From NCBI GenBank assembly GCA_964504685.1, contig CAZDGY010000001.1, forward strand, positions 1 to 34,059: a DNA stretch of 34,059 nt, read 5' to 3'. Below are positions 1 through 34,059 of the stretch, piece after piece. The translations under genes were made by a program, and so were the position numbers. The stretch comes from an uncultured Kofleriaceae bacterium (GTDB lineage Bacteria; Myxococcota_A; Polyangia; Haliangiales; Haliangiaceae). Position 1 is the first letter of the stretch. Each line of letters opens with the position of its first letter. Below the pieces are notes generated by a model that saw only the letters and a list, made by a program, of their open reading frames with translations, made no database searches and was not told the DNA's origin.

Positions 1-386
1 GATCTCTCGAGGATGGCGTCCATCTGTGGGCGTTGTCGCGTGTCGGCGCGCGCGTGCCGCTGTACGGTCCACTCGACGCGGTGGTCGCGCCATCGAAGGT
101 CGCCGCTTGGATCACCGCGGTGCTCGACGCGGACTGGCCGGAGCCGGACAAGGTCGCGTTCCCGCTCGCGCAACTCGGCCGGCGCACCGGCGATCGCACG
201 CGTGATATCGACGACGCGACGCGCAGCAAGCTCGCGGCGGTCGTGCGCGCGCTACCCGGGGGCGATCGCGCGGTCGTGCTCGTCGAGCAAGTCGTCGCGC
301 TCGAGGCGCGCGAAGAACGCGTCGCGCTCGGCGATACGTTGCCGGCGGGCTTGCGGCTCGTGCTCGACGATTCGAACCCCGAGTAG
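1..386 (+). CDS. Hypothetical protein, 3' fragment (gene begins upstream of the window)
   Basis: Frame 3 is open from nt 3 to the stop at 384-386. Track ORF 33..386 starts on a non-ATG codon inside this open frame. Composition is balanced, unlike the overlapping Arg/Ser-rich ORF 13..543. No domain recognised. Confidence 0.45.
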   Translation, partial: SLEDGVHLWALSRVGARVPLYGPLDAVVAPSKVAAWITAVLDADWPEPDKVAFPLAQLGRRTGDRTRDIDDATRSKLAAVVRALPGGDRAVVLVEQVVALEAREERVALGDTLPAGLRLVLDDSNPE

Positions 387-398
387 CAGTCGGGTACA

Positions 399-1286
399 AT
401 GGCTTCGATGCGCGCAACGCTCGTGCTCGCGGCGCTCGGGCTCGCGAACGGTTGCGGCCGCCTGCGGTTCGCCGACCTCGGCGATGCCGCGCCGCTGGAC
501 GCCGGCTGCACGTTTGGACCCTGGAGTGCGCCGCGTCCGCTGACCGAGCTGTCGAGTACGGCCGACGACTACGGCCCGTGGTTATCGCCCGATCGCTTGA
601 CCGCGCTGGTGTCGTCGAACATCAGCGGCGACTTTCAGATCCTGCTCGCGCAGCGCGCCACGGTGCAATCGCCGTTCACGGCACCGACGGTGATCCCGCT
701 CGGGCCAGGCGCGTATGGCGATCCGTGGCTGTCGCCGGATGGCCTCACGCTCTGGATCGACAGCTCGCCAGCGACGTCGATCCTCAGCGCCACGCGCGCG
801 TCCGTGTCCGAGGCGTTCGCTACGCCCATCGTCGAGACCGAGCTCGCGCTCGGCAAGCCGGAGGTCAACCCGGGCTTATCACTCGACCAGCTGACGATCG
901 CGTTCGATACCCTCACGACGCCACAACACATCTACATCGCGACGCGCACGAGCGTCGCCGACGCGTTCAGCGCTCCGCAATCGCCGCCCTCGCTCGACGT
1001 CGCCACCCAGCAATGCTGCGTGAGCTTCTCCGGGGATGGCACGTTCATGCTGCTCGGTAGCGACCTCGCCACGCCCGGCGTGAAGCATATCGTTCAAGTC
1101 GCAGACAACGGCGACGGCACGTTCGGCGCACCGATCGAGTTCGCACCTACGCTCGTCGGCAATGACGGCACCGACGATACCGACCCGTACATCACGCCGG
1201 GCGGCGACGCCGTGATCTTCGCGTCGCAGCGTGCGCCGGGGCTCGGCTCGCACGACATCTTCGAGGTCGATCGCGAATGTCTGTGA
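399..1286 (+). CDS. TolB-like (PD40/WD40-like beta-propeller repeat) lipoprotein
   Basis: Signal peptide with lipobox (LGLANGC). About five repeats of the PD40-type motif: PWLSPDRLTALVSS, PWLSPDGLTLWIDS, PGLSLDQLTIAFD, VSFSGDGTFMLLGS, PYITPGGDAVIFAS. Confidence 0.75.
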   Translation: MASMRATLVLAALGLANGCGRLRFADLGDAAPLDAGCTFGPWSAPRPLTELSSTADDYGPWLSPDRLTALVSSNISGDFQILLAQRATVQSPFTAPTVIPLGPGAYGDPWLSPDGLTLWIDSSPATSILSATRASVSEAFATPIVETELALGKPEVNPGLSLDQLTIAFDTLTTPQHIYIATRTSVADAFSAPQSPPSLDVATQQCCVSFSGDGTFMLLGSDLATPGVKHIVQVADNGDGTFGAPIEFAPTLVGNDGTDDTDPYITPGGDAVIFASQRAPGLGSHDIFEVDRECL

Positions 1287-1289
1287 ACC

Positions 1290-2504
1290 CTAACGAGAGC
1301 CCATGAACAACAGCGCGAACTGACGCAGCCGCAGCACTGCCGGGATGCCTTCGGCCGAGCTGAACGATAGCGTCTCGGCGAACTTCACGTTGTCCGCGGC
1401 TTGCCACGCGACGTACGCGGTGCCGGCGGGGGTTCCGAGCAAGCCGTTGAGCTTGCTCTCGTACTCGCCTTGGACCTTCGCGACCATCGCATCGCCCTCA
1501 GCGCCGAGCCGACCTTCGATCGCATCCGCTTGCGACGTGATCCGGTTCTTATACTCGAGCGTCTCTGCCTGGATGTTCTTGATGCCGATCAAGTAGTCCT
1601 CGCTGACCGAGTCGGCATCCATGCTGAACACCTTCGCGGCTTCGGCCTTCTTCGCGGAGAGATCGGTCGCGGACAGCGACCCGAGCTTCGCGCGCGACGC
1701 GCCCGGGGTCGCGTCGTCGACGCCGAGCAGGCCGACCTGGTAGGCGCGCTCCAGCTCCGCGATCCGCTTCGCCCATTCGGCCGCCTTCTGCGAGACCTGC
1801 GCGCTCGTGCCCTGCTGATAGTTGTCGAGGCTCTGCTGGGTGTTCGCGAGCTTCTGGCTCGCGGCATCGAGCAGCTTGTTCTGAGCGTTGAGCTGGATCT
1901 GCTGCAGCTGCTTCTCGTACTCGTCGCGAAACGTCACCGCGCGGACGAGCACGGCCTGCGCCTCGAGGTGCATCGCCCCGAGCTGTTTGTTGAGTGCCTT
2001 GAGCGCGGCGTCGCTCGCGTCGAGCCGCTCCTTCGTCGTGTAGAACCCGGCCGAGTCGAGCGCGGCCATTTGCTCGCGCAGCACGCTCGTGGCGGTCTCC
2101 TCGGCGAGCCGCATGTAGCGATAGCGGCCGTCCGGATCGAGCACATGGTTGCCGGCTTCGACGAGCAGGTGCGCCTCGCCCGGTTTGATCCGGACCGGCA
2201 CCGAGACATCGAGGTCGACGGTGTTGTTGTCCTTCGTGCGGATAACGAGCGGCTTCTGTGGGCCAACCTTGTCTTCGGTAAAGTCGAGTACGAAGTAGTT
2301 GCTCGGCAGCAAGATGTACTTGTGCATGCCGGGAATGCGCATGTGCCAACCCGGGCCGAGGTCACTGTCGAGCACGCCGCTGGCCGCGCTCTGGCGCACG
2401 CCGATCTGATTCGGGCCGACCGTGGTCGTGAATACGCCGCTGATCAGCCACAGCACGATCGCGCCAAGCACGATGATCTTCGAAGCGCGGACGAGTCCCT
2501 TCAC
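1290..2504 (-). CDS. SPFH/band-7 (HflK/HflC-like) membrane protein with coiled-coil C-terminus
   Basis: N-terminal TM helix followed by an SPFH-type core (VGPNQIGVRQS...GWHMRIPGMHKYILLPS...PLVIRTKDNNTVDLDVSVPVRI) and a long Gln/Ala/Glu-rich helical tail. The GTG start overlaps the upstream stop (GTGA) and has GGAGG 6 nt upstream. Confidence 0.85.
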   Translation of the reverse strand: MKGLVRASKIIVLGAIVLWLISGVFTTTVGPNQIGVRQSAASGVLDSDLGPGWHMRIPGMHKYILLPSNYFVLDFTEDKVGPQKPLVIRTKDNNTVDLDVSVPVRIKPGEAHLLVEAGNHVLDPDGRYRYMRLAEETATSVLREQMAALDSAGFYTTKERLDASDAALKALNKQLGAMHLEAQAVLVRAVTFRDEYEKQLQQIQLNAQNKLLDAASQKLANTQQSLDNYQQGTSAQVSQKAAEWAKRIAELERAYQVGLLGVDDATPGASRAKLGSLSATDLSAKKAEAAKVFSMDADSVSEDYLIGIKNIQAETLEYKNRITSQADAIEGRLGAEGDAMVAKVQGEYESKLNGLLGTPAGTAYVAWQAADNVKFAETLSFSSAEGIPAVLRLRQFALLFMGSR

Positions 2505-3610
2505 TTGGCACCTCCGATGTTCTCGAGTTGGACTCGAGTCGGATTGCCGTCCTGGCGCACCGGTTGGATCTCGATCGTCACGCCCTTGAGCCGCTCGCCG
2601 AGCCGCTCCATCACGCGCTCGACCGGTTGGTTGCGGAACGCGTCGATCTGCGCTTTGCGCGACTGATACTGCGCGTCGAGCTGGCCCTTGAGCTCGTCGG
2701 CCTTGCTCTTCGCGGCGGAGCGCGCCGCTTCACCCGCGGCGAGCTTGTCGACGCGATAGCCGTCGACTTCGCGATGGGTCTGGGTGTTCGCGGTGACCGC
2801 CTCGGCCAGTGCAGCTTCGAGCTCCGCGCGCTTGGTCTGGTTGATCTTGTTCTGGTCGCGTTCGACTTCGGCGAGCTTGCGGGCGCGCTCGGTCTGCGCG
2901 CGCTCGAGATCCGAGCCGATGACCGCGAGCTGGTTCTCGGCCTGGTTGCGCGCTTCGATCAGGTCCTCGTACTCCTTCGAGAACCGCGGGCGCGGCGTGA
3001 CGATGCTCGTGACCTCGATGCCGTGCTGACCGAGCATCTTGTTCATGCCGGTCTTCGCGAGCGCCTCGGCCTCGCCGAACTTCGTCGGGTTCGACGCGTC
3101 GATCGTCGTCAAGTTGCCGAACTCGTCGCGCATGATCGCGCGCGCGTACGGCAGCATCCACTCGTAGTACGCGTGATCGAGGCCGGAGTCGCGCAGCGTC
3201 TCGTCGGCCTTGCTCGGAATCGCGCGGAACAAGATCGTCGTGTCGTTGAACGAGAAGCTCGAGCCGTCTTTCGCGCGGACATCGAGCTCGCGAACCTCGA
3301 GCGGACTCTTGTTCGCGGTGCCGCGCAAGTGGAACGTCTGCGGGCTGACGTCGAGAATGTAGACGTCTTGGATGCCGAACGGCAGCCGAGTGATGAGCCC
3401 CGGTTGGGTGATGACTTCCATCGACCCGGTGACGTTGTTGACGCGCACCGCGACCTGCCCGGCTTCGACCGACGCGCAGGAGTGGATGCCGATAAACGCG
3501 AGCACGATCGCGCCGCCGGCGAGCCACAGCCGCGACGGCTCGCTCCCTGCACCGCGTAGGATGTTGAAGATCGACCGAATGCGGTCTTTGGGGTCCTTGG
3601 GATCAGCCAT
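2501..3610 (-). CDS. SPFH/band-7 (HflK/HflC-like) membrane protein
   Basis: TM helix, then an SPFH core (VEAGQVAVRVNNVTGSMEVITQPGLITRLPFGIQDVYILDVSPQTF) and a coiled-coil tail. I prefer the ATG at 3610 (MADPKDPK...) because GGAGG lies 4 nt upstream. The track ORF extends to a GTG at 3628. Confidence 0.85.
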   Translation of the reverse strand: MADPKDPKDRIRSIFNILRGAGSEPSRLWLAGGAIVLAFIGIHSCASVEAGQVAVRVNNVTGSMEVITQPGLITRLPFGIQDVYILDVSPQTFHLRGTANKSPLEVRELDVRAKDGSSFSFNDTTILFRAIPSKADETLRDSGLDHAYYEWMLPYARAIMRDEFGNLTTIDASNPTKFGEAEALAKTGMNKMLGQHGIEVTSIVTPRPRFSKEYEDLIEARNQAENQLAVIGSDLERAQTERARKLAEVERDQNKINQTKRAELEAALAEAVTANTQTHREVDGYRVDKLAAGEAARSAAKSKADELKGQLDAQYQSRKAQIDAFRNQPVERVMERLGERLKGVTIEIQPVRQDGNPTRVQLENIGGAK

Positions 3611-3638
3611 AGCGCCTCCGCCGCGCACCTTAGCCCTT

Positions 3639-5711
3639 CTATCGGCGGCGGACGATGACGGCGAGCAGATCTTCGCTCGGCGGCCCGGCGCGCAACGCCG
3701 TCTCGACCACGACGCTCGCTAGCCGACCGCCAGCCGGCGCGATCTCGCGCAGCGTTTCGAGCCAACGGGCATCATCGCTGCCGCGCAGCCCGGTCGAGGC
3801 CACGACGACGAGCGTCGCAGGCGGATAGCCGGTTCGGCCGCGCGTCGCGATCGACAGGCTTGCACCGGCGCGCTCGCCGCTCGCGCCGGGCCCGATCGCG
3901 ATCGGCCTCGGCCGCGGACCGCCGGGTGCGGAGCCGACCGGAAACTCGGCATCGACTTCGATCGGCCCGACGAGCGCCGCGCCCGGGTGTCCAGCGCACG
4001 CCCACTCGATCAGCTGTTGCTCGGCGTCGAGGATCGCGAGAAATGCGGCGACCGGCTCGCCGCCGCGCATCACGCCGTCGGCGCTCGCTTGCATCGCCGC
4101 GAGTAACTCGTCGAGCCGCAAGCCGGACGCGCCGGTCGTCGCCGCGGCAAATGCGCCGGTCACCGCGGCGGTTGCGAGCGCCGCCGCAACGCCGTGCGCC
4201 TGTGATTCGGTGACGAGCAACGCGAGCCGGCCGTCGCCGAGCTCGGTCGCCGACCACCCCGCGCCGCCGCGCTTTGCGGTGCGATATTCGACCATCACCG
4301 CCCAGCGGCCGAGCTCGGCATCGCGGCTCGCCGAGGCTTGCAGGCGAAGCGCGTCGGCGACCTCGACCTCGCGCGCGGTTTCGCGTTCGCGCGCCGCCGA
4401 TCGCGCGAGCCCGATGAACGTCATCGCCCGTGCGGCGGCTCGCGCCGATTCGATGATCAGCCCGCGCTCGCCCTCGCGCAACGCGCGGTCGTACATCGCC
4501 TCGACGAGGCCCACGAGCTCGCCGCGATCGACGAGCGGCACGAGCAAGTCGACGCCGCGCTCCGCCGCGAGCGCCTCGAGCGGTCCGCGATTCGTGCCGA
4601 GTCGCATCGTCGCGAGATCGGTGACCGCGAGCGCTTCGCTCGTTCGAACGAACCACGCGACGAGCTCCGGCGCCAGTTGCCAACGTTGGCCATTGCATAC
4701 GAGCTCCCCGGCTTCGGTCCACCACGTCGCGCGCGCGTCGATGCCGATCGAGCGCTTCCACAGGGTCGCCAACCGCTCGGCGACCGCGGCGCCATCCTCG
4801 AGCTCTGCTACTCGCGCGACGAACTGCTCGAGCGCGCGCTCACCGGCGACCCGCGCCGGGCGGCGGCGGCCGATCGTCCATGCGACGCCGGTGATGACCG
4901 TCCACGCGCTCGCTCCGAGTCCGGCGAGCACGACCGGCGAGCCGTCCGGCATCACCAGCGCGACCGTGCCGACCGCGACGATGATCGCACCGAAGCCGCC
5001 GACCTCGAGAGCGACGCCGCGATCGAACCCTTGCGGCCGCAGCAGATCGGTCGCGAGCACGAGGTACAGCGTGAACAGCGCGGCGATCAGCGCGGCGAAC
5101 CAGGCGACCGGATAGCTGCCTCCTTGGTGGTAGAGCAACAGCGTGTCGCTCGAGCCGACCGCGCCGAGCACGAACACGCCGATCATCATCCGCACGATCC
5201 GCCGGCGTTCGCCGCGTGGGGTCGACCGCCCGACGATCACGAGTCCAACCCCGAGCCAACCGACGAGCAGCGACAAGTGGAGCGCGGTCAGCGGCCCGGG
5301 CTGGACGTAGTACATCCCCGACGACAGCTGCTGCACACCCGGCACGGTCCACGGCGTCGCCCAACACGCGATCGTGAACGCGGTGCCGATGATGCCCGAG
5401 ATCCGCGCGAGCCAGCGATAGCGCTCGAGCTGACCACTGACGCCGAGCAACACGAGCAAGAGGTTCGGGCCGACGAGCGCGATCGGCGCATTGCCGAGCC
5501 GCAACAACCGAGTCGCGACTTCGGGGTCGTGGGTGCACGCGGCGAGCGCTTGGCACACCGTCCATGGCGCCGCGCTGAACGCCGCGCTGATCACGCCGAG
5601 GCGCAACACGCGATCGCCGCGAACCAACGCCGCTGCGAGTGCAACCGCGAGCACGGCGACAGTGCACGCCACGTAAGGCGCGCACAGCCAGCTCCACTGC
5701 AGATCGAACAC
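3639..5711 (-). CDS. Polytopic membrane protein with C-terminal SpoIIE/PP2C-like domain (catalytic residues apparently degenerate)
   Basis: About 280 aa of repeated hydrophobic helices, a central soluble region, then a C-terminal ~235 aa with SpoIIE-like layout (..LLVTESQAHGVAAALATAAVTG.., ..WACAGHPGAALVG.., ..LVVVASTGL.., ..EDLLAVIV). It starts 10 nt downstream of the preceding gene and is 10 nt upstream of the next. Confidence 0.75.
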   Translation of the reverse strand: MFDLQWSWLCAPYVACTVAVLAVALAAALVRGDRVLRLGVISAAFSAAPWTVCQALAACTHDPEVATRLLRLGNAPIALVGPNLLLVLLGVSGQLERYRWLARISGIIGTAFTIACWATPWTVPGVQQLSSGMYYVQPGPLTALHLSLLVGWLGVGLVIVGRSTPRGERRRIVRMMIGVFVLGAVGSSDTLLLYHQGGSYPVAWFAALIAALFTLYLVLATDLLRPQGFDRGVALEVGGFGAIIVAVGTVALVMPDGSPVVLAGLGASAWTVITGVAWTIGRRRPARVAGERALEQFVARVAELEDGAAVAERLATLWKRSIGIDARATWWTEAGELVCNGQRWQLAPELVAWFVRTSEALAVTDLATMRLGTNRGPLEALAAERGVDLLVPLVDRGELVGLVEAMYDRALREGERGLIIESARAAARAMTFIGLARSAARERETAREVEVADALRLQASASRDAELGRWAVMVEYRTAKRGGAGWSATELGDGRLALLVTESQAHGVAAALATAAVTGAFAAATTGASGLRLDELLAAMQASADGVMRGGEPVAAFLAILDAEQQLIEWACAGHPGAALVGPIEVDAEFPVGSAPGGPRPRPIAIGPGASGERAGASLSIATRGRTGYPPATLVVVASTGLRGSDDARWLETLREIAPAGGRLASVVVETALRAGPPSEDLLAVIVRRR

Positions 5712-5721
5712 TGCGCCGATG

Positions 5722-6309
5722 TTACGGCGGGCCGACCTGGAGGGTCACGACATAGTCATTGAAGTTGCACGCGCCGTTGCAATCGCCCGCTCCGGTCGGC
5801 GCGACCTCGATGCCGTAGTGCCCGCTGTTCGCGAGCGCGCCCGTCAAGCATTGCTCGGCGTCGACGCCGGGTGAATCGGGGCAGGCGTCGCTCGTCGCGA
5901 TCAGTGAATTCGCATCGAGGTCCCAGAGCTGAACGTCGAGCACTTCGAACGCGAGCGGCGACCTCGAGCGAATCGTGGCGACGATCGCGCTGCAGTTCGC
6001 CGACGTCTGGAACACGAGCCAGTTCGCGGTGTCTCCGGCCGCGAGACAGCCGTCGGTCTCGACCGGCACGGTCGAGCAACGCTGGACGCCAAGCGAAAAA
6101 CCCTGCGCCGCGGTGTCATCGGGCTCGTGCAGCACCGACGGATCGCACGCGAACGGTTCGGCGGTGCCGGTGAACACGCACGTGCCGTCGGCGCCGTTGC
6201 ATTCTTGGCCCGACGGGCACAGCTCTTCGGAGCCGCACAGGTACGCGCCCTCGCCGATCGATGGCGAGCACGCGGCGAGCGCGAGCGCGGCGATCGCGAA
6301 CGCGCGCAT
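5722..6309 (-). CDS. Cys-rich lipoprotein with pre-peptidase C-terminal (PPC)-like domain
   Basis: Trimmed to the internal ATG at 6309 (MRAFAIAALALAACS, lipobox). The upstream part of track ORF 5722..6870 is Arg-rich and overlaps the next gene. The C-terminal half resembles a PPC domain (DTANWLVF...VLDVQLWDLDANSLIATSD...SGHYGIEVAP...YVVTLQV). The start overlaps the upstream stop by 1 nt (TGATG). Confidence 0.7.
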   Translation of the reverse strand: MRAFAIAALALAACSPSIGEGAYLCGSEELCPSGQECNGADGTCVFTGTAEPFACDPSVLHEPDDTAAQGFSLGVQRCSTVPVETDGCLAAGDTANWLVFQTSANCSAIVATIRSRSPLAFEVLDVQLWDLDANSLIATSDACPDSPGVDAEQCLTGALANSGHYGIEVAPTGAGDCNGACNFNDYVVTLQVGPP

Positions 6310-6929
6310 CAGAACGTCCACGCTCCGCCGAGGATCGCGCCGCCGGGCGTCGGGGCAACGGTCGGCTGCGGTCGACCGTATCCGTGCGGCCGGATCGCGG
6401 TCACTTCCTCTTTCGGCGCGGTGACGATGTACGCGATTGCCGCGGTGATCAGCGCAGCGCCGCCCAGCCCGTAGAACACGCCTGCGACGACACCCGAGCT
6501 GTGCGCTCGGTCGTACGCTTTTTGGTCGGCCGCCGTCCACGGGATCGCGGTCGCTTGGACGAGCGAGATCTTGTTGGCCTGCGCTTGCGAATCGAGGTTG
6601 AACGCGACCCCGACGAGACCGAGCACCGCCGCACCGCCGGCGATACTGCCGAGCACGACCACGTTCTTCGTCGAACGATCCGCGTGGCTCGTAATCGTGT
6701 ACACCGGTCCGACCGGCTCGGGCTTCACCGAGCTCGGCGGTTGCGGCTGGACCGGCGCAGCAGGAGGCGGCGCGGGCGCCGGCTCGGGAGTCGGCTCCGT
6801 CGGTGTGGGCGGCGCAGGCTCCGGCGAGGGCGGTGGCGGCGCAGGCTCGTCGGCGCGCGCTGGCACACACGTCCCAGCTATCGCCACGGCGGTTGCGTAC
6901 GCGATAGCGCGCTGGATACCGGGGAGCAT
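6309..6929 (-). CDS. Proline-rich membrane/secreted protein, hypothetical
   Basis: I prefer the ATG at 6929 (MLPGIQRAIAYATAVAIAGTCVPARA, signal-like); the track ORF begins at a TTG at 6947. About 55 aa of a Pro/Glu/Thr-rich linker, then two hydrophobic helices (VVVLGSIAGGAAVLGLVGVAF, VVAGVFYGLGGAALITAAIAYIV). Ends ...GGAWTF. Confidence 0.6.
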   Translation of the reverse strand: MLPGIQRAIAYATAVAIAGTCVPARADEPAPPPPSPEPAPPTPTEPTPEPAPAPPPAAPVQPQPPSSVKPEPVGPVYTITSHADRSTKNVVVLGSIAGGAAVLGLVGVAFNLDSQAQANKISLVQATAIPWTAADQKAYDRAHSSGVVAGVFYGLGGAALITAAIAYIVTAPKEEVTAIRPHGYGRPQPTVAPTPGGAILGGAWTF

Positions 6930-6939
6930 CGGTGTGCGG

Positions 6940-6948
6940 TGATACAAT
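6940..6948 (+). promoter_or_regulatory. Extended -10-like element TGATACAAT upstream of the PilZ gene
   Basis: TGn+TACAAT at 6940-6948, 8 nt before the GTG start at 6957. It stands out as AT-rich in a very GC-rich context. Confidence 0.35.
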
Positions 6949-6956
6949 AGACCTCG

Positions 6957-7625
6957 GTGTCGCGTCGCGCGCCCCGCTATCGGATCTCGCTATCGGCCAC
7001 TGTCTCCCCGCTGCTCGGGGGTGACATTGTGGTGTGTCGCACCCGTGACGTGTCCGACGTCGGAATGTGTCTCGACACCGCGGCGTGGTTGCCAGTCGGC
7101 ACGCGGGTGTCGGTCAGCCTCGCGGATCCGTCCGGCGGCTCGCTCGAGACGATCGGCGACGTGGTGCGCGAAGCAAACGGCGTCAATCCCGCGCTCGGCG
7201 TGCTGCTGATCGAGCCGTCGCTCGAGTGGAAATCGCTCGTCGCGCATGCGGCTCGCACGTCGGGCCCGATCGAGCGCGCCGGCAAGCGGATGCGCGTGCT
7301 CGTCGTCGGCGACGATCATCGGCAACGCGGGGCGATGGCGCTTTACGTGTCCAGCGGTTGGGATGTGTTGTTCGCGAGCGACGATCAGAGCGTGCGCGAG
7401 GCGCTCGATCACATCCCGCTCGATGCGGTGATCGCCGAGCTCGATGCCGGCGACCCGCGGGTCGAAGGGATCATGGACGACGTCGAGCACGCGCAGCCTC
7501 AGGCGCGCCGGATCGTGCGCGGCGTCGGCAAAGGCTCGGTCGCGCTCGTCCATCGCTACGTCGATCGCGACGCGGGGCTCGAAGCGCTCGTCGACGCAGT
7601 GACCGCGAACTTCACCGCGGGATAG
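6957..7625 (+). CDS. PilZ domain protein fused to a degenerate receiver-like domain
   Basis: The N-terminus has both PilZ c-di-GMP motifs: RRAPR (RxxxR) and DVSDVG (DxSxxG) ~20 aa later. The C-terminal half resembles a CheY-like fold (RVLVVGDD...LDAVIAELDAGD), but Glu occupies the position where the phospho-acceptor Asp normally sits. Confidence 0.8.
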   Translation: MSRRAPRYRISLSATVSPLLGGDIVVCRTRDVSDVGMCLDTAAWLPVGTRVSVSLADPSGGSLETIGDVVREANGVNPALGVLLIEPSLEWKSLVAHAARTSGPIERAGKRMRVLVVGDDHRQRGAMALYVSSGWDVLFASDDQSVREALDHIPLDAVIAELDAGDPRVEGIMDDVEHAQPQARRIVRGVGKGSVALVHRYVDRDAGLEALVDAVTANFTAG

Positions 7626-7626
7626 G

Positions 7627-8124
7627 CTACGTCGCCGGGTAGTCGTCGTCGCCTTGGAGCTCGAGGCGGACGATGCTCGCGCGCTGTTTGTCGAGCACTT
7701 CGCGGAGCTGGCGCTGCGCCATCTCTTCGCGCAACCGCGCCGCTCGATCGCGCCCGGCACGAGCGACCGCTGCAAGCGACACGACGCGCGCGACCGAGAC
7801 CGCGACTTCAGTCGCTGCTTCGATCACGACCATGCGATCGGCGGGATCGCGAAACGCGCGATCGACGGCGACCATCAGGCGATCGAACACGAGCTCGGCG
7901 TCGGTCACCACGACCTCTTCGGTGTCGCCCCACGCGAGCCGGCGCGCGACTGCGTCGTGCAGCGTCAGATCGAGGCCGGATGCCGAATCGCTGCCGATCG
8001 ACAGCGCGCGCAACAAGCCGTCGAAGACCTCGGCGCCGGGCGGATCGCGATCACCATGCTCGACGGTATCGAGCACTTCGTCGCGCAATACGCGGATCGC
8101 TTCGACTAGATCGACGTCCGACAT
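7627..8124 (-). CDS. Hypothetical acidic helical protein (165 aa)
   Basis: Trimmed to the ATG at 8124 (MSDVDLVEAIRVLRDEVL...). The rest of track ORF 7627..9015 is Arg-rich and antisense or out of frame relative to the PP2C gene. The start overlaps the PP2C stop by 1 nt (TGATG). Confidence 0.6.
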   Translation of the reverse strand: MSDVDLVEAIRVLRDEVLDTVEHGDRDPPGAEVFDGLLRALSIGSDSASGLDLTLHDAVARRLAWGDTEEVVVTDAELVFDRLMVAVDRAFRDPADRMVVIEAATEVAVSVARVVSLAAVARAGRDRAARLREEMAQRQLREVLDKQRASIVRLELQGDDDYPAT

Positions 8125-9944
8125 CACCACTCCGTGTTGCCGCGTTGATCCCACGGCAGGCTTGGGTCTACGGTCGTCGCGAACTTGCGCTCGAGATCGG
8201 CGCGTTTGCCCTCGGCGCGCTCGACTTGCTCGCGCAGCTGTTGCGTCTCGGCCTGGACCTCGCGCAACCGCTCGGAGAACGGTGCGACCGCCTCGAGCAC
8301 CAGCCCGGTGACCGCGCCGACGAGCCGTTGGTGCGCGTTCGACAGCTCGCGCAAGACTTTCGCGCGGATGGCATCGGTCGTCGAAGCTTGGTGGACGCTC
8401 GACGCGGTGATGATCCGCACCTGATCGAGCGCGTCGAACAGCGGCATGATGCCTTGATCGTCGACCGAGCGAACCCCGTAGAGCTCGCGCGCGGCGACGA
8501 CCGCGGCGGCAAAGCTGCCCGTGCGATCGGTCGAGATCACTTCGAGTGCCGACAAGATCTGGCGCGCGAGGTCGGCGCGTGGGGCGACGCGTTTGCGGGC
8601 GATCTCGAGTGCCTTGCCGATATGCTTGACGACCTCGTCGCTGAGTTGCGACGCGGTGACCCGGCGATCGGGGCGCAGGAACGGCACGGTCGGCTGGTCT
8701 AGGAACCGCGCACCAGTTGTATCCTCGGTGCTCGCGTCGATGATCGTCTCCTGGATCGCGCCGTGGATCGCGATCAGATCGGCGTCGACCTGGCGCAGCC
8801 GATCGGCGAGCAAGCCGCCGATCGCGAGCTCGGCGACAACGAGCGCGCGACCGACCGCGACGTCGAGCAGAAACCCGAGCGCCGGATCCGTCGTGCGCAC
8901 CTCGGCGATCACCGCGCGCGCGCAATCGCCGAGCACGTCGACGAGCTCGCGCAGCGGCGCCCACGCGCCATCTTTCTCGAACCACGCGCTCGCTAGGTTC
9001 TGCGCGAACGTCCACACGTTGACGCCGGTCGACTTCTCGAGATCGTGGAAGATCGCTTCACATAGCGAGCGCGCCACGAGATCGATCGCTTCGTCGGGCT
9101 TGAGCCCGCGACAGATCGGATTGTCGGCGAGCCGGCGCTCCTTCGCGACCTGCAGGAATCGCTGGCGGCGTTGCCACCAACCGATCGCGCCAGAGGTGCG
9201 AACGACTTGGGTCGAGCTCGGCGGAGCCGCCGGAGCTTCGATCACGATCGCCGACACGTTGTCACCGCCGCCACCGCGCAGCGCGAGATCGATCAAGTCG
9301 CGGACGATGTGCTCGGGCGCATCTCCGGAACCGAGCTGATACTGGATCGCGTCGGCCGACGCGTAGCCGTAAAGCCCGTCGGAGCACAGCATCAGGCGAT
9401 CGCCCGGGCGAAGCTCGACGTCGAGCAAGTCGACGCGCGCCTCTGGCTTGGCGCCGAGGTTGCGCGACAGCACGTTCTTGTACGGATGGCGCTCTGCCTC
9501 TTCGGCAGGGAGCAAGCCGCGATCGACGAGCTCTTCGACGATCGTGTGATCGCGAGTCAGCACTCGGATCCGATTGTTACGCCACAGGTACGCGCGGCTG
9601 TCGCCGACGTGCGCGACGACCGCGTGCTTCGCGTCGACGACGAGACACGCGACGACGGTCGTACCCATGCCGTGGCGCTCGCGATGACCTTGCGCCGCCG
9701 CGTAGATCGCCGCCGACGCCATGTTGATCGCTTCGTCGAGCAACTGCCGGGGCGGGACTTGGCCCCAACGCTGCGAGATGAACTCGCGGATCGCGTCGCG
9801 TGCAGTCTGCGACGCGACATCGCCCGCGCTCGCGCCGCCCATGCCGTCGAGCACGACGTACAAGCCGCGCCCGGGCTCGACGATCATCGAGTCTTCGTTC
9901 GTCGTGCGCACCTTGCCGACGTGGGTATCGCCGGCGATCCGCAT
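8124..9944 (-). CDS. PP2C-family Ser/Thr phosphatase with ~350-aa uncharacterised helical C-terminal extension
   Basis: All canonical PP2C motifs are present: GKVRTTNEDS, VLDGMGG, GMGTT, HVGDSRAY, LCSDGL, GGDNVSAIVIE. I prefer the ATG at 9944 (MRIAGDTHVG). Alternatives are a GTG at 9968 that overlaps the upstream stop (GTGA) and the track start at 10013. Confidence 0.85.
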   Translation of the reverse strand: MRIAGDTHVGKVRTTNEDSMIVEPGRGLYVVLDGMGGASAGDVASQTARDAIREFISQRWGQVPPRQLLDEAINMASAAIYAAAQGHRERHGMGTTVVACLVVDAKHAVVAHVGDSRAYLWRNNRIRVLTRDHTIVEELVDRGLLPAEEAERHPYKNVLSRNLGAKPEARVDLLDVELRPGDRLMLCSDGLYGYASADAIQYQLGSGDAPEHIVRDLIDLALRGGGGDNVSAIVIEAPAAPPSSTQVVRTSGAIGWWQRRQRFLQVAKERRLADNPICRGLKPDEAIDLVARSLCEAIFHDLEKSTGVNVWTFAQNLASAWFEKDGAWAPLRELVDVLGDCARAVIAEVRTTDPALGFLLDVAVGRALVVAELAIGGLLADRLRQVDADLIAIHGAIQETIIDASTEDTTGARFLDQPTVPFLRPDRRVTASQLSDEVVKHIGKALEIARKRVAPRADLARQILSALEVISTDRTGSFAAAVVAARELYGVRSVDDQGIMPLFDALDQVRIITASSVHQASTTDAIRAKVLRELSNAHQRLVGAVTGLVLEAVAPFSERLREVQAETQQLREQVERAEGKRADLERKFATTVDPSLPWDQRGNTEW

Positions 9945-9964
9945 CCCGAGCTCGGCAGCGGTCG

Positions 9965-10438
9965 TCACGAGCGCGGCCCGCCTTTGCGTTCGCGATTCGC
10001 GAGCTCGTGCCACTGCGCGGTACGGCGCGCGAGCTCGTCGGCGATCAAGTCGTTGACCGCGCGTGCGGTACTCGCGGTCACCCGGGTCAACAGCAGCGTG
10101 AGCTCGGCGCCTTCCGAAGTGCCCGCGCCCGCCTCCTGGGCAACTTGCGCCGCGGTGTCGCCGATCGCTACGAGCATCGCGAGCACCGCCGCCGCGCCCT
10201 GGGCTTCAGCCGCTCTCATCGCCATGAACGTGTGCAGGAACGCGCGGTGCATCCCGAGGTCGCCGGTCGCGATGTAGTTTCCGAGGTGATCGAGCACGGC
10301 GCCGATCTGCGCCTTCGCGGTGGCGTCGTCGACCCGGCCGAGCGACGGATCGAGGCTCGCTCGCATCTGAAGCAAACGCTCCAAGATCTTCGGACGGAGG
10401 CCTTCGTAGGCCCGTGCCAGCGGCGGCGCCGTCGCCAT
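9965..10438 (-). CDS. Hypothetical all-helical protein (157 aa)
   Basis: Trimmed to the ATG at 10438 (MATAPPLARAYEGLRPKILERLLQ...). Ala/Leu-rich and predicted helical. It is the first gene of the PP2C operon. No domain recognised with confidence. Confidence 0.55.
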   Translation of the reverse strand: MATAPPLARAYEGLRPKILERLLQMRASLDPSLGRVDDATAKAQIGAVLDHLGNYIATGDLGMHRAFLHTFMAMRAAEAQGAAAVLAMLVAIGDTAAQVAQEAGAGTSEGAELTLLLTRVTASTARAVNDLIADELARRTAQWHELANRERKGGPRS

Positions 10439-10445
10439 TATTGCG

Positions 10446-11255
10446 ATGCTACACCGCACGGCGTCGGGGTGGTACGCTCCGTCCGTGAAAGGTGGGCGGA
10501 TCCTCGTCGTCGATGACGAGCCGATGGTAAGAACCACGTTGGGGCAGGTGCTCGCCGACGAAGGCTATGTCGTCGACATCGCCGTCGATGGGGTCGATGC
10601 GCTCGACCGCGTTCACGCCGCCCGGCCCGACGCGATCCTCCTAGATTTGCTGATGCCCGGCATGAACGGCCGGCAGTTCTTACGAGCGCTGCGCGGCGAA
10701 TCCGCCTACGCCGAGGTCCCGGTGCTGATCATGACCGCGGTCCATGGCCTCAACGTGAATCTGTCGACGATCGGTGCGAGCGAGCTGGTCGAGAAGCCGT
10801 TCAACGTCGACGACCTGTTGAACAAGGTAGCGCTCGCGGTCTATCGCTCGCGCGACGCCGGCGATCCGACCACCGCGCCGATCGCGGTCGTCGTCGAGCC
10901 AGCACCGGAGCCGATCGATCGCGGAGTCGTGCTCGTCGTCGAGCAAGATCGCGCGCGGTTACAACAGCTCGATCTCGTGCTCTCCAAGCACGGCTACACC
11001 GTCGTGTCGATGACGCGAGCGCTCGTCCAGCTGTCTCGGCTCGCTCGCGCCTTGCGGCCGCGCGCGATCCTGCTCGACGTCGCGAGCGAAGGCGTCAGCG
11101 ACGTGTTGCGCGAGCTGCGCGCCGAGAAAGAGGTCGCGCAGGTCGGCATCCTCGTGTTCGCGCGCGATGCCGCGGCGGCAGGAACCGCTCCGCCCGATCT
11201 GCTCGAACGCGCCGCCGATTCCGACTTGCTGAGCTTCGTCGAGCGGCAGAACTAG
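10446..11255 (+). CDS. Tandem receiver-domain response regulator without output domain (second receiver degenerate)
   Basis: REC1 is canonical (ILVVDDE...AILLDLLMPGMNG...VLIMTA...EKPF). REC2 (VLVVEQD...AILLDVA...ILVFARD) lacks the conserved Thr/Ser and Lys. The start could instead be the GTG at 10485 (VKGGRILVVDD). Confidence 0.8.
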   Translation: MLHRTASGWYAPSVKGGRILVVDDEPMVRTTLGQVLADEGYVVDIAVDGVDALDRVHAARPDAILLDLLMPGMNGRQFLRALRGESAYAEVPVLIMTAVHGLNVNLSTIGASELVEKPFNVDDLLNKVALAVYRSRDAGDPTTAPIAVVVEPAPEPIDRGVVLVVEQDRARLQQLDLVLSKHGYTVVSMTRALVQLSRLARALRPRAILLDVASEGVSDVLRELRAEKEVAQVGILVFARDAAAAGTAPPDLLERAADSDLLSFVERQN

Positions 11256-12037
11256 TCGCCGAGCGTGCCGTCGCGACGCAGCTTGCGCCACGGGCCGCGG
11301 TGGACCTCGACTTCGGCCGCACCCTGCACGAACGGCCGCACGGTCGAGAACTGCTTGCCCATCGGGCTGACCCAACGACCGGCGTCATCGATCGCACCGT
11401 ACGAGTACGGCGTGCCCTCTTGCTCCTCGACCCAATGCACGTCGCGATCGCCTCCGGTGCCGAGCGCGTAGTTGAGGACGCGATGCGGGTCGTCGTCGCC
11501 TTCGTCGCGCATCACCGCGATGCGATCGTCGGTCAACCCGGCGACGAACGCGGTGAGCCGCTCGATCTGACCATCGAGCCACTCCGCGAACGTGCCGATC
11601 GGCTCGATCACGCCGCCTTCGACCACCCACACGATCGGTTCGCCATCGTCGTCGGGTCCGAACGCCCAGCCGACGATGTCGGACAGCTCGGTGCCGGCAA
11701 AGAACGCGACCTTGCACTCGGTCGGCTTGCCGTCGACCGCGACAGGCATCTCGCCATCGAGGTCCGCGACATCGACGCTGATCGTCGCGACGTGCTCGGG
11801 CGGCAAGAACGACAAGCCGTCGTTGCAGTAGTAGCGAAACCCTATGATCGGGTAGCCGATCGCCGCGACCAGCTCGCGATAGTCGGCGGGTACGAGATGC
11901 TCCCAGCGACTCCCGTGCGGGTGACGACTGCGACGCGCGACCCGTAGATCGACCGGCGCACGGCTGATCGCCCAATCGATCCCGCGAGCGCGAATCTGTT
12001 CTTCGAGGGCGAGCCAGCGTTGGGCAAGCGTCGACAT
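11252..12037 (-). CDS. SUKH (SMI1/KNR4)-like protein with C-terminal WG-repeat-like segment
   Basis: SMI1/KNR4-type pattern: W..LE..I near the N-terminus, LVPADYRELVAAIGY, then ..GWAFGPDDDGEPIVWVVEGGVIEPIGTFAEWL. The C-terminus YGAIDDAGRWVSPMGKQFSTVRPFVQGAAEV resembles a WG repeat. It begins 4 nt after the ggt stop, with a GGGAGA-type SD inside the ggt 3' end. Confidence 0.7.
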   Translation of the reverse strand: MSTLAQRWLALEEQIRARGIDWAISRAPVDLRVARRSRHPHGSRWEHLVPADYRELVAAIGYPIIGFRYYCNDGLSFLPPEHVATISVDVADLDGEMPVAVDGKPTECKVAFFAGTELSDIVGWAFGPDDDGEPIVWVVEGGVIEPIGTFAEWLDGQIERLTAFVAGLTDDRIAVMRDEGDDDPHRVLNYALGTGGDRDVHWVEEQEGTPYSYGAIDDAGRWVSPMGKQFSTVRPFVQGAAEVEVHRGPWRKLRRDGTLGD

Positions 12038-12041
12038 CGGG

Positions 12042-13826
12042 TCAGTCTCCCATAGCTGCGCCGCCGCCGCGCGGGTCTGCAGTGCCGGTCCAACCTTGCG
12101 GCGTTCGCGCGATCGCGGTGACCGCGCCGAACTCGCGCGGGGTTCCGCTCCAGGTCAGCTTGTAGCCCGCGTCGGTTAGCGCCTTCGCGTCGGCCTCGCT
12201 GACCGATTCGGCCTCGAGCCGGACCTCGTCGGGCAGATGTTGATGGTGCAGCCGTGGCGCCGCGACCGCGCGATCGACCGGCATGCCGAAATCGAGCACG
12301 TTCGAGATCGTCTGCCACACCGCCGTGATGATCCGCGGCCCACCGCCCGCGCCGGCGATCAACACGACCGCGCCCTTCGGGTCGAGCACGATCGTCGGCG
12401 CCATCGACGACAGCATGCGCTTGCCGGGCTCGATGCGATTCGCCTTGCCCTGAACCAGGCCAAACACGTTTGGCGTGCCGGGCTTGCTCGCGAAATCGTC
12501 CATCTCGTCGTTGAGCAAGAAGCCCGAGACTGTGACGCCGTTGCCGAACGCGGTGTTGATCGTCGTCGTCAGCGCGACCGCCATCCCGGAGGCATCGACG
12601 ACGCACAGGTTCGTCGTGTGATCGCCCTCGATCAACGGCGCGACCGGCAGCGACGGGGTCGCTTTGGGGCCGATCGTCGCCGCGAGCTTCGCCGCGTACT
12701 CCTTCGATAACATCTTCGCGACCGGCATGTCCTTGACGTACGCCGGATCGCCGAGCATCTCGTTGCGTGCCGCGAACGCACGGCGCCAGACTTCGACCAG
12801 CCGGTGCACGTGATCGAACGAGTGCCATGGCAGCTTGCTGACGTCGCCCATCATCTCGGCGGTCATCGCGATCACCACGCCTCCCGACGACGGCGGCGGC
12901 ATGTCGACGAACGAGCCATAGCGGACCGGGTCGCGCCACTCCGCCTGGTAGTCGGCGAGGTCCTTCGCGCTGATCAGGCCCTTGCCTGCGGTCATCTCGG
13001 CGACGATCGCCTCCGCGGTGGGACCTTGATAGAAGCCGTCGGCGCCGTGCTCCGAGATCCGCTGCAGCACTGCGGCGAGCTCCGGGTTCTTGACGACGTC
13101 GCCGGTCGCGCGCGGTTTGCCACCGGGCATCCACAACGCGGCGCTCGCCGGATTCGCGGCGAGCAACTTCGAGACCCGCACGAGCGAGCCGTGGAGCTTT
13201 TCGTCGACTGCGAAACCATCGGTCGCATATGCGATCGCCGGCGCGATCACTTCGCGCCACGGCCGCTTGCCGAGCTTCCGATGGAGCTCCCACAAGCCAG
13301 CGACCGTGCCCGGCACGCCCGACGCGCGATCGCCGACCAGCGAGCCCTTCGTCGGATTGCCGGCGGTGTCGAGGAACATCGTTTCGGACGCGCCGGCGGG
13401 AGCGGTCTCGCGAAAATCGAGCGCGCGATCGTCGCCCGGCTTGACGTGGATGACCGCGAACCCACCGCCCGCGACGTTGCCCGCACTCGGGTGGACGACC
13501 GCGAGCGCGAACGCGGTCGCGACCGCCGCGTCGACTGCGTTGCCACCGCCCGCGAGGATGTCGCGCCCTGCCCGCGTCGCCAGCTCGGATTCCGACGCGA
13601 CCATGAATTTTTTGCCGAAGCCTGTGACTTTAGGATCGAGATTCCATCCGCTGTCGTTCGTCCGGAACTTCGGCGGCGCGTCTTCGGGCTTGAACGAGCT
13701 GACGTTCGAGCCCGAGCCCGAGATCGCTCCGGATCCTGATCCCGCAGATCCCGTCGCTGGAGGCGCGGGTTGCGACTTGCCGCACGCCGCCGCGACGAGG
13801 ACTGCCAGCGCGATCGTTCGAAGCAT
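12042..13826 (-). CDS. ggt: Gamma-glutamyltranspeptidase (lipoprotein precursor)
   Basis: Trimmed to the ATG at 13826 (MLRTIALAVLVAAACG, lipobox). GGT hallmarks include the autoprocessing/catalytic Thr context EGDHTTNLCVVD, plus GFLLNDEMDDF and MLSSMAPTIV. The upstream 113 codons of the track ORF are an artefact. Confidence 0.9.
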   Translation of the reverse strand: MLRTIALAVLVAAACGKSQPAPPATGSAGSGSGAISGSGSNVSSFKPEDAPPKFRTNDSGWNLDPKVTGFGKKFMVASESELATRAGRDILAGGGNAVDAAVATAFALAVVHPSAGNVAGGGFAVIHVKPGDDRALDFRETAPAGASETMFLDTAGNPTKGSLVGDRASGVPGTVAGLWELHRKLGKRPWREVIAPAIAYATDGFAVDEKLHGSLVRVSKLLAANPASAALWMPGGKPRATGDVVKNPELAAVLQRISEHGADGFYQGPTAEAIVAEMTAGKGLISAKDLADYQAEWRDPVRYGSFVDMPPPSSGGVVIAMTAEMMGDVSKLPWHSFDHVHRLVEVWRRAFAARNEMLGDPAYVKDMPVAKMLSKEYAAKLAATIGPKATPSLPVAPLIEGDHTTNLCVVDASGMAVALTTTINTAFGNGVTVSGFLLNDEMDDFASKPGTPNVFGLVQGKANRIEPGKRMLSSMAPTIVLDPKGAVVLIAGAGGGPRIITAVWQTISNVLDFGMPVDRAVAAPRLHHQHLPDEVRLEAESVSEADAKALTDAGYKLTWSGTPREFGAVTAIARTPQGWTGTADPRGGGAAMGD

Positions 13827-13977
13827 GGCGCATCCTACGACACCGATGTCCGGATCGGCGGCCGTGACGGCGAAGTCGTGATCGCGCCGTGGCGCGCTCG
13901 TGATCCGGCAAGTCATCCCTCGCCCTCGACAAAACCAGGATCTGCGAGTTGGCACCGGCGTTGCTGAATGGCTGAGC

Positions 13978-15627
13978 ATGCGCACACGCTCGATCGCTCT
14001 CGTGTTGTTCCTCGCCGCCTGCGGCTCGTCCGAAGAAGAAGGCGGTGGCAGTGGCGGCGGCAACGTCAGCTTCGGCGGTGCCCAAGACATCGGCCAATTC
14101 CAGAGCATCCTCGATAGCGGCGGCATCCCCGGGCCCGACACGCTCGACGCGAACGGCTTCTTCAACTCGCACTACAGCGCTCCGCCGCCCGCCGATTGCG
14201 GTCAAGTGCTGTGCCTCGTGCCCGGGCTCTCGGTCGGCCACGACTGGCTGACCGGAGCGAAGCAAGCGACGCTACAGCTCGCGGTCGATACGCCGATCGA
14301 TCCCTCGACCTACACGCGGCCGGCACTCGATCTCGTCGTCGTCATCGATCACTCGGGCTCGATGGCATCGGACGGGCGACTCGACAAGGTCAAGGCCGGG
14401 CTCGACACGCTCGTCGATAACCTGATCGACGGCGATCGGCTCGCGATCGTGAAGTTCGACGATCAGGTCGACGTCGTCACGCAGTTCACCGACACGCTCG
14501 ATCGCGACGCGCTCCACGCCGATGTCGCCGCGCTCGAGCCCGGCGGCGGTACCGACATCTACGATGGCTTGGCGGCGGGCTTCGCGATCGCGCAAGCCTC
14601 GGCCGAGGGGACCGACACGGCAAGCCGGCAACACCGCGTGATCTTCATGTCCGATGGCAATGCGACCTCGGGCGACACCAGCACCGATGACATCTTGCAG
14701 ATGTCCGATTACGACATCGAGCTCGGTATCCAACTCACGACGGTCGGTGTCGGCACCGACTTCGACGTCGATCTGATGAAGCGGCTCGCCGAGCACGGCG
14801 CCGGCAACTTCTACTATCTCGAGAGCACCGACGACGCGACCAACGTGTTCACCGACGAGCTCGCGTACTTCGTCGTGCCGCTCGCCGAAAACATCGAGAT
14901 CCAGACGACCGCGGGCGCCGGTTTCGAGCTCGGCACGGTCACCGGCACGCAGGCGTGGACCGGTGGCGCTCAGCTCGGCACGATCTCGATCCCGGCGGCA
15001 TTCCTCGCGCGCCGCACGACGGAGTCCGACCCGAACGGCGATCGGCGCGGCGGCGGCAGCATGATCTTCGTCGATGTCACGCCGACCGGCAACAACGCGA
15101 GCGGCGTCGTCGCCGACCTGTCGATGCAGTTCAACGCGCAGGGCGACCTGAACGACAAGATCAGCGAGACCGGCGAGCTCGCCTACCCGACGACGACCGA
15201 CGACCCGTACTTGTCGTCGGCCGACATGGCGCCGCGCTTCGCGATGTACAACATCTTTCTCGGCCTGCAGGCCGCGACCAATATGAACAGCCCGGATTGC
15301 GCGACTGCCGCGTTGCTCGCGACCCAGACCAACGCGCAGAGCTGGAACAGCACGCACGAGGATCCAGACGTCGCCGCCGACCTCGAGTTGATCTCGGAGT
15401 ACCTCGGCAACCTCAAGACGGCCGGCGCGACCGCGACCACGTCGGAGAACCTGGCCGACTGTATCGCGAACAACCCGCAGTCGACCGGCAGCGGCAGCGG
15501 CAGCGACGGCGGCACGTACTACGGCGGCGGTTACGAGGGCGCGTGTTCGGCCGGCCGCAACGGCGCGGGCACCGGCCTCCTCATCGTGATCGCTGGCTTG
15601 CTCGCGTCGCGCCGACGTCGTCGGTGA
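13978..15627 (+). CDS. von Willebrand factor A (VWA) domain lipoprotein, YfbK-like, with MYXO-CTERM-type C-terminal sorting tail
   Basis: Trimmed to the ATG at 13978 (MRTRSIALVLFLAACG). MIDAS motif DHSGSM inside LDLVVVIDHSGSM. The tail GACSAGRNGAGTGLLIVIAGLLASRRRRR has the Cys, hydrophobic helix and Arg cluster expected of the MYXO-CTERM pattern. Confidence 0.85.
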   Translation: MRTRSIALVLFLAACGSSEEEGGGSGGGNVSFGGAQDIGQFQSILDSGGIPGPDTLDANGFFNSHYSAPPPADCGQVLCLVPGLSVGHDWLTGAKQATLQLAVDTPIDPSTYTRPALDLVVVIDHSGSMASDGRLDKVKAGLDTLVDNLIDGDRLAIVKFDDQVDVVTQFTDTLDRDALHADVAALEPGGGTDIYDGLAAGFAIAQASAEGTDTASRQHRVIFMSDGNATSGDTSTDDILQMSDYDIELGIQLTTVGVGTDFDVDLMKRLAEHGAGNFYYLESTDDATNVFTDELAYFVVPLAENIEIQTTAGAGFELGTVTGTQAWTGGAQLGTISIPAAFLARRTTESDPNGDRRGGGSMIFVDVTPTGNNASGVVADLSMQFNAQGDLNDKISETGELAYPTTTDDPYLSSADMAPRFAMYNIFLGLQAATNMNSPDCATAALLATQTNAQSWNSTHEDPDVAADLELISEYLGNLKTAGATATTSENLADCIANNPQSTGSGSGSDGGTYYGGGYEGACSAGRNGAGTGLLIVIAGLLASRRRRR

Positions 15628-15642
15628 TGCTATATCAACGGG

Positions 15643-16962
15643 ATGTTCGACCCCGCTGTGTTCGCGGCGCGCCGCGAGGCGTTCATGCAGGCAATCGGCC
15701 CGGGCGCGGTCGCGGTGGTGCGCTCGCTGCCCGAGCGGTTGCGTAACGGCGACGCGTACTATCCGTTTCGCCAGCAGTCCGACGTGTTCTACCTGACCGG
15801 CTTCGTCGAGCCCGAGACCACGCTCGTGCTGCGACCTGGCGCCGAAACCGAACGGTTCGTGATGTTCGTGCGACCGCGCGATCCGGAGATGGAAACCTGG
15901 GATGGCAGACGCGCCGGGTTAGAGGGCGCGAAGGCCGAGTTCGGTGCCGACGAAGCGTACCCGGCGGTGGACCTCGCGAGCCGGCTCAGCGACTTGGTCG
16001 CGAACTGCGACGAGCTGCACTACGGCTTGGGCATCGACGAGGACGCCGACCGATTGATCGCCCAGACGATCGCGAAGCTGCGCAAGACCGAGAAGCGCGG
16101 CAAGCGTCCACCGTGCGCCGTGATCGATCCTCGCGCGGCGTTGCACGAGCTGCGGCTGCGCAAAGGTCCCGAAGAGCTACGCGCGCTGCGCAAGGCCGCC
16201 GAGATCACCGCCGCTGCTCACCTCGCCGCGATGCGCTCGGGCAAACCCGGCTTGTTCGAGCACGAGCTCGAGGCCCTGATCAACTACACGTTCCGCAAGT
16301 CGGGCGGCGCCGGGCCCGGTTACACGTCGATCGTCGGTGCGGGAGAGAACGCGACGATCTTGCACTACGTCGAGAATCGCTGCGCGATCGCGAGCGGCGA
16401 CCTCGTGCTCGTCGATGCGGGTTGCGAGTACGACCACTACACCGCCGATGTCACACGCACGTGGCCCGCGACTGGCACGTTCTCGCCGGCGCAGCGCAAG
16501 GTCTACGAGCTTGTCCTCGCGGTCCAGATCTCCGCGATCGAGATGGTCAAGCCCGGGGTGACGATCGACGACATCCACGCGCACTGCGTCCGCGAGCTCA
16601 CCGCCGGCATGATCGCGCTTGGCCTACTCACCGGAAGCGTCGACGATCGCGTCGCTGATCAATCGTATCGCCGCTACTACATGCACGGCACATCGCACTG
16701 GCTCGGGCTCGATGTCCACGACGCCGGTGCGTACACGAAGTCCGGCAAGGCGCGCCCGCTAGAGCCGGGAATGGTCATCACGGTCGAGCCGGGGCTCTAC
16801 GTCGCGAGCGATGCGCCCGAAACTCACGGTGCTCCCGTCGAGCTGCGCGGCATCGGCGTGCGGATCGAAGATGATGTCGTCGTGACGGACACCGGCTACG
16901 ACGTGCTGACCCGCGCGTGCCCGAAGTCGGTCGCGGAGATCGAGGCAGCATGTCGAAGCTAA
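15643..16962 (+). CDS. pepP: Xaa-Pro aminopeptidase (aminopeptidase P)
   Basis: N-terminal AMP_N-type region (YPFRQQSDVFYLTGF). M24 metal-ligand contexts: LVLVDAGCEYDHYTADVTRT, HGTSHWLGLDVHD, VITVEPGLY, GVRIEDDVVVT. Confidence 0.9.
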   Translation: MFDPAVFAARREAFMQAIGPGAVAVVRSLPERLRNGDAYYPFRQQSDVFYLTGFVEPETTLVLRPGAETERFVMFVRPRDPEMETWDGRRAGLEGAKAEFGADEAYPAVDLASRLSDLVANCDELHYGLGIDEDADRLIAQTIAKLRKTEKRGKRPPCAVIDPRAALHELRLRKGPEELRALRKAAEITAAAHLAAMRSGKPGLFEHELEALINYTFRKSGGAGPGYTSIVGAGENATILHYVENRCAIASGDLVLVDAGCEYDHYTADVTRTWPATGTFSPAQRKVYELVLAVQISAIEMVKPGVTIDDIHAHCVRELTAGMIALGLLTGSVDDRVADQSYRRYYMHGTSHWLGLDVHDAGAYTKSGKARPLEPGMVITVEPGLYVASDAPETHGAPVELRGIGVRIEDDVVVTDTGYDVLTRACPKSVAEIEAACRS

Positions 16963-17267
16963 GCGGCAAACAGCGGCGATACCTGCGGGCGCTCGCCCAC
17001 GAGCTCCACCCGCTCGTCCACATCGGCAAGAGCGGGATCGACGACGGGCTCGTCGCTGCGGTTGATCGCGCGCTGCTCGATCACGAGCTGATCAAAGTCA
17101 AAGTCGGCGATGCCGCCGGGCTCGACCGCCACGATGCCGCCGACTCGCTCGCGGTCCGCACGCAGAGCGATGTCGCGCAGGTGCTCGGCAATATCGTGGT
17201 TCTGTATCGACCTCATCCTGATGAAGCGAAGATCAAGCTGCCCAGCGCCACCGAATCGCCGGACTAA
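16950..17267 (+). CDS. yhbY: YhbY/CRM-domain RNA-binding protein
   Basis: MSKLSGKQRRYLRALAHELHPLVHIGKSGIDDGLVAAVDRALLDHELIKVKV is a typical YhbY N-terminus. The ATG at 16950 overlaps the pepP 3' end by 13 nt. Confidence 0.85.
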   Translation: MSKLSGKQRRYLRALAHELHPLVHIGKSGIDDGLVAAVDRALLDHELIKVKVGDAAGLDRHDAADSLAVRTQSDVAQVLGNIVVLYRPHPDEAKIKLPSATESPD

Positions 17268-17671
17268 TCTCGCGAGCTCTCGTGGTCGGCCCGCCGCCAG
17301 GTTCGATGATGATGGACGATGCAACCGAGCGCGCCAGCGATGCGCGGCACGACCGATGCGAGTAGCGTCGCGTTCACCCAATGATCGTCGTCGACGTGGG
17401 GATGGTCCGCGGCAAAGCTGATCGCGAGGCCGACGTTGCATCCGTGCGGAACGCTGGGATCCCAGCTGCCGAGTGTGTCGCGCTGGTACGGCCGCGAGAC
17501 GTTGTACTCGAGGCCATCGACCTCACACGAGCCCCACTCGGTTTCGTTCTCGAAGTCGAGCCGCAGCTCCGGCAATCGCAAAGCAGTCGCGACGGCTGCG
17601 CAGATCGCCGGCAGCGCTAACGAGCTGTCGAGTGCGAGGTGCTCTACTCGCGCGACGCGATCGTCGTTCAC
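17264..17671 (-). CDS. Hypothetical protein (135 aa)
   Basis: Balanced composition, with His/Cys/Trp-containing motifs (GSCEVDGLEYNVSRPY, HGCNVGLAISF, CIVHHHRTW). Not antisense to another gene apart from the 4-nt stop overlap with yhbY. No family recognised. Confidence 0.5.
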   Translation of the reverse strand: MNDDRVARVEHLALDSSLALPAICAAVATALRLPELRLDFENETEWGSCEVDGLEYNVSRPYQRDTLGSWDPSVPHGCNVGLAISFAADHPHVDDDHWVNATLLASVVPRIAGALGCIVHHHRTWRRADHESSRD

Positions 17672-17747
17672 CTGATCATCGTAGATCGAGAATTGAACCG
17701 ACCTCTCCCGGGATCTCTACAGAGGATTGACCGGCGCGTCGCTCAGC

Positions 17748-17765
17748 CGTCACACCGCCGCCATC
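17748..17765 (+). promoter_or_regulatory. Pho-box-like direct repeat upstream of the porin gene
   Basis: CGTCACA-CCGC-CGCCATC (7-4-7, 11-bp phasing). It is followed after 8 nt by TAAATG, and the porin ATG lies at 17790. It shares CCGTCACACC with the phoB site. Confidence 0.5.
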
Positions 17766-17789
17766 TAGCGCGGTAAATGTGCGTGGCGC

Positions 17790-19307
17790 ATGTCGACCTT
17801 CCGCCTTACCACCCTCGCGACTCTCCTCTTCGCCGCCGCGCCCGCGTTCGCGCAGCCGAGTGACACGCCGCCGCCGCCCCCGCCGGATGCGCCGACGCCA
17901 CCGACCCCGCCGACGCCGCCGACGCCACCCACCCCGCCGAGCGACTGGACGCCGCCGCCGCCGACCAACGAGAAACCGCCGGTGGAAGAGCCGGTGAAGC
18001 AGCAGCCGCCGCCGGCCGATCATCCGGCGTACACCATCGGTAGCAAGTGGGACGCGTCGCTGTACGGGTTCGTCGAGCTCGACATGATCAAGGACACCAC
18101 GCAGGGCTTGGTCGATCTCGCCGGTAACTCGGCGATTTCGCGGCCGAGCACGTACGCCGGCGATCACGGCCAGCTGTTGGTCGGTGCGCGCAACTCGCGC
18201 ATCGGGTTCAAGCTCGGCGCTCCCGCGTACGACGGCATCAAGGCGACCGCGCAGCTCGAGATGGACTTCCTCGGCAACCAGCCGGGCAAGCCGTTCGATT
18301 CGACCGGCCTCGTGTCGGAGTCCGCGTTCTGGCAGAACCCCGCGTTCCGCATCCGCCACATGAACGTGAAGCTCGAGATGCCGATGGATACCTACTTGCT
18401 CGCCGGTCAATACTGGGAGCTGTTCGGTTGGCAGTCGGCATTCCATCCGAACTCCGTGCAGATCCAAGGTCTGCCGGGCGAGGTTTACTCGCGCACGCCG
18501 CAGATCCGGCTCGGCAAGATCTTCAAGTCCGATGCGGTCAACGTCGATGTCGCGGTCGCCGCGCTGCGCTCGCCCGACCGGGCCTCGAGCACGCCGGACG
18601 GTCAGGCCGGCATCAAGCTGAGCATCAACCACTGGAAGGCGTGGCACACCGGCGGCTCGGCGAGCAGCGGTCTCGACGCCGCCCAGATCGGCGTGTCGGT
18701 CGACGGTCGCCGGTTCTCGGCCGATGCGTTCCCGGCGCAGAACAAGCAGGTCACGCGCAACGGCTACGGTTTGTCGATCGATGCGCTGATCCCGATCGTC
18801 GCCGCGACGAAGGAAAGCCGAGCGAACGCGCTCACGTTGACCGGTAGCTTCGTCACTGGCGCCGGCATCGCGGACCAATACACGAGCCTCAACGGCGGCG
18901 TGTCGAACCCGGCCGTGCCGAACCCGACGATGGCCGCGACCGCGCCGACCTATACCCCGAACATCGACTCGGGCCTCGCGATGTTCTACGCGAACGGCGA
19001 CGGCACCTATTCGCTCCACCCGATCCAGTGGACCTCGGAGATCGTCGGCCTGCAGTACTACCTGCCCCCTTCGGGCCGGCTGTTCCTCAGCGTCAACTAC
19101 TCGCACATGTCGTCGGGCAACGTTGACGATTTCGGGGCGCATAACAAGACGTTCAACGCGTCCCAGTTCGCCGACCTCAACGTGTTCTTCGACCTGACCC
19201 CGGCGGTGCGGTTCGGGCTGGAAGGTGCTTACATCGACCAGACTTACACCGACGGTACCGATGCCCCGGACTACCGGGCGCAACTCTCTGCCTTCTTCAT
19301 CTTCTGA
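17790..19307 (+). CDS. Outer-membrane beta-barrel porin (putative phosphate-regulated) with Pro/Thr-rich N-terminal linker
   Basis: Signal peptide (LLFAAAPAFAQ). Alternating amphipathic strands throughout and a C-terminal aromatic residue (...QLSAFFIF). It sits immediately upstream of phoBRU and has a Pho-box-like site in front. Confidence 0.7.
   Translation: MSTFRLTTLATLLFAAAPAFAQPSDTPPPPPPDAPTPPTPPTPPTPPTPPSDWTPPPPTNEKPPVEEPVKQQPPPADHPAYTIGSKWDASLYGFVELDMIKDTTQGLVDLAGNSAISRPSTYAGDHGQLLVGARNSRIGFKLGAPAYDGIKATAQLEMDFLGNQPGKPFDSTGLVSESAFWQNPAFRIRHMNVKLEMPMDTYLLAGQYWELFGWQSAFHPNSVQIQGLPGEVYSRTPQIRLGKIFKSDAVNVDVAVAALRSPDRASSTPDGQAGIKLSINHWKAWHTGGSASSGLDAAQIGVSVDGRRFSADAFPAQNKQVTRNGYGLSIDALIPIVAATKESRANALTLTGSFVTGAGIADQYTSLNGGVSNPAVPNPTMAATAPTYTPNIDSGLAMFYANGDGTYSLHPIQWTSEIVGLQYYLPPSGRLFLSVNYSHMSSGNVDDFGAHNKTFNASQFADLNVFFDLTPAVRFGLEGAYIDQTYTDGTDAPDYRAQLSAFFIF
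17895..17939 (+). repeat. In-frame tandem repeat encoding (TPP)x5 within the porin N-terminal Pro-rich linker
   Basis: Residues 36-50 read TPPTPPTPPTPPTPP, i.e. five 9-nt units with synonymous variation. The surrounding stretch 17865-17963 is also Pro-rich. Confidence 0.8.
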
Positions 19308-19316
19308 CCACCGAGC

Positions 19317-19334
19317 CGTCACACCAACGTCACC
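19317..19334 (+). promoter_or_regulatory. Pho-box-like direct repeat upstream of phoB
   Basis: CGTCACA-CCAA-CGTCACC. This is a near-perfect 7-bp direct repeat with a 4-bp spacer, resembling the enterobacterial Pho box CTGTCAT-N4-CTGTCAY. It lies 23 nt upstream of the phoB ATG. Confidence 0.6.
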
Positions 19335-19356
19335 GACGGCATGCTAAGGGTTGGCC

Positions 19357-20055
19357 ATGCTCGTACTGGTAATCGAGGACGAGACCGACCTGGCTACGAC
19401 GATCGAGTACAACCTCCGATCGGAAGGCTTCCAAGTCCGCCTCGCGCATAGCGGGCGCCAGGGTCTCGCAAGCGCGACCTCGGATCCACTGCCCGATGTG
19501 ATCGTGCTGGATCTGATGTTGCCCGACCTGTCCGGCACCGAGCTGTGCCGGCGGTTGCGCGAACAAGAGCGCACGCGCGACATCCCGGTCGTGATGTGCA
19601 CCGCGAAGGGCGAAGAGATCGATCGCGTGGTCGGCTTCGAAGTCGGCGCAGACGACTACATCGTCAAGCCGTTCTCGGTGCGCGAGCTGATCCTGCGGAT
19701 TCGCGCGCTACTCCGCCGCGTTCACCGCGTCGAAGGCGAGCCGTCGTTGATCCGGTTCGGCCGGCTCAAGATCGATCGCGATGCTCACCGCGCGTGGGTC
19801 GACGAAGCCGAGATCGGGCTGACCGCGCTCGAGTTCCGGTTGCTGCACGCGTTCCTGTCGCGGCGCGGCCGAGTTCAGACCCGTGACGCGTTGCTGTCGG
19901 ACGTGTGGGGCATCGACGCCGACGTCACGACTCGCACGGTCGACACGCACGTCAAGCGCCTGCGCGAGAAGCTCGGCGACGCGGGCGAATACATCGAGAC
20001 GCTGCGCGGTGTCGGCTATCGGTTCAAGGACCAGCCCGACGAGGCGACCGCGTGA
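19357..20055 (+). CDS. phoB: Phosphate regulon response regulator (OmpR/PhoB family)
   Basis: Receiver domain (VLVIEDE...VIVLDLMLPDLSG...VVMCTAKG...IVKPF) plus a winged-helix output domain (LTALEFRLLHAF...TVDTHVKRLREKL...LRGVGYRF). I prefer the ATG at 19357; the track ORF starts at a TTG at 19351. Confidence 0.9.
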   Translation: MLVLVIEDETDLATTIEYNLRSEGFQVRLAHSGRQGLASATSDPLPDVIVLDLMLPDLSGTELCRRLREQERTRDIPVVMCTAKGEEIDRVVGFEVGADDYIVKPFSVRELILRIRALLRRVHRVEGEPSLIRFGRLKIDRDAHRAWVDEAEIGLTALEFRLLHAFLSRRGRVQTRDALLSDVWGIDADVTTRTVDTHVKRLREKLGDAGEYIETLRGVGYRFKDQPDEATA

Positions 20056-21296
20056 TCGTACTCGCGGTCGTCTTGGCGCTCGCGCTATCCGGCGCGATCG
20101 TCGCGATCGCGTTGCAGCGGCGAGCGATGCAGCGATTCTCGGACGCGACGCGCGATGCCGTACGCGACCCGAGCAAGCGCGTGCCGACCGCGTCGACTGC
20201 GGGTCCGCTCCGGTCGCTCGGCGAATGGATCAATGCACTCGCTGAAGATGCCGAGCGTAGCCGCAACGCACTCGCGCACGAGCGGACGTTGCTCGCCTCG
20301 CTCGCAGATGGCTTGACCCAAGGCGTGATCGCGCTCGACGGCGATCAACGTATCGAGATGCTCAACGAAGCCGCGCGCCGGATGCTCGGCGTGACGAGCT
20401 CGCTCGTCGGCGAACCGTTGCTCGAGTTCGTGCGCGTGCCCGAGCTGCGCACGCTGATCGAGCACGCCGCCGATTCGAGCGCCGAGATCCAGCTGCCGAA
20501 CGGGCCGCGCACGCTGGTCCGCGCTGCGCGCACCTGGGGCCGAGCGGGCCGCGTGCTGCTGCTCGAGGACGTCACGACGATGCGCAGGCTCGAGACCGTG
20601 CGCCGCGACTTCGTCGCGAACGTCTCGCACGAGCTGCGCACGCCGGTCGCGGTGATTCGCGCGAATGCCGAGACTCTGCTCGCCGGCGCGAAAGACGATC
20701 CGGTGATCGCGAACAAGCTGATCGACGGCCTGCATCGCAACGCCGAACGGCTCGCCCGCATCCTCGCCGACTTGCTCGATCTGTCGCGGCTCGACGCCGG
20801 TCAATATCGGCTCGAGGTCGCGTCGGTGGCGGTGCTCGGCGTGACCGAGCAGTCGCTGACCGCGGTCGAGCCGCAGGCGCAGAAGCGCGGCGTGACCGTC
20901 GAGGTCGCGATCCCCGATTCGCTCGTCGTCCGCGCCGATCCGAAGGCACTCGACCAGATCCTGGTCAACCTGATCGATAACGGCGTGAAGTACACGCGCG
21001 CCGAAGGCCACGTCTGGGTCGAAGCCCGCGCGGTCGGCGACGCGGTGCGGATCGAAGTCCGCGACGATGGCCCGGGCATCGCCGACAAGCATCGCGAACG
21101 CGTGTTCGAGCGGTTCTATCGCGCCGATCCGTCGCGGTCGCGCGAAGCCGGCGGCACCGGCCTCGGCTTGTCGATCGTCAAGCACCTCGTCGAGAGTATG
21201 GGCGGCGAAGTCGGTGTCGAGGCCAACGCTCCTCGCGGTAGCATCTTCTGGCTTCGTCTTCCGAAGGCCGCACCTCAAACCCTGATGGCATCATGA
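20052..21296 (+). CDS. phoR: Phosphate regulon sensor histidine kinase
   Basis: The GTG at 20052 overlaps the phoB stop (GTGA). One TM helix, a PAS-like segment (LTQGVIALDGDQRIEMLNEAARRMLG), the H-box FVANVSHELRTPV, and the ATPase G-boxes DDGPGI and GGTGLGLSIVKH. Confidence 0.85.
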   Translation: MIVLAVVLALALSGAIVAIALQRRAMQRFSDATRDAVRDPSKRVPTASTAGPLRSLGEWINALAEDAERSRNALAHERTLLASLADGLTQGVIALDGDQRIEMLNEAARRMLGVTSSLVGEPLLEFVRVPELRTLIEHAADSSAEIQLPNGPRTLVRAARTWGRAGRVLLLEDVTTMRRLETVRRDFVANVSHELRTPVAVIRANAETLLAGAKDDPVIANKLIDGLHRNAERLARILADLLDLSRLDAGQYRLEVASVAVLGVTEQSLTAVEPQAQKRGVTVEVAIPDSLVVRADPKALDQILVNLIDNGVKYTRAEGHVWVEARAVGDAVRIEVRDDGPGIADKHRERVFERFYRADPSRSREAGGTGLGLSIVKHLVESMGGEVGVEANAPRGSIFWLRLPKAAPQTLMAS

Positions 21297-21982
21297 TGAC
21301 CACGCACACGAGTAAGGATTTCGAGCAAGAGCTGCGCACGTTGCGCGAGCGGCTCGCCGGCATGGGCGGCAAGTGCGAGCATCAGATCATCGCCGCGATG
21401 GAAGCGTTGACCGAGCGCAACGACGATCTCGCGAAGAAGGTCGTCGACGGCGACATGGCGATCGACCGCGACGAAAACGAGGTCGACGAGCTCGCGCTGC
21501 AGATCTTGGCGACGCGCCAACCGGTCGCGAGCGACCTGCGGTTCATCACGATGGCGCTCAAGTTCGTCACCGACCTCGAGCGGATCGGCGATCTCGCTGC
21601 AGGCATCGCGAAGCGCGCACTCGAGCTCAACCGGTTGCCGGTGCTGACGCCCCACGGCGACCTGACCGCGCTCGCGAGCCTCGTGCAAAAGAACCTGCGC
21701 GCCGCGCTCGACAGCTTCGTCGCCCGCGATGCCGACCGCGCGACCGCGGTGATGACCGCCGACCTCGAAGTCGACCGGCTCAACGCGAGCTTGTTCGCGG
21801 AGCTACTCGCGCACGTCGCGACCGACCCGGCGTCGGTGACCCGCGTGCTGCCGTTGACCTCGGTGTGCCGCTATCTCGAGCGCATCGGCGACCACGTCAA
21901 GAATATCTGCGAAGAAGTCGTGTACATGGTGCGCGCCCAAGACGTGCGCCATCGGCCGCCGCAAGTGCCGTCTGCGAACTGA
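21293..21982 (+). CDS. phoU: Phosphate signalling regulator PhoU
   Basis: Two PhoU repeats with D..I.R.E/ERIGD-type motifs (AIDRDENEVDEL...DLERIGDLA; EVDRLNASL...YLERIGDHVKNI). The start overlaps the phoR stop (ATGA). Confidence 0.9.
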   Translation: MMTTHTSKDFEQELRTLRERLAGMGGKCEHQIIAAMEALTERNDDLAKKVVDGDMAIDRDENEVDELALQILATRQPVASDLRFITMALKFVTDLERIGDLAAGIAKRALELNRLPVLTPHGDLTALASLVQKNLRAALDSFVARDADRATAVMTADLEVDRLNASLFAELLAHVATDPASVTRVLPLTSVCRYLERIGDHVKNICEEVVYMVRAQDVRHRPPQVPSAN

Positions 21983-21984
21983 CG

Positions 21985-22617
21985 CTAGGGCTTCGCCGGC
22001 GCCAAGATCGCGAGCCGCGCGTCGCACCAGGCGGTCCAATCGTTCGAAATCGACTGCTGCTTCGCAGTGTCCGCGCACACTCGATACTTTTCGGCTGCCG
22101 CGGTGAACAGTGGCTCGGCCTTGTCGGTCAACGCCTCGCAGAACGCCTTGGAGGCTTCGACCGCGAACTCACCGCGCCGAACGTTGCCGGGAATCTCCGC
22201 GGTCGCGAGCTCGTGGGCGAGCTCGTCGGTCACCTGGCCGAGGCGCGCCGCGACCTCGATCTTCTGTTCGTTCGTCGCCATGCCGAGAATGGCGGCGTAC
22301 TTGGTCGACAGCTGTTCCGCGGCTTGTGACTTCGCCGCGTACCAGTCGTTGAACCGCTTCGTGGCTCGCTGCAAGACGACCTTGTTGCCCGGGTCGAAAT
22401 CGAGCCCGGTCGGGAACGTGATCGCGAAATACTTCTTCAGCTCGCCATCGAGCGCGAGCACCGGCTCGTACTTGTCAGGCTTGGCCGCGAGCTTCACCGC
22501 GAACGGAGCCACATCGGCACCACAGTGGGTCGGCTTCGGATCGGCGTGAGCGATCGAAACGAGCGAACCGACGACGACGACGACGATGGCAGCTTTCATG
22601 CGGTTGAGGACACTCAT
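21985..22617 (-). CDS. Secreted four-Cys protein, paralog 1 of an unassigned family
   Basis: Trimmed to the ATG at 22617 (MSVLNRMKAAIVVVVVGSLVSIAHA); 22599 is the alternative. It aligns end to end by eye with the 25085..25687 and 25722..26408 products (shared ALDxEL..Y.AI.FP.GLDFDP, ARLGQ, FC..L.DKAEP, Y..C, NDW..WC.AR). Confidence 0.7.
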   Translation of the reverse strand: MSVLNRMKAAIVVVVVGSLVSIAHADPKPTHCGADVAPFAVKLAAKPDKYEPVLALDGELKKYFAITFPTGLDFDPGNKVVLQRATKRFNDWYAAKSQAAEQLSTKYAAILGMATNEQKIEVAARLGQVTDELAHELATAEIPGNVRRGEFAVEASKAFCEALTDKAEPLFTAAAEKYRVCADTAKQQSISNDWTAWCDARLAILAPAKP

Positions 22618-22654
22618 CGCACGAATCGGTTGCTGCCGCGGGTACCATCGCCGC

Positions 22655-24598
22655 ATGCGATGGATCCTGGTGTTGATGGTCGCGGTCGCAGCCGCGTGTG
22701 GCAGCTCGAAGCAGTCGAGCGAGGACAACGTTGCGAAAGGCAGCGCGAAGCCTGCCGCCCCACCGGTCGAGGCGCCGATGCCGATCACGTTCGGCGATTG
22801 CGGCTCGGGAGCGTTCGTATCGGGCCCGCGGCCGTTGCCGCTGACTGGCAGAGACGATGACGATCCGCCACCGCCCCCTGAAGAAGACAAAGACGAGTCC
22901 GGTGGCACCGGCACGGCGATGGCGCTCGACGAAGGCAAGATGGGGCGCAAGCCTGGCGAGTACCACATGCGCGACGAGCAGCTCGCGCGTCAACAAGCGA
23001 TCGAGGCGGCGCGTTCGGCGGGCATCCTCGGCACGGTCGCGAGGCGCGACGCAAGCGACGAGATCGGCATCTTCAGCGAGCTGCCCGGCGCCGCGGTGAA
23101 CCTCGCGGCCGGCGCTCGTTCGTTCGGCATCCTCGGCGACGGCTTCGCCGGCCATGACAGCCCGGTCGGGTCACACGCGGGCGGGCCAGCCGTAGCGATC
23201 GGTTCGCCAAGCGCCCAGTCCACGAGCGACAAGGACATGATCCGTCGCTACATCCATCGGAACATCTCGAAGGTCACGTACTGCTACGAGAAACAACTGT
23301 TGGTGAAGCCGACGCTCGCCGGCACGGTCACGGTGAAGTTCTTCATCACGCCGAACGGCAGCGTCACGAACGCAACTGCGACCGGTCTCGATCCCGCGGT
23401 CTCGTCTTGTGTCGCGAAGTTCATCGCCGACATCAAGTTCGCGAAGCCGGGTGGCGGCGGCGGCATTCAGGTGTCGTACCCGTTTACGTTTCGGCCAGCG
23501 GGCGATGACCCCAAGCCGGCGATCGGCAGCAACTCGCCGCCTGCGACCGACAGCGCCGCCGCGCCCGCGACCGGTAGCGGCTCGGCCACACCGACGCCAG
23601 CGCCGGCGCCGACTCCTGCGCCGGCGCTGTTCCGCGCCGACAGTATCTCTGCAGAGTCGTACCAAACGGGCATTAACAACCCGCTGCAAATCGAGCAAGC
23701 GGCGCTCGCGAAGTGCTTGCGCAGCAACCCGAAGCCATACGGCGTTGCGGTGGTCGAGCTCGTCGGACACGACACGAAGGTGTATGGCATCGACGACAGC
23801 AACGTGGCCGCTTGTGTCGTCGAGGTCGGCAAGCACGTCCTGGCCATCACGGGGCCGCCGCGCTGTTCATTCGCGTACGGCGTGATGCCGCCCGAAGCGC
23901 TGCCGACGCTCGACCTCACCGCAGACGCCGTGACGTTCGCCGGTAAGCCACTCGCGACCGCGCAGGCGATCGCAGCGACCGATGCGACGCCCGCAGCGCA
24001 GGTCGCCGACGCGATTAGCGCGACGGTCACAGCAGCGCTCGCGCCGAGCGCGCCGGTCGTCGCGATTCACGGCCCGGTCGTCGTTCGGCCCGTGGACGCG
24101 ACCTCGATCAAGCTCCTCACCCGCGTGCTCGCTGGTGTGCTCGCGAGCGGCGATGACTTCGTGCTCGCGGCGCAGCGCGGCGGCGATTGGCAGCTCCTCG
24201 AAAAGCTCCCGCTGCCCGTCGTTCCGGTGCCGCTCGGCACCGGCGGTCGGTGGAATCGCATCAAGGGCAGCCCGACGCGCGGCGGACCGCGCTCGCACGT
24301 CCGGTTGTCGCTGTTAATCGGCAAGGACGCGATCTGGATCAGCGGATTCACGGGCACCGATCCGGTCTCGATTCCTCGCGACGCAAAGCAGTGGGACGCG
24401 CTCGGCAAGGCGCTCAAAGACGTCAAGATGCATGCGGGGATCGGGCTCGGCGACATCGAGCTCGCGGGCGACGACGACGCGAGCTACAGCGACCTCGTCC
24501 ACGCAATCGACGCGGTGAAGGCCGCCGGCATCTCCGACTGGGAGCTCACCGATCCGCAGGCGCTCGCCGAGCCGCTGCCGCCACGCCCCAAGCCGTGA
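22655..24598 (+). CDS. Lipoprotein with AgmX/PglI-type TonB-C-like domain and two ExbD/TolR-like periplasmic domains
   Basis: Trimmed to the ATG at 22655 (MRWILVLMVAVAAACG). The central segment MIRRYIHRNISKVTYCYEKQLLVKPTLAGTVTVKFFITPNGSV...SCVAKFIADIKFAKPGGGGGIQVSYPFTF matches the myxobacterial AgmX/PglI C-terminal (TonB-C-like) pattern. The C-terminal ..IELAGDDDASYSDLVHAIDAVKAAGISDWEL is ExbD/TolR-like, with a weaker copy upstream (VVVRPVDATSIKLLTRVLAGVLASG). Confidence 0.7.
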   Translation: MRWILVLMVAVAAACGSSKQSSEDNVAKGSAKPAAPPVEAPMPITFGDCGSGAFVSGPRPLPLTGRDDDDPPPPPEEDKDESGGTGTAMALDEGKMGRKPGEYHMRDEQLARQQAIEAARSAGILGTVARRDASDEIGIFSELPGAAVNLAAGARSFGILGDGFAGHDSPVGSHAGGPAVAIGSPSAQSTSDKDMIRRYIHRNISKVTYCYEKQLLVKPTLAGTVTVKFFITPNGSVTNATATGLDPAVSSCVAKFIADIKFAKPGGGGGIQVSYPFTFRPAGDDPKPAIGSNSPPATDSAAAPATGSGSATPTPAPAPTPAPALFRADSISAESYQTGINNPLQIEQAALAKCLRSNPKPYGVAVVELVGHDTKVYGIDDSNVAACVVEVGKHVLAITGPPRCSFAYGVMPPEALPTLDLTADAVTFAGKPLATAQAIAATDATPAAQVADAISATVTAALAPSAPVVAIHGPVVVRPVDATSIKLLTRVLAGVLASGDDFVLAAQRGGDWQLLEKLPLPVVPVPLGTGGRWNRIKGSPTRGGPRSHVRLSLLIGKDAIWISGFTGTDPVSIPRDAKQWDALGKALKDVKMHAGIGLGDIELAGDDDASYSDLVHAIDAVKAAGISDWELTDPQALAEPLPPRPKP

Positions 24599-24599
24599 G

Positions 24600-25073
24600 C
24601 TACGAACAGCCCTTAGCGAGCGGGTTGTCCAAGCACTCCTGTCTGATGTGCACGCCCTTCGCGCGCTCGGCGTGATCGGCCACTTCTTTCGTCGCGGCGA
24701 TCTCGGCCTGAGCCGCAGCGAGCTGTTTCTGAAGCTCCGCGAGCCTGGCCCGTGCAGCGTTCCTCTCGGCATCGGTCTTCGCGTTCGCGATCATCTTGAT
24801 CGCCGCGTCGAGCTTGGCCTGTTGCGCGTCGAACGCCTTCTCCGCTTTGGCGAACTTGTCGGCAGCGAGCTCGGCGTCCGCTTGCGCCTTCTTCGCTTCG
24901 GCCAGCGCGGCCTCTAGCTTTTGCTGCGCGTCGGCGTGCTCGGCGCGCGCGCGCTCCACCGCCTGGTCGACGGTCGGCGCGGCCGCCGATCCTTGCGGCG
25001 CAGCATCGTTGTTGTTGCCATGACACGCGCTGATCGCGAGAGCCGTGACGAATCCGAGCATGCTCGATCGCAT
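24600..25073 (-). CDS. Coiled-coil lipoprotein (Ala/Lys/Glu/Gln-rich)
   Basis: Trimmed to the ATG at 25073 (MRSSMLGFVTALAISAC, lipobox). About 110 aa of heptad-like AEAKKAQADAELAADKFAKAEKAF... sequence, ending in a Cys pair (QECLDNPLAKGCS). It is 11 nt downstream of paralog 2. Confidence 0.65.
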   Translation of the reverse strand: MRSSMLGFVTALAISACHGNNNDAAPQGSAAAPTVDQAVERARAEHADAQQKLEAALAEAKKAQADAELAADKFAKAEKAFDAQQAKLDAAIKMIANAKTDAERNAARARLAELQKQLAAAQAEIAATKEVADHAERAKGVHIRQECLDNPLAKGCS

Positions 25074-25084
25074 GCCCGACCGTA

Positions 25085-25687
25085 CTACGGCGTCGCGGTC
25101 AATGCGGCGATCCGCGCGTCGCACAGCTTCGACCATTCGTTCGACACCGCGAGTCGGGTCGCGCGCTCGGCGCAGGCTTTGTACTTCTCGAGACTCGACT
25201 CGAGGATATCTTGCGCCTTGTCGGCGAGCGTATCGCAATAGGCTTCGGTGGCTTCGGCGGCAAACTCCCCCCGCCGGATGCTGGACGGAACCTCGGCGGT
25301 GAGCAGCGTGTCGGCGAAGTGCTCGGTGAGCTGACCGAGTCGAGCCGCCGCTGCGATCTGTTGTGGCCACGTCGCGGTCGCGAGCAGCGCGCCGTACTTG
25401 CCGGCGAGCACTTGCGAAGCGTCGGTCTTCGCGACGAACCAGCTCGTGAACCGCTTCGCGCTCGCAGCCGCCACCGCCGGCTTGTCGGGATCGAAGTCGA
25501 GCCCGGTCGGGAACGCGATCGCGAGGTAATGCGCGAGCTCCGGATCGAGCGCACGCACCGGATCGTGCGATGGCGGTTGTTTCGCGACGTCGATCGCGAG
25601 ACCCGGGCGACCGTCGCCGCAATGGGTCGGCGGGCCCGCAAACGCGGTAGCGCTGGACAGCACGAGTACGAGCGCGGCGATCTTCAT
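25085..25687 (-). CDS. Secreted four-Cys protein, paralog 2 of an unassigned family
   Basis: Signal peptide MKIAALVLVLSSATAFA. Same motif set and Cys positions as the 21985..22617 product. Confidence 0.75.
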   Translation of the reverse strand: MKIAALVLVLSSATAFAGPPTHCGDGRPGLAIDVAKQPPSHDPVRALDPELAHYLAIAFPTGLDFDPDKPAVAAASAKRFTSWFVAKTDASQVLAGKYGALLATATWPQQIAAAARLGQLTEHFADTLLTAEVPSSIRRGEFAAEATEAYCDTLADKAQDILESSLEKYKACAERATRLAVSNEWSKLCDARIAALTATP

Positions 25688-25721
25688 GGCTCACCGACAC
25701 GGTCGATGACATCGAGTTGCG

Positions 25722-26408
25722 CTATTTCGCAGCCGGCTCCGGCATGATCACGGGCGCGGCGCGCGGCGGACCGAGCAATTCTTCTCGCATCGGGTAGTTC
25801 TCGGGCGAGAGCTGGTTGAGCCGGAGCTCGCACCACGCCGACCACTCGTTCGCGACCAAGGCCGTCGTCGCGTGCTGAAGGCAATGGTCGTAGTAATAAA
25901 CCGCGCGCTCCTGCAACGGCTCGGCCGCTTCGGTCATCGTGTCGCAAAACGCAGCCGCGCGATCCTCCGCGTCCGGCGTGGTGAAGACCTGATCGGGGAT
26001 CGGCTCGACGAACAGCGACGCGGCATAGTCGTCGATGATCTGGCCCATTCGCGCGTACGCCTCGATCGCGCGATCCGGCGAGACGACAGCGGCCGCTGCC
26101 ATGTACTTCGCGGTCAACGCCTGCGCGCTGGCATTCTTGCGCTGCGCCCATGCGTTCAACCACGCCGCGCTGCGCCGTCGCATCGCCGGTTCATTCGGGT
26201 TGAAGTCGAGCCCTTTCGGGATCGCGAGCGCGAAGTACGCGAGCAACTCGCGGTCGAGCGCCGCGATCGGATCCCCGTTCGGCGCACGGACTTGGCGGGT
26301 CACCCGGGCTTGACGTGTCATCGACGCAGGGCCACAGGCCTTTGGCACGCCCCCGGGATTCGCACTCGCGGTCGCGGTCATGGCAGCGAGCAGCGCCAGA
26401 GATCTCAT
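25722..26408 (-). CDS. Secreted four-Cys protein, paralog 3 (more divergent) of an unassigned family
   Basis: Signal peptide MRSLALLAAMTATASA. It retains ALDRELLAYFALAIPKGLDFNP, ARMGQ, FCDTMTEAAEP, YDHC and NEWSAWCELR, and has a Pro-rich C-terminal tail. Confidence 0.7.
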   Translation of the reverse strand: MRSLALLAAMTATASANPGGVPKACGPASMTRQARVTRQVRAPNGDPIAALDRELLAYFALAIPKGLDFNPNEPAMRRRSAAWLNAWAQRKNASAQALTAKYMAAAAVVSPDRAIEAYARMGQIIDDYAASLFVEPIPDQVFTTPDAEDRAAAFCDTMTEAAEPLQERAVYYYDHCLQHATTALVANEWSAWCELRLNQLSPENYPMREELLGPPRAAPVIMPEPAAK

Positions 26409-26478
26409 GCCATCACGACACGTTCGGGGTCGATTGGTTGCGGGAGCTGGGGCCCACTCGTCGGGATCCCGCTGGCGT

Positions 26479-26496
26479 CGTCACCGTCCCGACACA
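26479..26496 (+). promoter_or_regulatory. Pho-box-like direct repeat upstream of pstS
   Basis: CGTCACC-GTCC-CGACACA (7-4-7). A further in-phase half-site-like TGCCACC lies at 26512-26518, 33 nt from the first half-site. The pstS ATG is at 26541. Confidence 0.55.
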
Positions 26497-26540
26497 TTCG
26501 GGCCGCCGAGGTGCCACCGTCGGTGACTACGGTCGGGGCA

Positions 26541-27638
26541 ATGAAGACCTCGATGCATTTCCTGATCGGCGCGTTTGCGATCGCGGCGCTGTCGACCTCG
26601 TGCAAGAAGAAGGCGGACGACGGCGGCGGCAACGCCAAGACCATCGAAAGCACCGGAGACAAGAAAGCCGGCGACAAGCCGACCGGCGGCTCGGTGACGC
26701 TCAACGGCAGCGGGTCGACGTTTCAAAAATCGTTCGACGAGGTGTGCATCGAAGCGTTCACGAAGGCGAACGCCGGCACTCAGATCAACTACGCGGGAGG
26801 CGGTTCCGGCAAGGGCCGCAAGGACCTCGGCGACATGGTCGTCGACTTTGCCGGCTCGGACTCGCCGTTCAAGGACGAAGAGGCCAAGAACGCGAAGGGC
26901 GGCGACCTGCTGTACTTCCCGGTCCTGCTCGGCGCCGTGACGATCAGCTACAACCTCGACGGCGTCGACAAGCTGCAGCTATCGGGCGAGACCGCGGCGA
27001 AGATCTTTCAGCGCGATATCAAGAAGTGGAACGACCCGGCGATCACTGCGGATAACCCGGGCGTCAAGCTGCCGGACACCGACATCGTCGTCGCGCACCG
27101 CGGCGATGGCTCGGGCACGACCGACATCTTCACGAAGTTCCTCGACGGCGGCTCGAACGGCACGTGGAAGCTCAAGAGCGGCTCGACCGTCGAATGGCCG
27201 ACCGACACGCAAGCGGGCCAGGGCAACGGCGGCGTCGCACAGATCGTCAAGAGCACGGCGGGCGCGGTCGGTTACGTCGACCTGTCCGATGCGAAGCAGA
27301 CCGGGCTGCACTACGCCGCGGTGAAGAACGGCGCCGGCAAGTTCGTCGAGGCGAACGCGGCCTCGGTCTCGGCCGCCGGCGAAGGCATCGACGTCAAGGA
27401 CAACCTGACGTTCAGCGCGGTCAACGCGAAGGGTGACGCGGCGTACCCGGTCACCGGTCAGACCTGGATCGTCGTCTACGCGAAGCAGACCGACAAGGCC
27501 AAGGGCGAGGCGATCAAGAGCTTCCTCAAGTTCGTGCTCACCGATGGTCAGAAGCTCGCGACCGACGTCGACTACGCGCCGCTGCCGAAACCGCTCGCGG
27601 ACAAGGCGATCGCGCAGCTGGACAAGATCAAGACCTGA
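26541..27638 (+). CDS. pstS: Phosphate ABC transporter substrate-binding lipoprotein
   Basis: Trimmed to the ATG at 26541 (MKTSMHFLIGAFAIAALSTSC, lipobox). PstS motifs: LNGSGSTFQ, INYAGGGSGKG, FAGSDSPF, VAHRGDGSGTT. The upstream 223 codons of the track ORF are an artefact that overlaps paralog 3. Confidence 0.9.
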   Translation: MKTSMHFLIGAFAIAALSTSCKKKADDGGGNAKTIESTGDKKAGDKPTGGSVTLNGSGSTFQKSFDEVCIEAFTKANAGTQINYAGGGSGKGRKDLGDMVVDFAGSDSPFKDEEAKNAKGGDLLYFPVLLGAVTISYNLDGVDKLQLSGETAAKIFQRDIKKWNDPAITADNPGVKLPDTDIVVAHRGDGSGTTDIFTKFLDGGSNGTWKLKSGSTVEWPTDTQAGQGNGGVAQIVKSTAGAVGYVDLSDAKQTGLHYAAVKNGAGKFVEANAASVSAAGEGIDVKDNLTFSAVNAKGDAAYPVTGQTWIVVYAKQTDKAKGEAIKSFLKFVLTDGQKLATDVDYAPLPKPLADKAIAQLDKIKT

Positions 27639-27645
27639 GGCACCA

Positions 27646-28593
27646 GTGGCCGGCATCGACCTACGTAGCAAAGGCGACCGCGCGGATCGAACGTTCCGCT
27701 GGCTCGCGATCGGCGCGGCGGCGCTCGTGTTGCTCGTGCTCGGGTTGATCGCGCTGACGATGTCGACCCGATCGACCGCCGTCCTCGAGAAGATGGGGTT
27801 GGGATTCTTCACGTCGGACCGCTGGGTCGCGAACGACAACGATCCGAGCCAAGCGCTCTACGGTGCGTTGCCGTTCATCTGGGGCACGCTGTACACCGCG
27901 ACGATCGCGGTCATCCTCGCGGTGCCGATCAGCCTCGGTATCGCGCTGTTCATCACCCAGGTCGCGCCCGCGAAGTTGCGCCGCCCGCTCGTCTACTTCG
28001 TCGATCTGCTCGCGGTCGTGCCGTCGGTCGTCTACGGCCTATGGGGCGTGCTCGTGCTCGCGCCGAAGATCAAGGGCGTCTACGACTCGATCCACAACGC
28101 GGTCGATGGCATCCCGGTGCTGCAATCGATCTTCGGCTCGGCTTCGGCCGGCAAGTCGTTCATGACCGCGGGCGTGATCCTAGCGATCATGATCATCCCG
28201 ATCATCACGTCGCTCGCGCGCGAGGTGATCGAGACGACGCCGCCGGGCGAGAAGGAAGCAGCGCTCGCGCTTGGAGCGACGCGCTGGGAGATGATCCGAA
28301 CGTCCGTGCTGCCGCACAGCCGCGTCGGTTTGGTCGGCGCCGTGATGCTCGGCCTCGGCCGCGCGATGGGCGAGACGATCGCCGCGACGCTCGTGATCGG
28401 CGGCTCGGCCGCAGTCACGACCAACCTGTTCGGCTCCGGCAACTCGATGCCCGCGATCATCGCGAGCGAATGGGGCGAAGCCGGCGACCTCCACAAGTCG
28501 GCGCTGATCGCGCTCGCGATGACGCTGTTCCTGATCACGATCGCGGTGAACCTGATCGCGACGCGGATCGTCGGCGCGAAGAGGATCGCATGA
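27646..28593 (+). CDS. pstC: Phosphate ABC transporter permease PstC
   Basis: GTG at 27646, 7 nt after the pstS stop. Multi-TM protein with the EAA-type loop EAALALGATRWEMIRTSVLP. Confidence 0.88.
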   Translation: MAGIDLRSKGDRADRTFRWLAIGAAALVLLVLGLIALTMSTRSTAVLEKMGLGFFTSDRWVANDNDPSQALYGALPFIWGTLYTATIAVILAVPISLGIALFITQVAPAKLRRPLVYFVDLLAVVPSVVYGLWGVLVLAPKIKGVYDSIHNAVDGIPVLQSIFGSASAGKSFMTAGVILAIMIIPIITSLAREVIETTPPGEKEAALALGATRWEMIRTSVLPHSRVGLVGAVMLGLGRAMGETIAATLVIGGSAAVTTNLFGSGNSMPAIIASEWGEAGDLHKSALIALAMTLFLITIAVNLIATRIVGAKRIA

Positions 28594-29612
28594 TCGAGCC
28601 ACCTGTCGCGATCGACCTTCGGGCGCGCCCGAGCTGGCGCCACGTCAAGAGCAACATCTTCACCGGCTTGATGCTCGCCGCGCTGCTGCTCGTCGCGATC
28701 CCGCTCGTCTTCGTGTTGGCATCGGTAATCGATAAGGGGGCGGGCTCGGCGTTCAAGGACGCACCGCTCACGCCGATCCCACTCGTCATCGGCTTGGGGA
28801 TTTTACTGTTCCGCGGCATCAAGTCGCGCGTCGGGTTGGTGGTCACCGGCATCGGGCTCGTCATCGTTATCGTTTGCGTCGCGACGGATTCGACCGTCTT
28901 GCCCGCGTTCTTCACCGCCGCGATCCCGAAGGTCTCGTTCCGGCCAGGACCCGGCATGGGGCCGGCGATCGTCGGCACGTTACTCGTCACCGGCGGCGCG
29001 ACCCTGATCGCGGTCCCGCTCGGCATTCTCGGAGCGGTGTATCTCCACGAGTACGGCGGCCGATCGGCGTTCGCGCGTCTCGTCAGGTTCATGGCGGTCG
29101 TGATGACCGGCGTGCCTTCGGTCGTGATGGGGTTGTTCGTCTACATCACGTGGACGCTCAACTTCGGCTACTCCGCGTTCGGGGGCGCGCTAGCGCTCGC
29201 GTGCTTGATGCTGCCGGTCGTGATCGGCACGACCGAACAGATGCTGAAGCTCGTGCCGAATCATCTGCGCGAGGCGTCGTATGCGCTCGGCGCTAGCAAG
29301 GCGCGCACGATCCTCACCGTCGTGTTGCCCGCAGGTCTTCCCGGCATCGTCTCGGGCTGCTTGCTCGCGGTCGCGCGCGCTGCAGGTGAGACCGCCCCGC
29401 TGCTGTTCACGGTCGGCGCGTCGACCGCCTACAACTTGCACTTCTTCGACGGCGCGAACAACGCACTGCCGCCGCAGATCTTCGAGAACGCAAAGGCTGC
29501 CGCGGTCGCTCAGAACGATCGCGCCTGGGGTGCGGCGCTCACGCTCATTCTCCTGACGTTCTTGATCACGTTGATCGCGCGCATCGTCACGGCGCGGTTT
29601 GCGAAGAGGTAG
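28590..29612 (+). CDS. pstA: Phosphate ABC transporter permease PstA (with extra hydrophobic insertion after TM1)
   Basis: The ATG at 28590 overlaps the pstC stop (ATGA). EAA loop [20 protein letters not shown], plus the conserved [22 protein letters not shown] segment. Confidence 0.88.
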
Positions 29613-29635
29613 CTCAGTTGCCAACCGAGGATCCC

Positions 29636-30538
29636 ATGGTCGTAGAACAAACCCGCACGAGCGAAGACAAGCCCCGCCCCGCGGCGGCGAGCCCGCGTTC
29701 GAACCCGGTCCAGGTACCAGAGGTCCGCGCGAGCATGGTCGCGATCCTCGACTCCGCGCCGGCGGTGTTCGACGTCAACGGGCTCGAGGTGTTCTACGGC
29801 GCGTACCGCGCGGTCCGCGACGTCACGCTGCAGGTGCGCAAGAACCAGATCACCGCGTTCATCGGACCGTCGGGCTGTGGCAAGACGACCGTGCTGCGCT
29901 GCTTCAACCGGATGAACGATCTGGTCCAGGGCGCGCGCGTCGCCGGCAGCGTCAAGTATCACGGCACCGAGCTCTACGGCCCTGACGTCTCGGCGACCGA
30001 AGTTCGCCGGCGCATCGGCATGGTGTTTCAGAAGCCGAACCCGTTTCCGAAGAGCATCTACGACAACATCGCGTTCGGCCCGCGGATCAATGGCGTCACC
30101 GATCGCAGCAAGCTCGACGAGATCGTCGAGAAGTCGCTGCGCGCCGCCGCGCTGTGGGACGAGGTCAAGGATCGGCTGAAGAGCTCGGCGGTCGGCATGT
30201 CGGGCGGCCAGCAGCAACGGTTGTGCATCGCTCGCACGATCGCGGTCGAGCCCGAAGTGGTGCTGATGGACGAGCCGTGCAGCGCGCTCGATCCGATCGC
30301 GACCGCACGGGTCGAAGACTTGATGCGCGCGCTCAAGAGCCGGTTCACGATCGTGATCGTCACGCACAACATGCAGCAAGCGGCACGCGTCAGCGATCGC
30401 ACCGCGTTCTTCACTGCCGAGGTGTCGAAGACCGAGCAGCGGTGCGGTGTGCTCGTCGAATACGATCACACGTCGAAGATCTTCTCGAATCCCAAAGACG
30501 AACGGACCGAGAACTACATCACCGGCCGCTTCGGCTGA
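29636..30538 (+). CDS. pstB: Phosphate ABC transporter ATP-binding protein
   Basis: Walker [10 protein letters not shown], signature MSGGQQQRL, Walker B VVLMDEP, H-loop VTHNMQQA. I prefer the ATG at 29636 (GAGGA 5 nt upstream). The track start is a TTG at 29618, and an internal ATG at 29735 is also possible. Confidence 0.9.
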
Positions 30539-31299
30539 GCTGACGCGAAGTCCGCGATCGCGGGCGCGAAGAACGACGAGTCGACTGGGCGCAGCTCGCA
30601 ACTCGGCAAGTGCGCGCGGTAGACCTCGGCGACCTCGACCGGGTGCGTCGCATCGACACCGGGCACGACCAAGGCCGGCACCGTGATCGCCGCGAGCTCG
30701 CTGTTGCGCTCGAACGGCTGCACCGCGGAGGCCATGAACTTCGTGCTCGCCGCGACGCTCGCAGGGTCGCAGACCGAAAACGAGGCGCGCGCTCGCTCGC
30801 GCAGACTCGCCGGTAGCGTGTCGGCGAGCGGATAGAGCACGGAGACACCTTCGGCCGGTGCGCGGCTGCCGAGCGCGTCCATCGCGTTCATCGCCGCGTG
30901 TTGCGTTGGCGACATGCCGAGCTCGCTGCCGCCGAACGCCGGGTGGAGCAGCACGAGCCCCGCGACGAGCTCCGGATGGCGCAGCGCCGTGCGAATCGCG
31001 ACGCCACCACCGAACGACACGCCGCCGATGATCGCGCGCGCGATGCCGAGCCGAGCGCAAAGCGCCGCAACGTCGTCGGCAAACAAATCCCACGTCAGCT
31101 CGCCGGCGAAGTGCGACGCACCCGAGCCGCGCAGGTCGGGCGTGACGAGCCGAAACCTGTCGGCGAGCGGCGCCGCCCACAGCCGAACGCCGCGGTGGTT
31201 CGAAAGGCCGCCGTGCAGCAACACGATCGGCGCGCCCTCGCCGGCTTCGACCGCAAAGAGCGAGCTGCCAGCGTGCTCGAAGTGGATCTCGGTCGTCAT
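30514..31299 (-). CDS. Alpha/beta-fold hydrolase
   Basis: Trimmed to the ATG at 31299 ([31 protein letters not shown]). HGG oxyanion motif, nucleophile elbow GVSFGG, and a late His (DATHP). AGGAGAGG SD-like sequence upstream. The 3' end overlaps the pstB 3' end by 25 nt (convergent). Confidence 0.8.
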
Positions 31300-31316
31300 G
31301 TGCCTCTCCTGCTCCG

Positions 31317-31347
31317 AAACGGAAAACGCCAGCCGGAGTGGCTGGCG
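31317..31347 (-). terminator. Intrinsic-terminator-like hairpin (minus strand) between the small lipoprotein gene and the hydrolase gene
   Basis: Perfect 8-bp GC-rich stem (CGCCAGCC/GGCTGGCG) with a 5-nt loop at 31327-31347. On the minus strand it is followed by TTTTCCGTTT. It lies 50 nt after the lipoprotein stop. Confidence 0.55.
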
Positions 31348-31369
31348 CTTGCCTAGTGTTACCAAATCG
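31346..31369 (-). promoter_or_regulatory. Conserved 24-nt box, copy 1 (minus-strand reading CGATTTGGTAACAnnAGGCAAGCG)
   Basis: 22 of 24 nt are identical to 31680-31703. It lies 46 nt upstream of the hydrolase ATG on the minus strand. Confidence 0.45.
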
Positions 31370-31396
31370 CCTGTAGGCCTGGCAACCGGCGTGACG

Positions 31397-31639
31397 CTAA
31401 TGACGCAGCGCCTTGGCGCAGCCATCGATCTCGGCGTCATTCTTCGCGGAGAGCAAGCAGTCGAGGGTCGCGTCCGGCCAGGTCGTACACGACGCGAGCA
31501 CGCGCTTGCGGTCGCTGTCCGGCATCCTCGCCGTGGACACCGCCGCGAGGTGATCGGCGGCCTCATTGCAGCGCTCGGCGCGCGATGGCGGCTTTTTCGC
31601 ACAGCCCGCGATCAACAAGACGACGATCCATCGCTTCAT
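31397..31639 (-). CDS. Small Cys-rich lipoprotein (80 aa)
   Basis: Trimmed to the ATG at 31639 (MKRWIVVLLIAGC, lipobox). Four further Cys in a helical-looking 60-aa body. The upstream part of track ORF 31397..31876 looks non-coding. Confidence 0.55.
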   Translation of the reverse strand: MKRWIVVLLIAGCAKKPPSRAERCNEAADHLAAVSTARMPDSDRKRVLASCTTWPDATLDCLLSAKNDAEIDGCAKALRH

Positions 31640-31679
31640 GGTCACGACGTTAGCGCGAGTCAGCTGCAACGCCAGCGGT

Positions 31680-31703
31680 CGCTTGCCTGCTGTTACCAAA
31701 TCG
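31680..31703 (-). promoter_or_regulatory. Conserved 24-nt box, copy 2
   Basis: The same box as 31346-31369, 40 nt upstream of the small lipoprotein ATG (minus strand). It sits inside the 160-bp divergent intergenic region shared with the VWA gene. Confidence 0.45.
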
Positions 31704-31799
31704 TCAACGTGTAAGCGGCGCGCTCGGCCGGCGTTCAATGGCGGTCTGGCGGCCGCCGCGTCGATCTCGGCGCGGCACGGCCACCGTTGGAGGTCCGCT

Positions 31800-33314
31800 A
31801 TGCGCCGACTGTTATTCGCTTGCGCTCTCGTCGCCTGTGGCGAGGGGCATATGTACAGTGCTCGCCCATTCGTCACCGCCGCCGGCGATCCGTCTACCGG
31901 CGAGGCCTATCACGATTGGGGCAAGAACCCGTGGATGGAGACCCGCGTCGATCACCTGTCGACGTTCGCGGCCGACGTCGACACCGCGTCGTATACGCTC
32001 GCGCGGCGCAAGCTCGAGAGTGGCGAGCTGCCCGCGACCGCCGCCGTGCGCGTCGAAGAGTGGGTGAACTACTTCGGGTACGCGTTGCCGCAGCCAAGCG
32101 CGGGCTCGCCGTTCGGGGTCGTGATGGATGCGGCACCATCGCCGTTCGATCCCAGCCGCTACGTGCTCCGCGTCGCGGTCGGCACCGAGCACCAAACCGC
32201 CGAGCAGCGGCGACCGGCAAATCTCGTGTTCCTCGTCGACACGTCGGGTTCGATGAACGCGCCCGACCGGTTCCCGCTCGTCCAGAAGTCGCTCCACATC
32301 CTGCTCGATCATCTGACCGAGCGCGACACCGTGGCGCTCGCGACCTATGCGGGGACGTCGCGCCTCGTGCTGCCGGCGACGAGCATGCGCGATAAGGCGA
32401 AGATCGAGCACGCGCTCGACGAGCTACACGCGGAGGGCAGCACGGCGATGGCCGGTGGCATCGACGTCGCGTACGCCCAAGCGATGAAGGGCCTCGCGCC
32501 CGGCGTGATCTCTCGCGTCATCGTCTGCACCGACGGCGACGCGAACGTCGGGCCGCACTCGTATCAAGAGATGCTCGCGTTGATCGCGGAGCGCGCGAAG
32601 CAAGGCGTCTCGCTATCGACGATCGGCTTTGGCGTCGGCAACTACAAAGACGAGACACTCGAGCAACTCGCCGACAAGGGCAACGGGAACAACTACTACA
32701 TCGACAACGAGCAGCAGGCAGAGCGCGTGTTCGGCGAGCAACTCGAATCGACGATCGAAGTCGTCGCGAAAGACGTCAAGCTCCAGGTCGACTTCGATCC
32801 GACCCAGGTCGCGCGCTATCGCTTGATCGGCTACGAGAATCGCGACCTCGCGGACAAAGACTTCCGCAACGACAAGGTCTCCGCCGGCCAAGTCGGCCCC
32901 GGCCACGAAGTCACCGCGCTGTACGAGGTCGAGCTGCAACCGAACGCGCACGGCGCACTCGGGCTCGTGCGGATCCGCCACAAGGCGCCCGCAGGTAACG
33001 AATCGGACGGCTGCCGCTCGCCCGCGGCCGGCAGCGCCGCCGAAGCGCGGTGCGGATCGATCGAATCGAAGTTCCCGATGGCGGCTCCGCCAGCACCGAC
33101 GTTCGCGCAAGCCTCGCCCGATCTGCAGTTCGCGTTTGCGGTCGCCGCGTTCGCCGACGTGCTGCGCGATGGCCCGGACGCGAAGACGTGGTCGCTCGAT
33201 GCGATTCGCACGATCGCCGCGGCGGCGGCGGGCGCGGATCACGATCGCAGCGAGCTCGTGTCGCTGATCGATCGCGCCCGCCAGCTGCGCGGCGGCACCA
33301 AGGTCGCGCGCTAA
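31800..33314 (+). CDS. YfbK-like VWA domain lipoprotein (vWA N-terminal + VWA + DUF3520-like C-terminal region)
   Basis: Trimmed to the ATG at 31800 (MRRLLFACALVACG), with GGAGG 6 nt upstream. LSTFAADVDTASYTLARRKLESGELP..VRVEEWVNYFGY is the typical YfbK N-terminal module. MIDAS motif DTSGSM, then YRLIGYENR and ALYEVEL in the C-terminal module. Confidence 0.85.
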   Translation: MRRLLFACALVACGEGHMYSARPFVTAAGDPSTGEAYHDWGKNPWMETRVDHLSTFAADVDTASYTLARRKLESGELPATAAVRVEEWVNYFGYALPQPSAGSPFGVVMDAAPSPFDPSRYVLRVAVGTEHQTAEQRRPANLVFLVDTSGSMNAPDRFPLVQKSLHILLDHLTERDTVALATYAGTSRLVLPATSMRDKAKIEHALDELHAEGSTAMAGGIDVAYAQAMKGLAPGVISRVIVCTDGDANVGPHSYQEMLALIAERAKQGVSLSTIGFGVGNYKDETLEQLADKGNGNNYYIDNEQQAERVFGEQLESTIEVVAKDVKLQVDFDPTQVARYRLIGYENRDLADKDFRNDKVSAGQVGPGHEVTALYEVELQPNAHGALGLVRIRHKAPAGNESDGCRSPAAGSAAEARCGSIESKFPMAAPPAPTFAQASPDLQFAFAVAAFADVLRDGPDAKTWSLDAIRTIAAAAAGADHDRSELVSLIDRARQLRGGTKVAR

Positions 33315-34059
33315 CTCACCGGCTCGTCGAGAGCAACCGCGTAGTCGGCCGGCCCTACGGGCACGATGCGCGAAGGGTTCACGTTGTCCTGGCTCCAGTA
33401 ATAGTGCGTCTTGATGTCGTCGAGAAAGCACGTCGGCCGGATGCCCGGATGCTGATACATCCGGCGCGTGAACGCCCACAACGCCGGGTAGTCGCGCAGG
33501 CGGCGCACGTTGCACTTGAAATGGCTGTAGTAGACGAGATCGAAGCGCAGCAGCGTCGTGAACATCGCGATGTCGGCTTCGGTCATGTGGTTGCCGCACA
33601 AGTACGGTTGCGCGGTGAGCACGCGCTCCCAGTGATCGAGCGCCGCGAACAGCTCTACCACTGCGGTCTCGTAAGCACTTTGCGTCCGCGCGAAGCCGCA
33701 GCGATACACGCCGTTGTTGATCGGCATGTAGATGAGATCGAGCACGCGATCGATCTCGCCTCGGAGCTCGGGCGGCGCGAGCGTAGCGACGAGCGGTGCT
33801 CGCGACAGCGCCGCGAAGTCGACATCGAGCATCCGCATGATCTCGCGCGATTCGTTGTTGACGATCGTGTTGCGCTCGCGGTCCCACAGCACCGGCACGC
33901 TCACCCGGCCGGTGTAGCTCGGATCGGCGCGCACGTAGACGTCGCGCAGATGCAGCGCGTTGCCGATCGGATCCGGATCGTCGGCGCGCATCGGCCAGCC
34001 GTCGTCGCCCATGTGTGGATCGACGATCGTCGCGCTGATCGCATCGGACAGGCCGCGCA
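33311..34059 (-). CDS. yqjG: Glutathionyl-hydroquinone reductase / Xi-class GST (YqjG/ECM4-like), 5'-truncated by the window edge
   Basis: VPVLWDRERNTIVNNESREIMRML, INNGVYRCGFA, and the C-terminal helical GST domain (YLCGNHMTEADIAMFTTLLRFD.VYY.HFKCN). The frame stays open upstream of the track ATG at 34012 (..RGLSDAISATIVDPHMGDDGW) to the window end, so the CPWAHR-type N-terminus lies outside the window. Confidence 0.85.
   Translation of the reverse strand, partial: RGLSDAISATIVDPHMGDDGWPMRADDPDPIGNALHLRDVYVRADPSYTGRVSVPVLWDRERNTIVNNESREIMRMLDVDFAALSRAPLVATLAPPELRGEIDRVLDLIYMPINNGVYRCGFARTQSAYETAVVELFAALDHWERVLTAQPYLCGNHMTEADIAMFTTLLRFDLVYYSHFKCNVRRLRDYPALWAFTRRMYQHPGIRPTCFLDDIKTHYYWSQDNVNPSRIVPVGPADYAVALDEPVS

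What the first reader, a model, noticed from the sequence alone, without database searches (positions are those of the whole stretch)
21985..26408. Pho regulon split by a ~4.5-kb cluster: three paralogous secreted four-Cys proteins, a TonB-C/ExbD-like lipoprotein and a coiled-coil lipoprotein
phoB-phoR-phoU (19357-21982) and pstSCAB (26541-30538) are co-oriented but separated by five non-Pho genes.

Three of these (21985-22617, 25085-25687, 25722-26408; all minus strand) are clearly alignable ~200-aa secreted proteins. They share a signal peptide, an N-terminal xCG, and the motifs ALDxEL..Y.AI.(F/I)P.GLDF(D/N)P, KY, AR(L/M)GQ, (F/Y)C(E/D)..(L/M)..(K/A)A(E/Q), Y..C and N(D/E)W(S/T).(W/L)C(D/E).R. 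Four Cys are positionally conserved, suggesting two disulfides. I cannot place this family in any named domain from memory.

Between them lie two more genes. One is a 647-aa lipoprotein combining an AgmX/PglI-type TonB-C-like domain with two ExbD/TolR-like periplasmic domains but no energising TM helix. The other is a 157-aa coiled-coil lipoprotein co-transcribed with paralogs 2 and 3 (11-nt and 34-nt gaps).

Together this looks like an uncharacterised envelope/periplasmic module. It may belong to the phosphate-starvation response or be a Tol/Glt-like accessory.
Basis: partly seen in the sequence, partly recalled or inferred. Interest (0 to 1): 0.72.

Follow-up and report, generated by a model that had tools for sequence, protein, structure and literature searches.

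The report
Gliding-machine protein fragments inserted in phosphate operon
A soil myxobacterium (Kofleriaceae-like) carries, wedged between its phosphate-sensing and phosphate-uptake genes, five envelope genes that are mostly stand-alone copies of pieces of two gliding-machinery proteins (GltD and GltG); the insertion is real but confined to one genus, and nothing here shows it responds to phosphate.

Summary
phoBRU and pstSCAB are separated by five genes, and three of them are clear paralogs with four invariant Cys.

The paralogs are not an orphan family. A profile finds 1404 relatives. The domain is the C-terminal, non-TPR helical domain of ~1150-1250-aa TPR proteins. These proteins occupy the GltD position in glt-like clusters of Haliangiales and Kofleriaceae (GltC-X-GltE-GltF-GltG). 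Many stand-alone secreted copies also exist.

Residues ~60-285 of the 647-aa lipoprotein are homologous to the periplasmic end of GltG, meaning the linker plus the TonB-like C-terminal domain (E 1e-110 to 1e-131). A second, degenerate TonB-C-like domain follows, then an ExbD/TolR-like domain.

In 7 related contigs phoU abuts pstS directly. The insertion is therefore confined to one genus. Its gene content varies between genomes, and it evolves fast while still under purifying selection (dN/dS 0.21-0.44, against 0.008-0.2 for the pho/pst genes). It has no Pho box of its own.

Best reading: a motor-less periplasmic module derived from Glt proteins, whose parts probably bind each other, or the cell's own Glt machinery, as GltD binds GltG. 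That it belongs to the Pho regulon is unproven.

The parts
17790..19307 (+). 505-aa secreted protein that looks like an outer-membrane barrel. It is probably a Pho-regulated porin. This is flanking context, not part of the insertion.
   Evidence: It has a signal peptide, a Pro-rich N-terminus, a C-terminal ...FFIF, and no Pfam hit. A Pho-box-like site lies upstream at 17738-17753. Homologs of 48-58% identity sit next to phoB in L073 and L077.
19318..19333 (+). Pho-box-like direct repeat, GTCACaccaacGTCAC, upstream of phoB.
   Evidence: Exact match to GTCAC-N6-GTCAC, found. The sequence was read.
19351..21982 (+). phoB (19351-20055), phoR (about 20052-21296) and phoU (21293-21982).
   Evidence: Pfam hits. 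The proteins are 96-100% identical to those of L001 and L002.
21985..22617 (-). par1: a secreted stand-alone homolog of the GltD C-terminal domain. It has an SPase-I signal (...AHA|DP) and four Cys, and lacks the GltD-type tail.
   Evidence: Its stop is 2 nt from the phoU stop (convergent genes). dN/dS is 0.21.
22655..24598 (+). 647-aa lipoprotein (lipobox VAAAC, Cys15).
   Evidence: Read directly from the sequence. AF2 model with mean pLDDT 73. 474 family members with E <= 0.001 among the candidates scored, many annotated Kofleriaceae.
22856..23503 (+). GltG-derived periplasmic region of the lipoprotein (residues about 68-283). It comprises a linker segment and TonB-C-like domain A, of AgmX/PglI type (residues 179-280).
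   Evidence: NF033768 scores 77.6 bits, above the cutoff of 40. BLASTP gives 54-66% identity to the C-termini of GltG-like proteins, and residues 68-169 match GltG_L036 residues 581-690 (E 2e-18). Family-profile positions 53-311 match the last ~280 residues of three GltG-like proteins (E 1e-110 to 1e-131).
23666..23989 (+). Second, degenerate TonB-C-like domain (residues 338-445).
   Evidence: hhalign of domain A against this region gives probability 91.6%, E 8e-7. The AF2 secondary structure is consistent and pLDDT exceeds 90.
24305..24550 (+). ExbD/TolR-like periplasmic domain (residues about 551-632).
   Evidence: Pfam ExbD scores 19.5 bits, below the cutoff. The same Pfam family is precomputed for several homologs. 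Foldseek finds TolR 5by4 and ExbD 8pek, 8vgd and 8p9r at probability about 1.0, though the tool does not report which residues aligned.
24600..25073 (-). 157-aa coiled-coil lipoprotein (lipobox ISAC) with a conserved C-terminal motif, KGVxIxxECxDNPLAKGCS.
   Evidence: It is absent from L001 and present in L002 and L004. Family members elsewhere sit in unrelated contexts.
25085..25687 (-). par2: a secreted stand-alone homolog of the GltD C-terminal domain.
   Evidence: The AF2 model has pLDDT 87.5 and is all-alpha, with 35-residue helices. dN/dS is 0.22.
25722..26408 (-). par3: a secreted homolog of the GltD C-terminal domain that keeps the GltD-type C-terminal tail (25725-25808; CELRLNQLSPENYPMREE...). 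It is the only paralog intact in all four genomes.
   Evidence: The tail motif is present in 47 of 47 GltD-like proteins.
26480..26495 (+). Pho-box-like repeat, GTCACcgtcccGACAC, of the pstS promoter. It lies inside the 132-bp divergent spacer between par3 and pstS.
   Evidence: It is conserved at the same distance from pstS in the related contigs that lack the insertion (5 of the 7 carry the motif by regex).
26541..30538 (+). pstS (26541-27638), pstC (about 27640-28593), pstA (28590-29612) and pstB (29618-30538).
   Evidence: Pfam hits and tblastn synteny.

Best explanation
The 4.4-kb block is a genus-specific insertion into an otherwise contiguous phoBRU-pstSCAB cluster.

What it encodes:
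- Three secreted proteins, par3 and the sister pair par1/par2, arranged (par3,(par1,par2)). Each is a stand-alone copy of the C-terminal non-TPR helical domain of GltD-family TPR proteins, the central periplasmic 'pillar' of the Agl-Glt/Nfs-type envelope machines.
- A lipoprotein whose N-terminal half is the periplasmic end of GltG: the linker that lies on GltD in structural models, plus the TonB-like C-terminal domain. Here it hangs from a lipid anchor, not from GltG's FHA domain and transmembrane helix. It is extended by a second TonB-C-like domain and an ExbD/TolR-like domain.
- A small coiled-coil lipoprotein.

Shown: the homologies, the domain architecture, the restriction of the insertion to one lineage, its variable gene content, and fast evolution under purifying selection.

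Inferred: the par proteins and the lipoprotein bind each other, or bind the cell's real GltG/GltE and GltD, through the same interfaces as GltD and GltG. Having no motor or transmembrane part, they would act as a passive periplasmic scaffold or as a modulator or competitor of a Glt/Tol-like machine. They would not transduce energy.

Their position next to the Pho-box-bearing pstS promoter allows phosphate-dependent expression of the par3 operon but does not demonstrate it.
For: 1. Domain identity. The A2 profile finds 1404 proteins at E <= 1e-3. In 47 genome loci the domain is the last ~180-230 residues of 1118-1413-aa TPR proteins. In the three loci examined, these proteins sit beside NCBIfam-recognised Glt proteins: GltC and GltG in L011, GltC, GltE, CglF/GltF and GltG in L018, and GltG in L036. 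In L018 the order, GltC(667)-X(1155)-GltE(467)-GltF(85)-GltG(786), has the gene order and sizes of M. xanthus gltD-E-F-G (1191, 471, 89 and 640 aa; PMC3169522).

2. Shared motifs and Cys. C172 and C189 are present in 47 of 47 GltD-like domains, C151 in 36 of 47, and C23 in 34 of 47 (the rest are gaps). par3 keeps the GltD-type tail motif found in 47 of 47.

3. Structure. The AF2 model of par2 (pLDDT 87.5) is all-helical with 35-residue helices. Foldseek finds no PDB match better than E 0.1 or TM 0.3. This agrees with the 'non-TPR helical domains' flanking the GltD TPR core in PMC11761067.

4. The lipoprotein. Family-profile positions 53-311 match the C-terminal ~280 residues of three GltG-like proteins at E 1e-110 to 1e-131. 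The TonB-C-like domain is 54-66% identical to theirs. The second TonB-C-like domain is supported, and the TolR/ExbD-like fold.

5. Published AlphaFold model (PMC11761067, read). GltG residues 428-543 lie in a GltD crevice. GltE binds the GltD C-terminal domain. The complex was built as 'GltDct/GltGmedium/GltE'.

6. Insertion. phoU is followed directly by pstS in L072-76, L084 and L088. The pstS Pho box is ancestral.

7. The genes are functional but fast-evolving. dN/dS is 0.21-0.44 and amino-acid identity 61-82%, while the flanking genes are 88-100% identical.
Against:
- In the published model the GltG TonB-like domain docks on the N-terminal domain of GltD, which the par proteins lack. Only the linker contact would carry over.
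- L002 has par3 and cc without the lipoprotein, and L001 lacks cc. The components therefore do not depend on one another.
- Homologs of the lipoprotein and of cc occur elsewhere without par-like neighbours.
- Identifying protein X as GltD rests on synteny and size in Haliangiales and Kofleriaceae. The NCBIfam Glt hits there fall below their equivalog cutoffs, and the M. xanthus GltD sequence itself was not available to test.
- The window does not show whether this organism has a Glt machine at all.
Confidence: 0.55

Rival explanations
1. One reading: the five genes are true members of the Pho regulon. They would form an envelope module induced by phosphate starvation, for example to remodel the periplasm or assist phosphate capture, and they were recruited between phoU and pstS for co-regulation.
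For: - The block lies exactly between phoU and pstS in all four genomes of the genus.
- The par3-par2-cc operon starts 72 bp from the conserved Pho-box-like repeat in the shared 132-bp spacer with pstS.
- Packing is extremely tight. Convergent stops lie 1-2 nt apart, so phoBRU read-through would be antisense to par1.
Against: - phoU and pstS are adjacent in 7 related contigs, so the Pho system works without these genes.
- The Pho box belongs to the ancestral pstS promoter and is oriented for pstS.
- No Pho-box-like site with 1 mismatch or fewer exists anywhere else in 21900-26600, and in particular none lies in the par1/lipoprotein spacer.
- Four of the five genes are antisense to pho/pst.
- Gene content varies between genomes, and par1 is decaying in L002.
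- Relatives of each component lie in contexts without pho genes.
- None of the domains has a phosphate-related function.
Confidence: 0.2
2. The block is evolutionary debris. Partial duplicates of gltD and gltG landed in a permissive intergenic site and are drifting toward loss, with no function of their own.
For: - Gene content differs in the three related genomes (L001, L002, L004; the window has the same five genes as L004), and L002 has an internally deleted par1.
- dN/dS is 2- to 50-fold higher than in the flanking genes. Identity is only 61-82% where the neighbours are 88-100%.
- GC3 is slightly lower than in the pho/pst genes.
Against: - dN/dS of 0.21-0.44 still indicates purifying selection.
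- The ORFs, signal peptides, lipoboxes, all four Cys and the motifs are intact across genomes with dS of about 0.5.
- The three paralog lineages each predate the divergence of the genus.
- Stand-alone secreted versions of the domain are a large, widespread family.
Confidence: 0.12
3. These are fast-evolving periplasmic decoy or immunity-type proteins. Mimics of the GltD, GltG, TonB-C and ExbD surfaces would intercept toxins, phage proteins or predator effectors that parasitise Tol/TonB/Glt-type machines.
For: - Divergence is elevated compared with the neighbours, and gene gain and loss varies by lineage.
- Every part is a motor-less copy of an interaction domain of an envelope machine.
- L001 has an extra Cys-rich secreted gene in the block.
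Against: - No toxin, immunity, mobility or phage genes lie in or near the block.
- There is no evidence of positive selection, since gene-wide dN/dS is below 0.5.
- The idea rests on analogy alone.
Confidence: 0.08

Closest known systems
GltD (AgmU, MXAN_4870) / NfsD family: the periplasmic TPR 'pillar' of the Myxococcus Agl-Glt gliding machine and the Nfs spore-coat machine.
   Same: - The par proteins share the whole C-terminal helical domain with the proteins that occupy the GltD position in glt-like clusters. This includes the FPxGLDF, AARxGQ, AEIP, YCD...AEPL and WSxxCE motifs, the Cys pattern and, in par3, the PxxYPxxxE tail.
- They are secreted to the periplasm, as GltD is.
   Different: - The par proteins are 200-228 aa against about 1200 aa.
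- They lack the N-terminal helical domain (the docking site for the GltG and GltJ TonB-like domains and for GltC in PMC11761067) and the TPR core.
- They are not encoded in a glt cluster.
- They are present as three paralogs.
- They have an SPase-I signal. PMC11761067 numbers mature GltD from Cys1, which I read as a lipoprotein.
GltG (PglI, MXAN_4867) and GltJ (AgmX): inner-membrane, TolA/TonB-like transducers of the Agl motor.
   Same: Residues about 60-285 of the lipoprotein align with the last ~280 residues of GltG-like proteins, covering the linker and the AgmX/PglI TonB-like C-terminal domain.
   Different: - It has no FHA domain and no transmembrane helix, so it cannot couple to AglRQS as proposed for GltG.
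- It is lipid-anchored instead.
- It carries an extra TonB-C-like domain, an alpha/beta domain and an ExbD/TolR-like domain at its C-terminus.
Periplasmic domains of ExbD/TolR and the TonB C-terminal domain (Tol-Pal and Ton systems).
   Same: Fold-level matches to TolR 5by4, ExbD 8pek, 8vgd and 8p9r, and TonB-CTD 6sly. Weak Pfam ExbD and TonB_C hits.
   Different: - The scores fall below the Pfam gathering cutoffs.
- There is no membrane-embedded Asp-bearing helix and no partner ExbB/TolQ gene nearby.
- All domains sit in one lipoprotein.
Unannotated stand-alone secreted proteins and lipoproteins of Myxococcota that carry the same domain (for example P0015-P0017, P0187, P0206, P0234, P0238).
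   Same: They have the same domain, the same ~200-240-aa size, a signal peptide or lipobox, and the Cys pattern.
   Different: - They form a separate clade and end in GWWDAVC without the final helix or tail.
- Three sampled loci lie between a 4HBT_3 thioesterase gene and a glyoxalase gene, not near pho or glt genes.

Membership tests
GltD/AgmU-family C-terminal domain (par1, par2, par3) | Significant sequence homology to the C-terminal domain of the ~1200-aa TPR proteins encoded at the gltD position. | tested here: met
   tblastn gives 25-39% identity, E 1e-11 to 7e-36, to 55 loci. In 47 of them the match is the C-terminus of a 1118-1413-aa ORF. hmmsearch gives E down to 1e-50. The motifs and Cys are shared.
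GltD/AgmU-family C-terminal domain (par1, par2, par3) | Those ~1200-aa proteins really are GltD: they are encoded with gltC, gltE, gltF and gltG, and have a TPR core flanked by non-TPR helical domains. | tested here: met
   L018 has GltC-X-GltE-CglF/GltF-GltG. L011 has GltC-X...GltG. L036 has X...GltG. TPR Pfam hits fall only in the central part. Caveat: the NCBIfam Glt scores are below the equivalog cutoffs (for example GltG 376 against 650), so these may be Glt- or Nfs-type paralogous systems.
GltD/AgmU-family C-terminal domain (par1, par2, par3) | A match to the experimentally studied M. xanthus GltD (MXAN_4870) itself. | not testable with these tools
   No M. xanthus sequence was retrievable. 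The representative library carries no names, and the genome scan was restricted to set peptide patterns.
Full-length GltD (functional membership in the gliding machine) | An N-terminal helical domain and a TPR core, about 1200 aa, encoded in a glt cluster. | tested here: not met
   The par proteins are 200-228 aa and consist of the C-terminal domain only. Their neighbours are pho/pst genes.
AgmX/PglI C-terminal (TonB-like) domain proteins (647-aa lipoprotein) | NF033768 scores above its curated cutoff. | tested here: met
   77.6 bits against a cutoff of 40, residues 192-280.
GltG (equivalog) | Full-length match to NF033760, including the FHA domain and transmembrane helix. | tested here: not met
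   92 bits against a cutoff of 650. Only profile positions 543-650 match. The N-terminus is a lipoprotein signal and there is no FHA domain.
ExbD/TolR (PF02472) | A Pfam gathering score, plus an N-terminal transmembrane helix with the conserved Asp. | tested here: not met
   19.5 bits against a cutoff of 25.4, covering only the periplasmic part (profile positions 73-124). The fold resemblance to TolR and ExbD is supported. There is no transmembrane helix.
Pho regulon | The gene has its own PhoB-binding site, or shows phosphate-dependent expression. | tested here: inconclusive
   The only Pho-box-like site with 1 mismatch or fewer in 21900-26600 is the ancestral pstS box, in the spacer shared with par3. 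Expression cannot be tested here.
   The paralogs give no TPR hit. The helices are 23-36 residues long. The best Foldseek hits (14-3-3 proteins) have E >= 0.1 and TM below 0.3.

The most novel reading that the evidence does not exclude
A motor-less periplasmic complex derived from the Glt machine has been taken over by the Pho regulon of one Kofleriaceae lineage. The complex would consist of three GltD C-terminal-domain paralogs, a lipid-anchored GltG periplasmic module with added TonB-C-like and ExbD-like domains, and a coiled-coil lipoprotein. Under this reading, phosphate starvation would switch on proteins that dock onto the cell's Glt/Nfs/Tol-type envelope machine, or compete with it. Nutrient status would thereby be linked directly to gliding, sporulation or envelope mechanics.
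Probability: 0.1. Interest if true: 0.65.

Novelty: new variant of a known kind. Interest (0 to 1): 0.4.

Why it matters
1. It defines a widespread domain that has no annotation. The domain has 1404 representative proteins and no Pfam or NCBIfam model. It is both the C-terminal module of GltD-position proteins and a common stand-alone secreted protein in Myxococcota. This gives annotators a handle and gives people who study gliding a naturally excised domain to work with.

2. The same island holds GltD C-terminal copies and a GltG periplasmic copy. That is independent, comparative support for the GltD-GltG periplasmic contact, which so far rests only on AlphaFold models of the M. xanthus machine. 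It also offers small soluble proteins with which to test that contact biochemically.

3. It tempers the Pho interpretation. The split of the pho/pst cluster is a recent insertion in one genus, not a conserved feature of the regulon.

Tried and rejected
- Pfam and NCBIfam scans of the paralogs gave nothing, or noise only (BAGE at E 0.079, Psb32 at E 0.12).
- The PDB sequence search with profile A1 returned designed WRAP-T repeat proteins (E 2.7e-4, no stretch passing on its own). I rejected these as compositional matches.
- The PDB sequence search with the lipoprotein family profile gave no hit.
- Foldseek of the par2 model against the PDB gave only weak 14-3-3 or designed-repeat matches (E >= 0.1, TM below 0.3). 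I did not treat these as homology.
- The word-indexed homolog search found only 17 relatives, which at first suggested an orphan family. The exhaustive profile search and the genome scan overturned that.
- The search for related loci with the 17-sequence alignment failed because no block was conserved enough. I repeated it with the par3 subgroup.
- The sigma-70 promoter and intrinsic-terminator scans were uninformative in this 66% GC DNA.
- The count of Pho-box pattern matches in the window is not above chance (5 observed against 3.6 expected). Only position and cross-lineage conservation give three of the sites any meaning.
- I tested for a second ExbD-like domain by comparing domain profiles. 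C against D was not significant, while A against B was.
- The contexts of lipoprotein homologs and of cc homologs were checked for par or pho linkage. None was found, apart from one weak hit in L008 (E 7.8e-4).

Full report
**1. Observation**

- phoB (19351-20055), phoR (about 20052-21296) and phoU (21293-21982) lie on the + strand.
- pstS (26541-27638), pstC, pstA and pstB (to 30538) also lie on the + strand. All have the expected Pfam domains.
- Between them lie five genes: par1 (21985-22617, -), a 647-aa lipoprotein (22655-24598, +), a 157-aa coiled-coil lipoprotein (24600-25073, -), par2 (25085-25687, -) and par3 (25722-26408, -).

The three par proteins align over their full length at 49% and 33% identity to par1. 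Each has an SPase-I type signal peptide (AHA|DP, AFA|GP, ASA|NP), read directly from the sequence. Codon-position GC (GC3 0.81-0.84) and dN/dS below 1 show that these are real genes. Packing is very tight. The stops of phoU and par1 are 2 nt apart, and those of the lipoprotein and cc are 1 nt apart.

**2. What the paralogs are**

Curated libraries give nothing. The word-indexed search found only 17 relatives, which looked like an orphan family. That impression came from the search method.

A scan of one genome per species with the par3 subgroup found 56 loci in Kofleriaceae, Haliangiales, Polyangiales, Sandaracinus and other Myxococcota. The exhaustive profile search found 1404 representative proteins at E <= 1e-3, and 581 at E <= 1e-10.

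In 47 of the genome loci the match is the last ~180-230 residues of an ORF of 1118-1413 aa. The central part of these ORFs is TPR-rich. Their C-terminal region has no Pfam or NCBIfam model.

These large proteins sit at the gltD position.
- In L018 (a Haliangium MAG) the order is GltC(667)-X(1155)-GltE(467)-CglF/GltF(85)-GltG(786).
- In L011 it is GltC-X...GltG.
- In L036 it is X...GltG.

This matches the sizes and order of M. xanthus gltD-E-F-G: 1191, 471, 89 and 640 aa (PMC3169522). The 47 GltD-like C-termini share the par motifs and Cys pattern.

par3 also keeps the tail C[ED]x[RK]L...Pxx[YF]PxxxE, which is present in 47 of 47 GltD-like proteins. par1 and par2 have lost it.

The AF2 model of par2 (pLDDT 87.5) is a bundle of long helices (35, 23, 36 and 15 residues) with no convincing PDB match. 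This fits the published description of GltD as a TPR core flanked by non-TPR helical domains (PMC11761067).

The domain also occurs in other settings:
- mid-protein in ~750-930-aa TPR proteins;
- at the C-terminus of ~450-575-aa proteins, one of them directly after the GltD-like gene in L036;
- as many stand-alone ~210-260-aa secreted proteins or lipoproteins.

A neighbour-joining tree without bootstrap support places the window's paralogs as one clade, (par3,(par1,par2)). Each paralog has orthologs in sister genomes, so the duplications predate the divergence of the genus.

**3. The 647-aa lipoprotein**

It starts with a lipobox (VAAAC). Residues 192-280 pass the AgmX/PglI C-terminal domain model, at 77.6 bits against a cutoff of 40.

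Positions 53-311 of the family profile match the last ~280 residues of the three GltG-like proteins at E 1e-110 to 1e-131. BLASTP gives 54-66% identity in the TonB-like domain. The preceding linker (residues 68-169) matches GltG_L036 residues 581-690 at E 2e-18. The N-terminal half is therefore the periplasmic end of GltG on a lipid anchor, without GltG's FHA domain or transmembrane helix.

The AF2 model (mean pLDDT 73; the folded domains exceed 90) shows four folded units after the disordered linkers.
- Residues 338-445 are a second, degenerate TonB-C-like domain (hhalign against the first: probability 91.6%, E 8e-7).
- Residues about 551-632 give a sub-threshold Pfam ExbD hit. Foldseek's top matches are TolR, ExbD and TonB-CTD structures.

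The family has 474 members with E <= 0.001 among the candidates scored, many annotated Kofleriaceae. It occurs in unrelated contexts.

**4. The coiled-coil lipoprotein**

It has a lipobox (ISAC), an Ala/Lys/Gln-rich coiled coil, and a strongly conserved C-terminal motif, KGVxIxxECxDNPLAKGCS. The motif is shared with a small family that includes 259-aa membrane-anchored versions. Three sampled family members lie in unrelated contexts.

**5. Relation to the Pho genes**

Seven related metagenome contigs (PhoU 65-79% identical) have phoU followed directly by pstSCAB. The split is therefore a derived insertion.

It is seen only in the window and three close relatives (PhoB 99.6%, PstS 91-93% identical). 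Even there the content differs:
- L004 has all five genes.
- L001 lacks cc and has an extra Cys-rich 241-aa gene.
- L002 has only par3, cc and an internally deleted par1.

The Pho-box-like repeat GTCACCGTCC[CG]G[TA]CAC lies upstream of pstS in most of the related contigs that lack the insertion (5 of 7 by regex). It belongs to the ancestral pstS promoter. Similar repeats precede phoB and the porin-like gene. No other site with 1 mismatch or fewer lies in 21900-26600. par3 shares the 132-bp spacer with that box, so Pho influence on the par3-par2-cc operon is possible but unproven.

The inserted genes evolve much faster than their neighbours. Amino-acid identity is 61-82% against 88-100%, and dN/dS is 0.21-0.44 against 0.008-0.2. 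They remain under purifying selection.

**6. Mechanism**

Shown: the island consists of excised interaction modules of two partners in the Glt machine, plus TonB-C-like and ExbD-like domains. It contains no motor, no transmembrane segment and no energy-coupling part.

From the literature (PMC11761067): in the AlphaFold model of the M. xanthus machine, GltG residues 428-543 fold into a crevice along GltD. GltE binds the GltD C-terminal domain. The sub-complex was modelled as GltDct/GltGmedium/GltE.

Inferred: the par proteins bind the GltG-like linker of the lipoprotein, or the cell's own GltG and GltE. The lipoprotein may in turn bind GltD-like proteins. Together they would form a passive scaffold or a modulator or competitor of a Glt/Nfs/Tol-type machine.

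Weak points:
- The published docking site of the TonB-like domain is the N-terminal domain of GltD, which the par proteins lack.
- The components do not always co-occur.
- No multimer prediction could be run.

**7. Comparison and novelty**

The parts belong to known families (GltD, GltG/AgmX-PglI, ExbD/TolR fold). They are not members of the functional classes: none is a full GltD, a GltG equivalog, or a canonical ExbD.

New here:
- recognition of the GltD C-terminal domain as a discrete, widespread module absent from Pfam and NCBIfam, which often occurs alone;
- the GltG periplasmic module as a lipoprotein;
- their co-location in a genus-specific insertion inside the pho/pst cluster.

I rate this a new variant of a known kind, of moderate interest (0.4). 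The Pho-regulon reading stays open at about 0.2.

Noticed in passing
window 17738-19307: A 505-aa secreted protein that looks like an outer-membrane barrel. It has a Pro-rich PPTPP repeat N-terminus, a C-terminal FFIF, and no Pfam hit. A Pho-box-like repeat lies just upstream. Homologs of 48-58% identity sit next to phoB in L073 and L077, but divergently oriented. It is probably an unannotated phosphate-starvation porin.
   Followed up: partly
window 24600-24660 (C-terminus of the coiled-coil lipoprotein): The C-terminal motif KGVxIxxECxDNPLAKGC[SNT] has two Cys and is almost invariant in a small family. The family includes 259-aa membrane-anchored proteins that JGI labels 'colicin import membrane protein' (P0293 and others). 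The motif's function is unknown.
   Followed up: partly
L001 10636-11361 (-): A sister genome has an extra 241-aa, very Cys-rich, repeat-like secreted gene between par1 and phoU, and lacks the coiled-coil gene.
   Followed up: no
L002 11413-11733 (+): A par1 ortholog with a clean internal deletion (106 aa). Its N-terminal ~50 residues are fused to the last ~58, which points to ongoing decay of the island in that genome.
   Followed up: yes
L036 9812-11539 (+): The 575-aa TPR gene directly downstream of the GltD-like gene also ends in the same domain (hmmsearch E 2.3e-41). Some glt-like clusters therefore carry the domain twice.
   Followed up: partly
window 21982-21985 and 24598-24600: Convergent gene pairs (phoU/par1 and lipoprotein/cc) have stop codons only 2 nt and 1 nt apart, and no terminator-like structure. 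Transcription from either side would be antisense to the partner gene.
   Followed up: no
L005-L007: Distant stand-alone homologs of the domain (P0015, P0017) are always flanked by a 4HBT_3 thioesterase gene and a glyoxalase gene. This conserved micro-synteny is unrelated to pho or glt genes.
   Followed up: no
window 23030-23180 (lipoprotein residues ~125-175): The family consensus has a Gly-rich linker (GAFASLTGTGDISSGFDD...GWGTIGTGRYGTIGHG) that is shared with GltG. In the window's copy this segment is strongly diverged, and its pLDDT is below 50.
   Followed up: no
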